Shown: positions 1 to 64,000 of the stretch, piece after piece | Layout: each line of letters opens with the position of its first letter | Position numbering within the stretch: position 1 is the first letter of the stretch | Source: Gammaproteobacteria bacterium | Lineage (GTDB): Bacteria > Pseudomonadota > Gammaproteobacteria > GCA-001735895 | Direction of reading: 5' to 3' | Length of the DNA: 64,000 nucleotides | Assembly: GCA_050298595.1 (NCBI GenBank) | Contig: JBNKUM010000115.1 | Coordinates: forward strand, 1-64,000 | Position numbers and translations under genes: made by a program | The notes under the pieces: model-generated | Told to the model about the DNA's origin: nothing | The model's input: the letters and a program-made list of their open reading frames with translations, nothing else | Database searches by the model: none

Positions 1-334
1 GGGGCAAAGAGGCGTTCCAGAAAAAGCTGAACAATAGCATCAGCCATAAAAGGCTCCAGAAGCTGTCATACCAGAGCAGAGGCAGAAAACACAGCAAAGA
101 TAACAATGAAGTCAACTGCACGATGCGGATATGATAGCCGGTCCGATCAGCAACCCAGCCCCATAAATAAGGAGCAACGACCTTGCTAAGCGCAAGCGTT
201 GCCATTAACTGCCCGATCTGCAAAGATGAAAAACCGAGACTATCCAGATACACAGTCCAGAAAGGTATCAGAGCCCCAAGGCTGGAGAAATAAAAAAAAT
301 AAAAACGCGACAGATGCCAGTATCGTTTTTGCAT
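1..334 (-). CDS. MFS transporter, N-terminal part (runs off the left edge; not in ORF track)
   Basis: Manual translation from ATG at 334 gives MQKRYWHLSRFYFFYFSSLGALIPFWTVYLDSLGFSSLQIGQLMA...APYLWGWVADRTG, an MFS loop motif. MFS genes commonly follow aroC. Confidence 0.85.
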   Translation of the reverse strand, partial: MQKRYWHLSRFYFFYFSSLGALIPFWTVYLDSLGFSSLQIGQLMATLALSKVVAPYLWGWVADRTGYHIRIVQLTSLLSLLCFLPLLWYDSFWSLLWLMLLFSFFWNASLP

Positions 335-355
335 ACTGAAAAGAGCTTACTGGCC

Positions 356-634
356 CTAGTCAATTTCTTCTATATAAGACCGGCCAATGGGCGTCTGAAC
401 ATATTGCTTTTTACCGTTATTCGTTACCCAGAAATAATAATACCCCTTACCTGGCTCCGAAGTGACCTTGCCATCTCGGATAATCCAGCTTTTAACGTGA
501 TTACCATCGGCATAGGTCACCTTATAGTTGCCTTCCAGCCAGGTAACACCCAGATGTGAGATTTTATTTTGCTGCTCTTCACTACAGGCAGTGAGTAACA
601 GCAATAAAGGGATAACCAGATAGCGCTTTTTCAT
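356..634 (-). CDS. Small lipoprotein of unknown function
   Basis: Lipobox LLTAC after a basic-hydrophobic signal peptide. Confidence 0.75.
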   Translation of the reverse strand: MKKRYLVIPLLLLLTACSEEQQNKISHLGVTWLEGNYKVTYADGNHVKSWIIRDGKVTSEPGKGYYYFWVTNNGKKQYVQTPIGRSYIEEID

Positions 635-654
635 TTTAATCTCGAAAAAAATAT

Positions 655-1008
655 TTATACCAGATATAGAATTAACAGTGCCAGTAAGGCTGGCAGCCCC
701 TGAATCCAGAATATACGCTTACTCACACTCAGTGCTCCAAATACCCCGGCAATAAAGACACAGCTTAGAAAAAACAATTGCACCGAAAAAGCCTGCGACC
801 AAAGCCCCCATACCAGCCCAGCTGCTAGAAACCCATTGTACAGGCCCTGGTTTGCAGCCAGAACTTTAGTCATATCCGCCTTTTCCTGAGACATGCGAAA
901 TACCTTAAGCCCAATGGGCCTGGTCCACCACAGCATTTCAAGCAATAGAAAAAACATATGCGAAATGGCGATCAACACCAGCAAACCATTCAATATCAGT
1001 TTCATCAA
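655..1008 (-). CDS. DUF1304 family membrane protein
   Basis: Motif LAANQGLYNGFLAAGL and four hydrophobic segments. Confidence 0.85.
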   Translation of the reverse strand: MMKLILNGLLVLIAISHMFFLLLEMLWWTRPIGLKVFRMSQEKADMTKVLAANQGLYNGFLAAGLVWGLWSQAFSVQLFFLSCVFIAGVFGALSVSKRIFWIQGLPALLALLILYLV

Positions 1009-1015
1009 TCAGATC

Positions 1016-2116
1016 TCACTCGGCTGAAGAGGGTATGACCGGTGTAGAGCACTCTACCCCTGCATTCTGTGCACGATGGCGTAACATATGGTCCATTAAT
1101 ACGATGGCCAGCATGGCTTCGGCTATAGGTGTCGCACGTATGCCAACGCAGGGATCGTGTCGACCTTTGGTAATCACTTCAACCGATTCACCGTTTATAT
1201 CCACCGAACGACCAGGCAGGTGCAGACTGGATGTCGGCTTAAGCGCAATATTCACCACAATATTCTGACCCGATGAAATACCGCCTAAAATGCCACCAGC
1301 ATGGTTAGAAAGAAATCCCTCCGGTGTTATCTCATCACGATGCTCAGTGCCTTTTTGAGTGACACAGTCAAAGCCAGCCCCTATCTCCACACCTTTGACG
1401 GCATTAATACTCATCATCGCATGCGCGATTTCAGCATCAAGACGATCAAAGATCGGTTCGCCCAATCCCGGCGGTATACCTTCGGCCACCACAGTTACCG
1501 CCGCACCGATAGAATTTCCTTCCTTGCGCAGAGCATCCATATAATTTTCCAGTTCCTCAACCTTGTCTGGGTCGGGGCTGAAGAATGGATTGTTATTCAC
1601 CGCAGCCCAGTCTTTTAACTCCAGCTTGATTGGACCTAGCTGAGAAAGATAGCCTCGAATCTTGATGCCAAACTGTTGCGCCAGATACTTTTTGGCAATG
1701 CCACCAGCGGCCACGCGCATCGCGGTTTCACGTGCGGAAGAGCGGCCTCCTCCCCGATAATCACGAAAGCCATACTTCTGGGTATAGGTATAATCCGCAT
1801 GCCCGGGACGGAACTGATTCATGATATTGCCATAGTCTTTGGAGCGCTGATCAGTATTGTTGATTAACAGGCCAATAGAGGTACCCGTGGTCTTACCTTC
1901 AAACACGCCAGATAGAATTTTCACCTCATCCGCTTCACGTCGTTGCGTGGTATGGCGCGAGGTGCCCGGCTTGCGTCGATCCAGATCTTGTTGCAAATCT
2001 GCCTCAGTTAGCGCCAGCCCCGGAGGGCAACCATCGACAATACAGCCAATGGCAGGACCATGGCTTTCGCCAAATGAGGTGACTACAAATAATTTCCCAA
2101 AACTGTTGCCAGACAT
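1016..2116 (-). CDS. aroC: Chorismate synthase
   Basis: Signatures [22 protein letters not shown] and GRHDPC. Confidence 0.98.
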
Positions 2117-2177
2117 AAAACTCTCTTAAATAAATAGTGATATTGATTTATCAGCCAATAACGACAATGATAATAAT

Positions 2178-2693
2178 ATGACACATTCTACTCGAAAATT
2201 AGGCAATACGTTTACCTGGCTGGGCTGGATTGCAGGTTTTTTTCTAATAGCCCTGCTATTCCAAAAACTGCTGGATCAGCAAAATAATCCCAATCAAATG
2301 GTAAAGACAATAACCGGTGATGGATTTTATGAGATCGAGCTGCAACGTAATCGCTATGGACATTACGTGCTAAATGGAGAAATTAACCAGCAGGAGGTAA
2401 CCTTTCTGATCGATACCGGGGCCACAACCACCAGCATCCCTGAAGACATCAGCGACCGTTTAGGGCTACGCAAAGGCCTGTCCATGCAGGTAGAGACAGC
2501 CAATGGTACCGCCACTGCTTATAGCACCAGACTCGATAGCTTAAGCATAGGTTTGATCAAATTTAATAATGTACTGGCCAGCATCAACCCGGGATTCGAA
2601 GGTGATGAAATATTACTAGGTATGAATATTCTTAAAAACCTGGAACTGGTTCAGCGTGGTGAAACCATGATTATCAGAACCCCACGACCTTAG
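2178..2693 (+). CDS. Membrane-anchored clan AA (retropepsin-like, TIGR02281-type) aspartic protease
   Basis: N-terminal TM segment, GHY, FLIDTGAT catalytic motif, TANG, LLGMN. Confidence 0.9.
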   Translation: MTHSTRKLGNTFTWLGWIAGFFLIALLFQKLLDQQNNPNQMVKTITGDGFYEIELQRNRYGHYVLNGEINQQEVTFLIDTGATTTSIPEDISDRLGLRKGLSMQVETANGTATAYSTRLDSLSIGLIKFNNVLASINPGFEGDEILLGMNILKNLELVQRGETMIIRTPRP

Positions 2694-2735
2694 TTTTTAA
2701 ATATTAAAAAAATATTAATTTTTTAACAACTCACT

Positions 2736-2762
2736 GAACTTCCTTAAATTGGCTTTCTCTAA
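2736..2762 (+). promoter_or_regulatory. RpoE/AlgU (ECF sigmaE)-like promoter upstream of the bufferin precursor
   Basis: GAACTT (2736-2741), 16-nt spacer, TCTAA (2758-2762), matching the sigmaE consensus. Confidence 0.6.
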
Positions 2763-2826
2763 AGCGGGGTATATGGAAACAACCATAGACAAAAAATCTA
2801 TCTATTAACCAATGAGGATATAATCA

Positions 2827-3075
2827 ATGAATACAGCAAAAAAAATCTCTGGCTTCGCTCTGGCAGCTGCTGCCGCTACTATGTTTTCAGTAGCGCCTAT
2901 GAACGCTTCAGCGATGGAATCTGGTAAATGTATCGGTGGTAACAGTTGTAAAGGAACCAGTGCCTGTGCAACAGCATCTACCAGTTGTGCCGGTCAAAAC
3001 TCCTGCAAAGGTCAGGGTTGGGTTAAATCAACTAAATCTGATTGTGATGCAGCAGGTGGAAAATTCGAAGGTTAG
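2827..3075 (+). CDS. bufA: Six-Cys bufferin-type RiPP precursor (BufA2-like) with signal peptide
   Basis: Ala-rich Sec signal; core KCIGGNSCKGTSACATASTSCAGQNSCKGQGW...DCDAAGG with 6 Cys and two NSCKG repeats; GAGG RBS; lies upstream of DUF692. Confidence 0.88.
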   Translation: MNTAKKISGFALAAAAATMFSVAPMNASAMESGKCIGGNSCKGTSACATASTSCAGQNSCKGQGWVKSTKSDCDAAGGKFEG

Positions 3076-3106
3076 TTCTTTACTTCAATTACCCTCTCAA
3101 TTTTTA

Positions 3107-3137
3107 AACACCGCTCTTTGCAGCGGTGTTTTTTTTG
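3107..3137 (+). terminator. Intrinsic terminator between bufA and bufB
   Basis: Stem ACACCGCT-cttt-GCAGCGGTGT followed by a T run. Confidence 0.8.
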
Positions 3138-3171
3138 CAAAGAGTTTATGTTGGATATAACAATAAGTAAT

Positions 3172-3198
3172 GAACTTAGCGAAAACAATAGTGACCAA
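3172..3198 (+). promoter_or_regulatory. Second sigmaE-like promoter, upstream of the MNIO gene
   Basis: GAACTT (3172-3177), 16-nt spacer, ACCAA (3194-3198); the -10 is imperfect. Confidence 0.45.
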
Positions 3199-3263
3199 AT
3201 ACAAAACATCTCCATTGTTGATACACTAACTTTAAAATTTCCCAAACCTGATCATTATTTACT

Positions 3264-4109
3264 ATGAACAACACAGATAAACCTTTCCTCGGCTTCGGTC
3301 TGGGACTGCGAACCGATCACTACCAGGATGTGCTCGAACAAAAGCCTAAAGAAATCGACTGGTTTGAAATTATTTCAGAAAATTACATGATCGATGGCGG
3401 TAAGCCACTTTATTTCCTGGATAAAATACGTCAGGACTACCCGATAGTCATGCATGGTGTATCCATGTCTGTCGGTAGTACTGACCCTCTGAATTACGAT
3501 TATTTAAAGCAACTAAAGAAGCTGGTTGAACGTGTCGAACCCATGTGGTTTTCTGACCATCTGTGCTGGACCGGTGTTGATCATAAAAACATGCACGACC
3601 TGTTACCCATGCCCTACACTGAAGCATCGGTCAGGCATTTCGCAGACCGTATCTCACAGGTGCAGGACTTCATGGGCCGACAAATGCTGATCGAAAACCT
3701 GTCGAGCTATATCACCTATACCTCTGATGCGATGACCGAATGGGAATTTCTCACCGCAGTAGCAGAAAAAGCCGACTGTTATATTTTGCTTGATGTAAAC
3801 AATATCTATGTCAGCAGTTACAACCATCATTTTGATGCGATGGAATACCTACAGGGTGTACCTGCAGAACGCGTCTGGCAACACCATCTGGCCGGGCATC
3901 AAAATACTGGCAACCTCATCATCGACACTCACGATGAACCTGTCATCGACCCGGTATGGGAGCTTTATGAAAAAACCGCCCAGCTGTTAGGTCCGGTATC
4001 TACTATGATAGAGCGTGATGCAAATATCCCACCCTTAGCGGAAGTCATCGAAGAACTAAATCAGGCGCGTGCGATAGCAGAACCCTATTATAAAAAGGGG
4101 GCAAAATAA
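3264..4109 (+). CDS. bufB: DUF692 multinuclear non-heme iron oxidative enzyme (MNIO), BufB-like
   Basis: GLGLR, EIISENY, HGVSMS, SDHLCW, LIENLSSY, LLDVNN, HLAGH, IDTHD and IERD motifs. Confidence 0.95.
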   Translation: MNNTDKPFLGFGLGLRTDHYQDVLEQKPKEIDWFEIISENYMIDGGKPLYFLDKIRQDYPIVMHGVSMSVGSTDPLNYDYLKQLKKLVERVEPMWFSDHLCWTGVDHKNMHDLLPMPYTEASVRHFADRISQVQDFMGRQMLIENLSSYITYTSDAMTEWEFLTAVAEKADCYILLDVNNIYVSSYNHHFDAMEYLQGVPAERVWQHHLAGHQNTGNLIIDTHDEPVIDPVWELYEKTAQLLGPVSTMIERDANIPPLAEVIEELNQARAIAEPYYKKGAK

Positions 4110-4909
4110 TGACTGATACAGAACAGGAGCTGCGTGAAATACAACTACGCTTTCAGGATTATCTGGAAGGCAAGTCAGAACAATTCGTGGGGGATATCGT
4201 TAGCACGAAAGATGCGCTGGCAGAACATCGCCTGGGGGCATATTACAATGCCTATCGCATTCGACTGATAGACTGTCTGGCAAGTGATTTTTCTGCTGTA
4301 CAGAAAACCGTAGGCGAAGAGGCGTTTGAATATCTGATACTGGATTATCTAAAGCACTATCCATCCGAACACCCCTCGGTACGCTGGGTGGGTAAACACA
4401 TGGTGGAGTTCCTGCAACAAAGCGACCTGGAAGATAAATCTTTTCTGGCTGAACTTGCTCAATTCGAATGGAACCAGGGACTCTGTTTTGATGCTGAAGA
4501 AAGTGACCAGCATTTTACCCTGGAAGATATGACTGCACTCAATCCCTCGTTATGGCCTGGCGTATCATTAAATTTTAACCCATCGGTCAGGTGGCTGGAC
4601 CTGTACTGGAATGTCCCTCCTTACTGGGTCGCTATGGATAATGACGAAGAACAGATTGAAAAACAATGTGCCGAATTACCTACCCGCTGGCTGATGTGGC
4701 GCAACAATCTAAAACCCAACTGGCGTTCGTTAGATACCCCTGAAGCCTGGGCCATTGAAGCCGCCCGTAACGGCAGTAACTTTGCCGAACTATGTGAAGG
4801 CTTACTCGAATGGTTGGGTGAAGATTCGGTTGCAATGACGGCAGCCAGCTATCTCAAGCAGTGGATACATGATGACATGGTAGCTTCGATCAATTGCAGC
4901 GAATTATAG
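4109..4909 (+). CDS. bufC: DUF2063 MNIO partner protein (BufC/HvfC-like)
   Basis: RLGAYYNAYRIRL, YLKHYPS and ELAQFEW motifs; TAATG overlap with the MNIO gene. Confidence 0.88.
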   Translation: MTDTEQELREIQLRFQDYLEGKSEQFVGDIVSTKDALAEHRLGAYYNAYRIRLIDCLASDFSAVQKTVGEEAFEYLILDYLKHYPSEHPSVRWVGKHMVEFLQQSDLEDKSFLAELAQFEWNQGLCFDAEESDQHFTLEDMTALNPSLWPGVSLNFNPSVRWLDLYWNVPPYWVAMDNDEEQIEKQCAELPTRWLMWRNNLKPNWRSLDTPEAWAIEAARNGSNFAELCEGLLEWLGEDSVAMTAASYLKQWIHDDMVASINCSEL

Positions 4910-5116
4910 GAAAACTCGCTGCCAAACCCAGAACAAATCCATAATAGAAATAATCAGAGAACCTGGAATCGCCATCAGGTGACGATATAACAAATCCTGA
5001 CTGCACAGCCAGAACAATGCAGCTAACGCTATTAGAATGACTGCTAGCTGCCCAGTTTCTACTCCAGGATTAAATGAGATCAATGCAGTCACAAATTCAC
5101 TCTCGGGCAGACCCTG
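4904..5116 (-). pseudogene. C-terminal remnant of a HupE/UreJ-family membrane protein
   Basis: GLPESEFVTALISFNPGVETGQLAVI matches the FNxGVExGQ motif; no N-terminal part or proper start. Confidence 0.7.
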
Positions 5117-5119
5117 GTT

Positions 5120-5639
5120 ATACTATTATCCCAGTGAACCAGACCATTTTCTGTCGGCGCCCAGGTTGCCCCATCTGTTCCCTGGGTAAAAGCATAAACC
5201 CATTGCCCGGCGGTCACTTCGCTTGAGAAGGCTAGCTGGAATACTCCATTGCGATATGTCATTGCACCTTTGCTTATTTAATCCAGAGGGTCTGACCCGC
5301 GTCTTCCTTCAAACCGAAAACAGACTGCGACACCTCGGGTGCATCAAAAGTCGTGAAGCGGCTTCCATCGAAGCGGGCAAATCCTCCCAGCGTTCCAACA
5401 CAAAGGTAGCCATCACTGGTCTGGATAAGCCCCTGCACCTGATCCATGAGCAACCCCTGCTCAGTCTGCCGGGCATCCAGTTTGTACTGGCTTAGCGCTT
5501 TTGTCGCCCCACCAGCTTCCATACCAGAGGCCCACCCAGGAACGGGTATCGCGAGGCCCATTACAACCGTCATAACACTACACAGCCTTACTAGAAGCAT
5601 CATGATCCTGTGTTTACTTATACTGCACGAACAAGGCAT
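5120..5639 (-). pseudogene. N-terminal remnant of a beta-propeller (two-component regulator propeller) sensor protein
   Basis: QTSDGYLCVGTLGGFARFDGSRF repeat, then stops; a further repeat AFTQGTDGATWAPTENGLVHWD reads near 5130-5200. Confidence 0.65.
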
Positions 5640-5727
5640 TGATTTGAGGCCTTATATTTAACCAGCGTAAGCAACCTTCAAGGTTTTAATACACTTAGAA
5701 ATACCAATATGGACATTTCTTAACCGC

Positions 5728-5753
5728 AAAAAAACGGCTGATTTAAACAGCCG
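5728..5753 (-). terminator. Terminator of the outer-membrane protein gene
   Basis: CGGCTG/CAGCCG stem with a T run on the minus strand. Confidence 0.6.
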
Positions 5754-5776
5754 CTATATTAGAATTTCTATATAAA

Positions 5777-6475
5777 TCAGAATGCGTAATTTAATCCGAT
5801 AGAGAGTACTGGCCAGGCTTTCAGAGCAGAAAGCTCATCGTTTGCAGATGATTCGGCAGCTTTCACATCTTGATCGATATCAGCCTGATTAAGGCCAGAG
5901 CCTGACGTAACTCTTGGGGCCGTTAAATCGACGTCAGGATCCATCAGTACGACTCCCAACTCGACTGACAGGGACAGTCCAGGATTGTCATCTGCTTTTC
6001 TACCCCAACCTATGCCCAGGTACGGTTGAAAAGAGTTACCCATGCTAATTTTCCCTGACATAGTTGTGGTATCAAAATCGCTAACATCGTAAGGAGTTCC
6101 ATCAAATATTACTGTAGCACTAGTAATAGTACCTACTAAATCAATCGTACTAGTATTTTTCATCATCCCGCCGGTGATATGAAATGTCCCGTCAAATACA
6201 TACCAATCCAGTAATAACGCGCTAGCGCCAAAATCCAGATTAACATTTGCATCTACGGTTGCTTCATTATCGGCATCGTTAATGTTCAGTGTTTCATCAA
6301 AATCAGTGTTTACACTGGTTAATGCCAAACGAGCATTGATTGTTGGTGTAATAGCGACACTCAAATCCACTCCCGCGCCAAGAGTACCCGCTTTCACCCC
6401 AACACCAATATCATATGCTTGTGCAGATGTAGTTGCTATTAATGCTAGCCCGACAATAATTGCAGCAGGTTTCAT
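5777..6475 (-). CDS. Outer-membrane beta-barrel protein
   Basis: Signal peptide, GTLGAG, PYLGIGWG and terminal beta-signal GLNYAF. Confidence 0.85.
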   Translation of the reverse strand: MKPAAIIVGLALIATTSAQAYDIGVGVKAGTLGAGVDLSVAITPTINARLALTSVNTDFDETLNINDADNEATVDANVNLDFGASALLLDWYVFDGTFHITGGMMKNTSTIDLVGTITSATVIFDGTPYDVSDFDTTTMSGKISMGNSFQPYLGIGWGRKADDNPGLSLSVELGVVLMDPDVDLTAPRVTSGSGLNQADIDQDVKAAESSANDELSALKAWPVLSIGLNYAF

Positions 6476-6909
6476 AAGGTCTCCGATATTTATTGATTAT
6501 TTTTGCGATTATAGTGAATAATTCACATTTTTCAGGGAAAATAGAGATGCGTTATTTTTTTAAACTCTCTTTCGGATCAGGAAAAATAATATCAGCACAG
6601 GATATCCTAAAAAAATTCAGGCATATTTTGTCACTTCACAATACCAAATCACCAGAACGAGCATCCTTAAACTTTTCAAATTCAGAGTATGGACGATGTA
6701 GCAGCCACGGTTGCTTGCTCACGTTTAGCAATCTTCTTACTACGTGCACACTGGCTGTGGCCGAAGGTTGATTTTGCGACACAATGCTTCCTGGCTTTTT
6801 AACCACGTGAAGCAGCACCTCATTTGGCTCTGCTCGTGGTGAGGGTATTTTATTAATTGGGGGAAATACAGGTAGCTCCCCGTTTAATTTATTTAGACGA
6901 TATTGCCTT

Positions 6910-7200
6910 TTACATGCCCCGCTTTATCTGTACATGCAGTAAACGTCGGCACCTAAAGAGCAGCATTCCAATCATGATCGCGAGTCCTCCTGGGTCAGTA
7001 GCTCCAATACATACAGAGGAGCCTTCATCCTGAGTCACAGACGGAATCAGAGTCGACATCGGAATTGGGGAAAGAATTGAAGTTTGAGTTGGAGAAGTAT
7101 CAGACACACCAGGGTTAGTTAGTTTTTATGCATAAGTTTGGATGACATCTGGCAGTTTCAGAAAGTAGTTCTGATTTAGCCCCAAAGTTGTCACTCGTAA
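6910..7200 (-). pseudogene. C-terminal remnant of a surface protein with a TM-basic sorting tail
   Basis: Pro/Thr/Ser linker, then SSVCIGATDPGGLAIMIGMLLFRCRR; an in-frame stop lies upstream. Confidence 0.4.
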
Positions 7201-7537
7201 CACCTAAACTTCCAAAATTAACATCATTACGCTACCCTATTACGCTCTAATAACCTCTGAGAGAATACCTCCAGTATATAGAATTGAGGCAATAAAATCT
7301 CCAGCTAAATTATTGTATCAATAATTCATGCAACACAATTATCCGGTGTAAAGCCTAATACCAATCTGCCACAATTTGTAAAATATTTTGACAGCTGTCA
7401 GGGGATTTTACATTTATTCACCTAACAATATTTTCCAATTATTTATACCCTCAGAAGTTACAAGGTATTTATATTTTCGGCCTATTTATTGCTTTTTGTA
7501 TGTGTGCCGGAGTACCCATTTAACTAAGGAGAAAGCA

Positions 7538-8209
7538 ATGAAAAAAATACTTTATTTGTTTGGCTTTCAGATTTTTATATGTTCTTTATTAATTCTAAAA
7601 ATGTCTACGCTCTATGCAGCCCCAATTAATATGAACATACAAAGTGGCAGTAGCTGGTTAACCACGACAATAGAAAGCGAAGAATGGACTACCGCCAGTT
7701 TTGATGACAGCGACTGGATTAGTGCCTATGCCCCTTATCCAAATATATATACACCAGAGTCCATTACATTACCTGGGACCACTGCAGAATATATGTGGTA
7801 CTGGGATAGTTCTTCAACGCCGAATGGACTAACCGGTTCTAATATTGCTTTTTTTCGTTACAATTTTAATTTGAGTTTGGCGCCGGATAGTCTGCCATTG
7901 ATCGGTCAGGGTTTTGTAGCTGCCGATGATAATTTTGAATTTTATGTCAATGGTACACAGCTGCTTTCATCTAACCCTTCTATCAATGATATCAATCCTG
8001 CCCATTTTGTCGACTTTTCAAGCCTGCTTGTCAATGGTGACAATGTACTATCAATTAAAGCCCAGGATACAGTAGGTGGTTATGAGTGGGCATTTTTCGA
8101 TGGTATTATCAAGACGACGGTGGCGGTACCAGAGCCTGGAACCATTTTGTTGCTCAGCCTGGGTATGTTAGGTATTTATTCAAATCTTAAACGAAGATTG
8201 ATGACATGA
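7538..8209 (+). CDS. PEP-CTERM surface protein with a probable jelly-roll/lectin-like domain
   Basis: AAGGAG RBS before ATG 7538; FDDSDW, FFRYNF, AADDNFEFYVNG, LVNGDNVL; tail VPEPGTILLLSLGMLG...KRR. Confidence 0.88.
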   Translation: MKKILYLFGFQIFICSLLILKMSTLYAAPINMNIQSGSSWLTTTIESEEWTTASFDDSDWISAYAPYPNIYTPESITLPGTTAEYMWYWDSSSTPNGLTGSNIAFFRYNFNLSLAPDSLPLIGQGFVAADDNFEFYVNGTQLLSSNPSINDINPAHFVDFSSLLVNGDNVLSIKAQDTVGGYEWAFFDGIIKTTVAVPEPGTILLLSLGMLGIYSNLKRRLMT

Positions 8210-8654
8210 TTTTTAATCCATACTAAAACCTCATTAAACTTATTATATTTTGAGCATTTTCACCCTATAGTACATTCTTAAGTCTGAGGCGAAATAAATA
8301 ACTAACAAAACAGAAATAGTAATTTCTAAACCAGGATGCGGAGTACTTGATGCGAAATCTATACTAACTGTTAATCAAGTACTCTGCCCACTTGGAATGT
8401 TTTAGATTAATCTCAATTAGATATGAGCAGGTTTCCTGGCTGGCTTCTCAGAACAAAATGATCCTGCAATCTATGATATCAGATTGAAGTTAATAAGAAG
8501 TATCAGGGAATTGAGAAATATGTGTCGGGAAAAACTTCAGTGCAGCGCTTCACACCGTACACCTAGTTCTTTCCCATTTGCAGACAGGCTTTTCTTATTC
8601 TGTAAGCGCTACCTACCAGTGATTTAAACGGGCTTTTTAAAATCTTTTATCAAA

Positions 8655-9117
8655 ATTACGGCGACAGTTTAATAAATATACTTAATATGTCATTCTGCGT
8701 CATATGGCGCGATTACCCAGGATTGCTATACCCGGCTACCCTCACCACGTAACCCAACGAGGGAACCGACGTAATAAAGTCTTCTTTGAAGAAGGAGATT
8801 ATGCGCTGTACCTGGATCTTCTGAGTGAAGCAGCACAAAAAACCGAAATCTGGTGCTACTGTCTGATGTCTGTGAAAGTAGCGCCTGTTCTTGAACGTTA
8901 TGGGGACTTTAAAGAATTTCTCAGCGAAACCTCAGAAGATTCAGCGGCATTCATGCCGCTTCGTCAATCTGAAACAACGGGTCGTCCATTAGGCAGCGAA
9001 GAATGGATTGATAAGATTGAGAAAGTGATCGGCAGAACGCTAAAACCTCAAAAGAGAGGACCCAGGAAAAAGACCAAATCGAATAAATAAGTGTATTTAG
9101 TAAACTGTCACCGTAAT
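8655..9117. mobile_element. Non-autonomous RAYT element bounded by 30-bp inverted repeats
   Basis: ATTACGGCGACAGTTTAATAAATATACTTA (8655-8684) matches the reverse complement of 9088-9117 at 27 of 30 positions and encloses a RAYT remnant. Confidence 0.85.
8704..9090 (+). pseudogene. REP-associated tyrosine (Y1/HUH) transposase with an in-frame internal deletion
   Basis: N-terminus MARLPR..PHHVTQRGNRR..WCYCLM joins directly to C-terminus VKVAP..TGRPLG..KRGPR. The NHxH motif and YxxxNP catalytic segment are absent. Confidence 0.85.
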
Positions 9118-9194
9118 CCCTAATCAAGTTTATATATGGATTGAATGGGACTTTGCTGTAAGATTGTATGCACACAATCCTTTCGGAGGAAGCT

Positions 9195-10091
9195 ATGGTA
9201 TTCAACGAAGTCACGCACGATGAATTGCCTGGCATCATCGCTCAGCTGAAAGAGTCTCTCAATAACCACCAGCAATGGTATAGTGCGTTGATTCGCACGC
9301 TGATGTGCAAGTTGCCGGGCGATAAGCACGACACCAGCGAAGCTGCCCATACAGAATGTCGCTTCGGTCAGTGGTACTACAGCCATGCACCTGAAATAAT
9401 ACGCAAACATCCCGGATTCATCGCGCTGGGTGATGAGCATAAGCGCTTGCATCACATGGCCAGGCTGTTGCTGGTCGCTGCACATTCCGGCAACCCCATT
9501 ACACCGCTCGACTACGACAATTTTGCCAATGCACTGGATAGGCTTCGTCTGGAAATATCCTCACTGGAGCGTGAACTGGAAAACTCCTTGTTCAACCACG
9601 ACGCGCTGACCGGAGCCATCACCCGTTTCGGTATATTGCCGACATTGCGCGAACAACAGGAGTTGGTGAAGCGCCATGCCCAGCATTGCTACATTGCCAT
9701 GATTGATCTGGACAACTTCAAGGCGGTTAACGATCTCCACGGGCATACTGTAGGCGACAAGGTGTTAGCTGAATCGGTACGCTACCTGATCGATCATCTC
9801 CGCCCATACGACAAGGTGTTCCGTTATGGCGGGGAAGAGTTTCTACTGTGCATGCCATATACAGAATTAGAGAGTGGACTTGAACGGGTAAAGGAACTCA
9901 ATGCTGGTCTTGCCGAACTGGAAATTGATATTGGCGAAGAAGCGCCCATCCACATCGAGGCCTCTTTCGGCCTGGCGTTGCTCGACGCAGATATTCCGGT
10001 TGAAAAATCCATTGACCGCGCTGACAGGGCTCTTTATGCAGCCAAGGCCGCTGGGCGGAATCGCGTGCTGGTATGGGACGCATCGATGTGA
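9195..10091 (+). CDS. CZB-domain diguanylate cyclase (DgcZ/YdeH-like)
   Basis: GGAGG RBS before ATG 9195; zinc-binding HTECRFGQWYY and HKRLH; DLDNFKAVNDLHGHTVGD; RYGGEEF. Confidence 0.9.
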   Translation: MVFNEVTHDELPGIIAQLKESLNNHQQWYSALIRTLMCKLPGDKHDTSEAAHTECRFGQWYYSHAPEIIRKHPGFIALGDEHKRLHHMARLLLVAAHSGNPITPLDYDNFANALDRLRLEISSLERELENSLFNHDALTGAITRFGILPTLREQQELVKRHAQHCYIAMIDLDNFKAVNDLHGHTVGDKVLAESVRYLIDHLRPYDKVFRYGGEEFLLCMPYTELESGLERVKELNAGLAELEIDIGEEAPIHIEASFGLALLDADIPVEKSIDRADRALYAAKAAGRNRVLVWDASM

Positions 10092-10206
10092 AACGAAAGG
10101 TTCAGCTTCCTATAAGAGCCGTGACTCCAGAAAAAAGAGGTTAAAGATCTTCAGGCAGAATAAATTCTGTCAAGACTAGTGCCTAATAACAATAAGCAAT
10201 AAAACG

Positions 10207-10237
10207 CCTGTTTGCCCTTATACAAACAGGTTTTTTT
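10207..10237 (+). terminator. Intrinsic terminator after the diguanylate cyclase
   Basis: CCTGTTTG...CAAACAGG stem followed by T7. Confidence 0.7.
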
Positions 10238-10373
10238 GAGCTATTAAAAGCAGTTACAGATCTGCTTTAATACTTTTTGCGTCTGGATAATATTCAGGTA
10301 TCTGGTAAAAGCTGCAAAAATCTGGGGGCATGATATTATTCTGCTATATCTATGTATATCAACGGATGATGCC

Positions 10374-11279
10374 GTGAAGTCTCTGCTTTTATTTTTTGTT
10401 TTATTCTCTCTTTTCAATTCAGTCCATGCCCAGAACCTGTGCGACGCATCCTGTGAATTCTCTGCCACCTTTCCACAGGGCGGTAGCCTGGAAGCTATTG
10501 ATGAATTAACCCTGACTTTTGGGGCAGAAGGAGAGTTGATCCTCGGCACGGGTGGTACCGTAAACACATCTATTCAGCCCTCGAGCCTGGATTTTACATC
10601 CGGGGGAACCTTGTTCTTATCAGCGGGTGAAAGTATTACATTTGGTCCGGGTGGATCTCTGATATTGGGTACTGGTGGTAATATGGATGCACTGAGCTAT
10701 AACCTCAGTACCACAGGTGATATCACAATTGGGGCAACAGGTGGAAACCAGTCTATTAATATCAATGGTGATTTGGGTGCATCTGGAGTCCTGAGTTTCA
10801 CATCGAACTCTCTAGAGATAAATTCAACCATCACTGCAGTTAGTCAATTGAACCTCGAAAACTCAACAACGATAAGTGGCTCGGGATCAATTACTACCTT
10901 TGAGTATGCAAATGTTTCAATCGGAAATGTAGTATCTGTATGGCCCATACCTTTGTCGTTGTCTGATAATAGTGGAGTGATTATTTATGGGTCAGATTTA
11001 TTCAACCCAGACATTCAACCTCTTCAGCACTTTGATCCAGTATTCAATGATTTAGAATTCCCTATCAGCGACGGGAGTAATTGCATTGTAACTTCTCCTG
11101 AGTGTATAGCTGATGACGGAACCATCTACGTTCTATCCTCTGAAGGTAAACTGGTTAAAAAAGAGACTCCCAGCGATAACTCAACAAGTGGAAAAAGTGG
11201 GGCATTCGGTCTACCTTTTCTTGGCTTTTTCATGATTCTTTTATTTTTATCTGGATCGAGAAAAACACTTAAATCCTGA
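10374..11279 (+). CDS. Exported protein with a GlyGly-CTERM-like C-terminal anchor
   Basis: Signal peptide ending VHA; Gly/Thr/Ser-rich repeats (LILGTGG twice); tail SGKSGAFGLPFLGFFMILLFLSGSRK. Confidence 0.7.
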   Translation: MKSLLLFFVLFSLFNSVHAQNLCDASCEFSATFPQGGSLEAIDELTLTFGAEGELILGTGGTVNTSIQPSSLDFTSGGTLFLSAGESITFGPGGSLILGTGGNMDALSYNLSTTGDITIGATGGNQSININGDLGASGVLSFTSNSLEINSTITAVSQLNLENSTTISGSGSITTFEYANVSIGNVVSVWPIPLSLSDNSGVIIYGSDLFNPDIQPLQHFDPVFNDLEFPISDGSNCIVTSPECIADDGTIYVLSSEGKLVKKETPSDNSTSGKSGAFGLPFLGFFMILLFLSGSRKTLKS

Positions 11280-11523
11280 TCTGTTTTGACATTAGTTGTT
11301 TTTATTACCCTATCTGGGCAGGGCTCACACATATACTCGTTTACTGCTTTGGAGCAAGGAAAGCTAAGGTGTGTGAAACAATAATCAGGGAAGTTGCTAC
11401 CATCCAAAAATTACATCCCCTGGTTCCGTAAACACTACATCCCTAAAGCACTCCTACCGCACGAAGTTTATGCCCTTTGGGCACTCCCAATGAACAGTTG
11501 CCCCAGTTCACAACGACAGAAAA

Positions 11524-11826
11524 TCAAAAAAGACTCCCCCCACACTTCCAGCAAATCCGAAAACTACTCCCATTCCCCTCCCCGCAATGCGGGCAAAAAA
11601 TATCCGCCTCATCATCCTGCTGCAGTTGATCAACCGAAAGCTTCGCAGCAGCAAAATCCGATTCATCAATAACCCACAACTCCGGCCACGTCTCAAATGG
11701 AGACAGGTCGCCTACACCGCCTCCTGCATATTCGTTTTTAACTATGCATTCTATGCCCTGCTCCTGCAGCAGGTTTTTCAGATTAAAAACAATCAGACGG
11801 TTTTCATGGCTGAAGACTTTTTTCAT
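11524..11826 (-). CDS. DUF2007 putative signal-transducing protein with a C-terminal zinc ribbon
   Basis: LLQEQGIECIVKNE, WPELWV, CPHCGE...CWKCG. Confidence 0.85.
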   Translation of the reverse strand: MKKVFSHENRLIVFNLKNLLQEQGIECIVKNEYAGGGVGDLSPFETWPELWVIDESDFAAAKLSVDQLQQDDEADIFCPHCGEGNGSSFRICWKCGGSLF

Positions 11827-12107
11827 TCATACTCAAAGCGATAATGCTTGGAGATAAATTCCAGAACCTTCCAGGTACAGCTCATGCCCTTAGGGAAAGT
11901 CACCAAATCTCCTCGACCCAGTTCTACCGGCTCTCCACCATCGGGGGTGACAATAACTCTGCCTTCGAGTATGTAGCACACTTCCTGATTATCATAAGTC
12001 CACGGAAACTCCGAGGGTTCCTTTTCCCATATCGGCCATTCTTCTACACCGAGTACATCAAGTTTTCCAGGTGCGGGATTATGCTCGTATAAAATTTGAT
12101 CGATCAT
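11823..12107 (-). CDS. Cupin (DUF861/EutQ-like) protein
   Basis: WPIWEKEPSEFPWTY, ECYILEG-like segment, GDLVTFPKGMSCTW. Confidence 0.88.
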   Translation of the reverse strand: MIDQILYEHNPAPGKLDVLGVEEWPIWEKEPSEFPWTYDNQEVCYILEGRVIVTPDGGEPVELGRGDLVTFPKGMSCTWKVLEFISKHYRFEYE

Positions 12108-12150
12108 TGCTTTTGCTCTTCAGGTTTAACTGAGGGATTTTTAGTGATGT

Positions 12151-12954
12151 TTACTTGATGCCTCTGGATTCCTTGATCTTTTCGTAAGCTTCCTTGATCT
12201 GCTGCGTTTTCTCAGTAGCGTCTTTAATCATTTCTTCGGGCAGACCCTTGGCAACCAGCTTATCAGGATGATGCTGTGACATGAGTCGACGATAGGCTTT
12301 TTTCAGATCGGTATCCGATATGCCTTTTTCTACCCCTATGATGGCATAAGCATCCTTAACCGTCATAGCTGAGCTTGTATGACTACCCGCTCGATGAGAA
12401 CCCTGACCAAAACCAGCCTTTAGCATTTCTTCAAGGCGGTGTAATTGATGTAGCGGAACCCCTAACTTTTGACAGATGTAGATAAGCACTTTCTCTTCAT
12501 CTGCATGCATTACACCATCGGCATAAGCAGCCTGTAGCTGAATTTCCAGAAACATTTGAATCAGGGTACTACGCCGGTGCACTTCCTTTTTAAACTGATC
12601 GAGCACTGCATCCAGCGGAAAGTCTGGTGATTTACCTTCATTAAATAATTTCTTTGCTGACTCACGAACCTCTGCTGATAAGCCCATCTGAGTCATCACC
12701 GCCTGAGCCATTTTGATTTCTTCAGCGGTGACCTTGCCATCGGCTTTAGCAATATGCCCCATGACGGAAAAGGTGGCAGTGAAAAAGGCTGCCTGCACAC
12801 GTTCCTGCTGCCCCGGGTCTATGCCACCGTCGGACATAATAGACCCCAGGCCCTTATCAAAATTATGACCAAAAGCGATTCCAAGTAGTGCGCCCAGAGG
12901 CCCACCCATCATAAAACCGAATGCACCGCCTAAAGCTTTACCCCACCAAGACAT
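12151..12954 (-). CDS. djlA: DnaJ-like membrane co-chaperone
   Basis: MSWWGK..GG..G N-terminus, TerB-like AKADG, J-domain HHPDKL. Confidence 0.95.
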   Translation of the reverse strand: MSWWGKALGGAFGFMMGGPLGALLGIAFGHNFDKGLGSIMSDGGIDPGQQERVQAAFFTATFSVMGHIAKADGKVTAEEIKMAQAVMTQMGLSAEVRESAKKLFNEGKSPDFPLDAVLDQFKKEVHRRSTLIQMFLEIQLQAAYADGVMHADEEKVLIYICQKLGVPLHQLHRLEEMLKAGFGQGSHRAGSHTSSAMTVKDAYAIIGVEKGISDTDLKKAYRRLMSQHHPDKLVAKGLPEEMIKDATEKTQQIKEAYEKIKESRGIK

Positions 12955-13081
12955 AATCAACTTACCTTTTTGATTTTTGATTGCCCCTTAAAATAGGGGT
13001 TAATCTTTTTAACACAAGAAAAAAATGAGACCTGTAAACGATCCTTTGGGTTTAACACGGCGAGACTATTATTTTGACTAG

Positions 13082-13990
13082 CTACTGTTTACCAAATGTT
13101 TTCAGATCATCAGCTGTAATACAGAAAACCCCACTCCCGCCATGCTCGAATTCGATCCAGGTTAAAGGCAACTCGGGATATTTATCCATCATTGCTGCCT
13201 GTGAATTACCCACCTCGACCACCAGTAGCCCATGATCACTCAGGTAATCACCCGCCTGCTGTAACATACGATCGACTATCTCGAGCCCATCGTCACCGGC
13301 CTGTAAGCCCATATTTGGCTCAGCCTTAAATTCTTCACTTAACGCCGCCATATCTTCTGCATCTACATAAGGGGGATTGGATACGATGAGGTCAAAACGC
13401 TGTGGCGGGATCTGTTCAAATAAGTCTGACTCATACAGATCTAGCTGATCAGACAATTCATGCTTAATTAGGTTCTGACGCGCAACTTCGAGTGCATCTC
13501 TGGATAAATCGGAAGCTGCCACATGCGCATCAGGAAAGGCATACTGACAGGCGATTGCAATACATCCACTACCGGTACACAGATCCAGGATACTGTTTAC
13601 CTGATTAGCATCGATCCAGGGCTCAAAATGCTGATTAATCAGTTCACCGATTGGCGAACGAGGTACCAGAACACGCTCATCCACATAAAAAGGCAACCCG
13701 CAGAACCAGGCTTCTCGCGTTACATAAGCTGCAGGCTGACGCGTTTTGATACGCTGCATAATAATAGCAACCACACGCTCGCGTTCTTTTTGGGTCAACT
13801 GACTGCTGAAGTATTGTTGCGGCCAGTCGAAAGGCAAATTGAGTGCATGTAACACCAGATAAACCGCCTCATCCAGTGCACTCACAAAGCCATGGCCGAA
13901 GGTGAGATTGTTTCGATAAAATTCACTACCTGCCCATCGAATGTAATCTGTGATGGATGTCAATGAGTCGGTGATTTCTTTGCTTTCCAC
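13082..13990 (-). CDS. prmB: Ribosomal protein L3 N5-glutamine methyltransferase
   Basis: FYVDERVLVPRSPI, LDLCTGSGCI, SNPPY, EVGNS. Confidence 0.95.
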   Translation of the reverse strand: MESKEITDSLTSITDYIRWAGSEFYRNNLTFGHGFVSALDEAVYLVLHALNLPFDWPQQYFSSQLTQKERERVVAIIMQRIKTRQPAAYVTREAWFCGLPFYVDERVLVPRSPIGELINQHFEPWIDANQVNSILDLCTGSGCIAIACQYAFPDAHVAASDLSRDALEVARQNLIKHELSDQLDLYESDLFEQIPPQRFDLIVSNPPYVDAEDMAALSEEFKAEPNMGLQAGDDGLEIVDRMLQQAGDYLSDHGLLVVEVGNSQAAMMDKYPELPLTWIEFEHGGSGVFCITADDLKTFGKQ

Positions 13991-14084
13991 TAGGTTTAAA
14001 TCTATGCATCAAATATAATGCCGCGAATTGTACACAGTTTTGCTTCTGCATTGTGTAATTTCAAGCAACTTCGGTACATATAAA

Positions 14085-14702
14085 GTGAAAAAAAACCTTA
14101 TTATCATCGGCCTTATAACGGCAATCTGCCTCGGCTTAGCCAGCTCGATGCTAGCGCTTAAACCTGAACCCATAGTACTCCAGGCTGCCACCTGGTTTGG
14201 TAGCCAGGCAAGGCCACTACCTGCTTTTGAGTTAACCGATCATGCTGGCAAGCCTTTCAACCAGCAAAGCATCAAGGGGAAATGGCAACTGATGTTCTTT
14301 GGCTATACCAATTGCCCGGATATCTGCCCCGATTCGCTGCAGATGCTGACAAACATGATGAAACTGATCACCGATGAATCGGTAAAACAGCAATTACAGA
14401 TTACCTTTATTTCAATAGACCCTGATCGTGATGATCTGGCCAAAATGAAGACCTACGTGACTTACTTTAATCCCTCATTCATGAGTGCTCGCGGCGAGAT
14501 TGAAGAGGTGAACAAACTAACTCAGGCACTCGGCGTGATGCATGACATCAGTAAATCAGCCGATGGATCTAAATATGATGTCGCACATAGTGGAATACTC
14601 ACTCTAATTGACCCACAGGGGCGTTTCGCTGGCGTGTTCAGCCCGCCGCATGATAGTGCCAGTATTGCGCACGACCTGACTAAAATTATTAACGGAAAAT
14701 AA
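14085..14702 (+). CDS. SCO/SenC copper chaperone
   Basis: FGYTNCPDICP and conserved His (VAHS); probable GTG start at 14085. Confidence 0.92.
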   Translation: MKKNLIIIGLITAICLGLASSMLALKPEPIVLQAATWFGSQARPLPAFELTDHAGKPFNQQSIKGKWQLMFFGYTNCPDICPDSLQMLTNMMKLITDESVKQQLQITFISIDPDRDDLAKMKTYVTYFNPSFMSARGEIEEVNKLTQALGVMHDISKSADGSKYDVAHSGILTLIDPQGRFAGVFSPPHDSASIAHDLTKIINGK

Positions 14703-14716
14703 AACTGAGGACCCTC

Positions 14717-15136
14717 ATGAAAAAAACAATCACCTTAATCCTTTGCCTGCTTTCAATGCAGATAATGGCAGACAGCAGTAAAGTAGAATTTTCAGATGGA
14801 TGGATTAAGCAATTACCACCGGTTGTTCCAATGCGAGCTGGATACGTTAAAATCACTAACTCATCTGATGAAGATGTGGTCATTACCGCTATGCAAAGTG
14901 ATGCCTTTGAAACAGTAGAGCTGCATGAAACCACTATGAAAGATGGCATGATGCAAATGGTACAGATGGATAGTTTTGTTATTCCCGCCAAAGGCAGCAC
15001 TGATCTCAAACCGGGTGGAAAACACATTATGCTTATTAACCCACTGACTCCTTTAGCGATAGGTGACAAAGTTGATCTAGTTGTCACCTTCAGTGATTCA
15101 AAAGCTCAGAAAATACAACTTAAAGTAAAACAGTAA
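14717..15136 (+). CDS. Periplasmic copper chaperone PCu(A)C
   Basis: ELHET...MMQM...PGGKHIML metal-binding motif and a signal peptide. Confidence 0.92.
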   Translation: MKKTITLILCLLSMQIMADSSKVEFSDGWIKQLPPVVPMRAGYVKITNSSDEDVVITAMQSDAFETVELHETTMKDGMMQMVQMDSFVIPAKGSTDLKPGGKHIMLINPLTPLAIGDKVDLVVTFSDSKAQKIQLKVKQ

Positions 15137-15139
15137 ATC

Positions 15140-16015
15140 ATGTCGAAAAAAAATAATGCCCAGTCTCAGTTTTCCGAAAAATTACTGGGCTGGTTATTTA
15201 CCGCGCTGCCCCACCACCTGATTTCACGGGCCGTCTATTTCCTGACCCGCATCAAAACCCCGCTGGCGACTCCGGTGATACACTGGTTTATCAAAACCTT
15301 TAAGGTGGATATGTCTGATGCTGAAATTCAAATCATTGAGGAATACGACTGCTTTAATGATTTCTTCATCCGCTCACTGACCCCAAACGCCAGACCAGTA
15401 ACTAGTGCCAAAAACACAGTTGCGAGCCCTGTCGATGGCACGGTATCGCAATGCGGCAACATTGTGAAAGGGCATTTATTTCAGGCTAAAGGACATTTTT
15501 ACTCAGTAGAAGATTTGCTGGGTGGCGACACTTTAATGTCTCACATGTTTGAAGGTGGAAAATATGCCACGATTTACCTCGCCCCCTATAACTATCACAG
15601 AATCCACATGCCGATGGATGGCCTGTTAAAGAAAATGATCCATGTTCCCGGTCGCCTTTTCAGTGTAGCCCCCTGGACCGTGCAGCAGATTCCGCGCCTG
15701 TTTGCACGCAATGAACGTGTGGTCTGTCTGTTTTCCACCGCAACCGGACCCATGGCAATGATTCTGGTCGGAGCAATTAACGTGGCGGCCATTGAAACCG
15801 TCTGGCACGGTCTGGTAACGCCACCCAAAGGAAAAAAGGTGTCAGAGTATAATTATGACCATGCTGAAAGAAAATTCAGCAAAGGCCAGGAAATGGGGCG
15901 TTTCAATATGGGGTCAACGGTGATTCTGCTAACAACCGATAAGATTCAGCTAGCAGACCTTAAACCTCAGCAGACATTAAAAATGGGCGAGCTGATAGGG
16001 TATACATTAAGCTAA
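15140..16015 (+). CDS. psd: Phosphatidylserine decarboxylase proenzyme
   Basis: FNDFFIR, SPVDG, YLAPYNYHRIHMP, RNER, MGST cleavage site. Confidence 0.95.
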   Translation: MSKKNNAQSQFSEKLLGWLFTALPHHLISRAVYFLTRIKTPLATPVIHWFIKTFKVDMSDAEIQIIEEYDCFNDFFIRSLTPNARPVTSAKNTVASPVDGTVSQCGNIVKGHLFQAKGHFYSVEDLLGGDTLMSHMFEGGKYATIYLAPYNYHRIHMPMDGLLKKMIHVPGRLFSVAPWTVQQIPRLFARNERVVCLFSTATGPMAMILVGAINVAAIETVWHGLVTPPKGKKVSEYNYDHAERKFSKGQEMGRFNMGSTVILLTTDKIQLADLKPQQTLKMGELIGYTLS

Positions 16016-16930
16016 TACCTGTTGAATTGAATCTTTCTGTAGCAATACCATTAACAGGCGATCCAGCCCTAATGCCACTCCGGCACAATTTGGCATTCCC
16101 AGCTCCAGTGCCTGCAAAAAACTCTCATCGATTGGGTACGTAGACAAACCAGACTCAATTCTTTTCCGGTTATCTGCTTCGAAACGCGCTCTTTGCTCCC
16201 TGGCATCGGTTAATTCAGTAAAGCCATTTGCCAGTTCCATATCCTGATAAAACAGTTCAAATCGTTCGGCGACCTTAGGGTTTTCTGGTTTTAACCGTGC
16301 TAACGATGCCTGCTCTGACGGGAAGTCATATACAAAAGTAAAGCCTTTAAACTGCTTAGCGATTACTTCACTGATTAACAGGTCAAGACAGTCTGCTCGA
16401 GACAGTAGATGACTATCAATTCCGCTGATGTGTTTATTCACACAGGCGCGTAATGGAGCATCGCTATCCTTATCGATATCCAGTTGTAGATAATCGTTAA
16501 ATGCGCCGTGATACGTTATTTTTTCAAACCTGGCTGGAGCATCGGTAAAACTGAGAATTAACTGCTGCACCTGATCCATCAGTTGCTGGTAATCAAACCC
16601 GATGCTGTACCATTCCAGTAAGGTAAACTCAGGTTGATGACGTCGCCCCTGCTCTTCATCCCGAAACGCATGGCAAATCTGGTAGATTGATCCACTTCCA
16701 TTTGCCAGCAGACGCTTCATGGCAAACTCAGGCGAGGTTTGTAGATACTGGGTTTGATTATTGACGCAGGCACTGATCGACTGAATATGCACGTCGGTAT
16801 TGGTGCTGTGGGAGAGTAATGGCGTATCGACTTCGAGAAAATCACGCGCATCAAAAAAGGCCCGAATCTGCTTTAGCATTCGGGCCCTGTGCTGAAGGAT
16901 AGTCAGCGGATCTGTTTGCAAGGTCTGCAA
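16007..16930 (-). CDS. epmA: EF-P lysine aminoacylase
   Basis: YLQTSPEFAMKRLL, RHQPEFTLLEWY, ELANGF, GVALGLDRL; adjacent to efp. Confidence 0.95.
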   Translation of the reverse strand: MQTLQTDPLTILQHRARMLKQIRAFFDARDFLEVDTPLLSHSTNTDVHIQSISACVNNQTQYLQTSPEFAMKRLLANGSGSIYQICHAFRDEEQGRRHQPEFTLLEWYSIGFDYQQLMDQVQQLILSFTDAPARFEKITYHGAFNDYLQLDIDKDSDAPLRACVNKHISGIDSHLLSRADCLDLLISEVIAKQFKGFTFVYDFPSEQASLARLKPENPKVAERFELFYQDMELANGFTELTDAREQRARFEADNRKRIESGLSTYPIDESFLQALELGMPNCAGVALGLDRLLMVLLQKDSIQQVLA

Positions 16931-17500
16931 TCAGTTCTTCACGCGTGACATGTAATCTCCGCTGCGGGTATCGACACGTATGACTTCACCTATCTCCAGA
17001 AATAAAGGTACCTTGACCACTGCACCTGACTCAAGAGTAGCAGGCTTGGTACCTCCCTGTGCGGTATCGCCCTTTAACCCGGGATCGGTCTCGACGATGG
17101 CCATTTCAACAAAATTCGGTGGAGTAACAGCTAATGGTGAACCATTGTATAGTGTGACTTCACACATATCCTGAGCCTTTAGCCATAGATAGGCATCACC
17201 GACAGCATTTTTATCAGCAGCATATTGTTCAAAGGTATCGGGAACCATAAAATGATAGAATTCACCATCATCATATAAATACTGCATGTCAATATCAATT
17301 ACATCTGCCGCTTCCAGGCTTTCGCCTGATTTGAAGGTTTTTTCCAGCACACGGCCTGAACGCAGATTGCGGATCTTGACGCGATTGAATGCCTGCCCTT
17401 TTCCCGGCTTTACAAATTCATTTTCAATGATGGCGCAGGGGTCACCGTCCATAATGACTTTTAATCCGCTTTTAAACTCGCTGGTGCTATAACTTGCCAT
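16931..17500 (-). CDS. efp: Elongation factor P
   Basis: KPGKGQA loop (Lys type) and [11 protein letters not shown]. Confidence 0.98.
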
Positions 17501-17526
17501 ATTCTTCTCGGGTCACTATCTAAAAA

Positions 17527-18540
17527 ATGCCAATGATACCGGATTCTATCCAGATACCACAATCACAGAACTGGAAACAGTTGCTGTCAAATGCCTTTCG
17601 TAACCGCAGGGATTTACTCGACTACTGCCAAATCGATTCATCCGCGCATGTATTCAATGCCGATTGCGGATTTCCACTACGCGTTACACGTTATTATGCT
17701 TCGCTGATTGAAAAGGGCAATGCTCTGGATCCACTGCTACTACAGGTGTTACCCGACGCTCGTGAAAGCGATCAAACAGTCGGTTACAGCACTGACCCGG
17801 TTGGAGATCAGGATGCGATGGTAGCACCGGGGTTGATCCATAAATATCCGAATCGAGTTTTACTCACTTTAACCGGTGCCTGTGCAATTCACTGTCGCTA
17901 TTGTTTCAGGCGCCACTTCCCCTATTCCGATGCAGTAGTCGATTACAGCCTGTCGGGGGCGATTATGCGCTACCTGCAACAACATAGCGAAGTTAGTGAA
18001 ATAATTCTGTCTGGTGGAGACCCACTGGTAATGGGAGATGAACAAATTTTTAGATTGATTCACAATTTAAATCACTTTAAGCACATACACTTACTACGTA
18101 TTCATAGCCGTCTACTTTCGGTTCTGCCCGAACGCATTACCGATAAGCTGATGCAGGTTCTGGAATCTTTTCACGGTCAGATCGTGTGGGTCACACATAT
18201 TAATCACGCTAATGAAATCTCTGAGCATAATCGACAGGCGTTCAACACCATAAACCTGTATGCTCAGCGCATCTTTAATCAAAGCGTACTACTCAAGGGT
18301 GTTAATGATAATGCTGAATCTCTGGCAGAACTTAGCTTTCGACTGTTTGATAGCTCGATCACTCCTTATTACCTTCACAGGCTGGACAAGGTTCAGGGGA
18401 GTCAGCATTTTGCTTTGTCAGAAGCAGAATCCTGCCAGATCTACCGAGACCTCAAACATCGCCTGCCCGGATATCTGTTACCTCGAATGGTGGATGAAAT
18501 TGCGGGTAAACTTTCGAAAAGCACAGTACATTGCGACTAA
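17527..18540 (+). CDS. epmB: EF-P beta-lysylation lysine 2,3-aminomutase
   Basis: Radical SAM CAIHCRYCFRRHFPY, LSGGDPL, PYYLH; divergent from efp. Confidence 0.95.
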   Translation: MPMIPDSIQIPQSQNWKQLLSNAFRNRRDLLDYCQIDSSAHVFNADCGFPLRVTRYYASLIEKGNALDPLLLQVLPDARESDQTVGYSTDPVGDQDAMVAPGLIHKYPNRVLLTLTGACAIHCRYCFRRHFPYSDAVVDYSLSGAIMRYLQQHSEVSEIILSGGDPLVMGDEQIFRLIHNLNHFKHIHLLRIHSRLLSVLPERITDKLMQVLESFHGQIVWVTHINHANEISEHNRQAFNTINLYAQRIFNQSVLLKGVNDNAESLAELSFRLFDSSITPYYLHRLDKVQGSQHFALSEAESCQIYRDLKHRLPGYLLPRMVDEIAGKLSKSTVHCD

Positions 18541-18602
18541 ATTGCGCTATTATCCCGATATTTGAAAAACCTTATAAATTGTATTAACTTACCCCGCCAA
18601 CT

Positions 18603-20696
18603 ATGCATTCAGAATCAGAAAAACTAATTCGCCTGTTAATCGTAGATGAAGGTTTACATCAGGCAGAGCAAATCACCAGCTCATTGCGAAGCTCAGGACT
18701 CCATGTACTCGCTGAACACGCTGAAGATGCTGAAGACATGACAGAAATCATCAACAGCAAGCCACTCGATCTAATCCTGTTTTCCATGGATTTACCTGAC
18801 TTTAGCCTGCAGCAAGCTCAGCAACTGATTCACGAATGTGGGCGACACCTTTCGCTGATCTGCATTACCGATAAGATCAGCGAGCCTCTGGTGGTGCATG
18901 CGATGGAACAGGGCGCTCAGGATATTTTGCTATCAACAGAACTGGAACACCTGGCCCTGGTGGTTAAACGCGAAGCACAAAATTTAAAAATCTGGCGAAA
19001 ATTCGTCAGCAATGAAAAAGAGTTACACGAAAGCGAAAAACGTTGTCAGTCATTGCTGGCAAACTCCAAGGATGCCGTCGCCTATGTTCACGAGGGTATG
19101 CATATCTACGCAAATGCCCCCTATATGGATCTGTTCGGACATACCGATTTTGACGAAGTTGAAGGCGTGCCATTGATCGACATGGTGGAAAGCAGTCAAC
19201 AGGAAACTCTCAAACAATTTTTGCGAAACCTGAGTCAAAACAAAAACACTACCAATGAACTCACTCTTAACCTTATTCACCATAGCGGTGAAGTGATTCA
19301 GGGACTAGTGGAATTCTCTCGTGCCAGCTTCGACGGTGAACCTTGCACCCAGATTTTAATCCGCTCAAAAGCCGATACTAGCGAGCTGGAAGAGCAGATA
19401 AATTATTTGCATAAACACGATCTGGTGACAGGCTTATATAATCGCCAGTATTTCATGGAAAAACTGCAGGCCAGTATCGACGAAGCTATCAGCGGTGGTA
19501 AATCTTCAGTTCTGTTATACATTTCTATCGATAACTTCACCCATGTTCGCGATACTGTGGGTATCTCAGGCTGCGATATCCTGATCAATGATATTGCCAA
19601 AATACTTCAGCAGGGTAGTGACGAAAATGAGCATGTTTGTCGCTTCGGTGCTTATAGCTATACCATTCTCTGTCACGACAAGGATAAGAAAGAAGTTGAG
19701 ACTGGCACTGCAAATTTACTCAAATTGATCGAACAGAATATTTCCGAAATTGGGAAGCAATCCATCAGCTCCACCTGCAGTATCTCGATTTATTATATCG
19801 ATGAAAATGTACCTCCAAACCCGAATGAGATTATTGCACGCTCAGAGCGCAATCTTGACCAGATTCAGCGTAATGGTGGTAATCGTGCTGAAGCGTACGT
19901 GCCTGTAGCAGGTGAAATGAGTCAGGAAGAAGAAGATGCTGAGGTTACACGTAAGATCAAGGCGGCTATATCAAACAATAGCATCATCCCACTATTTCAA
20001 CCCATAGTTAGTATTGGAGGTGCAAGCGGTGAACGTTATGAAATCACTCGCCAGATAAATACTGAAGATGGGGAAATAATTACCGATGCAGAACTGATGC
20101 CTTCTGCCGAACGCTCAGGTAGCGCCAAGACCCTGGATCGCTGGTCAATTATGCAAGCCATTAGAATTATTGGTAAGTCGATACAGGCCAATCGAAAGAT
20201 CGATGTTTTTATTACTCTCAGCGCCGATTCTATTCAGGATCCCACGCTGGCGCGCTGGATTGCTCAACGCTTACAGGGATCGAAAACTCCTGGCGAACGT
20301 CTGGTTTTAGGCCTCAATGAAGCGCATGCAGTCAATCAGCTTAAGGCAGCCAAAACCCTGTTCAAGGGCCTTAAACAATTACATTGCCAGGTTTTTCTGG
20401 ATGGTTTTGGCACCGGGATAAACCCATTCCAGCTGGTCAAACACTTACCGGTAGATTACCTGCGCATCAATTCAGCCTATATGGAAGGACTGTCTTCCAA
20501 TCAGGAAAATCAGAACAGTATTCGCGAAATGACTGAGCAGGCATCTTCCATGGAGATACGCTGCATTGTACCGAAAGTAAGCGATGCTAGCGTGTTGAGC
20601 GTATTGTGGTCGGTCGGTGCTGATTTTGTGCAGGGTGAATTCTTACAGGCGCCCAGCGGCAGAATGAGTTACGACTTTACCTCTATGTCAAGTTGA
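18603..20696 (+). CDS. fimX: FimX-like REC-PAS-GGDEF-EAL protein with degenerate catalytic motifs
   Basis: AYVHEGMHIYAN PAS segment, DLVTGLYNR, GAYSY in place of GGDEF, EIT in place of EAL, DGFGTG. Confidence 0.75.
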   Translation: MHSESEKLIRLLIVDEGLHQAEQITSSLRSSGLHVLAEHAEDAEDMTEIINSKPLDLILFSMDLPDFSLQQAQQLIHECGRHLSLICITDKISEPLVVHAMEQGAQDILLSTELEHLALVVKREAQNLKIWRKFVSNEKELHESEKRCQSLLANSKDAVAYVHEGMHIYANAPYMDLFGHTDFDEVEGVPLIDMVESSQQETLKQFLRNLSQNKNTTNELTLNLIHHSGEVIQGLVEFSRASFDGEPCTQILIRSKADTSELEEQINYLHKHDLVTGLYNRQYFMEKLQASIDEAISGGKSSVLLYISIDNFTHVRDTVGISGCDILINDIAKILQQGSDENEHVCRFGAYSYTILCHDKDKKEVETGTANLLKLIEQNISEIGKQSISSTCSISIYYIDENVPPNPNEIIARSERNLDQIQRNGGNRAEAYVPVAGEMSQEEEDAEVTRKIKAAISNNSIIPLFQPIVSIGGASGERYEITRQINTEDGEIITDAELMPSAERSGSAKTLDRWSIMQAIRIIGKSIQANRKIDVFITLSADSIQDPTLARWIAQRLQGSKTPGERLVLGLNEAHAVNQLKAAKTLFKGLKQLHCQVFLDGFGTGINPFQLVKHLPVDYLRINSAYMEGLSSNQENQNSIREMTEQASSMEIRCIVPKVSDASVLSVLWSVGADFVQGEFLQAPSGRMSYDFTSMSS

Positions 20697-20710
20697 TTCC
20701 TCCAATCTCT

Positions 20711-21592
20711 CTATATTGCGGCTTTCAAAGCCGCAATACGTTTTTCCAGTGGTGGATGGGTACTCATTAACTCCATCAACGAAGTGCCAGCCGAAATACC
20801 AAACGCAGCAAACTCACCTTTCATACCCTGCGGCTCATGAGCGTGACGCAAACGCTCTAAAGCAGCTACCATTTTCCCTGCCCCGGCAAGTCTTGCCCCA
20901 CCCTCATCAGCACGATATTCGCGCCTGCGAGAAAACCATGCCGCAATCATTGCAGCCACTATACCTAATAGCATTTCTGCAACTATCGAGCCGATCCAGT
21001 ATCCCGGCCCCACACCGCGTTCTACCTTAAATACCACGCGATCTACTAAGATCCCGATAATGCGAGAAAAGAAAATGACAAAAGTATTCAAAACCCCCTG
21101 TAGCAACCCCATAGTGACCATATCGCCATTCGCCACATGTGACATTTCATGCCCCAGAACAGCTTCAACCTCATCTCGTGACATTTGATTAAGCAGCCCT
21201 GAGCTAACCGCCACAAGTGCATTATTTTTATCCATACCCGTGGCAAATGCATTCATCACATCAGCCGGAAAGATGCCGACTTCAGGCATACCAACCCCAG
21301 CCTGTTGTGCCTGACGTTTAATCACATTCACCAGCCATCGTTCGGTTTCATTGCGTGGAGTGTCAATAATCTGCACACCCATTGAACGTTTAGCCAGCAT
21401 TTTGGACATGGCCAGAGAAATAAATGAACCGGCAAATCCCATGATGGCAGCCATCAGCAACAGGCCATTAAGCTGGAATGCCCCACCCTGCTGAGCCAGA
21501 TAAGAATCCACACCTAACACTCGCATAGAGATACTGAGCACAGCCAGTACACCAAAATTGGCGAGTAAAAATAACACGACACGATTGAACAT
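20711..21592 (-). CDS. htpX: Membrane zinc protease HtpX
   Basis: NAFATG, HEMSHVANGDMVT, FSRRREYRAD, THPPLEKRI; GAGG RBS before ATG 21592. Confidence 0.95.
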   Translation of the reverse strand: MFNRVVLFLLANFGVLAVLSISMRVLGVDSYLAQQGGAFQLNGLLLMAAIMGFAGSFISLAMSKMLAKRSMGVQIIDTPRNETERWLVNVIKRQAQQAGVGMPEVGIFPADVMNAFATGMDKNNALVAVSSGLLNQMSRDEVEAVLGHEMSHVANGDMVTMGLLQGVLNTFVIFFSRIIGILVDRVVFKVERGVGPGYWIGSIVAEMLLGIVAAMIAAWFSRRREYRADEGGARLAGAGKMVAALERLRHAHEPQGMKGEFAAFGISAGTSLMELMSTHPPLEKRIAALKAAI

Positions 21593-21922
21593 TTTGAACC
21601 TCGAGTTGCTTATACTGAAATCCAATATAATGATGAATAGACTGATAACAAGCACCTGTCACCCAGATTTTTCATCTTAAGACTTGAGTAAGACACACAG
21701 GATCAGTGCCAGAAATACATCTATAGCCAATAAACTTCGATACTCGGCTAATACAAAGCAAAATATGTATAATTCATCACCTGAATAGATTTATTATTCG
21801 TTCCAATATTCAGTTATTATAGATTCAATCAGCCACTGCCCGACTGTAATCAAATGATCATTAATATCGGGTACTCTGCAGCGTTTTTGCATTTAGACCA
21901 ATAAATACTCAGGAATCAAAAA

Positions 21923-23368
21923 GTGAAAAGCCCTTTTAAACTGGATCGTCGTACCAAAATAGTAGCGACTTTAGGCCCTTCTTCAGCATCAGAAGACATC
22001 ATCATGTCACTGGTACAGGCTGGGGTGAATGTATTCCGACTCAATTTTAGCCATGGTTCTCATGAAGAACAGCGTCAACGCGTAGATATGATCCGTAATA
22101 TCGAGAAAATGGTTGACCGTCCGATTGGCATACTCATCGATTTACAGGGACCCAAACTTCGTATTGGCACCTTTAGCACAGTCAAGGTTAAACTGAAAAA
22201 GAAGCAAATCTTTACTTTTTTTCTAAATGACCATGTTGGCGATGAACATGGTGTTACTCTGCCGCACAGGGAAATCTTTGAAGTGTTACAACCTGGGCAT
22301 GACTTACTCATCGACGATGGCAAGGTACGCTTAAGAGTGGAAAAGGTTACAGCCACAGAAATCACCACTCAGGTTATCGTGGGTGGCAAAATCTCTGATC
22401 GTAAAGGGGTTAATGTTCCAGATACTCAGTTACCTATCAGTGCTCTCACCGATAAAGACCGTAAAGACCTGGCCTTCGGCCTGGATCTAAATATCGACTG
22501 GGTGGCACTATCCTTTGTTCAGCGTGTAGAAGATGTCATGGAAGCGCGCGAATTAATCGGTGACCGTGCAGGTGTACTCGCCAAACTGGAAAAACCTTCA
22601 GCACTGGATGATCTGGAAAATATCATTGCCTGTGCCGACGCCATTATGGTCGCTCGTGGAGACCTGGGCGTTGAGCTACCTCCTGAACGTGTTCCCTCAA
22701 TTCAAAAACGCATTGTAGAAATATCTCGTGCCAAGGGAAAACCCGTTATCGTAGCTACCCAGATGCTGGAATCGATGATCCAGTCTCCTGTACCCACCCG
22801 TGCAGAAGCCTCTGACGTGGCAACGGCTATTTACGATGGTGCCGATGCAGTGATGCTATCAGCCGAAACCGCAGCCGGTGAATATCCTTTAGAAGCTGTA
22901 GAAGTGATGGGTAAAATCATCAGTGTTACCGAGAAAGACGAACATTACCGTAAAATGCTACGCGTATATCCCATTGATGGGGAAGCCACTGATGCAGACG
23001 CTATTGCCAGTGCAGCGACTTCCATCGCAACAGTGCGCAAATGTTCAGCCATCGTGACTTTCACCAGTACTGGATCAACAACCATTCGTGTTTCACGTAT
23101 GCGCGCTATGGTACCTATTCTGGGTCTCACCCCTTCTGATCATGTCGCGCGAAAACTAGCATTGGTGTGGGGTGTTTATTCGGTACAGACACGCGATGTG
23201 GAATCATTCTCAGAAATGGTGGGTAAATCGGTACGTATGGTTCAACGTAAAGGATTTTCCAAACTGGGTGAACGCATCGTGGTGATCGCTGGTGTCCCCT
23301 TCGGTACCCCAGGCTCAACCAATGTTATTCGTCTGGCTGAGGTTTCTACTGAATATGGCGAGCCTTAA
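21923..23368 (+). CDS. pyk: Pyruvate kinase
   Basis: RTKIVATLGP, RLNFSHG, MVARGDLGVE, ATQMLESM, MLSAETA. Confidence 0.97.
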   Translation: MKSPFKLDRRTKIVATLGPSSASEDIIMSLVQAGVNVFRLNFSHGSHEEQRQRVDMIRNIEKMVDRPIGILIDLQGPKLRIGTFSTVKVKLKKKQIFTFFLNDHVGDEHGVTLPHREIFEVLQPGHDLLIDDGKVRLRVEKVTATEITTQVIVGGKISDRKGVNVPDTQLPISALTDKDRKDLAFGLDLNIDWVALSFVQRVEDVMEARELIGDRAGVLAKLEKPSALDDLENIIACADAIMVARGDLGVELPPERVPSIQKRIVEISRAKGKPVIVATQMLESMIQSPVPTRAEASDVATAIYDGADAVMLSAETAAGEYPLEAVEVMGKIISVTEKDEHYRKMLRVYPIDGEATDADAIASAATSIATVRKCSAIVTFTSTGSTTIRVSRMRAMVPILGLTPSDHVARKLALVWGVYSVQTRDVESFSEMVGKSVRMVQRKGFSKLGERIVVIAGVPFGTPGSTNVIRLAEVSTEYGEP

Positions 23369-23428
23369 TAGAGCTAAGACTCGTTATCGCGACAGATAGA
23401 ACTTAAGGGGACGCTAAAGGCGCTCCCT

Positions 23429-25681
23429 TTATTCTTTATCGATCTGCTCTACCCAGTCCACATTCTGCCAGCCGCGTGGTAACTTGCTACCACGCTTGCC
23501 TCGTTCGATCACATAATCCATCAGTTCAGGATGATTCATGGTTTTGAATTTCTTGCCTACGTGTAAGGTCAGGCTATCCTTTTCATCGACACAGTGAATA
23601 GCGCCAACAATCTCTTCACCTGCCTTAAGCTTCTTGGGCGGTACATTAATAATTTTATTGCCCTTACCTTTGGCGAGTTGAGGTAAGTCACGTATTGGAA
23701 TCACACCAATATAGCCGTCACTGGTGACTGCAACGATATACTGACTGTCGTAATCCTTGACTGCAACTGGAGGCAATAACTCGGCGCCAGCCGGGATGCT
23801 GATCAAGGCCTTGCCATTCTTATTGCGCGTCACCATATCGGAAAACTTGCAGATGAATCCATAACCAAAGGTAGTCGACATTAGATACAGGTCATCATCA
23901 CGCCCCATCACGGTGGCAATAAAGTTGACCCCTGCGGCAGGTTTGAAACGCCCGGTTAAAGGCTCGCCCTGACCGCGTGCAGATGGCAGATTATGTGAGG
24001 GGGTAGCATAGCTGCGTCCGTCACTATCGATAAACACTGCCATCTGATTGCTCTTGCCGCGAGCGGCTGACTGGTAGCCATCGCCAGATTTATAGCTCAG
24101 GGCTTCAGGGTCAAGATCATGTCCTTTACCCGCGCGCACCCAGCCTTTAGCTGATAGTACAACAGTGAGCGCTTCGGAAGGCATCAGGTCAGACTCATCC
24201 ATAGCCCTGGCCGCTCCACGCGTAACTATCGGAGAACGACGATCATCGCCATAGGTTTCTGCATCTTCAATGATTTCATTCTTGATCAGGGTTTTCATGC
24301 GGCGCTCTGATCCCAGTACTTTTTCCAGTTCAGCCTTTTCCTTTAATAACTCATCCTGCTCGCCACGGATTTTCATCTCTTCCAGTTTCGCCAGATTGCG
24401 TAACTTTGTTTCCAGTATCGCTTCAGCCTGAATATCGGTAATCTTGAAGGTGCTCATTAATACCGGCTTAGGTTCTTCTTCCGTCCGAATAATACGAATC
24501 ACTTCATCCAGATTCAGATAGGCGATCAACAGGCCTTCCAGGATATGTAGGCGCGCATCCACCTTATCCAGTCGCCATTGCAGACGACGGCGCACGGTAT
24601 CCATTCTAAATTCCAGCCACTCCTTAATGATCATCTTCAGGTTTTTCACCTGTGGGCGGCCATTGGTACCGATCATATTCATATTAACGCGATAGGTTTT
24701 TTCCAGATCAGTGGTGGCAAACAGGTGGTTCATCAAGCCTTCCACATCAATACGGTTTGAGCGCGGCACAATCACCAGGCGTGTCGGATTTTCATGATCC
24801 GACTCGTCGCGCAGATCATCTACCATAGGCAATTTTTTGGCTTGCATCTGGCTCGCTATCTGCTCCAGAATGCGCGCCCCTGATACCTGATGCGGCAATG
24901 CAGTGATGATGATATCGCCATCCTCTTTCTCATAAACCGCGCGCATGCGTATCGAGCCATTGCCGGTTTCGTACATGCTTTTCAATTCATGCGCAGGCGT
25001 AATAATTTCAGCCTCAGTTGGATAATCCGGCCCTTTGATATGCTCCAGCAATTCTTCCAGGGTTGATCGTGAATTTTCCAGCAGGCGAATACAGGCACTG
25101 GCGACTTCGCGAAGATTATGGGGCGGTAGATCAGTTGCCATACCAACCGCTATACCGGTAGTACCATTGAGTAGAATATGCGGCAGACGTGCTGGTAATA
25201 GACGCGGTTCCTGCAAGGTGCCATCAAAGTTAGGCAGCCAGTCCACCGTACCCTGGCCGAGTTCACGCAATAACACTTTTGCGATTGGTGCCAGACGTGA
25301 TTCGGTATAACGCATCGCAGCGAAGGATTTAGGATCATCGGCTGAACCGAAGTTACCCTGCCCGTCGATCAGTGGATAACGATAGGAAAACGGCTGTGCC
25401 ATCAATACCATGGCTTCATAGCAGGCGCTATCGCCATGTGGATGAAACTTACCCAGTACATCCCCCACTGTGCGAGCGGATTTTTTATGTTTTGAACTGG
25501 CTGATAAACCCAGCTCAGACATGGCATAGATAATTCGGCGTTGTACGGGTTTCAGACCATCACCGATATGCGGCAAGGCACGGTCCAGAATGACGTACAT
25601 GGAATAATCGAGATAGGCTTTTTCGGTGAAGTGGTGCAGAGGTTCCAGTTCTACACCTTCGTAATTAATAATATCGGACAT
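23429..25681 (-). CDS. parC: DNA topoisomerase IV subunit A
   Basis: [41 protein letters not shown]. Confidence 0.98.
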
Positions 25682-25766
25682 TTGTACCCAGATAGATGAT
25701 TTTTTGTGGGCGGTAGTTTACCGCCTTGTGGTGGTGGAAGCTACGGTAAACCGTTAAACTCCAGCT

Positions 25767-26549
25767 ATGATAAAGATCTTAATATTCCTCGTATTTATAT
25801 ATTTTCTTGCCTGCCTGATTTTGTACATCAAGCAGCGTGACCTAATGTACTTCCCAACTCCTGAAGCCCATTCAACACAGGCACAGGAAGTCTGGATAGA
25901 CTCGCATCAGCATCGCCTGAAACTTTGGCAAATGCATCAGAAAAAACCGGCCATTATTTATTTCGGTGGCAATGCCGAAGCAGTAGAGGATAATATTTCA
26001 GGATTTGGTCAGGCGCTAGCTGAGCACACGGTTTATCTGGTGAATTATCGAGGCTTTGGCGGTAGTAGCGGAAAACCCAGTGAACAGGCCATATTTCAAG
26101 ATGCTCTGGCGGTATACGATGCCATAAAGGATAAACATAGCAGTATCAGTGTGATTGGTCGCAGCCTGGGGTCAGGAGTAGCAGTGTATCTGGCCACTCA
26201 AAGAAAGATCGACAAAGTAGCACTGGTCACACCCTACGACAGCATTAAAAACGTGGCAAAGTCACACTACCCTGTGTTTCCCGTGAGTATATTATTAAAG
26301 GATTGTTTTGATTCCGTGTCCAGAAGTGGGCAATTGACTCAACCGGTTTTAATATTACTGGCAGATCATGATGTGACCGTGCCAAGGAAGAATAGCGAAA
26401 ACCTGATAGCTGCACTTAAGCCTGAACAGGCCGAAACTCAAATCATAGTGAACAGTGATCATGGAAGTATCTCTTCACATGCTGAGTATTTCAGCAGCCT
26501 GTCGATTTTTTTTGACCAGGGCCTGTTTACAGGTGTTAACAGGCCCTAG
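25767..26549 (+). CDS. Alpha/beta hydrolase (ABHD13/Bem46-like)
   Basis: [22 protein letters not shown] nucleophile elbow. Confidence 0.88.
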
Positions 26550-27361
26550 GTCAATCGCATACTGCGACCAATGTTCCTGCCATAATATATTTCCATCATT
26601 TCACGGCGAATTTTTTCACTGATCATGCGCTGTTCCTTGGGTGCGACATCATCCGCATCCACACCGAACAAATAGGTATCCAGATCAAACTCCTTTAACA
26701 CCATCTTGGTGTGGAAAATATTTTCCTGATACACATTGACATCAACCATCTGGTAACGCTCGCGCGAATCACGTGCCAGATAGTTCTGAATTGAATTGAT
26801 TTTATGATCGATAAAATGCTTCTTGCCATTCACATCACGAGTGAACCCTCTCACCCGGTAATCCATGATAACGATATCCGATTCGAATGAATGTATCAGG
26901 TAGTTCAAGGCCTTTAGCGGTGAAATTCGTCCACAGGTAGAGACATCGATATCTGCACGAAAGGTGGATATCCCATTCTCAGGATGGCTTTCGGGATAGG
27001 TATGTACTGTAATATGACTTTTATCCAGGTGTCCGACTACTGATTCAGGCAACGGACCCGGTGACTCAGTGTTGGATATTGATTCCGCCGCGACAGGCTC
27101 TTCAGAAATCAGAATGGTAACACTGGCGCCATGCGGCTCATAATCCTGATGCGCGATATTCAGCACATTAGCGCCGATAATCTCTGTTACATCGATTAAT
27201 ATTTGAGTAAGACGCTCAGCACTATAAGCTTCATCAATGTACTGAATGTAGCGTTTTTCCTGATCACTATTTGCGGCATAATTAATATCGTAAATATTGA
27301 AGCTCAAGGTCTTTGTCAGGTTATTAAAGCCATGTAGTCTCAATTTTTTTTTCTGAACCAC
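26546..27361 (-). CDS. speD: S-adenosylmethionine decarboxylase proenzyme
   Basis: [29 protein letters not shown]; probable GTG start at 27361. Confidence 0.95.
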
Positions 27362-27443
27362 TAGATGATTACCTGTCGAATAAGGATAAAGAGGTCGTGT
27401 AAATAACACGACATTATTTTAATTTTCACTGCTTACCCCAGCA

Positions 27444-29354
<1,911 letters not shown>

Positions 29355-29382
29355 TTAATGCGGCGAAAGTATATATCGCAAG

Positions 29383-29410
29383 CTTGATTTTGTAACGGTT
29401 ATCCTTATAT
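29383..29410 (+). promoter_or_regulatory. Possible sigma32 promoter for cnoX
   Basis: CTTGAT-N14-CCTTATAT resembles CTTGAA-N13/14-CCCCATNT; ybbN/cnoX is a heat-shock gene in E. coli. Confidence 0.35.
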
Positions 29411-29443
29411 ATATGCGATCTTGTTTTTAAGTCGGGCATACCT

Positions 29444-30307
29444 ATGAGCGAATCTCCCTATATTCATCACGTTACAGCACAGGACTTTAATACGCTGGTC
29501 GTAGAAAACTCATTCAAACAACCCGTACTGGTCGATTTCTGGGCAGAATGGTGTCAACCCTGTCAGGCACTGATTCCCGTACTCACCAAACTGGCAGAAG
29601 AATATAAAGGCGCATTCATCCTCGCCAAGGTAAATAGCGACGAACAGGGCGAACTGGCTGCACATGCCGGAGTAAGAAGCCTGCCTACTGTGAAACTGTT
29701 TATCGATGGACAAATCGCTGATGAATTCATGGGCGCCCTGCCCGAATCTGAGGTACGCAAGTTCCTGGACAAATATATCCAGTCAGAATCCGATGCCATT
29801 ATGAGTGAAGCCGTTCAGGCCTACCATGAAGGCCGCAAACAGGATGCACTGGACATGATGAACAAGGCACTGGCAGAAGATCCACAGAATGCCAAGCTAA
29901 AAATCAATATCGCCAAGATGGTCGCCAATGATGGTGATTATGAAAGTGCCAGTGCATTGATCGATACACTAAGTGATGAAGATAAAGATCAAGCTGAAGT
30001 ACGCGAGATGATGGCGCAGATTAAGCTCGCGGTGAAGCTTAAGGATGCGGGTGATCCTGCTGAAATTGAACAGCGTCTGAATGATAACCCAGAAGATCTG
30101 GATGCGATGTTACAGATGAGTAATTATCTGACTGCTGCTGGTCAGTTCGAAGAGGCGATTAAGTTATTACTCGACATCATGACGAAGGATAGAAATTTTA
30201 ATGATGATGCGGGGCGTAAGGGCTTGTTGGAGGTTTTTGATATTTTAGGATCGGAGAATCCGCTGGTTAAGACCTATCGTCGCCGCATGTTTACGCTATT
30301 GCATTAG
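29444..30307 (+). CDS. cnoX: Thioredoxin-TPR chaperedoxin (YbbN/CnoX)
   Basis: DFWAEWCQPC thioredoxin domain plus a TPR C-terminus ending YRRRMFTLLH. Confidence 0.92.
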   Translation: MSESPYIHHVTAQDFNTLVVENSFKQPVLVDFWAEWCQPCQALIPVLTKLAEEYKGAFILAKVNSDEQGELAAHAGVRSLPTVKLFIDGQIADEFMGALPESEVRKFLDKYIQSESDAIMSEAVQAYHEGRKQDALDMMNKALAEDPQNAKLKINIAKMVANDGDYESASALIDTLSDEDKDQAEVREMMAQIKLAVKLKDAGDPAEIEQRLNDNPEDLDAMLQMSNYLTAAGQFEEAIKLLLDIMTKDRNFNDDAGRKGLLEVFDILGSENPLVKTYRRRMFTLLH

Positions 30308-30324
30308 TCTTTACCTGTTATTAC

Positions 30325-30540
30325 TTCGGGCTCCATGCCCTCCGTCAGGAGGCCTGCCAGGCTGTTCAAAATCGTTTCTTGCGGTTTTGTGCAAGGCTCG
30401 TAGCAACGAAGTATGAGTGCTATATGGAAGTAGTGTTCTTCGTTCGGCCTTGTACTTGCAACACCTAAACTCCTTTAAGCGTCGACTCTACCATCCTGTA
30501 TTCCCTGCACTTTCACTATTCCAGGCGGTCATGCCATGCC
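30325..30540. repeat. Degenerate REP-like hairpin cluster
   Basis: TTCGGGCTCCATGCCCTCC...GTTCAAAATCGTTTCTTGCGGTTTTGTG parallels 49181-49250; the minus strand carries CAGGATGGTAGAG, similar to the 55345 insertion. Confidence 0.55.
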
Positions 30541-30834
30541 TAAAAAAAAACCAAAAATTCCTTGTAAATATCACAAGGACCTACTCTTTTAATTCTTTGC
30601 CAAATCAAATACATCGCCCCTTTCACCCCTAATTTTTCAACCTGAACTTCTAACAAAGGCAAAAATCCACAATTTTTTTCTGGAAAAATATTTTTTTGAT
30701 CTACACTCAGTTTCGTATCAAAAAAAATATCCAGTCGAGATCAAAAAAATCAACACCGGGAAACTGGAAAGCTGAATCTACTAATACGAAAGACATGCAA
30801 TTCTAATGATTAATAATTTAATAAGGATTTATTT

Positions 30835-31245
30835 ATGAAATTAAAACTCTCCCTCTTTTTTATTACCCTTTTGCTCAACACATCACTATGGGCTGCAGAT
30901 GAATCTCCACTAACCGTAAACGGTGCAACCACAGTTAATGCTACCGAAGCCAAGGCTTTATTTGACAGTCAGGCCTTATTTGTTGATGTTAGAAAAGACT
31001 CTGACTGGGATGCGGGCCGGATTCCTGGTGCGGTTCATCTTGACAATAAAAAAGGTATTTTTACCGATGCCGCTCTAAGTAATGAAATCTCAAAAGATGA
31101 AAAAGTAGTCATTTACTGTAACGGAGCCTCATGCCCTCGCAGTTCCAAAGGTAGCGCATCAGCAGTCAGCTGGGGCTTCAAGAATGTATATTATTTCAGA
31201 GATGGTTTTCCCTCCTGGAAAGCAGCAGGGTACCCTGTCGAATAA
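30835..31245 (+). CDS. Exported single-domain rhodanese-like protein
   Basis: Signal peptide; FVDVR, GRIPGAVH, active-site loop YCNGASCPRS, GFPSWKAAGYP. Confidence 0.9.
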   Translation: MKLKLSLFFITLLLNTSLWAADESPLTVNGATTVNATEAKALFDSQALFVDVRKDSDWDAGRIPGAVHLDNKKGIFTDAALSNEISKDEKVVIYCNGASCPRSSKGSASAVSWGFKNVYYFRDGFPSWKAAGYPVE

Positions 31246-31276
31246 GTGCATTAACCCGTAGTAAGAAGGGAATTCC

Positions 31277-33145
31277 ATGTCATTCAAAGTACGTTTAATC
31301 AGTTTTATCTCTATAGCCATCGCCCTGGTGATGGCTGTTTTTTTTACAATTACTTATTTCTCTCTAGACATTGCACAGCAGCGTTTCGGGGAGGAGGCGA
31401 TCAGAGGCAAGAGTGTACTTTGGCAAAAGGTTATACAGGTCGAACTCGACCAGATGGAGGCATCTACCAGTAGCCTGACCCGCTCCAGAGATGCATTGAA
31501 AGCGTTGAACAAGATTGAGATGACAGCACTGTCGGATGCCACGCTACCGACTTATAATCGCCTGAGTGCTTCCCATGTTATAACTCGCCTGCAAATAGCC
31601 AATACTTCTGGACAGGTAGTTTTCTCGGCTCCAGAGACTTTTTCGGGTTCCTCCTCCAAAAACCTTATCGGTAAAGCATTGGCAGAAAAGAAAATATTTA
31701 AAGGCGTTGAACGTGATGACGATGGTCTGATTGTAGCTGAAATATCCTTCCCATTATATTTTCGTGGGAAGCTGGTAGGTGTAGGTATTTATATGGTCGA
31801 CCTGGCGACAGCGATGGAAAAGTTCAAACAGGCCGATGGCTCAGATTTCCATCTGTTTTCAGATAGCAAAAATCTGGAATACAGCTCAAACCCCGATCAG
31901 TTTAATCTGATTAGTGAGTATGTCGACTTTTCCAGCCAGTCCAGGCAGTTCAAGTATGACAACCATGGATTACTTATGAGTCTCGTACAGTTTCCTTTAT
32001 CCGATGAAAGTGGTAATCATATTGCTAATCTTGCCTCTGCGACCGATTATACTGAGAGTTATCTTCGCCAGTCCCGAGTCTATACGACGGGTATCATTGC
32101 AGGATTGGTTGCATTTGCGGTCGGCATCCTACTCATTTACTACTTTATTCAACACTCGTTCAAACCTATGAACAGAATCCTGACGGTGATTGAAAATATC
32201 GCTGTCGGTAATCTAACGGATGAAGTGATAGTAAAATCCAACGATGAATTTGGTCGTGTCATGAAAGGCTTACAGGATATGCAAAGCAAACTTAAAGGTA
32301 TGATCGACGATATCAACCTGGCAAGTCAGCAGATAGACTCATCGGCCGAACATCTGGAAACCGTTACCAATGAATCGAGTAAGCGGGTGAATACTCAAAG
32401 CCAGATTACCGACCAACTGGTGAATGATATTGATCAGTTAATCAACGCCTCTAATAATGTCACCCAGGCAGCAACTGAAGCCAATAGTGAAACCAGTGGT
32501 GCCGTTAACGAAGTCAGTAATGGTCGCAATATCATTACCGATGGAGTGAAAGCAATACAGAATATCTCTGATCAGGTACATCGAGCAGAAGAAGTGGTGA
32601 AAAGTGTACAGAATGAAACACAGAATATTGGCTCAGTGCTGGATGTCATCAAGGGTATTGCCGAACAGACCAACCTGCTGGCGTTGAATGCTGCTATAGA
32701 AGCAGCGCGCGCTGGTGAACAGGGGCGTGGATTTTCTGTAGTGGCGGATGAGGTTAGAACCCTCGCCAGCCGGACCTCACAGTCCACTCAGGAGATTGAA
32801 GCTATGATAGAAAGCCTGCAGGCAGGGTCTGCAGATGCAGTAGAAAAAATGCAGGGCAGTATCAAAATGGTTGAAAAGGGTGTGGAAATAGTCAATCTTG
32901 CCGATCAATCCTTTGACACTATCGCCCAGTCGATGACCTCTATCAGCGCAAAGAACGAAAGTATATCTAGCGCTTCAGAAAACCAGATGTCTATATCACG
33001 TACCATGCATGATAATGTCCAGACTATATCTTCTGCTACCAATTCAACATTGGAAGGCAATCAAATAACTGTGACCTCCACCGAAGAATTAATAGCGCTG
33101 GCAGAAAAACTGAAGCAGAAGGTTAAACAGTTTACTACCTCCTGA
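31277..33145 (+). CDS. Methyl-accepting chemotaxis protein with a large periplasmic (Cache-like) sensor domain
   Basis: Two TM segments, [38 protein letters not shown]. Confidence 0.95.
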
Positions 33146-33252
33146 CAGGTATTTCGCTAGCTTACAGATATATAAGTTACTTATTTCGATCAGCTGATCA
33201 TTACAGATACAAAACACCTTGTAGTGACGACTAATTACAGATTTAATTCTGC

Positions 33253-35064
33253 TTAAAAAGAAGAAAGCGTACTAGCAATTTCTTTCATATTGCTTGCACG
33301 CATTCCATATCGAAATTCGTATTTTTTATAAATTACTTCAATAATACTTGTGAGAAAATATTCATCTCCTTTATTGAATTCACCCTGCCCTAAGGTTTTT
33401 CTAATATCAGCCAACTCTCTTGAAAAAAAATATAATTGGGCGTTGTGTAAAGATTCAAGAGAGTCGAGAACATCTTCAGCTGATTCCGCATCTATTAAAA
33501 ACGAGTAGTCAGTTATATTGCTAAATAGCTTATTGATTTCATTAGGTGTTGCTTTTAATTTTTCCCAGAACCTCTTGCGTAGCTTACGGTCACAATCTTT
33601 TACATAGCTGCTGTTTAGATTTAATGTCAGTTTAAATAACGCATTACTTTTTGGATACCTTCCAACATGTAAGTTCAGATAGTCTAAATCCATGACATCC
33701 ATTTTCTTATCTGAATATAATCTATAAATTACAGATTTAATCTTACTTTCTACCTCATCTGAATCCAGCTCTATCACTCCCTTTTCAATATCATTTAATA
33801 TCCTCTCCGCTAAAAGCAACAGGGTTGCTGGATTAGTTATCGCTTCTTCATCTAACATTTTTCTAATTATTTTGTTTAGTAACTCTATAGCCTCTTCTTC
33901 ATCAAGCTGATGAAAATTGAAAGTATCAAGATAATGCTCATAAAACTTTTCATCTACCCAGGTATTAAAGTTATCCTCAAAATCTCTGTCTATATAGAAC
34001 CCGTTTTCTATAATACTAAAGATACCTTTTAACGAAATTTCATCTAACCTATAGAATATCGTATCCAGAAGTAGCTTTGATTTCTCTGTTAAATACACAG
34101 GTGAGTTCTTATCGAAATAACCAATTTTATTCAGCAAACTAAATCCATTGCTTTCCCGATAATCTCCAGAAATTAATACGGACCTTTCTTTTTCATGGAC
34201 AAAATGTTTTTTCAGTAATATCAATGCCGATAGCAGGGTTAAAAAATAGGTGAATGATAATCTTATAGAAACTTGAAATTCTTTTTCATGATGGCAATAA
34301 ATATACTCATAAAGCTGTATTGCTTCAGAAATTGTCCGTATGTTTTTTTCGCTTACTTTATTTAAAAAATTAAGCAGTGGATCAATATTTCTATACAGCA
34401 AAGTATTTATAAATTTTTTGGAATCTTTATTTTTATAGTCTATTAGCCCCATGGCTATTTCAATTCTGGAAACGCTTGTATTTTCAAATTTATAAATATG
34501 CCTTATCGTTTTCTCTCTTGCCTTTACCAGGTTCTGTATTCCATCCTCATTCAAGGCATTCAGATTCCCTAAAATAATGCATTTTATATTTTCATGTTCT
34601 ACCAGTTTATTGATATAGGATAAACAGACATTTAAATCGCCTACCCATCTTTCCAGGTCGTCAATGCACAAAACAATTTTGAACAACTGCTTATCAAAAT
34701 CTCTATATTTCTTTAGAATGAACTGTACAGCATAACCAACCCCTCCCAACCTGGCTCCCTTCAACAAATCACCGCTAAAATAATCCCCATCTGAAAAGTA
34801 ACTATTTTTTGTATTCGTGCTTATTAAGAAACTTTTATAAATCTCATTCTCGATATCAGATATTGTGCTTAATCCGAAAAGTGATATATGAAAATAATCT
34901 ATGGTTTCGATACCAGGCAAAATAACATTATTGATTAAATAGGTCTTACCCACACCCCAATCGCCATCTAGAACAATGGCATGCTGTGAATAATTCTGCT
35001 TTAAATACAGATCAATAGCCTGGCTTAACTGCTCTTTAGTCAGCATATAAGTTTTCTCCTCCAA
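33253..35064 (-). CDS. KAP-family P-loop NTPase
   Basis: Walker A GDWGVGKT, ISLFG, Walker B LCIDDLER, REKTI; visibly AT-rich. Confidence 0.85.
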   Translation of the reverse strand: MEEKTYMLTKEQLSQAIDLYLKQNYSQHAIVLDGDWGVGKTYLINNVILPGIETIDYFHISLFGLSTISDIENEIYKSFLISTNTKNSYFSDGDYFSGDLLKGARLGGVGYAVQFILKKYRDFDKQLFKIVLCIDDLERWVGDLNVCLSYINKLVEHENIKCIILGNLNALNEDGIQNLVKAREKTIRHIYKFENTSVSRIEIAMGLIDYKNKDSKKFINTLLYRNIDPLLNFLNKVSEKNIRTISEAIQLYEYIYCHHEKEFQVSIRLSFTYFLTLLSALILLKKHFVHEKERSVLISGDYRESNGFSLLNKIGYFDKNSPVYLTEKSKLLLDTIFYRLDEISLKGIFSIIENGFYIDRDFEDNFNTWVDEKFYEHYLDTFNFHQLDEEEAIELLNKIIRKMLDEEAITNPATLLLLAERILNDIEKGVIELDSDEVESKIKSVIYRLYSDKKMDVMDLDYLNLHVGRYPKSNALFKLTLNLNSSYVKDCDRKLRKRFWEKLKATPNEINKLFSNITDYSFLIDAESAEDVLDSLESLHNAQLYFFSRELADIRKTLGQGEFNKGDEYFLTSIIEVIYKKYEFRYGMRASNMKEIASTLSSF

Positions 35065-35299
35065 AGATTGGCAGAGGGTTTAAACTACTACTGAAATAGT
35101 ATTCCATTGTATGCCTCGATATTTTCCCGGCAATCAAGTCTGTCGTGTTCAGCACTGTGTTATATCTGTTGGCCACAGTAACCCATTAGCCGGTTATCAA
35201 CTGGCTAGTCGAATACTGTTAAACCCTCAACCGGCACGCAATCCATGAATACAGGGTATAGATGTTGCTCAATCAGTGGCTAATGCTTTTCCTGATAAC

Positions 35300-35770
35300 T
35301 TAAATTTGGTTGCTGTAGTGTCCTCGTCTTACACCACTTTGCAAAGCCTTGAAGTCATTTCCACTGAGTTGTACCAGGTTCTCATGGTCGCCAGCTTCTA
35401 AATATACATTTGCAAGGCTGGTAAGCGACTCATCCAGGAAAGTCTCAATCTGATAGGCCTGTCCGATTGGTGGCACGGCACCGGGCTCGCAGTCGGGTAG
35501 TAATGAGGCGAATTCATCCTCTTCTACAAGTTTCAACTCCCGATCAAGCTCCCTGCGTAAATGCTTCATATCTATATAGTTAACTGCTGGTACCAGTACC
35601 ATTGCATAGCCCAGATCATCCTTAACCATTACACCCTTGGCGATGTGATCCTCTCGTACATGAGCGGCCTGGGCTGTTTCGTGGCTGGAACCTGAGTGTG
35701 GGTGCGAGACCAGATCGTAGTGTATTGACTTCTGTGACAGATAATTCTTTACGGTTTCTGCTATAGCCAT
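35300..35770 (-). CDS. YbaK/EbsC aminoacyl-tRNA deacylase family protein
   Basis: IAKGVMV, DCEPGAVPPIG, EAGDH; GGAG RBS before ATG 35770. Confidence 0.88.
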   Translation of the reverse strand: MAIAETVKNYLSQKSIHYDLVSHPHSGSSHETAQAAHVREDHIAKGVMVKDDLGYAMVLVPAVNYIDMKHLRRELDRELKLVEEDEFASLLPDCEPGAVPPIGQAYQIETFLDESLTSLANVYLEAGDHENLVQLSGNDFKALQSGVRRGHYSNQI

Positions 35771-35947
35771 AGCTGTTCTCCTTAGTTTGATTAAAAAAAT
35801 CACAACAGCACTTATAGTCTAGTCCATTTACACCCTTCTGAAAGGCGAGGGAGATCAAATAGCGACCAAATAAATTAATTTTACCCCCGAAATGAAAAAA
35901 TCGATAAAATCGTTGCATTGAATCAATCTAAATCCCCCAAATAAACT

Positions 35948-36640
35948 ATGAACACCTTCAAAACCATCCATAACCGAGCCATTAACAGAAAAGGAGGCAA
36001 TGATGTTCTGGAATCTCTGCTACCTGAAGTTGTAACACCAAAAGCACTGTCTGAAAAACCGGATAGCTACTTTTTAGCCGAAATGACTCGCGGAATTTTT
36101 CAGTCAGGTTTTGTTTGGTCAGTGATCAATAAAAAATGGCCAACATTCGAGGAAGCCTTTTTTAATTTTAATCTAACGAAATTAATGAAGCTTTCTGATG
36201 ATGACTGGGAGGGCTATATGCAGGACACGAGAATTGTACGAAATCGTCAAAAAATTAAAGCCTTAAGGCATAATCTCTGGTTCGTCAATGATACCGCGAA
36301 TGAGCACCATGGCTTCGGTCAATTCCTGGCTGACTGGCCAACTAGCGATCTGGTGGGTTTATTTCGTTATCTTAAAAACAGAGGCAGTAGACTGGGCGGT
36401 AACACCGGTCAGTATTTTCTGCAGCGCGTTGGAGCTGATAGCTTTGCGCTCACTCATGATGTTGTCCTTTGCCTGAAGATGCATGGACTGGAAATCTCCG
36501 ACAATCCATCAAGCCAGAAAGACCTGAAGCTTATTCAACAAACCTTTAACCAGTTTCATGAGGAAACAGGTCTCCCCTATCGTCAGTTGAGCATGATCAT
36601 GGCTTATTCTGTCGGTGAGAATATGGTTCAACCTGATTGA
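35948..36640 (+). CDS. DNA-3-methyladenine glycosylase I (Tag)-like protein
   Basis: IFQSGFVWSVINKKWPTFEEAF, IVRNRQKI, GSRLGGNTG. Confidence 0.85.
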   Translation: MNTFKTIHNRAINRKGGNDVLESLLPEVVTPKALSEKPDSYFLAEMTRGIFQSGFVWSVINKKWPTFEEAFFNFNLTKLMKLSDDDWEGYMQDTRIVRNRQKIKALRHNLWFVNDTANEHHGFGQFLADWPTSDLVGLFRYLKNRGSRLGGNTGQYFLQRVGADSFALTHDVVLCLKMHGLEISDNPSSQKDLKLIQQTFNQFHEETGLPYRQLSMIMAYSVGENMVQPD

Positions 36641-36647
36641 GGAACGT

Positions 36648-37715
36648 ATGGATAAGCTGGAAAGGTTAGGCTACAGCGACTGGTTTAAAAGTCGACTAGA
36701 TACTGAAATGATAGCGGCTCATGAGTTAGCTAGGGTCGTTTCAGTGCATAAGGATAGCTTCATTATAACTAATGGGAGTAGTGAGGTATTCGCGCAGCTA
36801 TCAGGGCATCTTTCATATACAGCAGATTCTCCGGTTGATTTACCTACCACGGGAGACTGGATATATGCCGATTTCTATGACGATGATACTCACGCCATTA
36901 TTCATGCTGTAGTAGCCAGAAAAACACTTTTAAAACGAAAAACTGCCGGAAAGCGGGTCGATTACCAGTTAATAGCAGCGAATATAGACGTTGCCTTTAT
37001 CATCCAGTCTGTCGATTACAATTTTAATCTTAGCCGCCTCGAACGCTATCTGGTGATGGTCCATGAAAGCGAAATCACTCCGCTAATTTTACTCAGTAAA
37101 TGTGACCTTATATCTCAAGCTGAGGTTGATGATATAAAGCAGAGCATCCTGGCTATTGCCCCGCAGACTACGGTATTGGCGTTCAGTAATTTAAGTGGTG
37201 ACAATATTGATACGATTAAGGATTCACTATCCCCTGCAAATACCTACTGCCTGCTCGGGTCCTCGGGCGTTGGAAAGACAACATTATTAAACAGCATCCT
37301 GGGGCGTGCAGACTACGAAACGCAATCCGTAAGCAAAAAAGAAAACAAGGGTCGCCACACGACAACAAGCCGAGAATTAATCCTGTTAGATAATGGTGCA
37401 ATGATAATAGACACCCCAGGAATGAGAGAGCTTGGTAACCTGTCTGTCGATAGCGGTATTGACGAAACATTTTCAGATATTCTTGAGCTTACCCAGAGTT
37501 GTAAGTTTACCAATTGCTCACATAGCAACGAAAAAGGCTGCGCCATACTGGCGGCTATCAATGCAGGTGAGCTTTCTGAAAAACATTACCGAAATTATTT
37601 AAAAATGAAGAATGAGTCGGCTTTCAACGAAATGTCTTATTCTGAAAAAAGAAAGAAGGATAAAGACTTTGGGAAATTAATTAAAACCATCATGAAGAAT
37701 AAAAATAAAAGATAG
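36648..37715 (+). CDS. rsgA: RsgA-family circularly permuted GTPase (probable paralogue)
   Basis: RLERYL, SKCD, GSSGVGKT, GRHTTT, DTPG, CKFTNCSHSNEKGC. Confidence 0.9.
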   Translation: MDKLERLGYSDWFKSRLDTEMIAAHELARVVSVHKDSFIITNGSSEVFAQLSGHLSYTADSPVDLPTTGDWIYADFYDDDTHAIIHAVVARKTLLKRKTAGKRVDYQLIAANIDVAFIIQSVDYNFNLSRLERYLVMVHESEITPLILLSKCDLISQAEVDDIKQSILAIAPQTTVLAFSNLSGDNIDTIKDSLSPANTYCLLGSSGVGKTTLLNSILGRADYETQSVSKKENKGRHTTTSRELILLDNGAMIIDTPGMRELGNLSVDSGIDETFSDILELTQSCKFTNCSHSNEKGCAILAAINAGELSEKHYRNYLKMKNESAFNEMSYSEKRKKDKDFGKLIKTIMKNKNKR

Positions 37716-37777
37716 TGCCTGAAGCACAAGCTGCTAACACCTGAAACTCAGAAGCAACCAGTTAAATTTATAATTGA

Positions 37778-39079
37778 TTAATTTCGGCGCGATAGCATCG
37801 CAAACGCAGTAACTAAAAGCGCCGCCGCTAATAAACCCACTGCCACTAATATATTATTTAACCACTGCGGAGCTACCACCAGAATCACACCCAGTCCCAG
37901 CATCATGCTGCCGGACATCAACTTAAGCGCCCTCCCTTCATGCTCTTTTAACTTACGTGAGCCAAGGGTAAAGATAAATATCAGAGTAATCACCAATAGC
38001 GGAACCACATAGATGACATTGTAAGCCAGCAGGTAGAGATAATATTCGCTGTCAGACAATTGATGTAAGGTTAATGCACGCGTATACACCATGGGGAACC
38101 CGGCAGTGCATAACAGTTCATAGCTATTAGCAACCACCGCCAGAACGATGGTTCCTGAAATCATCGTGGGCAGGCTGTCGACACTGAGCAATCCACGCAT
38201 ACGTTGAAACAGATCCGGCTTTGCAGACTCAGGGATCGATAGCGTTACGCCCTGATGAAGGTGGAAATAATCTTTAATATTGAGGGCAGCGATGACTATA
38301 GCAATTACTCCAGCTGTCAGCGTGATCCAGCGTGCATCACCTATCAGCATAAACAGGTTCAGCCAGGCAGCCATAAACAGAAAATATATCAGCCCTGAAA
38401 CACTAATGAACAAGCCTCCTATCAAAGCCATGCGCCTTCGATTACGAGCATGTACCAGCAGGCTGAGCAGGAATAACAATACAAAGAAAGCACAAGGATT
38501 GAAAGAATCCAGGCCTGCCAGCACCAGAGTTAGCAAGGGTAGCGACAGATCCTGAGTATCAACTACACCAAAACCTGGCAGGTTAACCAGATTGTCTTCT
38601 TTTAGCACAGGTGCCTGCGCAGCTTGATTCGGGCTAAGCCCCTGATAAAACTGATGACAGCTATCCAGCATCTGGCGTAATTGCGCTGGAGTCGTCGTCT
38701 CATCAAACCCCACTCTCATTACCCCGCAAAATAAAAATCCGGGGACACTGCTAGCATCCTGCCCCAATATTTCAGCCATTTTTATATATAGCTCCTTATT
38801 GGCTTTTTCTTCAATGGGGAAAGAGTGCAAGCTGAGCCAGGGAGTCTCTAGCCCGATCTGCTCTATGACTGGACGCGCCAGCGTGCAATGTGGACAAGTT
38901 TTGGACCAGAAGAAATACAATGCGATCCTGGCATTACCCCTACCATCAGTAGTGGCCCAAATAATCTGGTTATCAAAGCTAAAATAGGGCCCTTTCAGAT
39001 CATCATTTGTCTGTGCCAGGCAGGGAATGAATAACAGGAAAGTCAGCAGGAATAGTATGGAATGTAGTATGCGTCTCAT
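37778..39079 (-). CDS. Thioredoxin-like CxxC domain fused to a CcdA/DsbD-like transmembrane domain
   Basis: FWSKTCPHC, DSFNPCAFFVL, ELLCTAGFP, multiple TM segments. Confidence 0.8.
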   Translation of the reverse strand: MRRILHSILFLLTFLLFIPCLAQTNDDLKGPYFSFDNQIIWATTDGRGNARIALYFFWSKTCPHCTLARPVIEQIGLETPWLSLHSFPIEEKANKELYIKMAEILGQDASSVPGFLFCGVMRVGFDETTTPAQLRQMLDSCHQFYQGLSPNQAAQAPVLKEDNLVNLPGFGVVDTQDLSLPLLTLVLAGLDSFNPCAFFVLLFLLSLLVHARNRRRMALIGGLFISVSGLIYFLFMAAWLNLFMLIGDARWITLTAGVIAIVIAALNIKDYFHLHQGVTLSIPESAKPDLFQRMRGLLSVDSLPTMISGTIVLAVVANSYELLCTAGFPMVYTRALTLHQLSDSEYYLYLLAYNVIYVVPLLVITLIFIFTLGSRKLKEHEGRALKLMSGSMMLGLGVILVVAPQWLNNILVAVGLLAAALLVTAFAMLSRRN

Positions 39080-39270
39080 GAGATATCCGTAACAAGATGA
39101 AAACGACACTGTCAATAATACTCGCAACCTCTAGACAGATCGAGCAACTAGGTAAGATATTGCCAAAGTTGACTCCATGGCTGATTTCGATCAATAAACC
39201 AGTCGATAATGCCATCCGCTGTTAAAATAGCATCGGAAATTCATTAATCTATTTTTTTATAGGTGAGCAA

Positions 39271-39600
39271 ATGGGATACATATATTTAGCTATAGCTATA
39301 GTGGCTGAAGTGGTGGCAACAAATGCTTTGAAAGCATCTGAAGGATTTACCAGGATAGGCCCGGTCATTACAGTTATTGTGGGCTACGGCATTGCGTTTT
39401 ACTTCCTGTCTCTGGCGCTTAAAACCATACCCGTGGGTGTTGCTTATGCAATATGGGCAGGGATTGGCATAGTTCTGGTCACAACCGTGGCCGCCGTAAT
39501 ATTCAGGCAAATACCTGATACAGCAGCAATTATTGGTATGGTTTTAATCATCTCTGGTGTGGTGGCGATGAATGTTTTTTCTAAAACCATTGCCCATTGA
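39271..39600 (+). CDS. SMR-family small multidrug efflux transporter (EmrE-like)
   Basis: AIVAEVVAT, KASEGFT, PVGVAYAIWAGIG. Confidence 0.92.
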   Translation: MGYIYLAIAIVAEVVATNALKASEGFTRIGPVITVIVGYGIAFYFLSLALKTIPVGVAYAIWAGIGIVLVTTVAAVIFRQIPDTAAIIGMVLIISGVVAMNVFSKTIAH

Positions 39601-39673
39601 GTATAGAATATTTCCCTCTCGTTTAAGCTATACAGACTGAATAAGCAGCCTGTATAACTGTTGAGTTAAACCA

Positions 39674-40186
39674 TTAGAAACTCCTGATTTTCAGAATTTC
39701 ATCTTCATTGATACCCAGAGACTCAAGAAATTTCTGATGTTCTTCTGGCTCCATTTTTTCAAAATTCTGATGCCACTTGATCATGTCTGCTTCGCTAAAT
39801 CCAGAAGCCTGCATGATTTCTACCCAACGTTGTTTGGTTACCATTTTTTTCTCCAGTAGTTCAGGTTGCTGTAAAAGTGCCACAATGGCACTTTGCTGTT
39901 TGCGGAGCTCCACAATATTTTGCTCAAGTTTTTCAAACTGAGCTTTCAATATCTCGCTTTGACTCACCCCACTATCTCGATCCAGAAGAGCCGTTATTTC
40001 AGCTACCGGAATACCAAACGAGCGATAAGCAATAATATCTTTTAACCGTTTCAGTTCAGCTTCTGCATACCACCTATACCCATTCGTGGAGCGTATAGCA
40101 GGTTTTAACAACCCTTTGCGTTCGTAATAAAGCACAGTGGCGCGAGAGATATTACATTTATTACCCAGTTCAGTAACCGTAAGCAT
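39674..40186 (-). CDS. MerR-family transcriptional regulator
   Basis: TVLYYERKGLL and NGYRWY HTH; C-terminal W..M...G..WH..FE...PEEH..FLESLGI domain. Confidence 0.92.
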   Translation of the reverse strand: MLTVTELGNKCNISRATVLYYERKGLLKPAIRSTNGYRWYAEAELKRLKDIIAYRSFGIPVAEITALLDRDSGVSQSEILKAQFEKLEQNIVELRKQQSAIVALLQQPELLEKKMVTKQRWVEIMQASGFSEADMIKWHQNFEKMEPEEHQKFLESLGINEDEILKIRSF

Positions 40187-40214
40187 TCATTCACCCTTGT
40201 TGAATCGTACATTC

Positions 40215-40245
40215 AGTATCAACCCTGAACTTATAGACGGGTCAA
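40215..40245 (-). promoter_or_regulatory. MerR-type promoter (19-bp spacer with dyad) driving the MerR gene
   Basis: Minus strand reads TTGACC-19 nt-GATACT, with an imperfect dyad ACCC...GGGT across the spacer. Confidence 0.75.
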
Positions 40246-40248
40246 GCA

Positions 40249-41628
40249 TCAGTCAGCAAATAATTTACCTGGATTCATGATCCCTAAAGGATCCAGACAT
40301 TGCTTAATCTGCTTCATCACCACGACACCATCAGGATGCTCCTTAGCCAGAAAATCTATCTTACCCATGCCTATGCCATGCTCTCCCGTACAGGTGCCTT
40401 CCATCGATAGAGCCAGATTGACCAGCTTATGATTGATCGCTTCTGCTTCTGCAATTTCATCAGGATTATTGGCATCAGGTAAAATCAGCAGATGAAAATT
40501 ACCATCACCAACATGTCCTAAAACAGTAGCAGTTAAACTGGTTTGCTCAATCATCTCTTCTGTTTTAGCTATACATTCGGCTAATCTCGAAATCGGGACA
40601 CATACATCGGTGGTCACAGGTCTACATCCGGGACGCGATGAGACGGCTGCCGGGTAAAGGTCATGTCTTGCCTTTAATATCCGGTTACGATCTTCTGTTT
40701 TAGTGGCCCACTCGAAGGACTCCCCACCCTCTTCACTGGCGATCTGCTGCACCTGCTCCGCCTGTTCTTCAACACCAGCACTGGAACCATGAAACTCCAT
40801 AAATAAATGAGGCAATTCAGGATAATTCATTTTGGAGTATTGATTGATAGCTCGTATTGAAGTGCTATCGAGTAATTCCATACGTGCAACAGGAATACCG
40901 TATTGTATCGCCTGTATTACCGTATTTACGGCTGCCTGAATATTGGGAAAGCTGCATACAGCTGAAGATATTGCCTCTTGCAGGCCATGAAGTTTAACGG
41001 TTAACTCGGTGATAACTCCAAGCGTACCTTCAGAGCCGATGAATAAATGTGTAAGGTCGTAACCTGCAGAGGATTTACGCGCACGCCCACCTGTTTTGAT
41101 AATACTGCCATCAGGCAGCACCACAGTAAGCCCACGAACATTTTCACGAATTGTGCCATAGCGAACCGTATTGGTACCGGATGCACCCGTCGCAGCCATA
41201 CCGCCTAAAGTCGCATCAGCACCAGGGTCGACCGAAAAAAACAACCCGGTATCTCGAATTTCATGAGCGAGTTGGTATCGCGTCACACCGGCCTCAACCT
41301 GACAATCCATATCCTCCTTATTCACTCGTAAAATTTGATTCATCTGTGTCAGGTCTATACTCAAACCGCCCTGTAACGCCTGAACATGGCCTTCTATAGA
41401 AGAACCTGCCCCAAAAGGGATAACAGGCAACCGATATTGATGACAGATTTTCAGTGCGTCACTAACCTCTTCCGTACTACGCGCGAATAGCACTGCATCA
41501 GGAGCGTGAGTGTCATGTCCACCTTCATCCCGGCCATGTTGTTCAAGCAAGCTCTGGTTTGTGGTCAACTGATCCCCGAAGCGGGATTGAAGTTGATTTA
41601 ATGCTTGCGATAATTCATCTTGGTTCAT
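40249..41628 (-). CDS. FAD-linked oxidase, D-lactate dehydrogenase (cytochrome)-like
   Basis: DPGADATLGGM, RKSSAGYDL, GSEGTLG, GHVGDGNFH, GEHGIG. Confidence 0.9.
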   Translation of the reverse strand: MNQDELSQALNQLQSRFGDQLTTNQSLLEQHGRDEGGHDTHAPDAVLFARSTEEVSDALKICHQYRLPVIPFGAGSSIEGHVQALQGGLSIDLTQMNQILRVNKEDMDCQVEAGVTRYQLAHEIRDTGLFFSVDPGADATLGGMAATGASGTNTVRYGTIRENVRGLTVVLPDGSIIKTGGRARKSSAGYDLTHLFIGSEGTLGVITELTVKLHGLQEAISSAVCSFPNIQAAVNTVIQAIQYGIPVARMELLDSTSIRAINQYSKMNYPELPHLFMEFHGSSAGVEEQAEQVQQIASEEGGESFEWATKTEDRNRILKARHDLYPAAVSSRPGCRPVTTDVCVPISRLAECIAKTEEMIEQTSLTATVLGHVGDGNFHLLILPDANNPDEIAEAEAINHKLVNLALSMEGTCTGEHGIGMGKIDFLAKEHPDGVVVMKQIKQCLDPLGIMNPGKLFAD

Positions 41629-41868
41629 TTTTTATCCTATTCCTGGAGATTCAATTCGACAGAATTTATCATCTTGCGACACGAGTTCTAACCTTATAAT
41701 TTAATCTCGATGCGAAATTTTCTACCTGCCTGTTTCGCCTTTGTACATGGGACTCTAAAATCACGATTTTTATCTATTCAGTTACCCGTTGATTTACATA
41801 CTTTATGGTATGAATTTACCTGTATAACCCCTTCCTGTCATCTCAATCGAAGCTTCCAACTATCAATA

Positions 41869-42777
41869 TTAGCCTCGAGGATGGTGTTCCTCATGCAGGG
41901 ATTGCAACCTGGCCTGCGCGATATGCGTATAGATTTGAGTAGTCGATAAGTCGCTATGGCCCAATAACATCTGCACTGTTCTCAGGTCTGCACCGTGGTT
42001 AAGTAAGTGCGTAGCAAACGCATGTCGCAAAGAATGAGGCGAAAAACTGGTTTTGATACCAGCAATTAACAGATACTTTTTAATATGCTGCCAAAATGCC
42101 TGGCGCGTAATAGCACTGCCCCTGCTGGATAAAAACAGCGCATCGGTAGTCACCTGGGGCTTAACCAGCATAGCTCGAGACTGATTAGTATATCTTTTTA
42201 ACCAGTAAAGGGCCTCTTCTCCTACCGGTATCACGCGTTCTTTATTGCCTTTACCTGTCAACCTGACCAGGCCGAGATTCTGGTTTATCTGATTTAATTC
42301 AAGTGATACCAGCTCACTTACACGTAGACCTGACGAATACATCAATTCAAGCATGCATCGATCACGTAAACCATAATCAGATTCGATATCGGGTGCCTGC
42401 AACAGGTTATCCATGTCTTTCTCAGTTAAACTACCGGGCAATAAGCGGGTTATTTTTGGCGCACTGATCAGTTCACTGGGATTATCTGGCCTTTGACCAC
42501 TACGAACCTGGTAGCGAAAAAACTGTTTAATGGTCGATAACAGACGGGCATTGGTTCTAGCAGAGGATTTGTTCTCCATTCTGAAAGCCAGGTATTGAAG
42601 AATTAAGGCCTGATCCACTTCTATCAGAGGTTTATTTTGTTTCTGTAACCACCTGGCAAACAACAACAGGTCCTGTTTATAGGCATCAAGAGTTAGTTTA
42701 GACAGTCCTTTCTCAGACCAGATGCTATCGATAAACTGATCAATTCTGTTTTCTGACTGTTGTAATGGAGTAATCAT
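41869..42777 (-). CDS. xerD: Tyrosine recombinase XerD
   Basis: GLRVSEL, GKGNKER, TRQAFW, SPHSLRHAFATHLLNHGADLR, terminal HHPRG. Confidence 0.95.
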   Translation of the reverse strand: MITPLQQSENRIDQFIDSIWSEKGLSKLTLDAYKQDLLLFARWLQKQNKPLIEVDQALILQYLAFRMENKSSARTNARLLSTIKQFFRYQVRSGQRPDNPSELISAPKITRLLPGSLTEKDMDNLLQAPDIESDYGLRDRCMLELMYSSGLRVSELVSLELNQINQNLGLVRLTGKGNKERVIPVGEEALYWLKRYTNQSRAMLVKPQVTTDALFLSSRGSAITRQAFWQHIKKYLLIAGIKTSFSPHSLRHAFATHLLNHGADLRTVQMLLGHSDLSTTQIYTHIAQARLQSLHEEHHPRG

Positions 42778-42942
42778 CTTGATAACACCTTATCCCTTGA
42801 CCATTCTAGCTTACGTAATAAAGGACTCATAATTGATTCAAATATATCGATTGTATGGGTATGCAAACCTGTTTAGCGATGTATTACAACACTATGCGAA
42901 CTCATACCAGGGTGCAATAAGAATAGTTTTTTAACGACAGGC

Positions 42943-42975
42943 AAAAAAAAAGGCACATGATATGTGCCTTTTTTA
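42943..42975. terminator. Bidirectional intrinsic terminator
   Basis: A-run, GGCACAT-gat-ATGTGCC stem, T-run. Confidence 0.85.
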
Positions 42976-42997
42976 GCAATAAGCAGAAGTTAACTCA

Positions 42998-43453
42998 TTA
43001 ACTTGCGTCAGCTGCAGGTGCTGCAGGTGCTGCTGGAGCTGCTGCTTTCTTAGCTCTTTTCTTTTTTGGTTTTGGCTTAAGGGATTTAGCCAGACCAGAC
43101 AATTCCTTTTTAACCATAGCTGAAACACTCTTTTCGATTGATGAGCTCATACCGTTTGCTAATTTTGCAAGTCCGGCTGCACTTTTCTGAGTAGCTTTAA
43201 GCTCTGCTTTAACAGCGGCTAGTTCCGCTTTTAACGCCTTTATACGATCAGCAGGTGTAGTTACTCCAGTAACTGCTTTTTTAGCTGTAGATTTTTTTGC
43301 TATAGCTTTTTTAGTCGTTGTTTTTTTAACAGGCGCTTTTTTCGCCACTTTAGGGCGACCGCGTGTTACTGCTTTTTTCATCGCAGTTTTTTTAACAGCA
43401 GTTTTCTTAACTGCACTCTTTTTAGATTTCACTGATTTTTTCTTAATAGCCAT
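42998..43453 (-). CDS. Lys/Ala-rich histone H1-like protein with an AT-hook-like motif
   Basis: AVKK/KKA repeats, TRGRPK, central amphipathic helix, PAA tail; followed by a strong terminator. Confidence 0.7.
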   Translation of the reverse strand: MAIKKKSVKSKKSAVKKTAVKKTAMKKAVTRGRPKVAKKAPVKKTTTKKAIAKKSTAKKAVTGVTTPADRIKALKAELAAVKAELKATQKSAAGLAKLANGMSSSIEKSVSAMVKKELSGLAKSLKPKPKKKRAKKAAAPAAPAAPAADAS

Positions 43454-43581
43454 TTGCTGTTCCTGTTAGATAGGTTGTAGTAAACTAGATTATAAAAAGG
43501 GTTTTAATTTTTTCAACAATTGATTGTTGATTATCGCAAACTTTTTTAATATATGCGTCTATTTTTTATCATTTATTCATA

Positions 43582-44127
43582 ATGCAGCCAAAACTTTTAC
43601 TTCAATGTCCTCCCGCCGGTCTTTTTAAACAACTCGTCGCCATGCTTTACGATAGTTTTTTAATTGCTGCATTGTTATTTATTGCGACTGCCATATTGCT
43701 ACCATTTAATGAAGGCGAGGCCATTATTGGCCCTCTTTATAATATTTATCTGTTGTCTATTTTATTTATTTTTTATAGTGGCTTCTGGAAAAAGGGAGGC
43801 CAAACGCTTGGCATGAAAGCCTGGAAAATTAGAATCATCGATGAATATGGAAACAATCCTCCCTGGGCCATTGGATTTTTAAGATTATTTATAGCCAGTT
43901 TTTTGCCTGTTACTTTTCTGGGTTTAAATCAACACTTCGATTTGATAAGTGACTCTAAAGTTGAAGCGATGGTTTGTGTTTTTATTTTTCTTATGGGCTA
44001 TTTAGTTCGATTAGTCAGGCCATTTACAGTGCATGATCGCTTAAGCCAGACAAAAGTCATCGATATTTCTCAACTGCTGAAACAACAGCAGGAAATTCTA
44101 TCGGGTAGCAATCTTCCTTCGAATTAA
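43582..44127 (+). CDS. RDD family membrane protein
   Basis: AMLYDSFL, GQTLGMKAWKI, HDRLSQT; usual neighbour of lptG. Confidence 0.9.
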   Translation: MQPKLLLQCPPAGLFKQLVAMLYDSFLIAALLFIATAILLPFNEGEAIIGPLYNIYLLSILFIFYSGFWKKGGQTLGMKAWKIRIIDEYGNNPPWAIGFLRLFIASFLPVTFLGLNQHFDLISDSKVEAMVCVFIFLMGYLVRLVRPFTVHDRLSQTKVIDISQLLKQQQEILSGSNLPSN

Positions 44128-45168
44128 CCACGCAGTAATCAATATAAATATAAATGTCGGAAGAAAAGCATTGATGAAAGGTGCTAAATTAGCCTGCTCT
44201 CCTATCTGAATCAGCAGTTTATTCATAACCACATATAAAAGCCCAAGCAGAATACCTGTTAATACCCGTTGTCCGGTATTACTTTGACGTTGCGACCCTA
44301 ATACAAAGGGAATAGCGAGTACAGCCATCACAATAATACCCAGCGGGCTATAAATTTTACGCCATAGGAATAAAGATTCTGCTTTATGGCTAAGTGAATT
44401 TTCGGTTAGAAAGTCGATATAGTGAGACAAATCTATAATCGACATTTGACCAGGATCTGTCACCATAGACTCAAGCAACTGTTTGCTGAGTTGTCCCTGA
44501 TAAAGCCACTTATCTTGCTGTTTCACCTCTATGTGCGACTCAGATAATAAAGTTTGCTTCACCTTATGCAATAACCAGCCCTGATTTCCCGCAGTGGCAT
44601 TTGCAGCTAATGTGGTACTGGTCAGTTTATCCTGTTTATCAAGATGATAAATTTTTATATCTCGAGCATTACCATCTGGATACAGTTGTTGAATATGAAT
44701 TATATTTTTTTCATCTTTGATCCATACCCCGCTCCGGCCAGTCACACTAATTCTTGACTGCCTGTGAGCGGATCGAAACTCCTTAGCGTAGGTTTCACTA
44801 TAAGGTACAACAATATTTGCCAGTATCACTGTAAAAAGAGCGACAAAAGTAGCAGCCAGAGTTACAGAGATGAGTAAGTTTTTGACTGATACGCCTGATG
44901 ATTGCATTGCAATTATTTCGCTGCCGCTTGCCAGGCTGCCCAAACTCAGAATACTACCCAATAACACAGCCAGCGGCATAAAGTCGACCATGATTGAGGG
45001 TACATTCATCAGTAGAAATTGCAGCATCTGAATGACTCCATAAGTCCCCTCGCCGACATTATTCAGCTCACGCACCATGCTATAAAACAGGCTAAGACTA
45101 ATCAGAATAAACAGTACCATGACGCTGCCTTTATAAATATTTCGAGCAAGATAGCTTAGTAAGATCAT
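44098..45168 (-). CDS. lptG: LPS export permease LptG
   Basis: LGSLASGSEIIAMQSSGVS motif; downstream of lptF. Confidence 0.92.
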   Translation of the reverse strand: MILLSYLARNIYKGSVMVLFILISLSLFYSMVRELNNVGEGTYGVIQMLQFLLMNVPSIMVDFMPLAVLLGSILSLGSLASGSEIIAMQSSGVSVKNLLISVTLAATFVALFTVILANIVVPYSETYAKEFRSAHRQSRISVTGRSGVWIKDEKNIIHIQQLYPDGNARDIKIYHLDKQDKLTSTTLAANATAGNQGWLLHKVKQTLLSESHIEVKQQDKWLYQGQLSKQLLESMVTDPGQMSIIDLSHYIDFLTENSLSHKAESLFLWRKIYSPLGIIVMAVLAIPFVLGSQRQSNTGQRVLTGILLGLLYVVMNKLLIQIGEQANLAPFINAFLPTFIFILITAWLIRRKIATR

Positions 45169-46259
45169 ACTGTTCTACCCCGTCTGAACAGAAAAAGATT
45201 GCCTGTACGTTTTTTTAATAGCAGCAAGGTTTGTACTAAAAACATTACATGTACCCACCAGTAATTTAGCCACATGGGAATAGTACCGGCTTCCATAGAG
45301 GTTTTTGACAGGCCTAACAAATTCAAATACACAATAAACACCAGCAAAGACAGACCAATTTTCCCATAACGCCCATGCCTGGGCGCAATATAAGAGAGTG
45401 GAACCGCCAGTAAAGCCAGCACCAGAACCGATATACAGTTAGAAATTCGCCACCATAGCTCAATTTTGTCAGATAAAGACACCGATGCCAGAATATCAGA
45501 CAGGGATTTTTCGTAGGGCTTCAATGCTTTGGCAGTTAAGGTTTTTTTCTTGAGTAAAGTTCCATGACTCTCGAATTCAATCACTTGATAATCGGGATCA
45601 CCAGCATTTCCCTGATAGCGTATGCCTGGCCCCATTTCAAGAAATAGATCGCCGCTAGTTTCATCCAGTTTATGACGTCCTTTTTTAGCGGTTTCCAGCA
45701 CATCCGATTTCTTTCCCTGTTGAGTGATAACAATATCGTAAATTTCAAGTCTATCTTCTGACATAGATTTCATAAAAAACACCTGATCATTTTTCTGATT
45801 AGGATTAAATTGTCCAACCTTCATCTGCTGAAACTCGTGCACATTTTCCTTCTCATTAATGATATGACGTGCATATGCCTGCATCTCGGCATTAAGCCAC
45901 AGGCTACAAAAGATACTGATCAGGAGAACAGGAAATAGCAGGATCAAAACTACTCTATAAAGATCTCTATAACCAACACCACAGGCATGCATCACTACCA
46001 GTTCATGGTCTTTATACAGACGTCCAAAAGCAAAAATAATCCCCAGAAAAAAACCCAGTGGCAATAACATGGAAAAAACATCGACTGACTGCGCCAGCAA
46101 TACCGGATAAAGTGCCTCAGAAGGCAACTTTCCAGAAGAAATATCTGACAGAGCTCTCCCCAGAGAGTTACTCATCAAAATCACGTACAATATCAAGGTT
46201 GTAGCAACTGAACTTTTCAGTATTTCAACAACAAGATAGCGCTGTATAATAGATATCAT
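45165..46259 (-). CDS. lptF: LPS export permease LptF
   Basis: GRLYKDHELVVMHACG, PRHGRY; divergent from pepA. Confidence 0.92.
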   Translation of the reverse strand: MISIIQRYLVVEILKSSVATTLILYVILMSNSLGRALSDISSGKLPSEALYPVLLAQSVDVFSMLLPLGFFLGIIFAFGRLYKDHELVVMHACGVGYRDLYRVVLILLFPVLLISIFCSLWLNAEMQAYARHIINEKENVHEFQQMKVGQFNPNQKNDQVFFMKSMSEDRLEIYDIVITQQGKKSDVLETAKKGRHKLDETSGDLFLEMGPGIRYQGNAGDPDYQVIEFESHGTLLKKKTLTAKALKPYEKSLSDILASVSLSDKIELWWRISNCISVLVLALLAVPLSYIAPRHGRYGKIGLSLLVFIVYLNLLGLSKTSMEAGTIPMWLNYWWVHVMFLVQTLLLLKKRTGNLFLFRRGRTV

Positions 46260-46486
46260 TGATAGAATATAATTGAACTGAATTAAAAAAAGCTAAATAT
46301 TGTGATAAAACAAAAATCGTTCTGGTTGTTTTTTAATACTTATCGTATCTTATATCATTGTATACTTATTGGCAGCCCCGCTTTTCGAACAATAGCACGC
46401 GCCGCTTTTTCTCAGTTGTTGCCGGCATATGACTTCAAGACATATGCACGGACTTAATGTAGTTAAAATCAGGTAGGTTTAACCCC

Positions 46487-47980
46487 ATGGAATTTAATGT
46501 TAAAAGTGGTAATCCCGAAAAACAGCGGACTGCATGCCTTATAATTGCAGTTTCTGAACCACGAAAACTCTCACGCGCCGGAAAATCGATCGACAAGATC
46601 AGTGACGGTTATTTATCCACCGTCATTCGGCGCGGTGATATGGATGGCAAACTTGGACAGACCCGAGTTCTCCACAATGTTCCGGGCACCCTGGCAGACC
46701 GTGTTCTGTTAGTAGGCTGTGGCAAGGATAAGAATTTAAACGAGGCATCCTATTTAAAGATTCTTGACAGCCTGTCACAGGCGATGGATAACCTGGGAGC
46801 AATGGAAGCCCACTCCTATCTGAGTGACATTAATATAAAGGGACGCGACATTATATGGAAAATCCGCCAGACCGTCATTCGCATGGAAAGCAATCGTTAC
46901 CTTTTTGACCAATTAAAAACCGATAAAAAAGCGCCTTCTAAAAATCTTCGTAAACTGGTGTTAAATGTACCCAGTCGCCGCGACCTGAGTGCAGGCGAAA
47001 ATGCCATACTGCAGGGTAATTCAGTGACCTCTGGCGTTAACCTGGCCAAAGACCTGGGCAATTTGCCCGGCAATATCTGTACGCCTTCTTATCTTGCCGA
47101 ACAGGCTTTACGACTGGAAAAATTATTCCCTGCCCTGGTAACCGATATTCTCGAAGAAGAGGATATGAAAAAACTCGAAATGGGCTCCCTGCTATCGGTC
47201 AGCGCAGGCAGTCGACAGCCAGCAAAATTGATCTGTATGGAATACCACGGTAGTGATGTCGAGCAAAAGCCTGTCGTACTGGTTGGAAAAGGAGTCACTT
47301 TTGACTCTGGCGGCATCTCGCTCAAACCTGGCGCGGCGATGGATGAAATGAAGTACGACATGTGCGGTGCAGCCTCAGTATTAGGCACTATGAATGCGAT
47401 AGCAGAAATGCAATTACCCATAAATGTGGTTGGTATTATCCCCACTACCGAGAACCTCCCAGATGGTCTGGCGACCAAACCGGGAGACATCGTCACCAGC
47501 ATGTCAGGGCAAACCATCGAAATCCTCAACACCGATGCCGAAGGGCGTCTGATTCTATGTGATGCTCTTACTTATGCTGAAAAATATGATCCTGATGTGG
47601 TCATAGATATAGCTACCCTGACCGGAGCCTGCATCGTAGCATTAGGACGAGTACCCTCAGCTGTATTAGGTAATCACAGCCCATTAATCAATGACCTGAT
47701 CAGTGCAGGTAAGAAGATAGAGGACAAACTCTGGGAATTACCCTTATGGGATGAGTATCAGGAACAGCTGGACAGTAATTTCGCCGACATCGCCAATATT
47801 GGGGGAAAAGACGGTGGCACCATTACCGCGGCATGCTTCCTGTCACGCTTCACAAAAAAATATAAATGGGCACACCTTGATATCGCAGGCACAGCCTGGA
47901 TCACGGGTGACAAAAAAGGCGCCACCGGAAGACCCGTCCCCTTACTCACCCAGTACATACTGGATCGACTGGAAGGTTAA
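46487..47980 (+). CDS. pepA: Leucyl aminopeptidase A
   Basis: GKGVTFDSGG, MKYDMCG, NTDAEGRL, AHLDIAGTA. Confidence 0.97.
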   Translation: MEFNVKSGNPEKQRTACLIIAVSEPRKLSRAGKSIDKISDGYLSTVIRRGDMDGKLGQTRVLHNVPGTLADRVLLVGCGKDKNLNEASYLKILDSLSQAMDNLGAMEAHSYLSDINIKGRDIIWKIRQTVIRMESNRYLFDQLKTDKKAPSKNLRKLVLNVPSRRDLSAGENAILQGNSVTSGVNLAKDLGNLPGNICTPSYLAEQALRLEKLFPALVTDILEEEDMKKLEMGSLLSVSAGSRQPAKLICMEYHGSDVEQKPVVLVGKGVTFDSGGISLKPGAAMDEMKYDMCGAASVLGTMNAIAEMQLPINVVGIIPTTENLPDGLATKPGDIVTSMSGQTIEILNTDAEGRLILCDALTYAEKYDPDVVIDIATLTGACIVALGRVPSAVLGNHSPLINDLISAGKKIEDKLWELPLWDEYQEQLDSNFADIANIGGKDGGTITAACFLSRFTKKYKWAHLDIAGTAWITGDKKGATGRPVPLLTQYILDRLEG

Positions 47981-47986
47981 AGTCAT

Positions 47987-48400
47987 ATGACACGTATAGA
48001 CTTTTACCAGATAACCGAATCACGCCTGAGTGAAGATGCACTGGTGTGTAAGTTATGCCAGAAAGCCTATGCCGCAAAGCAAAATGTATTATTGCTCACC
48101 CGTAGTGAGCAACATAGCCAGAGACTGGACCAGTTATTGTGGACGCATGACGATGAAAGCTTCATACCTCACGACCAACAGGATGATGAAGGCATGCTTA
48201 CGCCGATTTTAATCAATCACGAGGCTGACCCGCGGGGTGAACGCCAGTTATTAATCAACCTGAGTAATGAAATCCCTCTGTTCTTTGCCCAGTTCGAGCG
48301 TGTGCTCGAACTGGTTACTGATGACAATAAAGAGCAGGCTCGATCACATTACAGTTACTATAAAGAACGCGGCTACCCGCTCAATTATCACCCGCTATGA
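47987..48400 (+). CDS. holC: DNA polymerase III chi subunit
   Basis: MTRIDFY, LDQLLW, SFIPH, AR..Y..Y...GY; directly follows pepA. Confidence 0.93.
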   Translation: MTRIDFYQITESRLSEDALVCKLCQKAYAAKQNVLLLTRSEQHSQRLDQLLWTHDDESFIPHDQQDDEGMLTPILINHEADPRGERQLLINLSNEIPLFFAQFERVLELVTDDNKEQARSHYSYYKERGYPLNYHPL

Positions 48401-48708
48401 GTAAAGAAATTAAAATCCCATTACTCAAAGAACTGATTTCCAGAGGAGATAAGGACGCTGGTTATTTAGAAACTACCTCATCTGAGGGCCATCAAATAGA
48501 AACTCCGCATGACTCACCCGAGCATCTGAATATTTTTAAACCGGAGCCAATAAATTTATCGGAGCTGGAAAACGATGAGCATATGGAAGATTTTTTTTCA
48601 GTTCAGGAGTTATTGATTGAAGAGGAGGTACGCATGATTCTGGATAAGCATATGGAAAATGCTTATGAGGAAATTATTCGATTAATTCATCATCGGTTAA
48701 ACCATTAA
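48397..48708 (+). CDS. Acidic hypothetical protein coupled to holC
   Basis: ATGA overlap with holC; IPLLKELI N-terminus, as in small acidic proteins often found after holC. Confidence 0.7.
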   Translation: MSKEIKIPLLKELISRGDKDAGYLETTSSEGHQIETPHDSPEHLNIFKPEPINLSELENDEHMEDFFSVQELLIEEEVRMILDKHMENAYEEIIRLIHHRLNH

Positions 48709-48759
48709 TCTGACGCGACTTCGATTGGATTTTTAGTATCAAACCACACCGGGTATCCG

Positions 48760-49043
48760 AAAAAACTACAGCTCACACCATGCATGGATAAGGAAATCAT
48801 AGGGGTGTTTTCAGCATGCTCACCACTCAGGCAGAATCATATTGGTCTGTCTATTGTTCAATTGAAAAAAGTTGAAGGTAATAAAGTTTTTGTAGAGGTA
48901 TTGATGTTCTGGATGGAACACCTTTGCTGGATATTAAGCAGTATATTTCGGTGTTTGATCGTGTGGAAGAGAGTTCTTTGGGGTGATTGAAGGCTAGTGA
49001 TGAGGAAATTGTTGAGAAACGGTCGGATGATCGGTTTCAATGA
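48760..49043 (+). pseudogene. trmO: tRNA m6t6A methyltransferase TrmO/TsaA remnant
   Basis: GVFSACSPLRQNHIGLSIV, a frameshift near 48898, then IDVLDGTPLLDIK...G*L...RSDDRF; 5' part missing. Confidence 0.8.
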
Positions 49044-49089
49044 TGCCTCTGACGGATAATTGTTTCACACGCTTTTGCTTTTCTTGCTT

Positions 49090-49330
49090 CGTAGCTACTG
49101 ACGAGTACGCGTGCAAGTAACTTCCTTTTACGCGAAAAGAAAGATACCAAAGAAAGCACGCCCCACAATCCCTTGATTATTTCGGGCTTCCGGCCCTCCA
49201 CCCTCCGGGCCGCACTGTGTGCGTTCAAAAATGTTCCAGACATTTTTGTCGTCAAAATAGCACTCACATCGCGGTCGGCTCAGACGCGCGTCCCACCGCG
49301 CTGAGCCTCAAATGGCATCCATGCCTTTTG
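49090..49330. repeat. REP-like multi-hairpin intergenic element
   Basis: Hairpins CAAAAATGT/ACATTTTTG, GGCTCAG..CTGAGCC and GGCATCCATGCC (49314-49325); similar to 30325-30391. Confidence 0.6.
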
Positions 49331-49547
49331 ACCCCGATCTGAACATTATTTTGCCGCGGGTTTGAAAGAGTATTTTAAAATAAAAGAGTTTCCTGGTTAC
49401 GTATAAAGCGCCATTAGCTTGGTTACTTGAAGATCCAGTAGAAAAAAGAACTAGTAATTTTAAAGATGATCTGTATTGCAGAGAATAAAAAATCACTATA
49501 AGATTTTAGCCGATGGATCAAAAACCATGTCACTTTAGCACTGACTC

Positions 49548-49842
49548 ATGAAAATTTATTTAGATGACTTAAGGCCAACTCCTGATGGTTGGATACATAC
49601 ATTGGCCTGATGAAGTCATAGAATATCTAAAGACTGATAATGTTGAAATTATCAGCCTTGATCATGATTCAGGGGATGTCGAAAGATGTACTGGTTACGA
49701 TGTAGTACTCTGGATTGAAGAAGCCGTTGCAACCAGAAGATTCAAGCCACCTGAAATTAGAGTACATAGTGCGAATAGTGCTGCAAGAGCACGAATAGAA
49801 GCTGGAATTCGAGCTATCGAACGCTTAACTCGGGAATTGTAG
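49548..49842 (+). pseudogene. Frameshifted cyclic-phosphate-processing receiver-domain gene
   Basis: MKIYLDDLRPTPDGW from ATG 49548, then a frame change into WPDEVI..ISLDHD.G...TGYDVVLWIEE..VHSAN. Confidence 0.78.
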
Positions 49843-49900
49843 CGAGTTATGACTGATGATTTTTATACTGTAGTACCTGATATCTAAAACTATCAATAAA

Positions 49901-50434
49901 ATGAAATCAACAATCATATATTTCTTATTTTCCCTAACCTTGGTTACCCTCCCCGCTGCTGCACAGGCTCAAATACCACCAACAACCATAGAGAATATCA
50001 TTGCTGATTACACTCAACAAATGTCAAAAGACTGGAGCGACTACAAACTCACTCAATATTTCTCAAAACAAAAACCAGACTTTCATTACCTGTCTGAGAC
50101 CTTTGAACAGTCCATAGTTTCTGATTCTACTAATATAGAGTCCCGCTATATTAATGTATCGGAAATACCTGATTCAAAAGGCGGTTACGAATTAATTATT
50201 TTAAAAATAACCTACCCGAATCTCGAAATAAGCAGCGTTAACTACAGTAAAATAATAAACTCCCCCAACAAAAATCTAAAAGGCGGAAAGATTTTTATCG
50301 GCTATACCGCTAAGCAATGTGATAATGAAATCATCCTTATAGCCTCACTAGCTGTAGCTTCTGAAAAAATCAAAAGCTATTTTTCACACTTTCAGAAATC
50401 TGCATATTTATGCCTGAAATTCAACAAGGATTGA
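49901..50434 (+). CDS. Exported hypothetical protein
   Basis: Signal peptide ending AQA; AT-rich; no family recognised. Confidence 0.65.
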   Translation: MKSTIIYFLFSLTLVTLPAAAQAQIPPTTIENIIADYTQQMSKDWSDYKLTQYFSKQKPDFHYLSETFEQSIVSDSTNIESRYINVSEIPDSKGGYELIILKITYPNLEISSVNYSKIINSPNKNLKGGKIFIGYTAKQCDNEIILIASLAVASEKIKSYFSHFQKSAYLCLKFNKD

Positions 50435-50465
50435 AATTAACGCACTTTCTGAGAGGTGTTTTAAC

Positions 50466-51044
50466 TTGAACCTATCACTGCTGAACCTTAGAAACAGTTA
50501 TTATTTTATGCGACATGGCGAGAGCGAAGCCAATGTGGCAGGTTTAATCGTGAGCGATCCTGAACAGGGTTGCCATACTTTTGGTTTAACTGAAAACGGT
50601 AAACAACAGGTTCTTTCTTCTATTAAGGGTTTTTCTGAAACTGCATTCGATGTCATTATCACTTCAGATTTCCTCAGAGCTAGACAAACCGCTGAGATTG
50701 TTGCTGAATTGTGTAATTTACCTGCACCAGTAATAAAACCCGATTTACGAGAACGATGGTTTGGAGAATGGGATGGTCAGTCTGATATTCATTATCAGGA
50801 TGTCTGGAATAACGATATAAAACCTGACCCAACTAATGATACAAACGTAGAACCTGTTGAAAATGTTCTACAACGAGGGCTGAATGTTATTAAACAGCTT
50901 GAAAAGGAATACAGTGAAAAATCGATTTTACTGGTATCTCATGGAGATATGTTGCAGATTTTACACACAGCTTTTAATGGTTTAGCACCTTCCCAACATA
51001 GAAAACTGCCTCATCACCGGACAGCACAAATCATTAAATTTTAA
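50466..51044 (+). CDS. Histidine phosphatase (phosphoglycerate mutase) family protein
   Basis: MRHGESEAN, SDFLRARQTA, LRERWFG, VSHGD. Confidence 0.9.
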   Translation: MNLSLLNLRNSYYFMRHGESEANVAGLIVSDPEQGCHTFGLTENGKQQVLSSIKGFSETAFDVIITSDFLRARQTAEIVAELCNLPAPVIKPDLRERWFGEWDGQSDIHYQDVWNNDIKPDPTNDTNVEPVENVLQRGLNVIKQLEKEYSEKSILLVSHGDMLQILHTAFNGLAPSQHRKLPHHRTAQIIKF

Positions 51045-51095
51045 AATCAGCTCAACTGACCTGCCCCATGAGATTTACATCTATAGGAAATAAGA

Positions 51096-51590
51096 ATGGA
51101 TGAATATTTTCAGAGCTTGCAGAATTAGTTGGTGACGAATTTGAACATATTGACAGAAGATTAAAAAATCACCTTCAGGGCACTCGTAACCTCCTTAAAG
51201 AATGATCTGCATCAGCCACATTGCAAATAGCTGGCTTATATCATGCCGTCTATTGTACAGATGGCTTTGGTGATGTACTTTATTATCGGTATAGAGGCCG
51301 AAGACATTGTTTATTTATACTGTGCCTGCGATAGGGATTACTTTTGGCCTCAGATCGATGTTGAGGCAGAGCCTGAATTCAGAAATAGATTCACTGTTAA
51401 ATTGTTCCCGTTAAGTCCGCAGCAGCTTCAAGATTTTTGTGAATTGACCGTGGCAAACGAAATTGAAATTGCTATGGATAATCCATCATTCATAAATGAG
51501 TATGGTCGGTATCTGTATTCAACGTTTAAAAACATTCGTAAAATTATATATCTAAGCCAGCATCAACCGCTGTTGAGCAGGTATTAGGTT
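51096..51590 (+). pseudogene. Decayed gene resembling DUF6817 proteins
   Basis: FEHID..L.NHLQGTRNLLKE*SA...AGLYHAVY.TDGF, then in another frame AEDIVYLYCACDRDYFW..FCELTVANEIEI; contains a stop and frameshifts. Confidence 0.6.
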
Positions 51591-51935
51591 GCAGCAATGC
51601 TTAAAAAGATGCAGCTACCGAGTTCAGGAATCTAAGCATACTAAATCGTTTAATGTAGTTGCTAATTTTGATAGAGATTCCCGCACTATCGCTCGTAATG
51701 AACTGGAACTTTAGGTTCAATCCCATATTTTGGCCCGGCATAAAAAGACAACAAGCAAATCTCTTTGAAGTGTTGAATATATTTACCCAGTCCTTATTGA
51801 GCGCTAAAAAACTAGTCATCTTGTTGGGTCAACGGACACAGATGTCCACTGAAGACAATAGCTCATGATTGAAATCCCAATGACTAGAAGATAAGCTACC
51901 CCCCTCGTGGCAGTTGGATTTCAAAGAGTAGTTAA

Positions 51936-54900
51936 ATGTCAGGGACAAAAAAATTTCTAATAATAGCCTTTTATTCATTGCTTTTAGTGGGCTGTGGTGG
52001 TGGCTCTTCTAACACTGATGATAGTTTCTCACATAGCTCATTCGAGTTTTCATTTAATGGCACTAATTCCAAAGCGGTTCTGGATAAGGAGAACGCCTCT
52101 AACTTCCTTGCTTCAATTTTTTTAAGTGGTTTTATCCTGACGGAAGATTCCCTCGCAACTTCTAGCAGTGCACACTCAGATGTATCATCCTATCTAGCGC
52201 CTGGAAACTTTACTGGATTAAAGTTGGATAAAACTCGCTATGCTTCCAGGGGTGGTAGCATTTCAAACAAAATAATTGATACTGAGGACCATTCTTGCAA
52301 TTCCAGCGGACATTACAGTATCAAGTACTTCAGTAGTTCTACAACAGAATACCAAATGAGGATAGAGTACGTTAACTGTATTGAAGGAATGACAGGTGAA
52401 TTAAATGGAATAATCAATATCTCCTATGTACATGAATTATACGATGGACAGCCAGCCTATTATCCCAGTTCAGGGAAGATGACTTACTCGAATTTTTCAG
52501 TAAATACTGGTGTAAACAGGATTGAGGTAACTGGAAGTGTAGATATGACATTCCTGAACTATTGTCCCCAGGTGTATGTACATAACTTAATTATTCGTAA
52601 CACTTCAACGTTGGAACAAACCAGATATGAGAATCTTACGACTAATGTCTCATGTAATAATCAATACACCATGGAAGGTAGAATTTACAGTTCCAACTTT
52701 GGGTATATAGATGTCAGTACTCAGAAACCACTTGAATATTCACGAGATAACCAGCTTATATTTCCTGATATCGATGGAAACCTGAAGCTAAGCGGAAAAA
52801 ATTCTTTAGTCGAAGTAGATTTCAGTAGTGCATGGCATGAAAACTCAGAAACAATCACATATATCAGCCCAAATTACTATGGAGTTTTACCTACAACTAC
52901 CTTTCGTTTTGATCTAGATGGTGACCATAGTAACGATTATATTTTAAGCAGTCCAACTGAATACGCACTCCCTTTTTTCACTGGCGGAACTTTCCTTGAT
53001 TCTGATGGCGATAAAATGCTGGATATATGGGAAGACTTTTATGGGCTTGATCGGTATAACCCAGATGATGCGGATATAGATTCGGACAGTGATGGATACT
53101 CCAACTACGGAGAATATATCGGTTTTGGACATCCTCGCGATTCTCTCATTCCCCCAGAATTCAAAGGAACAGCCACCACATTTATTGAGTCAGATAATTC
53201 AGCTGATGTTAGAAAAGGGCAGGATTTGACATTAAATTTAAAGACTCAAATCAATAGTGAAAAACTACCTGGCTCATATTTTCTGAAAGTTCAAGTTTCT
53301 GAAAATGCAGAATTCATTCAACCGTCAAATGACCAATGTGCAGAATATTATTTAGAGAATTCCAAGAAAGTTTGCTTGCTGAAACTAAGTGTTGCATACA
53401 GTAACGGAACTAATGAACGTACTAGCATGTACAAACTAATCATCCAGTCATTAGATGAGACACCCATAGACTACGTGATCGAACCCGACTATGGGTACTT
53501 CAGTAATCAAAACTATGGGGAACCGGAATTATCAAGCACAATCACATTCCAGAAGCGATTGTCGGATCTAGAGTTAACTTATTTCTCTCCTACTACATCT
53601 TACAAATTTGACCACCTGACTGTCGGCCAGATTGAGCTGCGAGAAATTGAATTCGCAAACAATGGTCCAGACCAGGCTAATAACGTAGTAATTCGGGTAA
53701 CTTTCCCTCCTGAAATATCAGTAGAATCAGCATATATGACCTTTGAGCAAGCCTACCTGCGGTGGCAAGATTGTGAGGTTATGAATAACCAGGTTATATG
53801 TAGGTTGGATCAGCTTCCCAGCACAGGCTGGAACAATGAAGGGACGATACGAATCAATGAACAAGCGAACACTGATGGTCTCTCAACGGTATATGCTAAG
53901 ATCGAATCTGATTCTGTAGAGGTTACTAATGACAACAACCTGAATTCTACCGAAGTATTCCTCGGGAACTCTTTAGACACTATACAGCCTTTAATCGACC
54001 AGGCCGAACCAGGCGATACTGTTTTAATACCTCAAGGTTATTATACTGGAGGATCATTAATGGTTGATGGTAAAGCACTTCATCTTTACTCGGAAAATGG
54101 GCTCGGCTCAGTAAAAATCGGCAGATATGGAGCCTCGTTCTTAAATGAAGGAAAGATTGTGATTTTGGACCCAGAAACAGGGTCTACGATTAATGGGTTT
54201 ATCTTTATTGGCCCGGTGCTAACTATTTCGGGTACAGTAACAGTTTCAAACAATAAGTTTTATTCGAATTTTTATTCAGCTGCTGCTGACAATTCGATTG
54301 ATGATTGCTCCCCGAGCATGTTTCAAATAAACCCTACCCTGAATTCAGTAATTGAAAAAAATTACTTTGATTGTACTTTAATAGAAGCCCATGAATATGA
54401 TTGGTATGATGGACATACTGATTTAACTATTCGAAACAACATATTCAATACTAACCCTAATACTGGGACTTCCTTGGACACATCGGCTTTCATTTATTTT
54501 ACAGGCGTTGGTATGTATAACACGGAAAAAAACGGCGTCGTTAATATCATTAACAATACGTTTCTTAATTCTGACAACCCAGCTTTATTCACTATTCCTG
54601 GAGCGAATATGGGGAACATATCTGAGATTAAGAATAATATTTTTTATAATGTTGCAAAACCGATAGTCCATACTGGATCATATGAAACAGAGTTTTCAAT
54701 AGAGGGGAACATCTTCGGAGCTTATAACGAAATATTACCTAACTTGCCACCTTCTAATCTATTCGGAGATCCTCAAATAGATCCGGTCAGTTTCTATCCT
54801 CTTCAGAATTCTATAGTCATTGACAGCGGAGTATCTATTTCGGGATTGATCTCAGATTATCTTGGGAATATCAGGCCACGCGATGGAAACAATGATGGAA

Positions 54901-54938
54901 ACCCTGAAATTGACATTGGTGCGATCGAACTACAATAA
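51936..54938 (+). CDS. Large surface lipoprotein (Ca-binding Asp repeats, DUF11-like Ig domain, beta-helix, choice-of-anchor Q-like tail)
   Basis: Lipobox LVGC-GGG; DSDGDKMLDIWE..DSDSDGYSN; NNGPDQANNVVI; Asn-rich repeats; C-terminus DYLGNIRPRDGNNDG..DIGAIE. Confidence 0.82.
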   Translation: MSGTKKFLIIAFYSLLLVGCGGGSSNTDDSFSHSSFEFSFNGTNSKAVLDKENASNFLASIFLSGFILTEDSLATSSSAHSDVSSYLAPGNFTGLKLDKTRYASRGGSISNKIIDTEDHSCNSSGHYSIKYFSSSTTEYQMRIEYVNCIEGMTGELNGIINISYVHELYDGQPAYYPSSGKMTYSNFSVNTGVNRIEVTGSVDMTFLNYCPQVYVHNLIIRNTSTLEQTRYENLTTNVSCNNQYTMEGRIYSSNFGYIDVSTQKPLEYSRDNQLIFPDIDGNLKLSGKNSLVEVDFSSAWHENSETITYISPNYYGVLPTTTFRFDLDGDHSNDYILSSPTEYALPFFTGGTFLDSDGDKMLDIWEDFYGLDRYNPDDADIDSDSDGYSNYGEYIGFGHPRDSLIPPEFKGTATTFIESDNSADVRKGQDLTLNLKTQINSEKLPGSYFLKVQVSENAEFIQPSNDQCAEYYLENSKKVCLLKLSVAYSNGTNERTSMYKLIIQSLDETPIDYVIEPDYGYFSNQNYGEPELSSTITFQKRLSDLELTYFSPTTSYKFDHLTVGQIELREIEFANNGPDQANNVVIRVTFPPEISVESAYMTFEQAYLRWQDCEVMNNQVICRLDQLPSTGWNNEGTIRINEQANTDGLSTVYAKIESDSVEVTNDNNLNSTEVFLGNSLDTIQPLIDQAEPGDTVLIPQGYYTGGSLMVDGKALHLYSENGLGSVKIGRYGASFLNEGKIVILDPETGSTINGFIFIGPVLTISGTVTVSNNKFYSNFYSAAADNSIDDCSPSMFQINPTLNSVIEKNYFDCTLIEAHEYDWYDGHTDLTIRNNIFNTNPNTGTSLDTSAFIYFTGVGMYNTEKNGVVNIINNTFLNSDNPALFTIPGANMGNISEIKNNIFYNVAKPIVHTGSYETEFSIEGNIFGAYNEILPNLPPSNLFGDPQIDPVSFYPLQNSIVIDSGVSISGLISDYLGNIRPRDGNNDGNPEIDIGAIELQ

Positions 54939-55057
54939 GTAGTCGACCCTGAAAAATACTACAACCTATTGATAATATTGAATAAACTTGTGAAAACAGG
55001 TGATTAAAACGACCAGGAAAAGTAAAATAAGTCCTTAAACACTATACAAGGGACCTT

Positions 55058-56259
55058 GGAGCACCTGGCAAATCGATTCGTTTAATGGTTGGTTTATTAC
55101 TTTTAAAACAACTGGAAAACTTAAGTGATGAAGAAGCTGTCGTGCAGTGGAAACGTAATCCCTACTACCAGTCGTTTTGTGGCATGACAGAGTATCGGCC
55201 CAAAATACCCTGCGATAGTACCGGACTGGTTCATTTCAGAAAGCGCATAGGCAAACAGGGTGTTGAAAAAATATTCCAGATGAGTGTTGCTCTGCATGGA
55301 AGAGCTGCCCTGGAAAATAACGTCAACATCGATACGACTGTACACGACTGCAAGGATGCAGGAGGTAGAGCGAAGCAGGAAGCCAGAGCCGAGGAAAAAA
55401 ACATCACCTATCCAACGGACGCCAAATTGGCGATCAAGATCGTCAATCGTTTAAACAAGCTGGCTAAATTTCATGGTAATCAGCAAAGGCGAACCTTCGT
55501 TAAAGAAGTCAAAAATCTACGTCTGTCGATCCGTCATTTCCGTCATGTTAAAAAAAGAGCAAAAGCGAAAAAAGCACTGAAGCGTTTAAGAACCATTGCC
55601 CATATTCTCATGCGTGAATTGAGAAGAAAACTACCTCAACCCTGTCTTTTTGAATGCCACCAAAAAGACTTTTTATTTTATGAACAGGTACTGGCACAAC
55701 AACCCAAAGACAAAAACAAAATTTACTCGTTACACGAGCCACAGGCATACTGTATCGCCAAAGGCAAAGATCACAAGCAGTATGAATATGGCAATAAAGT
55801 CTCTATTGCCAGCACCGCTAAAGGTAACATCATAGTAGGTGCTGTCAGTCATGAATTGAATTTGCATGATAGTCATACTTTGCCGACGTGTTAAACCACA
55901 TCGAAGCCTCACGAGGTAAGGCAGTCAAGACAGCGATCTGCGACCGAGGTTACCGAGGTAAGAGCCGGGTCAATGACACCGTCATCCAGCTACCGAAAAA
56001 GCCACTGAAAAGGGATAATCGTTACCAGCGGGACAAGAAAAGAAAGCAATGCAGGCGGCGGGCCGCTATTGAGCCGATCATCGGTCATTTGAAGAGTGAT
56101 TTTCGGTTATCCAGAAACTTTCTCAAAGGCACTGCTGGAGATGAAATAAATCTGCTGATGGCCGCAACTGCCTGGAACCTGAGAAAATGGCTAACAGCCT
56201 TTTTTTGGCCATTATTTTTGTGGCTAAAAATCAGATTTAACACCGTGTGTAGCAATTGA
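55058..56259 (+). pseudogene. IS5-family DDE transposase pseudogene
   Basis: IRLMVGLLLLKQLENLSDE, IDTTV..EKNITYPTD, KIYSLHEP, DRGYRG, RAAIEPIIGHLK; N-terminus deleted, frameshift near 55888. Confidence 0.9.
55345..55392. repeat. 48-bp REP-like in-frame insertion within the transposase
   Basis: Removing CGACTGCAAGGATGCAGGAGGTAGAGCGAAGCAGGAAGCCAGAGCCGA restores GTA CAG GAA AAA, giving the family motif DTTVQEKN. Confidence 0.85.
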
Positions 56260-56465
56260 GCGCAGAGGCAGCCGGATATTTTGAATATATCTAATCACCT
56301 TGAGAGTTAAAATTTACTCATAATACCTTTTCAGGAACGAGTAAGTATTTATTGAAACTGACTATGCGAAAAGCATATTAAGAGGGAGTGAAATCAACAA
56401 ACACTTTTTTTATATATTTCTATCTATGTACAGCATAAGACTAAATTAAAACCGTAACAAAATTA

Positions 56466-56495
56466 AATAACCTCCGGCAGAGTCGGAGGTTTATT
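56466..56495. terminator. Palindrome AACCTCCG-N7-CGGAGGTT (terminator of the tautomerase gene or a REP-like remnant)
   Basis: Stem-loop about 20 bp downstream of the tautomerase stop codon. Confidence 0.5.
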
Positions 56496-56515
56496 GAGTT
56501 CCCATAATCAAAAGC

Positions 56516-56899
56516 TCAAACATCAACCTTATAATTCAACATAGCCTCATCTCCGGTAATACCTCTAAATCCCCAGTTACACGCTGGGGATTCAAAGATC
56601 GTAATCTCAACATCAACAGGCTTGATGCCAATCTCAGATTCAATACGCTCAAATAATAGATGTATCAAATTCTTCCTGGCTTCTACAGAGCGACCTTGCA
56701 TCATAGAAATCTCTATTACTGTGTAGGCATCACTTCTCCCCTCAGGGTAAAAGAAATCTTCTTTATTCATCGGAAAAAACCGATGCGCTCGCTTGTTTTC
56801 CGGAAAGGATAAAGCCTCAACCATACATTGGTTGATTACGTTTGAAAGTTGACCCTTTACTGGATTTAAATGATCTTTGATCCCATATATTCGAATCAT
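56516..56899 (-). CDS. Tautomerase-family protein
   Basis: GRSDAYTVIEISMMQGRS and NWGFRG..GDE..LNYKV. Confidence 0.85.
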   Translation of the reverse strand: MIRIYGIKDHLNPVKGQLSNVINQCMVEALSFPENKRAHRFFPMNKEDFFYPEGRSDAYTVIEISMMQGRSVEARKNLIHLLFERIESEIGIKPVDVEITIFESPACNWGFRGITGDEAMLNYKVDV

Positions 56900-56914
56900 A
56901 TGTCCTCTGTTAAT

Positions 56915-57406
56915 TTAATTCTGTGCCAATACTATTTTTAACACATGCATTTGTTTACGCAGATCTGCACCGACCACATCACTCACGCTTTGAGCATTGG
57001 ACTGTACCGTAAAACCTGCATCTGATAAACGTTCAACCATTTGTTCGGGCGTAACCTCTGCCACTAATGCCAGTGTTGTCAAGGGTGCCGAGGATAGTGA
57101 TTTTACTGACTGCATAAACGCTGGCTCACCACCCACATCACCGACAGGAATAAAACTTAACGCTAGCAGTAGCGCAAAACCGCCAATAAATATCTGACCT
57201 TTAGGTGCAGTCAGATAACGTTTAAAACCTGTAAAATTTGATACCATATGTAATCCAACACCTAACACCAGTAACCAGCTTAACCATTCATGTGCCGTTT
57301 TGTTGATACCGCTATCAATATGAAAGAACATCAGTATACCGGTAACCGCTGTCAGCAGGAATGCACCTGCTGTTAATGGAGTGGCCCATTCACGTTTGAT
57401 TTTCAT
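56915..57406 (-). CDS. DUF4405-like membrane protein
   Basis: AVTGILMFFH, AHEWLSW, LHMVSNF: His-bearing TM helices. Confidence 0.75.
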   Translation of the reverse strand: MKIKREWATPLTAGAFLLTAVTGILMFFHIDSGINKTAHEWLSWLLVLGVGLHMVSNFTGFKRYLTAPKGQIFIGGFALLLALSFIPVGDVGGEPAFMQSVKSLSSAPLTTLALVAEVTPEQMVERLSDAGFTVQSNAQSVSDVVGADLRKQMHVLKIVLAQN

Positions 57407-57440
57407 TTTGTATAATCCTGATTAAAATAATCTAAAAATA

Positions 57441-57468
57441 AAAAAGCAGCCCGCTTCAACGGGCTGCT
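57441..57468 (-). terminator. Intrinsic terminator after the secreted-protein gene
   Basis: AGCAGCCCG/CGGGCTGCT stem plus a T run on the minus strand. Confidence 0.8.
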
Positions 57469-57479
57469 GAGTAAAACCT

Positions 57480-57899
57480 TTATTGCTGCATGAAGCCTGC
57501 ACGGGCACCACGACCAGCTCCAACCGGACGACCTGTGTTACGATCGATCTCCATCTCACGAACCAACGAATCATCTAGCGTAACGATCTTTACCAGATAA
57601 GTAGTAGCATCCTTTTCTGTAACACTTCCCACCTTAAGACGATCATTACCGTGCCTGATTAAACGCGCCTGCATCAGAATTTTGGCTTCATCGATAGACA
57701 GGTCAAGATCCTGCCGCATGAAACGACCTTTATGGCCTTTTGGTCCGTTCTGCTTCATACGCATAGGCATTCCATTGGTCATACCTGATTGATTACAATA
57801 ACCACGCTGTCCACCCCAATTCGCATTGGCGTTAACCGCAGTAAAACCGACCAGACCTGTCACTAAGGTAATCATTGTGATTTTGGCTATTTTGTTCAT
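57480..57899 (-). CDS. Secreted Gly/Met-rich protein with a PepSY-like C-terminal domain
   Basis: Signal peptide ending ANA; Met/Gly/His-rich linker; LKVGSV..IVTLDDSLVREMEIDRNTG. Confidence 0.75.
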   Translation of the reverse strand: MNKIAKITMITLVTGLVGFTAVNANANWGGQRGYCNQSGMTNGMPMRMKQNGPKGHKGRFMRQDLDLSIDEAKILMQARLIRHGNDRLKVGSVTEKDATTYLVKIVTLDDSLVREMEIDRNTGRPVGAGRGARAGFMQQ

Positions 57900-58080
57900 C
57901 TTTCAATCCTCATGTTCAGTTGATGTCGTTGTTTGACGTGAGCATTACAATACTTTCCTGTGTCTGAGTTATGTCAAAATCAGCCTTGTTGGTAACAGTT
58001 TGTGTCACTTTCACGAGTTGACACACAATGTCACAAAGTAATGTTTCTGTACGCAAGACAATACACGTAGAATTACCCTC

Positions 58081-58815
58081 ATGGATAATCAGCCACATAT
58101 ATTAATTGTTGATGATCACCTGGAGATCCGCGAACTCTTACAGCGCTTTCTCACCGATCATAACTACCGTGCCAGCACGGCAGAAAACGGTGCGAGCATG
58201 AAAAAGATTCTGGCCGATGCAAATATTGATCTCATCGTACTGGACCTGATGATGCCGGGTGAGGATGGCCTGACACTATGCCGTAACCTGCGCGCTAAAT
58301 CGAATATCCCGGTGATTATGCTCACTGCTATGGGTGAAGAAACCGACCGCATTATCGGTCTGGAAATGGGCGCAGATGATTATCTGGCGAAACCTTTTAA
58401 TCCGCGTGAATTACTGGCACGAATCAAGGCGGTGCTGCGCCGCAGCGATAATGTATTAACCCTCCAGCCACAACAAACACCTGAACAACTGCGTTTTTTA
58501 GGATGGACTTTGCTACCCGGTTCACGTGAATTAATCGACCCTGATCAAATTCTGGTGCCCTTAAGTACGGCTGAATTTTCGCTGCTGATGGCTTTTGTAG
58601 TACGACCCGGCCGCGTACTCAATCGTGATCAGTTACTCGATCTTGCGCGTGGCAGAGATACACACGCATTTGACCGTGCGATTGATACACTGGTCAGCCG
58701 TCTGCGTCGTAAACTGGGCGATGACCCCAAAACCCCACAGATCATTAAAACCATCCGTGGTGATGGCTATATGTTCGCGGTAGAAGTAGAGACAGATCAT
58801 GCGCCTTTGGCCTGA
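58081..58815 (+). CDS. OmpR-family response regulator
   Basis: IVDD, LDLMMPGEDG, GADDYLAKPF, DRAIDTLVSRLRRKL. Confidence 0.95.
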   Translation: MDNQPHILIVDDHLEIRELLQRFLTDHNYRASTAENGASMKKILADANIDLIVLDLMMPGEDGLTLCRNLRAKSNIPVIMLTAMGEETDRIIGLEMGADDYLAKPFNPRELLARIKAVLRRSDNVLTLQPQQTPEQLRFLGWTLLPGSRELIDPDQILVPLSTAEFSLLMAFVVRPGRVLNRDQLLDLARGRDTHAFDRAIDTLVSRLRRKLGDDPKTPQIIKTIRGDGYMFAVEVETDHAPLA

Positions 58816-60127
58816 TACTCTCGCGGCCAGGATTCTGGCATTACTACTTAGCATGACACTACTACTGGTAGTGATCAGCGCCATCATTATGCAGGATGCT
58901 CGAATTGAAATCTTTGATGAACGCAATCGTGTGCATCTGATGGATAAAATTACGACCCTGGTACGTTTATTAAACAATGCGGATCAACAACAGCGCCTCG
59001 GTATTATCGAACAGGTAAAAGATGAGACTGATGTAATTTCTTTAACCGCCCAACCTCAGGTAAGCAATCCATCAAGGAACCCAAGAGTATTCAAACTCAA
59101 TGAAAGACTCCGACGTATGCTAAATATACGTAACCCGGCATCGATTCGTATTAACGACTTTCATCAAAGGGCATCTGGCTCGGGTAATTTTGGGCTGCAT
59201 AATCTCGATATCTCTATCCGCCTTAAGGATGGAAGCTGGCTTAATATTCAGAGTAAAACACCTGACAACCTTCCACCCTGGGCCAGTAAAACTCTACAAC
59301 TGTTAGCGCTACTGCTAGTTCTTATAATTGTTAGCGGTTTCATTATCGCTAAACTGATGGCTCGCCCGATGGCAAAACTAGCGGATGCAGCTGACCAGTT
59401 TGGCCTGGGGCATGCTCAAGAACCTTTAGCTGAAACTGGACCGCGCGAAGTTAGACAGACTATCCGCGCTTTTAATCGCATGCAACAACGCCTGCATAAA
59501 CATATTACTGACCGATCATTGATGCTAGCTGCGGTATCACATGATTTGCGTACCCCGATCACCACCCTGAGGCTGCGTGCCGAATACATAGAAGACAGTG
59601 AAATGCGTGAAAAAACACTGGCTACACTGAGTGAAATGGAGGCGATATTGAGCGCCACGCTGAGCTTCTCTCGTGATGAAGCGGCCGATGAAAAAGCCCG
59701 TGCCACCGATCTAGCAGCTTTGATACAGTCTCTGGTGGATGATCACGTAGACCTCGGTGGAGAAGTAAATTATTCCGGCCCTGACAAACTGACTTTCATC
59801 TGCCGACCCATCGCCTTAAAACGCGCCTTGAATAACCTGATCGACAATGCACTCAAGTACGCCGGTGCAACATACGTGACATTAATTGCGCAGCATGACT
59901 CGGTAGAAATTCACATCGATGACAATGGACCGGGAGTACCTGAAGAAAATCTGGAAGAATTATTCACGCCTTTTTTTCGACTGGAAACATCGCGTAATCG
60001 AGGTACCGGAGGCACCGGTCTGGGTCTTGCTGTTGCCAGATCAATCGTTCTGGCGCATGGCGGCGAACTGAAACTGGAAAATCTTGCCGCAGGAGGCTTG
60101 CGCGCGAAAATTAAATTACCCCGATAA
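58799..60127 (+). CDS. Sensor histidine kinase (EnvZ-like, HAMP)
   Basis: SHDLRTP H-box, NLIDNALKY, DNGPG, GTGLGL. Confidence 0.95.
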   Translation: MRLWPDTLAARILALLLSMTLLLVVISAIIMQDARIEIFDERNRVHLMDKITTLVRLLNNADQQQRLGIIEQVKDETDVISLTAQPQVSNPSRNPRVFKLNERLRRMLNIRNPASIRINDFHQRASGSGNFGLHNLDISIRLKDGSWLNIQSKTPDNLPPWASKTLQLLALLLVLIIVSGFIIAKLMARPMAKLADAADQFGLGHAQEPLAETGPREVRQTIRAFNRMQQRLHKHITDRSLMLAAVSHDLRTPITTLRLRAEYIEDSEMREKTLATLSEMEAILSATLSFSRDEAADEKARATDLAALIQSLVDDHVDLGGEVNYSGPDKLTFICRPIALKRALNNLIDNALKYAGATYVTLIAQHDSVEIHIDDNGPGVPEENLEELFTPFFRLETSRNRGTGGTGLGLAVARSIVLAHGGELKLENLAAGGLRAKIKLPR

Positions 60128-60149
60128 TGCTCAGCTATCTTGCTGACAC

Positions 60150-61097
60150 TTATCCTACCCCAAACCAGAAGTTATTGTCTTTTAACAAAAACTCGTCATA
60201 GGGTACGTAATGCGAACCGTCGCAGGAAAAATTTAAACCCACTTTGCCATTGACGATATTCAATGAAGCCGAGCGTAGATAAATCGTTTCATCGGCGAAG
60301 CGGAGCTTTTTAAACTGTGCAAACACTTCGGGAATTTTATCTTCACTGACAGTGGCCCGCTCAAAGTAATCGCATTTGGGAAACGCCAGGCACAGGCTGG
60401 CATTGGTTAACTCATCAATATTTAGAATCTGATAATCATAGGGATTGTCTACCAGCCATACCGTGGCACGGCTACTGGAAAAGTGAAACTTGGCGTGAAA
60501 TACGCCATGTGCAATCATCAACTCCTGCATCAATGACATGACATCGTCAATCTTCTCATCCATCGCACTTAACACACGTTGCTGAGCAAACAGGCCACCA
60601 CGAATCGCAGGGTCACCTTTCATTTGCTGCCAACCCTTACGATCTAGATTCAACGATGCGGTATTAGGCAATTCACGCAAGTCAAAATCCGCTCCCAGAA
60701 ACCCGATGGTATCGCCAGCCTCATCAACAATGGTTTGTACCGAGGTTAATGAAGGACGTTTACGGTTGCGACTGATATAAGCCTCAGACAGATAGAAATG
60801 ATCGCCTTTAAGTGCTCGCTGCATATAAGGTCGAGCGGCCCTGTCTCGCCCTAACTGTTCTACTTTCCTATGACTACGAGCCACAGTTGCGGTAATCTGA
60901 TGTGCAGTATGGTCCAGCACCCAGAGGTATTTGCATAGACTGGATTTGTGAACATGCTCATCCAGTAAATCATCCAGCGCGTTGGGGTCATGCATGACAG
61001 CGGCACATTTCTGCGCCAGAACAAACATATTATCGTAAAGAAACTCTTTCAGTATCTGACGTTGCTTTTCGATCTGAACGAGGATAGAAGTACTCAT
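60150..61097 (-). CDS. Cytoplasmic PDC/Cache-like sensor-domain protein with an uncharacterised C-terminal domain
   Basis: GRDRAARPYM, LSEAYIS..RPSLT, GFLGADF; no TM segment or signal peptide; C-terminal FSCDGSHY. Confidence 0.75.
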   Translation of the reverse strand: MSTSILVQIEKQRQILKEFLYDNMFVLAQKCAAVMHDPNALDDLLDEHVHKSSLCKYLWVLDHTAHQITATVARSHRKVEQLGRDRAARPYMQRALKGDHFYLSEAYISRNRKRPSLTSVQTIVDEAGDTIGFLGADFDLRELPNTASLNLDRKGWQQMKGDPAIRGGLFAQQRVLSAMDEKIDDVMSLMQELMIAHGVFHAKFHFSSSRATVWLVDNPYDYQILNIDELTNASLCLAFPKCDYFERATVSEDKIPEVFAQFKKLRFADETIYLRSASLNIVNGKVGLNFSCDGSHYVPYDEFLLKDNNFWFGVG

Positions 61098-61257
61098 ATT
61101 AAGCGGAATTCAGTATTAATAACCGCCTTATAATAGCAAGCAACGGCGATTTCTGTGTCATATTTTCATCCGCACAATTTCGAGCCGAAGCTATCTACAT
61201 GCCACTTAACGCATGTATAATTGATGGCTTTGATTGAACACAGACTTAAGATATCCA

Positions 61258-64000
61258 ATGGAAAAAACCTACGACCCGCATGCAATAGAACAGGAATGGT
61301 ATAAACGCTGGGAGCAAAACGCCTATTTTTCACCTAAGGATGAGCAAACTGATGACCAGCAATCCAGCTATTGCATCATGATTCCTCCGCCCAATGTGAC
61401 CGGTAGCCTGCATATGGGGCATGGATTCAATAATGCGATCATGGATAGCCTGATCCGCTACCACCGCATGAAGGGTGATAAAACCCTGTGGCAACCAGGC
61501 AGCGATCATGCCGGTATTGCGACCCAGATGGTGGTCGAACGTCAACTGGAAGCGGAGGGTCTGTCACGCCACGACCTCGGTCGCGATAAATTCATCGAAC
61601 GTATCTGGGAGTGGAAGCAGCAATCAGGTGGCAACATTACCACTCAGCTACGTCGCCTGGGCTCATCGCTGGACTGGCCGCACGAACGCTTTACCATGGA
61701 CGATGGCCTATCCGATGCGGTGCAGGAAGTTTTTGTACGCCTGTACGAAGAAGGCCTGATCTATAGAGGCAAGCGTCTGGTTAACTGGGATACCAAATTC
61801 CATACTGCGGTTTCTGATCTGGAAGTACTTTCAGAAGAAGAAAACGGTTCCATGTGGCATCTGCGCTATCCACTGAGTAATCAGCAAGGTCATCTGGTGG
61901 TTGCCACCACCCGACCTGAAACCATGCTGGGTGACTGTGCTATCGCTATCGCACCCGGCGATGAACGCTATATGCATCTGGTTGGTCAGACTGTCGAGTT
62001 ACCGCTTACCGGTCGTCATATTCCCATTATTATCGATGAGCATGTGGATGCCGAATTCGGCACCGGCTGTGTCAAGATTACTCCAGCACATGATTTCAAC
62101 GACTACGAAGTCTGGACCCGACACAATCAGGAAATCACCATTCAAAATCAGCCGCATGGTGGCCTGATTAATATCTTTACCATCGATGCTGCGATTCGTG
62201 AAAACACCGATGAAGAAGAGGATTTGATTCCTGCCGCCTATATCGGTATGGATCGCTACGATGCACGTAAAAAGATCGTTGCCGATCTGCAGGCGCTGGA
62301 TTTAATCGAAAAGATTGAACCCCACAAGCTTATGGTGCCGCGTGGAGATCGCTCTGGCACCGTCATCGAGCCCTTTCTAACCGATCAGTGGTATGTAAAA
62401 GCCGGCCCTCTGGCAAAGCCTGCCATAGAAGCGGTAGAAAATGGATCGATCAGGTTTGTTCCCGATAACTGGAAAAACACCTATTACGAGTGGATGAACA
62501 ATATCCAGGACTGGTGTATCAGCCGTCAGATCTGGTGGGGACATAGAATCCCGGCCTGGTATGACGATGAAGGCAATGTCTATGTTGGGCGCAATGAAGA
62601 CGATATTCGCCAGAAACACAGTATTCCAGCTGACGTCTCCTTACGTCAGGATGAAGATGTGCTGGATACCTGGTTCTCCTCTGCACTTTGGCCCTTTTCA
62701 ACCCTGGGCTGGCCTGAGGATACTCAACGACTGAAAGATTTTTATCCTACACAGGTACTGGTAACCGGTTTCGATATTATCTTTTTCTGGGTCGCACGCA
62801 TGATAATGTTCGGGCTTAAGTTCATGGATGGTCAGGTGCCTTTCCATGAGGTTTATGTTCATGGACTGGTTAGAGACTCACATGGTCACAAGATGTCCAA
62901 ATCCAAAGGTAATGTGCTAGACCCGATTGATCTAATCGATGGCATAGATCTGGAATCACTGGTCAGCAAACGTACCAGCGGCATGATGCAACCCAAACTA
63001 GCAACAAAGATTGAAAAACAGACGCGCCAGGATTTTCCTGACGGTATCCAGAGTTATGGCACCGATGCGCTGCGTTTCACCTTCACCGCGCTGGCCTCTA
63101 CCGGGCGTGATGTAAAGTTTGATATGGGTCGTATCGAGGGTTACCGCAACTTCTGTAATAAGATCTGGAATGCAACGCGTTATGTATTACAGAATACCGA
63201 AGATCAACTGGACGCAGGTGAGGTCGAACTTTCTCTGGCAGATCGCTGGATTGTCTCACGCCTGCAACAGGTCAGTGGCGAAGTATCGCGCCATATTGAA
63301 GCCTATCGTTTTGATCTTGCCTCCAAAGAATTGTATGAATTCATCTGGAACGATTACTGCGACTGGTACATAGAGCTTTCCAAGCCTGTGATCTATTCGG
63401 ATACAGCAACTGCCGAGCAAAAACGTGCCGCGCGTAAGACGCTGATTCAGGTGCTCGAAACCATACTCAGATTACTACACCCGATCATGCCATTTATTAC
63501 CGAAGAGCTCTGGCAGAAAGTTGCACCTCTGGCAGGTAAAACTGGCGAGACTATCATGCTGCAAAGCTACCCGCAGCGTGATGAATCTCTTATTGATACC
63601 AGCTCAATCGAGGAACTGGACTGGGTTAAATCCTTCATCATGGGCATACGTTCGATCCGTTCAGAAATGGATATCAAACCAGGCAAGCCTTTACCCGTAT
63701 TACTACAGAATGGCTCTGAACTGGATCAGAATCGCTTAGCTAGCAATCAGTCCTTCCTGATGTCACTGGCCAGGCTCGAATCTATCACCTGGCTTAAGCC
63801 TGGAGAAAATGCACCAGAATCAGCAACTGCTCTGGTTGGCGATATGAGTATATTGATTCCCTTAGCAGGTCTCATCGACAAACAGGCCGAACTGGAACGT
63901 CTTGATAAAAACATGCAAAAGCTTCAAAGCGAAATCGCACGTATCAGTGGCAAGCTAGGCAATGCCAGCTTTGTTGATCGTGCTCCTGAAGCGGTAGTCA
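61258..64000 (+). CDS. valS: Valine--tRNA ligase (3' end beyond the window; not in ORF track)
   Basis: ATG 61258 MEKTYDP; [38 protein letters not shown] near 62890. Confidence 0.97.

Follow-up and report, generated by a model that had tools for sequence, protein, structure and literature searches.

A predicted exported rhodanese encoded beside a dCache chemoreceptor: a candidate two-part receptor for reactive sulfur or redox state

What does a rhodanese with an apparent export signal do when its gene lies directly in front of that of a chemoreceptor? The question is raised by two adjacent genes of the window (the whole stretch of 64,000 nucleotides analysed here). Sulfur-oxidising and other sediment bacteria are known from their behaviour to find sulfide, polysulfide and the oxic–sulfidic interface. 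Literature searches yielded no dedicated receptor for any of these targets, and no description of a rhodanese–chemoreceptor pair came up in full-text searching. The answer proposed here, to which we give slightly less than an even chance, is a two-part chemoreceptor: a presumably exported rhodanese would perceive the signal in the periplasm by cysteine chemistry, and a dCache-type receptor would read it by contact, so that the cell may move along sulfur or redox gradients.

The earlier note had described the two genes as an isolated unit, and their surroundings bear this out. The rhodanese gene (30835–31245, plus strand; 136 amino acids, ATG start; Pfam PF00581) follows a 527-base intergenic stretch, and the next gene after the receptor gene (33253–35064) lies on the opposite strand. 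The methyl-accepting chemotaxis protein (MCP) is encoded at 31277–33145, plus strand (622 amino acids, ATG start), with MCPsignal, HAMP and dCache_3 domains in Pfam. The two open reading frames are separated by 31 bases (31246–31276, plus strand), which carry a GAAGGG ribosome-binding site at 31265–31270 and in which a terminator scan found no terminator-like site. A terminator-like hairpin at 31313–31338 falls within the MCP coding region and is probably due to chance. The corresponding gap measures 14–80 bases in most of the other 72 tabulated loci, with a minority longer, up to about 365.

The smaller protein is a single-domain rhodanese, the candidate co-sensor. Its Pfam Rhodanese match covers residues 36–131 (65.9 bits against a cut-off of 22.2), and its AF2 model (pLDDT 91.6) has the alpha/beta rhodanese fold. 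Homologues of similar length number 631 at E ≤ 1e-5, and a Foldseek search with the model returned 6mxv (E 4e-9, TM 0.65), 3tp9, BH2092 (3nhv), GlpE (1gmx) and Sud (1qxn). Residues 1–20 (30835–30894, plus strand), MKLKLSLFFITLLLNTSLWA, followed by ADE, resemble a Sec signal peptide when read from the sequence, with Lys residues, a hydrophobic core and an LWA-A end. Their pLDDT is about 60, against 92–99 for the remainder, and among the homologues the N-terminus is variable in sequence yet hydrophobic. These features suggest that the protein is exported to the periplasm.

The active-site loop, C95-N-G-A-S-C100-P-R102-S103 (31117–31143, plus strand), follows the residues VVIY, with C95 encoded by tgt at 31117–31119 and C100 by tgc at 31132–31134. 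C95 opens the loop directly after strand 90–94 of the model, and C95, N96, G97, C100, R102 and S103 are invariant in all 69 paired rhodaneses. HMM alignments with 6mxv, 2hhg and 3tp9 leave a two-residue gap opposite the loop, which is thus two residues longer than canonical. Canonical rhodanese loops comprise six residues for sulfur transfer and seven for the phosphatase or arsenate-reductase types. The window rhodanese does not have the canonical short active-site loop of catalytic sulfurtransferases (GlpE/PspE type), and it scores 38.8 bits with the NCBIfam GlpE model, whose cut-off is 102. Since the loop exceeds that of proven sulfurtransferases by two residues, sulfur transfer is not assured.

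GlpE, PspE and YgaP of E. coli (PDB 1gmx, 5hbo and others) share the fold and a cysteine at the catalytic position, and PspE is also periplasmic. However, their loop is the shorter canonical one with a single cysteine, whereas the window family has the two-residue insertion and a second invariant cysteine at +5. A CxGxxC loop (YCWGPACNG...) on the same fold is found in BH2092 of Bacillus halodurans (PDB 3nhv and 3o3w), a structural-genomics rhodanese with 21% identity to that of the window.

The enlarged loop also suits a signal other than sulfur: the cysteine pair might bind arsenite, selenite/selenide or a soft metal ion, giving taxis to or from the compound, or the loop might hold an oxyanion, as rhodanese folds of the arsenate-reductase or phosphatase type do. 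Its length beyond that of sulfurtransferase loops fits this alternative, as do the best NCBIfam matches, which are the rhodanese-related selenoproteins TsoB (56.4 bits) and rhodanese_LYCAU (53.4 bits), all far under their cut-offs. We regard the alternative in either form as improbable: neighbour clustering shows no recurrent ars, selenium or metal-resistance gene next to the pair, and the sulfur metabolism of the hosts, considered below, mostly points elsewhere.

In the receptor, Pfam delimits the MCP signalling domain (PF00015; residues 432–586, 32570–33034, plus strand; 152.1 bits, cut-off 34.6), the HAMP domain (PF00672; residues 295–340, 32159–32296, plus strand; 31.3 bits, cut-off 25) and dCache_3 (residues 49–202; 32.5 bits, cut-off 25.7). 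In the model of the MCP, long helices 3–62 and 259–289 stand on either side of about 237 periplasmic residues in two alpha/beta modules, as expected of an MCP whose periplasmic ligand-binding domain is bracketed by two membrane helices. This sensor domain (residues ~30–266; 31364–32074, plus strand), which is devoid of cysteine, is modelled with a pLDDT of 91.4 and a pTM of 0.81 as a long helix plus two alpha/beta modules. Foldseek places it among dCache ligand-binding domains, namely Tlp3 (6w3o, E 1.3e-10), PctA, TlpA, Mlp24, DctB and vpHK1S-Z8, with E values of 1e-10 to 1e-8; a sequence search of the PDB with the same domain gave no match at E ≤ 1. Open reading frames, Pfam and models therefore confirm the initial description of a rhodanese with a signal-peptide-like N-terminus and a C95-NGAS-C100 loop, encoded 31 bp before an MCP with a large periplasmic sensor.

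Adjacency by itself is no proof of interaction, and the rhodanese could be an enzyme for detoxification or sulfur handling in the periplasm that has no more than a promoter in common with a chemoreceptor whose specificity is unrelated. In agreement with this, three relatives have a paralogue of 38–42% identity next to ccoP (cbb3 oxidase), which hints at metabolic or protective functions among related rhodaneses. The earlier note had called for a survey of neighbourhoods for pairs of such a rhodanese with an MCP or a kinase, and had staked its reading on the pairing being conserved. Among 80 loci from Gamma- and Alphaproteobacteria, selected on the rhodanese alone, 76 have a homologue of the sensor domain directly downstream, 72 of them detected by tblastn with residues 1–290 of the window MCP and four by the sensor profile (L068, L079, L089 and L099); the exceptions are L072, L073, L095 and L100. 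The pairing also occurs within the own genus, in 9 of 14 genomes, and a scan of species-representative genomes shows the two-gene module conserved in 172 stretches. Many marine bacteria carry this arrangement. With 76 of 80 independent, rhodanese-selected loci alike, the adjacency is beyond chance, and the pairing is indeed conserved.

The downstream open reading frames outside the own genus (n = 69) comprise 59 with MCPsignal, six cut or truncated, three unrelated and one hybrid histidine kinase (L092), which bears the same sensor domain as the paired MCPs. The link persists across MCPs of 603–802 amino acids and this kinase, so the rhodanese tracks the sensor rather than the output. In the neighbour clustering of the 80 loci, the MCP (73 loci) and the rhodanese are the sole recurrent genes; a conserved third gene was sought among sox, psr, dsb and che genes, none of which recurs beside the pair. 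The distance matrices of rhodanese and sensor correlate (Mantel r 0.42), with 0 of 999 permutations as high. The two proteins are very probably functional partners. An enzyme with no signalling link to its neighbour is, conversely, a very unlikely account of a pairing kept in two proteobacterial classes among otherwise unrelated neighbours, with the same sensor family as partner whatever the output type.

Partnership alone would also be expected of a structural helper, that is, a non-sensing rhodanese subunit needed for the folding, stability or clustering of the receptor, its cysteines forming a structural disulfide. Paired cysteines of exported proteins are frequently no more than a disulfide, and over the same loci the rhodanese is far more conserved than the sensor (mean pairwise identity 62% against 28.5%), as fixed scaffolds can be. 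However, the cysteines lie in the catalytic loop and not at a typical stabilising position, and close homologues of the sensor manage without any rhodanese; we consider a helper role quite unlikely.

These homologues came from a profile search of 400 genomes with the sensor domain, in which 20 strong matches were examined and five further strong matches were left out. Nine of the 20 have no rhodanese within 1.5 kb (seven MCPs, four of them beside mutS, and two histidine kinases), and the rhodanese orthologue is absent from four of five tested genomes that bear such unlinked sensors. In the sensor tree, whose resolution is poor, the unlinked homologues nest among the linked ones. Unlinked sensors in genomes without the rhodanese indicate that this dCache family can signal alone, and presumably these sensors bind a small ligand themselves.

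A second way of linking the two proteins is catalytic: the periplasmic rhodanese might make or remove a small molecule bound by the dCache pocket, for instance by converting thiosulfate or polysulfide to sulfite, sulfide or thiocyanate, with no stable complex and an operon that merely co-produces enzyme and receptor. dCache domains usually bind small ligands directly, and the Foldseek neighbours of the sensor are binders of amino acids, urate and dicarboxylates; moreover, nine of the 20 close homologues work without a rhodanese, and the rhodanese retains a catalytic-type cysteine and the conserved Arg and Ser after the loop. The periplasmic part of the receptor contains no cysteine in 66 of 69 homologues, which excludes a thiol relay from rhodanese to receptor, so that either contact or a product that diffuses remains. 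The conserved basic residues of the sensor (R69, R71, K139, R163 and K165) could bind an anion. On the other hand, R71, N94, R163 and K165 are conserved only in linked sensors (75–88%, and variable in the nine unlinked ones), which is compatible with either reading, and the diffusible product of a soluble periplasmic enzyme would be a poor report of a gradient outside the cell. All in all, a ligand-processing enzyme is the less likely option, with a modest probability that exceeds that of the other alternatives considered here.

Fusions of the same rhodanese subfamily bear on both the helper and the enzyme. There are 56 longer proteins that end in it as a C-terminal periplasmic domain, with 35–64% identity to the window rhodanese (43–64% in all but one). 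Their partners are an N-terminal class III cyclase in 24, Trans_reg_C (ToxR-like) in four, BTAD in four, TPR only in 23, many of which are fragments, and rhodanese only in one; the domains run from output domain through membrane segment and TPR to rhodanese. As the fusion proteins have no dCache domain, the rhodanese is their likeliest input. The CxGxxC loop is retained in 45 of the 50 in which the preceding strand was found, the cysteines being lost in a few forms (P0171 and P0173–P0176). The subfamily is thus fused to transmembrane signalling proteins; none of the 56 is a rhodanese–MCP fusion. Terminal periplasmic fusion to unrelated outputs is more in keeping with an input domain than with a chaperone specific to one receptor, and fusion to cyclases and ToxR-like regulators without dCache is hard to explain if the rhodanese only feeds a pocket. 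Independent fusion to signalling proteins also argues against a rhodanese without any part in signalling.

The surveys of pairs and fusions favour a sensory role for the rhodanese, and its attachment to cyclases and ToxR-like regulators points to a periplasmic sensor domain of general use that has been overlooked. If the two proteins are partners, it is rather likely that the rhodanese would be the input element, read by contact. The protein is probably an undescribed extracytoplasmic component of a sensor, whose most likely stimulus is reactive sulfur or the redox state. A broader proposal, which we hold to be possible and somewhat doubtful, is that of a 'sensor rhodanese', a periplasmic module that would capture sulfane sulfur or sulfide covalently on its cysteine pair, as a persulfide or polysulfide bridge, and feed at least five kinds of output, namely chemoreceptors, hybrid histidine kinases, class III cyclases, regulators of the ToxR-like or BTAD type and possibly a GGDEF–EAL protein.

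The mechanism proposed for the contact-read pair can be set out as follows. The rhodanese would be exported to the periplasm and act there as the signal-perceiving part. Its pair C95-x-G-x-x-C100 would switch chemical state between dithiol, disulfide, and persulfide or polysulfide bridge, the trigger being a reactive sulfur species (sulfide, polysulfide or thiosulfate) or, with lower probability, some other compound that is redox-active or thiophilic. The dCache domain of the MCP, which has no cysteine of its own, would sense the state of the rhodanese via protein–protein contact, and the signal would travel by way of HAMP to the tip that controls CheA. With this information the cell could steer on sulfur or redox gradients, for example to the oxic–sulfidic interface.

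Division of labour between a soluble partner and a membrane receptor has precedents. In LuxP–LuxQ, the autoinducer-2 receptor of Vibrio, and in MBP–Tar, a soluble periplasmic partner perceives the signal and the membrane receptor reads the partner. The LuxQ sensor is a tandem PAS/dCache-like domain, and the genes of partner and receptor adjoin. The window pair likewise has a soluble partner, with predicted export, encoded beside the receptor. In contrast to both systems, this partner has a rhodanese fold and not that of a solute-binding protein, and cysteine chemistry, not reversible binding, is probably how it takes up its signal. The field of partner-dependent chemoreception has been reviewed (PMC8050422), and the word 'rhodanese' does not occur in that review.

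The covalent step also has a parallel in a rhodanese of Wolinella succinogenes, the periplasmic polysulfide-sulfur transferase Sud (PDB 1qxn). Sud is an exported single-domain rhodanese that holds sulfur covalently on its one catalytic cysteine and hands it to a partner. The window rhodanese resembles it in its predicted export, single domain and related fold (Foldseek E 2.3e-5). Unlike the window rhodanese, Sud serves a respiratory enzyme, polysulfide reductase, and not a receptor; no reductase gene recurs beside the pair among the neighbours of the 80 loci. Two-cysteine persulfide sensors are known in CstR, SqrR and BigR, which are cytoplasmic DNA-binding repressors of other folds. By analogy with these, sulfane sulfur that bridges or modifies two cysteines may switch a signalling protein in the present case; however, the switch would lie in the periplasm, on a rhodanese fold, and act on chemotaxis, cyclase or ToxR-like outputs.

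Should the rhodanese be an input read by contact, a sulfur species is the signal that we think fairly likely, general redox state is considerably less probable, and another thiophilic compound is less probable again. SoxB (858 bits), DsrA (622 bits) and RuBisCO equip the own genome for sulfur oxidation, which speaks against a thiophilic non-sulfur signal. In one sample of 400 genomes, SoxB exceeded its cut-off in 10 of 13 module-bearing genomes and in 135 of the 387 others, an enrichment (one-sided Fisher p 0.003) that is indicative only, as kin are not independent. This also counts against the thiophilic alternative, while module-bearing genomes without SoxB (three of the 13) agree with it. 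The enrichment in sulfur oxidisers that the earlier note had anticipated thus appears in this sample; it does not extend to the module hosts labelled as heterotrophs, of which only one in five has SoxB (a Shimia with it; Kiloniella litopenaei and Spongiibacteraceae, Moraxellaceae and Colwellia MAGs without).

If the 'sensor rhodanese' proposal holds, the MCP pair would be the first chemoreceptor for reduced sulfur to be defined in molecular terms, and the first receptor with a co-receptor of an enzyme fold that acts by covalent chemistry. With the pair, indirect sensing by way of a partner would reach beyond solute-binding proteins to an enzyme fold with reactive cysteines. The module offers a concrete candidate receptor for reduced sulfur, with small, soluble-domain targets.

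The DNA in front of the pair was also inspected. A thioredoxin–TPR gene lies upstream in the window and is not a conserved neighbour of the pair. The region 30500–30999 has 35% GC. Promoter and terminator scans at the locus gave counts no higher than in shuffles, and an Rfam search of 30250–31300 found no riboswitch, its sole match being a miRNA model at E 0.27, which is attributed to chance. A candidate promoter or regulator site, marked by conservation, is the motif TATTTTTTTGATCTACACTC at 30689–30708 (plus strand), about 125 bases before the start codon. A regulon search of the own genome found its 15-base core only at the own locus, plus one site with one mismatch, which equals the reversed-pattern control. 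The core of the motif is invariant in all five aligned loci of the same genus.

The module consists of two genes on the same strand of the window: a rhodanese ORF at 30835–31245 (136 aa) and a chemoreceptor (MCP) ORF at 31277–33145 (622 aa), separated by a 31-base spacer containing a GAAGGG ribosome-binding site. The 136-aa protein matches Pfam PF00581 with 65.9 bits (cut-off 22.2), and NCBIfam holds no model at or above its cut-off for it. It begins with MKLKLSLFFITLLLNTSLWA/ADE, a segment resembling a Sec signal peptide; the AlphaFold2 model has a pLDDT of about 60 at residues 1–20 and 92–99 elsewhere. The loop behind the central strand is VVIYC95-NGAS-C100-PRS, in agreement with the earlier note, which had described a signal-peptide rhodanese with a two-Cys loop.

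The large periplasmic sensor claimed for the MCP was likewise borne out by ORF coordinates, Pfam and modelling. Pfam places dCache_3 at residues 49–202 (32.5 bits), HAMP at 295–340 and MCPsignal at 432–586 (152.1 bits). The AlphaFold2 model of residues 1–290 (pLDDT 91.4) runs from one long helix through two alpha/beta modules to another long helix. A PDB sequence search with the sensor gave no match; Foldseek retrieved dCache ligand-binding domains from Tlp3, PctA, TlpA, Mlp24, DctB and vpHK1S-Z8 (E 1e-10 to 1e-8). The two genes do form an isolated unit, with a 527-base intergenic stretch upstream (35% GC over 30500–30999) and a convergent gene downstream.

The surroundings of the unit offer further details. 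About 125 bases 5´ of the rhodanese start, at 30689–30708, lies the motif TATTTTTTTGATCTACACTC; its core does not vary across 5/5 same-genus loci, and the rest of the genome has no sites beyond chance. The gene ending 527 bases upstream (29444–30307, plus strand) encodes a 287-aa thioredoxin domain–TPR fusion, not conserved beside the module in other loci. At 33253–35064 (minus strand) lies a 603-aa KAP-family P-loop NTPase; this stretch, with 29–35% GC against 42–48% in most surroundings, is possibly acquired DNA.

Conservation of the pairing had been set beforehand as the test of partnership, and the pairing proved widespread. Within the genus, and counting the own genome, 9 of 14 carry an orthologue (56–100% identity) directly followed by the MCP sensor part; the other five (74–98% complete) carry only paralogues of at most 42% identity. 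A scan with the rhodanese alignment, one genome per species, gave 172 related stretches, the best 80 of which were analysed; these 80 are from Gamma- and Alphaproteobacteria. A tblastn search with MCP residues 1–290 matched directly after the rhodanese in 72 of the 80, and a sensor-domain profile added L068, L079, L089 and L099, making 76/80 paired. The gap is 14–80 bases in most loci, with a minority longer, up to about 365. Of the four unpaired loci, L072 has its next gene on the opposite strand, L073 has no MCP behind the rhodanese, and L095 and L100 both come from one MAG.

Pfam analysis of downstream ORFs covered 69 of the 73 loci outside the genus. MCPsignal is present in 59; six ORFs are shortened or cut at contig ends, three are unrelated genes, and one (L092) is a 1046-aa hybrid histidine kinase with the same sensor. 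Two linked loci appear damaged, by a stop after 152 aa (L044) or an interrupted frame (L062). When all neighbours were clustered, the sole recurrent genes were the MCP (73 loci) and the rhodanese, which defines a module of exactly two genes. A functional partnership is very probably real, and a rhodanese and MCP merely placed together with no signalling link is very improbable. Distances among the rhodaneses correlate with those among the sensors of the same loci (Mantel r 0.42; 0/999 permutations as high), which shows co-inheritance, not contact.

Two variant architectures were observed. A rhodanese-linked MCP of a Methyloligellaceae MAG (L076:4423–6606) has a C-terminal PilZ domain. At L073:4001–8412, which shares its contig with L131 (genome G157), the genes behind the rhodanese orthologue encode first a phosphonate-type periplasmic binding protein, then a 922-aa PAS-PAS-GGDEF-EAL protein, possibly a c-di-GMP version of the module.

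From the sensor side the association is looser. The sensor profile matched 28 of 400 genomes of the class, splitting clearly into strong (E<=1e-39) and weak (E>=1e-25) matches. Of the 25 strong matches from other genomes, 20 were examined: the rhodanese lies directly upstream in 11 of these and not in the other nine. The unlinked sensors comprise seven MCPs (685–815 aa) and two histidine kinases, one with a response-regulator gene directly behind. Of five genomes examined that hold unlinked sensors, four lack an orthologue of the rhodanese (best E 2e-24 to 1e-11); the fifth, G157, has it elsewhere, at L073. When 84 sensor domains were placed in a quick maximum-likelihood tree, unlinked sensors nested inside linked diversity; the backbone is poorly supported, and the tree calls for two changes, a single one being conceivable. 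Nearly every rhodanese of the subfamily has such a sensor, whereas some of these sensors occur without a rhodanese, and no other result speaks as clearly against an obligatory partnership. Four rhodanese-free MCPs of about 690–706 aa (L111, L114, L116 and L129, in G157, G258, G405 and G119) lie directly beside mutS, a placement conserved in the four genomes.

The rhodanese is by far the more constant partner: in the same loci, mean pairwise identity is 62% for it and 28.5% for the sensor. In all 69 paired rhodaneses C95, N96, G97, C100, R102, S103 and 16 other positions are invariant; after residue 20 there are exactly two cysteines in 58 and three in 11. Structure comparison upholds the rhodanese fold. 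In profile alignments to rhodaneses of solved structure, 6mxv, 2hhg and 3tp9 show a two-residue gap opposite the loop, whose CxGxxC type is shared with BH2092 (3nhv, 3o3w), a protein with no assigned function. The exact C-terminus is P-x-E-stop in 78/80 rhodaneses (L021–L100), the exceptions being L095 and L100, both among the four loci without a sensor; little weight is placed on this, because G-x-P-x-E is common as a rhodanese C-terminus.

The same subfamily also occurs as the C-terminal domain of 56 longer proteins, at 35–64% identity to the window's rhodanese (43–64% with a single exception), the matches spanning about 83% of its length. Partners are class III nucleotide cyclases (24), ToxR/OmpR-type DNA-binding domains (4), BTAD domains (4) and TPR repeats only (23, many of them contig fragments); one protein has the rhodanese only. 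From N to C, the order is output domain, hydrophobic segment, TolB-like plus TPR region and rhodanese (Pfam on eight, four sequences read). The CxGxxC loop is kept in 45 of the 50 with the preceding strand located and lost in five; the fused rhodaneses carry extra residues beyond P-x-E. The proposed survey for rhodanese–MCP or rhodanese–kinase units yielded pairs (59 with MCPs and one with a kinase among the 69 downstream ORFs) and, among the 56 longer proteins, no fusion to an MCP or kinase.

Since the fusions have no dCache domain, the rhodanese itself is the likeliest sensory end. In our view, no other finding argues as strongly for an input role of the free-standing rhodanese, as opposed to that of an enzyme which merely shares an operon. 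A ligand-processing enzyme is an unlikely reading, and a structural helper more unlikely still. The rhodanese would be the signal-perceiving subunit, and the receptor would read it by contact. A relay of thiol or sulfur from rhodanese to receptor is ruled out: the periplasmic part of the sensor has no cysteine in 66/69, so the rhodanese is unable to hand sulfur or a disulfide to it. The full model, in which the rhodanese perceives a reactive sulfur or redox signal and is read by contact, is put forward tentatively, as a serious possibility.

The genomic context points to sulfur, in part. The own genome, whose completeness is 98.6%, encodes SoxB (858 bits), DsrA (622 bits) with an adjoining DsrB-like gene, and RuBisCO, and is thus equipped as a sulfur-oxidising autotroph. 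Many of the locus titles refer to lineages of sulfur oxidisers (Sedimenticola, Thiodiazotropha, Chromatiales, Ectothiorhodospiraceae, Thiotrichales, Acidiferrobacterales), others heterotrophs (Kiloniella, Shimia, Roseibium, Colwellia, Spongiibacteraceae). In line with the enrichment in sulfur oxidisers that was to be checked, SoxB in the 400-genome sample is above cut-off in 10/13 module-bearing genomes against 135/387 others (one-sided Fisher p 0.003, only indicative because related genomes are not independent). Of five heterotroph-labelled hosts, Shimia alone has SoxB. The module-bearing genomes without SoxB are G275, G354 and G420, the last being counted as module-bearing because its coordinates are identical to those of L094. 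Such hosts make it less likely that the module is strictly bound to sulfur lithotrophy. Another thiophilic signal (arsenite, selenite or a metal) is improbable.

If the signal is sulfur, the periplasmic Cys pair could cycle between disulfide, dithiol and a persulfide or polysulfide bridge on sulfide or sulfane sulfur. The sensors CstR and SqrR use such cysteine-pair chemistry; they are cytoplasmic, whereas the pair proposed here would act in the periplasm. Sud of Wolinella is a periplasmic rhodanese able to carry polysulfide to a partner protein, and structure comparison relates its fold to that of the window rhodanese.

In the full texts searched, subscription-only papers lying outside, no rhodanese–chemoreceptor pair or sensory periplasmic rhodanese was described, and no paper combined 'rhodanese' with 'dCache'. 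The term 'rhodanese' was not found in a review of binding-protein-dependent signalling (PMC8050422), and the consulted passages of an Achromatium preprint name no sulfide receptor. We class the pair as extending partner-dependent chemoreception in a new form; more boldly, it could be a 'sensor rhodanese' module that works by covalent capture, a speculative but conceivable view.

In three genomes of the genus (L010:1486–2992, L011:1–1860 and L012:1450–3031, in G003, G007 and G005), a paralogous rhodanese with a rhodanese Pfam match, sharing 38–42% identity with that of the window, is the immediate neighbour of ccoP/FixP, the cbb3 oxidase subunit III. The loop in L011 is CNGAHC, so loops of this type may have another role, linked to the oxidase.

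Follow-up and report, generated by a model that had tools for sequence, protein, structure and literature searches.

The window (the whole 64,000-nucleotide stretch of DNA analysed here) contains a relic of an IS5-family insertion sequence (IS), and the transposase gene of this relic is interrupted by an exact 48-nucleotide insertion (Table 1). The family assignment follows the name given to the transposase homologues, 430-465 amino acids long, by their sources ('IS5 family transposase'). The probable terminal inverted repeat at the left end of the IS runs over the stop codon of an upstream 1000-amino-acid open reading frame (ORF; 51936-54938). The IS is dead: it carries a 1-nucleotide deletion and a 5' deletion of about 162 nucleotides, and the genome has no other copy of it, its one relative elsewhere being a partial match at 73% identity. 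An extra G behind position 55884, present in contigs from runs X3, X5 and X6, would join the two transposase frames. About 50-60 N-terminal codons are missing from this copy; homologues have some 70 more N-terminal residues. Since the IS is dead, neither the in-frame outcome of the insertion nor its position just after a probable catalytic Asp, to which a first-pass annotation of this DNA had drawn attention, carries functional weight in this copy.

Table 1. Features of the interrupted insertion sequence and of a related empty target site, in window coordinates
Feature	Position	Strand	Evidence
Empty target hairpin GGC-ATGGAT-GCC (minus-strand reading) in class-3 repeat	49314..49325	-	Empty and filled class-3 copies
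IS5-family insertion sequence, dead relic, host of the unit	54934..56349	+	Pfam DUF772, DDE_Tnp_1, DDE_Tnp_1_6
Probable left terminal inverted repeat of the IS	54934..54955	+	I1, 22 nt, 77% complementary
Internal 5' deletion site of this IS copy, about 162 nt	55037..55038	+	About 162 extra bases in X5/X6 contig pieces
Transposase ORF fragment 1, 269 aa, with 16 extra residues HDCKDAGGRAKQEARA	55085..55894	+	ORF, Pfam, homologue alignment
Insertion site GTAC^[unit]^AGGAA	55340..55396	+	Homologue alignment, X5/X6 contigs
48-nt micro-element (A-type unit): ACG-A, hairpin, GAG, then GTAGAGCGAAGCAGGAAGCCAGAGCCG	55344..55391 (alternatively 55345-55392)	+	Best nhmmer family match in the window
Hairpin CTGCA-AGGA-TGCAG, covarying core of the element	55348..55361	+	Fold, covariation
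Transposase ORF fragment 2, 123 aa, C-terminal part of DDE domain	55888..56259	+	Out of frame with fragment 1
Probable right terminal inverted repeat of the IS	56328..56349	+	Pairs with left end 54934..54955

The insertion context reads GAT ACG ACT GTA C|ACGACTGCAAGGATGCAGGAGGTAGAGCGAAGCAGGAAGCCAGAGCCG|AG GAA AAA AAC and is translated as DTTV-HDCKDAGGRAKQEARAE-EKN. The first-pass annotation had described this as a conserved DTTVQEKN expanded by an insertion without target duplication, which excision of 48 nucleotides would undo, and the alignment of the 14 closest homologues (78-89% identity) bears it out: all 14 show a 16-residue gap opposite the insert and the motif DTTV-(Q/H)EKN, and both frame and motif are restored once the 48 nucleotides are excised, the empty form GTACAGGAA coding for V-Q-E. 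The cut fits C^A as well as CA^G, one A being ambiguous, so that the placements 55344-55391 and 55345-55392 (the one given in the first-pass annotation) are equivalent; nothing beyond that single A is duplicated. The same joint, 55343>55392, which skips the 48 nucleotides and has the ends AC..CG, is found in Logan contigs from runs X5 and X6, which belong to another study and are about 98% identical to the IS. Contigs from run X1 span both junctions at the depth of the flanks, although X1 may be the source sample and is then not independent, and the contigs from X3 end at the unit. The first-pass annotation had named two findings that would tell against its reading, namely that close intact transposases all contain the segment or that the sequence occurs nowhere else; none of the 14 homologues contains it, and the unit is present at many other places.

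In this genome the unit has about 80 significant matches, 52 of them full length, in keeping with the earlier suspicion of a multi-copy family. Exactly 48 nucleotides is the length of 39 of the 52, and the 48-mer at 55344-55391 is matched with 100% identity at C100:65498-65545, C56:32867-32914 and C51:26039-26086. A 28-nucleotide pattern taken from the unit occurs at 40 places in the genome, against none for the reversed pattern, and this recurrence at many loci is far more than chance would produce. Units may follow one another head to tail, as do three at C8:18378-18521 (a group II intron match in Rfam about 1.2 kb from this array is unrelated to the unit), and they may be nested, as the first-pass annotation had thought possible, one unit being inserted in another at GC^AGGA. 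Among the 80 significant matches, neighbours less than 300 nucleotides apart form 21 same-strand pairs, 16 of which abut or overlap, and two opposite-strand pairs, at 202 and 239 nucleotides.

Beyond this genome, more than 120 unit loci were found in named Gammaproteobacteria, many of which have 1-13 copies. The unit is carried by eight of 13 congeners, by 22 of 400 genomes sampled from the class, and by one of 113 genomes from outside it; a phage collection gave no match. The distribution is thus patchy and the copy number low, with a sequence near-identical across many gammaproteobacterial families and orders. Carriers that are closed or assembled in large contigs have 4-13 copies; the genomes rich in copies are draft assemblies, one of 119 contigs and one of about 550. 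Searches of Rfam, at the gathering threshold and with E values up to 10, returned no match for the unit, its arrays or the class-2 host. A full-text search with 15-mers of the unit from both strands found no printed description, and keyword searches of the literature returned only general papers on REP, RPE, MITE and CsrA. We class the unit as an element of the REP/RPE kind, in a variant not previously described in the literature that we found.

The canonical unit consists of ACG, a hairpin of 5-8 bp with an xGGA loop, and then GGTAGRGCGAAGCAGGAWGCCWGAGCCG, the palindrome occupying 14-20 of the 48 nucleotides and the conserved tail after the hairpin 26-28. Its ends, ACGAC... and ...GAGCCG, are not inverted with respect to each other, and it has no terminal inverted repeats. 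At this locus the TGCA-AGGA-TGCA hairpin reported in the first-pass annotation is present and extends to CTGCA-AGGA-TGCAG. By itself, the folding energy of this hairpin does not stand out (z = -0.86; it is matched by 37 of 200 shuffles). Covariation across 55 distinct units from many taxa shows selection on the structure: there are 52 double-change cells compared with 15.6 in shuffles, a number reached by none of 500, and the covariation score is 0.320 versus 0.110 in shuffles and at most 0.075 in slid controls. Seven of the eight stem pairs have changes on both sides, pair 7-16 for instance being GC in 23 units, AU in 17 and CG in 10. GTAG occurs at unit positions 22-25, on the 3' side of the conserved hairpin, and the sequence after it in the canonical unit is non-palindromic; only variant units have a genuine second hairpin there, GTAG-A-GTAAC-GCAGGAGCA-GTTAC. 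The unit has two further GGA motifs, CAGGAGG and CAGGAWG. Stem mismatches, counted as G:T versus A:C to find which strand folds, numbered eight and seven and indicated no strand preference.

Filled and empty forms of the same site could be compared in five matched hosts, namely this IS, a class-1 MITE, a class-3 dispersed repeat, and the genes pglX and grpE. None of the five comparisons shows a target duplication beyond one ambiguous A at the junction. The class-1 MITE, about 365 nucleotides long with inverted ends of about 20 nucleotides, has 15-16 nucleotides between anchor sequences in six copies and exactly 48 more in five copies; other copies contain nested units, with for example 96 additional nucleotides. 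The class-3 repeat is represented by four empty copies, three filled copies and one truncated copy. Those on C21, C80 and C109 are filled exactly at GGC^AGGGATGCC, and those on C101, C69 and C57 are empty, as is the copy in the window. The last of these contains the GGCATCCATGCC hairpin that the first-pass annotation had likened to the insert; it is real, and represents an unoccupied target of the same kind. The earlier proposal that the element parasitises other mobile DNA likewise holds more widely than at this IS, its hosts also including the 365-nucleotide MITE, a group II intron and another repeat family. The unit on C75 lies in the RNA part of the group II intron, antisense to the intron RNA, and a 171-amino-acid ORF predicted over it is spurious.

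At 106 sites with distinct flanks, many of them nested or related and not fully independent, the first four bases after the junction are A in 97%, G in 79%, G in 53% and A in 47%, and the base before it is A in only 4%. Read 5' to 3' up to the junction, the minus-strand flank is thus T in 47%, C in 53%, C in 79% and T in 97%. Preference beyond the A is loose: the well-documented sites in the MITE and in pglX lack the flank motif except for the final T on the minus strand, and targets other than AGG include TGG^ATGCA in the MITE, CAG^ACAACC in pglX and GGCT^AAAGC in Pseudomonas palindromes. The register of the target differs between subfamilies, A-type units (n = 67 with distinct flanks) preferring (G)C^AGGA and B-type units (n = 19) being found at GG^A in 11 cases. 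In the rebuilt empty sites the junction falls in a predicted hairpin loop at 55 of 106 sites, compared with a mean of 39.8 and a maximum of 47 in 20 rounds of shuffling, a moderate enrichment for which flank extraction was imprecise where units carry extra modules.

Given these observations, we regard it as highly probable that the 48 bases at this site are a copy of a mobile element. The only intermediate that seems plausible for so small an element, given its one subterminal hairpin, is a single-stranded one, and we therefore propose cut-and-paste of single-stranded DNA. The best explanation, to which we would give about an even chance, is that the unit is a non-autonomous micro-transposon which moves as a single strand and depends on an enzyme acting in trans; that HUH single-strand chemistry does the moving is reasonable to suppose, with somewhat less assurance. 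This enzyme would probably be of the HUH/Y1 kind, excising and reinserting the unit in single-stranded form. Seen on the minus strand, the unit would lie 3' of (T)(C)CT and end in GT. Head-to-tail arrays could arise if a 48-nucleotide circle were copied by rolling circle, or if the end of the element itself were reused as a target. Whatever the chemistry, units enter DNA precisely and land next to an A, usually one followed by GG(A); many of the sites are exposed hairpin loops, and one kind of site is in the tail of other units. The copy at 55344-55391 entered an IS5-family element. If the mobility model is right, the unit ranks with the smallest discrete mobile DNA units found in bacteria so far. 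Its exact ends and the matched empty sites in five hosts make the movement of REP-like singlets directly testable, and a substrate of 48 nucleotides can be synthesised.

IS200/IS605 elements have one hairpin at each end. The unit resembles these 'peel and paste' elements (IS608, ISDra2) in having a subterminal hairpin, no terminal inverted repeats and no target duplication, and perhaps in a preference for insertion 3' of a short motif of one strand. Unlike them, it has no transposase gene in or beside it, has a single hairpin rather than one per end, is more than tenfold smaller, and is loose in its target motif. Between the subfamilies the sequence at the foot of the hairpin differs together with the target register, which recalls the pairing of guide and cleavage site described in PMC8266576. 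The unit is like a MITE in being short, non-autonomous, multi-copy and sometimes intragenic, but it lacks the terminal inverted repeats and target-site duplication of MITEs and is itself found inside a true MITE.

The first-pass annotation had proposed that a RAYT mobilises the element. In its full form, with the unit as a true REP and a classical REP-flanked RAYT (TnpA-REP) as its cognate enzyme, we consider this explanation unlikely. REPs and their TnpA-REP enzymes tend to co-diverge by vertical descent. Particular REP types are paired with particular TnpA-REP groups according to PMC8266576, whereas the unit is near-identical across orders. As in REP, BIME and REPIN families, the unit is a short multi-copy hairpin repeat with a covarying stem and a GTAG, causes no target duplication and is found mostly outside genes. 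TnpA(REP) is described as acting on folded single-stranded REPs and cleaving at a CT dinucleotide (PMC8266576); a single-stranded substrate is likewise presumed for the unit, and at most sites its left flank on the minus strand ends in CT, where cleavage is presumed to occur. The same source gives as a hallmark of REPs a conserved GTAG immediately 5' of the palindrome (PMC8266576). The GTAG of the unit is on the wrong side of its hairpin, and the palindrome that should follow is absent from the canonical unit and present only as the second hairpin of the variants. Further differences are the small share of the unit that is palindromic, the head-to-tail or nested arrangement in place of inverted doublets, and near-identity across families at low copy number.

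Linkage to an enzyme gene is a further point on which a classical RAYT is disfavored. Y1_Tnp genes were found in every carrier examined, five of five in each of two sets, which speaks for a RAYT, but they are also present in the unit-free congeners G002 and G007. There is no REPtron arrangement, with no RAYT flanked by units: in this genome (G000) only one of 26 Y1_Tnp matches has a unit within 3 kb, and in five other carrier genomes (G041-G045) only one of 24 has a unit within about 2 kb. Neither distance nor presence and absence therefore gave a signal linking the unit to Y1 or RAYT genes, in either direction. A degraded Y1 fragment 217 nucleotides from the C21 unit gave no lead to an enzyme. 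A search of this genome for units split by coding cargo, as an autonomous partner would be, found none, the single candidate being a truncated MITE.

The micro-transposon model also has to be weighed against the possibility that no dedicated enzyme is involved, and that units are spread by template switching or microhomology-mediated repair between GGA-loop hairpins and multiplied into arrays by slippage. Microhomology of AGGA type is indeed present on the right side of insertions (AGGAA in the IS, AGGAAGCC at nested sites), and events of this kind have left their mark on the family, as 12- and 15-nucleotide losses between short direct repeats in the arrays of MITE copies C101 and C85 and as 7-nucleotide GGAGGTA slippage in L072 and L082. 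The left boundary has no microhomology and yet falls at the same base in independent hosts, the 48-nucleotide length is largely constant, and sites other than AGG (the MITE, pglX and the Pseudomonas palindromes) hold the full unit with the same ends; the hairpin covariation, moreover, shows selection on structure. We therefore think it quite improbable that repair alone accounts for the family.

A third possibility, which is compatible with movement as a single-strand micro-transposon, is that the unit is kept and spread as a portable RNA module bound by a CsrA/RsmA-like protein that recognises GGA loops, mobility being secondary. GGA in a hairpin loop is the familiar CsrA motif (PMC4894983). 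The conserved GGA loop, the covarying stems and the two further GGA motifs would suit such a role, as would the facts that the targets are themselves GGA-loop hairpins and that the unit is almost confined to one class. Judged from sequence only, the unit resembles the CsrB, RsmY and RsmZ RNAs in its GGA-bearing short hairpin loops and single-stranded CAGGA-type motifs, and its arrays resemble strings of binding sites; unlike those RNAs, the units are dispersed and mobile, lie on both strands and inside genes and repeats, and match no Rfam family, the CsrB and Rsm families included. The antisense position in the group II intron speaks against a function in RNA, the mismatch counts favour neither strand, and GGA-loop hairpins are only slightly enriched genome-wide (108 versus about 93 per 10^4 occurrences). 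We give this reading a small chance. A last reading is that the 48 bases are no insertion at all, and that the relatives have lost an ancestral segment or the assembly has produced a chimera at a repeat. It draws on the tendency of repeats to break assemblies, as where the X3 contigs stop, and is hardly credible given the 14 homologues without the segment, the recurrence of the 48-mer in dozens of unrelated contexts, the X1 contigs across both junctions and the allele in X5 and X6 that lacks exactly these 48 nucleotides.

A broader extension of the micro-transposon model would make the unit a class-wide, 48-nucleotide, single-stranded DNA circle that inserts into GGA loops by means of an enzyme other than a classical RAYT, seeds CsrA/RsmA-type sites and 16-residue peptides, and rides on ISs, MITEs, group II introns and defence islands. 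This is speculative, and we would be surprised if all of it held. If it did, each jump would plant a new GGA-loop hairpin and two more GGA motifs. The element does cross genus and order boundaries, and it is likely to pass between bacteria as a passenger of other mobile elements and of a BREX island that occurs in E. coli, Salmonella and Moellerella.

The first-pass annotation had also suggested that the element can add peptides to proteins, and examples were found in working genes of other bacteria, to which it has added 16 or 32 hydrophilic residues in the frame used in the IS transposase. In E. coli ZF34, comparison with three relatives places a unit in pglX at AATGCAG^ACAACC, leaving an intact 1233-amino-acid ORF annotated as PglX. 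A grpE gene holds two perfect tandem units relative to homologues at 65% identity, and encodes a 227-amino-acid product with a full GrpE domain. Both cases were checked in DNA, and an XseB product carries the in-frame peptide at the protein level. The reading frame is the same in all three proteins as in the IS transposase, although peptide surveys are biased to the frame searched, and the cases found from DNA that share one frame are the IS and pglX only. Intragenic copies are rare, numbering one of 52 in this genome.

In these respects the unit is like the Rickettsia palindromic elements (RPEs) and intragenic REP and ERIC sequences, which are described as selfish in-frame repeats that add a peptide (PMC10969869, PMC3733652), and it lies in frame in pglX, grpE, xseB and the transposase gene, the first three of which stay open. 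It differs from RPEs in being 48 rather than about 150 nucleotides long, the length of RPEs as first reported, in the rarity of its intragenic copies, and in occurring in free-living Gammaproteobacteria and enterobacterial BREX islands. GrpE and PglX are clear-cut cases of a housekeeping and a defence protein that have gained a fixed peptide from selfish DNA. For genome annotation, the unit explains puzzling inserts of 16 or 32 residues and many spurious small ORFs that read DxxDAGGRAKQDARA. A survey for the tandem peptide gave 28 representative proteins, and one of the six scanned (P0139, P0152, P0142, P0153, P0136 and P0137) has a Pfam domain; most of these matches are short unannotated ORFs, probably translations of arrays.

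Within the window, the 269-aa ORF with a DUF772 transposase domain is interrupted by 48 nt, the sequence at the insert reading GAT ACG ACT GTA C-ACGACTGCAAGGATGCAGGAGGTAGAGCGAAGCAGGAAGCCAGAGCCG-AG GAA AAA AAC. IS5-family transposases of 430-465 aa gave thousands of matches in a large protein collection (the nearest about 84% identical), and in an alignment of the window protein with 14 IS5-family transposases from that search, the window's DTTV-HDCKDAGGRAKQEARAE-EKN lines up with DTTV-(Q/H)EKN in all 14, which are shorter here by exactly 16 residues. Contigs from two sequencing runs of a different study (X5 and X6), which provide an independent check and are about 98% identical to the window IS (5 differences each, over 307 and 311 nt), join 55343 directly to 55392 ('skips 48, ends AC..CG'). 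There is no target duplication beyond a single ambiguous A, common to the start of the unit and the right flank, so that the limits 55345-55392 of the first-pass annotation are equivalent to 55344-55391. The in-frame insertion without target duplication that it described, and the finding as a whole, are real.

The host IS is a relic. Relative to the aligned homologues it lacks about 50-60 N-terminal codons, a frameshift lies near 55884, and its only relative elsewhere in the genome is partial, at 73% identity. The X5 and X6 contigs and one contig of a further run, X3, carry an extra G behind 55884, absent from the window, that would restore the frame; thus, some copies of this IS in the population have no frameshift. 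Since the X5 and X6 contigs also lack the unit and have about 162 additional bases at 55037, near-identical, less damaged, unit-free copies exist, and the insertion is therefore young. Upstream, a 1000-aa ORF (51936-54938) has a lipoprotein-like N-terminus and, as its sole domain match, a weak DUF11 below cut-off. Its stop codon falls inside the probable left inverted repeat of the IS, which may have replaced the original 3' end of that gene.

Locations and forms of the host IS, the unit subtypes and the MITE
Feature	Location	Length	Sequence or description
Second transposase ORF	3' of the 269-aa ORF, out of frame with it	123 aa	C-terminal part of DDE domain
Probable left inverted end of IS	54934-54955	22 nt	
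Probable right inverted end of IS	56328-56349	22 nt	
Unit subtype A			ACGACT...AGGAGGTAG
Unit subtype B			ACGCCT...AGGTG[GT]TAG
MITE copies, examples	C8:37220-37590, C8:74300-74680, C30:44780-45150	~365 nt	

Searching the whole genome at the DNA level with the IS region gave 46 matches, mostly limited to the 50 bases around the insert; at three loci the identity to it was 100% across 50 nt. An iterated nhmmer profile (E < 0.001) raised the family to 80 hits, 52 of them full length and 39 of these exactly 48 nt; flanks are themselves multi-copy for 35 of the 52, and among full-length units only the window copy is hosted by a genuine long ORF. Sequencing depth over the unit is 25-57 times the depth over its flanks (runs X1 and X3). 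Three units abut head to tail at C8:18378-18521, and neighboring pairs are on the same strand in 21 cases versus opposite strands in 2. Units also nest, as had been suspected: one unit is split by an A unit into ...GGTAGRGCGAAGC and AGGAAGCCAGAGCCG..., at a GC^AGGA site of the same kind as the IS site GTAC^AGGAA.

Filled and empty sites were found in other repeats as well. One MITE, about 365 nt long and present in 50-70 copies, has inverted ends of about 20 nt (AACCTAGAATTCGCAGTT... / ...AACTGCGGAATCCAGGTT). Its empty site, TCGCGAATGCATGG^ATGCATAGG, is seen in six copies (15-16 nt between anchors), whereas five copies are exactly 48 nt longer and further copies hold nested sets (for example, +96); the site, a hot spot for 48-nt units, is the loop of an internal TGCA-TGGA-TGCA hairpin. 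A group II intron whose reverse transcriptase ORF looks intact (C75:90300-91500; also C53:744 and C9:4577) has, antisense in its 5' RNA part, a unit or a diverged, older one, so that parasitism of mobile elements, proposed from the window IS, extends to the MITE and the intron. The dispersed class-3 repeat is empty in four copies (minus strand, GGC^ATGGATGCC), including the window at 49314-49325, and filled in three (GGC^[unit]^AGGGATGCC); the hairpin at 49314, previously likened to the insert, is thus an unoccupied copy of this site. The class-3 copy in the window (49250-49420, minus strand) reads TTCAAGCCCGCGGCAAAA...GACCGCGAT...TTTTGACGA and is one of about 10 in the genome; the repeat had no Rfam match in the loci scanned.

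Among 55 distinct units from many taxa, helix columns 2-9 with 14-21 showed 52 double-change cells versus 15.6 in shuffles (0/500), with covariation of 0.320 versus 0.110 (slid controls ≤0.075); pair 7-16, for instance, is GC in 23, AU in 17 and CG in 10 units. Conservation of the loop GGA is 93-98%. At 106 sites with distinct flanks, the unit is followed by A (97%), G (79%), G (53%) and A (47%), and preceded by A in only 4%. The preferred register differs by type, (G)C^AGGA for A-type (n = 67) and GG^A for B-type (11 of 19). When empty sites were rebuilt, 55 of the 106 junctions fell in a predicted hairpin loop, against a shuffle mean of 39.8 and maximum of 47.

The segment is not unique to the window, as the same 48-nt unit occurs in many Gammaproteobacteria. 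A 28-nt pattern (≤2 mismatches) matched 8 of 13 congeners, where copy number ranged from 0 to 49, and 1 of 7 sister-genus genomes. It also matched 22 of the 400 class members sampled (22 of 321 genera, own genus counted) and, outside the class, 1 of 113 sampled genomes; the reversed control had no match in any genome set surveyed. An exact 26-mer matched named genomes at 120 loci or more. Among the 80 matches listed, 79 were gammaproteobacterial and one was a Flavobacteriales MAG, the carriers including Pseudomonas, Shewanella, Marinobacterium, Sedimenticola, Thiohalomonas, Endozoicomonas, Pseudoalteromonas and a tubeworm symbiont. The 48-nt unit is the same one throughout, with 4-13 copies in five large-contig genomes, and units in named genomes often occupy an arm, or the loop, of a local palindrome.

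The prediction that units add peptides to real proteins is borne out at the DNA level for PglX and GrpE and by peptide search for XseB. A unit at 92% identity is found within an intact pglX in E. coli ZF34 and ZF31 and on plasmids from Salmonella and Moellerella. Its product there, DDCMDAGGRATQDAKA, comes from the frame that is also used in the window, and three related genes lacking the unit read AATGCAG^ACAACC. Just upstream, 30 nt (10 codons) present in these relatives (L174-L176) are missing from the ZF34 allele (L173:3990-4000), between TGTTC and CGTTC direct repeats; length change is tolerated in that region of PglX. Searching with the translated C8 array identified GrpE proteins that carry the peptide twice in tandem and an XseB with two copies at its C-terminus. 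The grpE DNA has two perfect 48-nt units (L177:760-855) between GCTGAAG and ATAAGGATCC, and the 32 residues are absent from relatives at 65% identity. The tandem peptide occurs in 28 representative proteins, mostly short unannotated ORFs, with in-gene cases rare; as both peptide searches used a single frame, they give no measure of frame bias.

Units have exact ends and enter without duplication; they prefer an A(GG) target, nest, form tandem arrays, keep a structure that is under selection, and are spread patchily as near-identical copies. Given their small size, single subterminal hairpin and loop targets, and a minus-strand flank ending in CT, the dinucleotide at which the TnpA-REP cleavage described in PMC8266576 occurs, we infer that they would move in single-stranded form, through an HUH-type enzyme acting in trans. 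The first-pass annotation was largely right but named a RAYT, and a classical RAYT is disfavored by the absence of a REPtron arrangement and of inverted doublets (the strand bias of neighboring pairs), by Y1 genes also present in unit-free relatives, and by a GTAG on the wrong side of the unit hairpin. A search of this genome for an autonomous partner of the unit found none. Because intragenic REPs and RPEs are already described in PMC3733652 and PMC10969869, selfish repeats that sit in frame are in themselves a known kind. Full-text search with 15-mers of the unit found no paper, and no Rfam family matched it; we class the element as a variant of the REP/RPE kind, of which the literature searched gave no description.

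Several variants accompany the canonical unit. In some units a hairpin module of 24 nt (GTACGAGCTCAAGGATGAGCGAAG and variants), built in the classical order (tag, hairpin with GGA loop, GAAG), separates the first hairpin from GTAG and gives a 72-nt length (C110:5269-5340, C67:43322-43390, C104:15977-16046; L058, L063 and L107 in other records). A related family of tandem repeats, each about 46 nt (GCCTACATGGACGTAGGTAAGGAGCGTGAGCAGGAGCGGAAGCTTT; C49:237-300, C17:32153-32170, C108:837-854) shares the first hairpin and has a different tail. In L072 and L082, GGAGGTA is found two or three times between hairpin and tail, a 7-nt slippage after which the length is no longer divisible by three. Finally, in three named gammaproteobacterial records (L059, L062, L103) the unit hairpin loop is interrupted by tiny inserts of 17-54 nt, one with a CCGCCA-TCCT-TGGCGG hairpin, which suggests a wider set of micro-elements entering each other's GGA loops.
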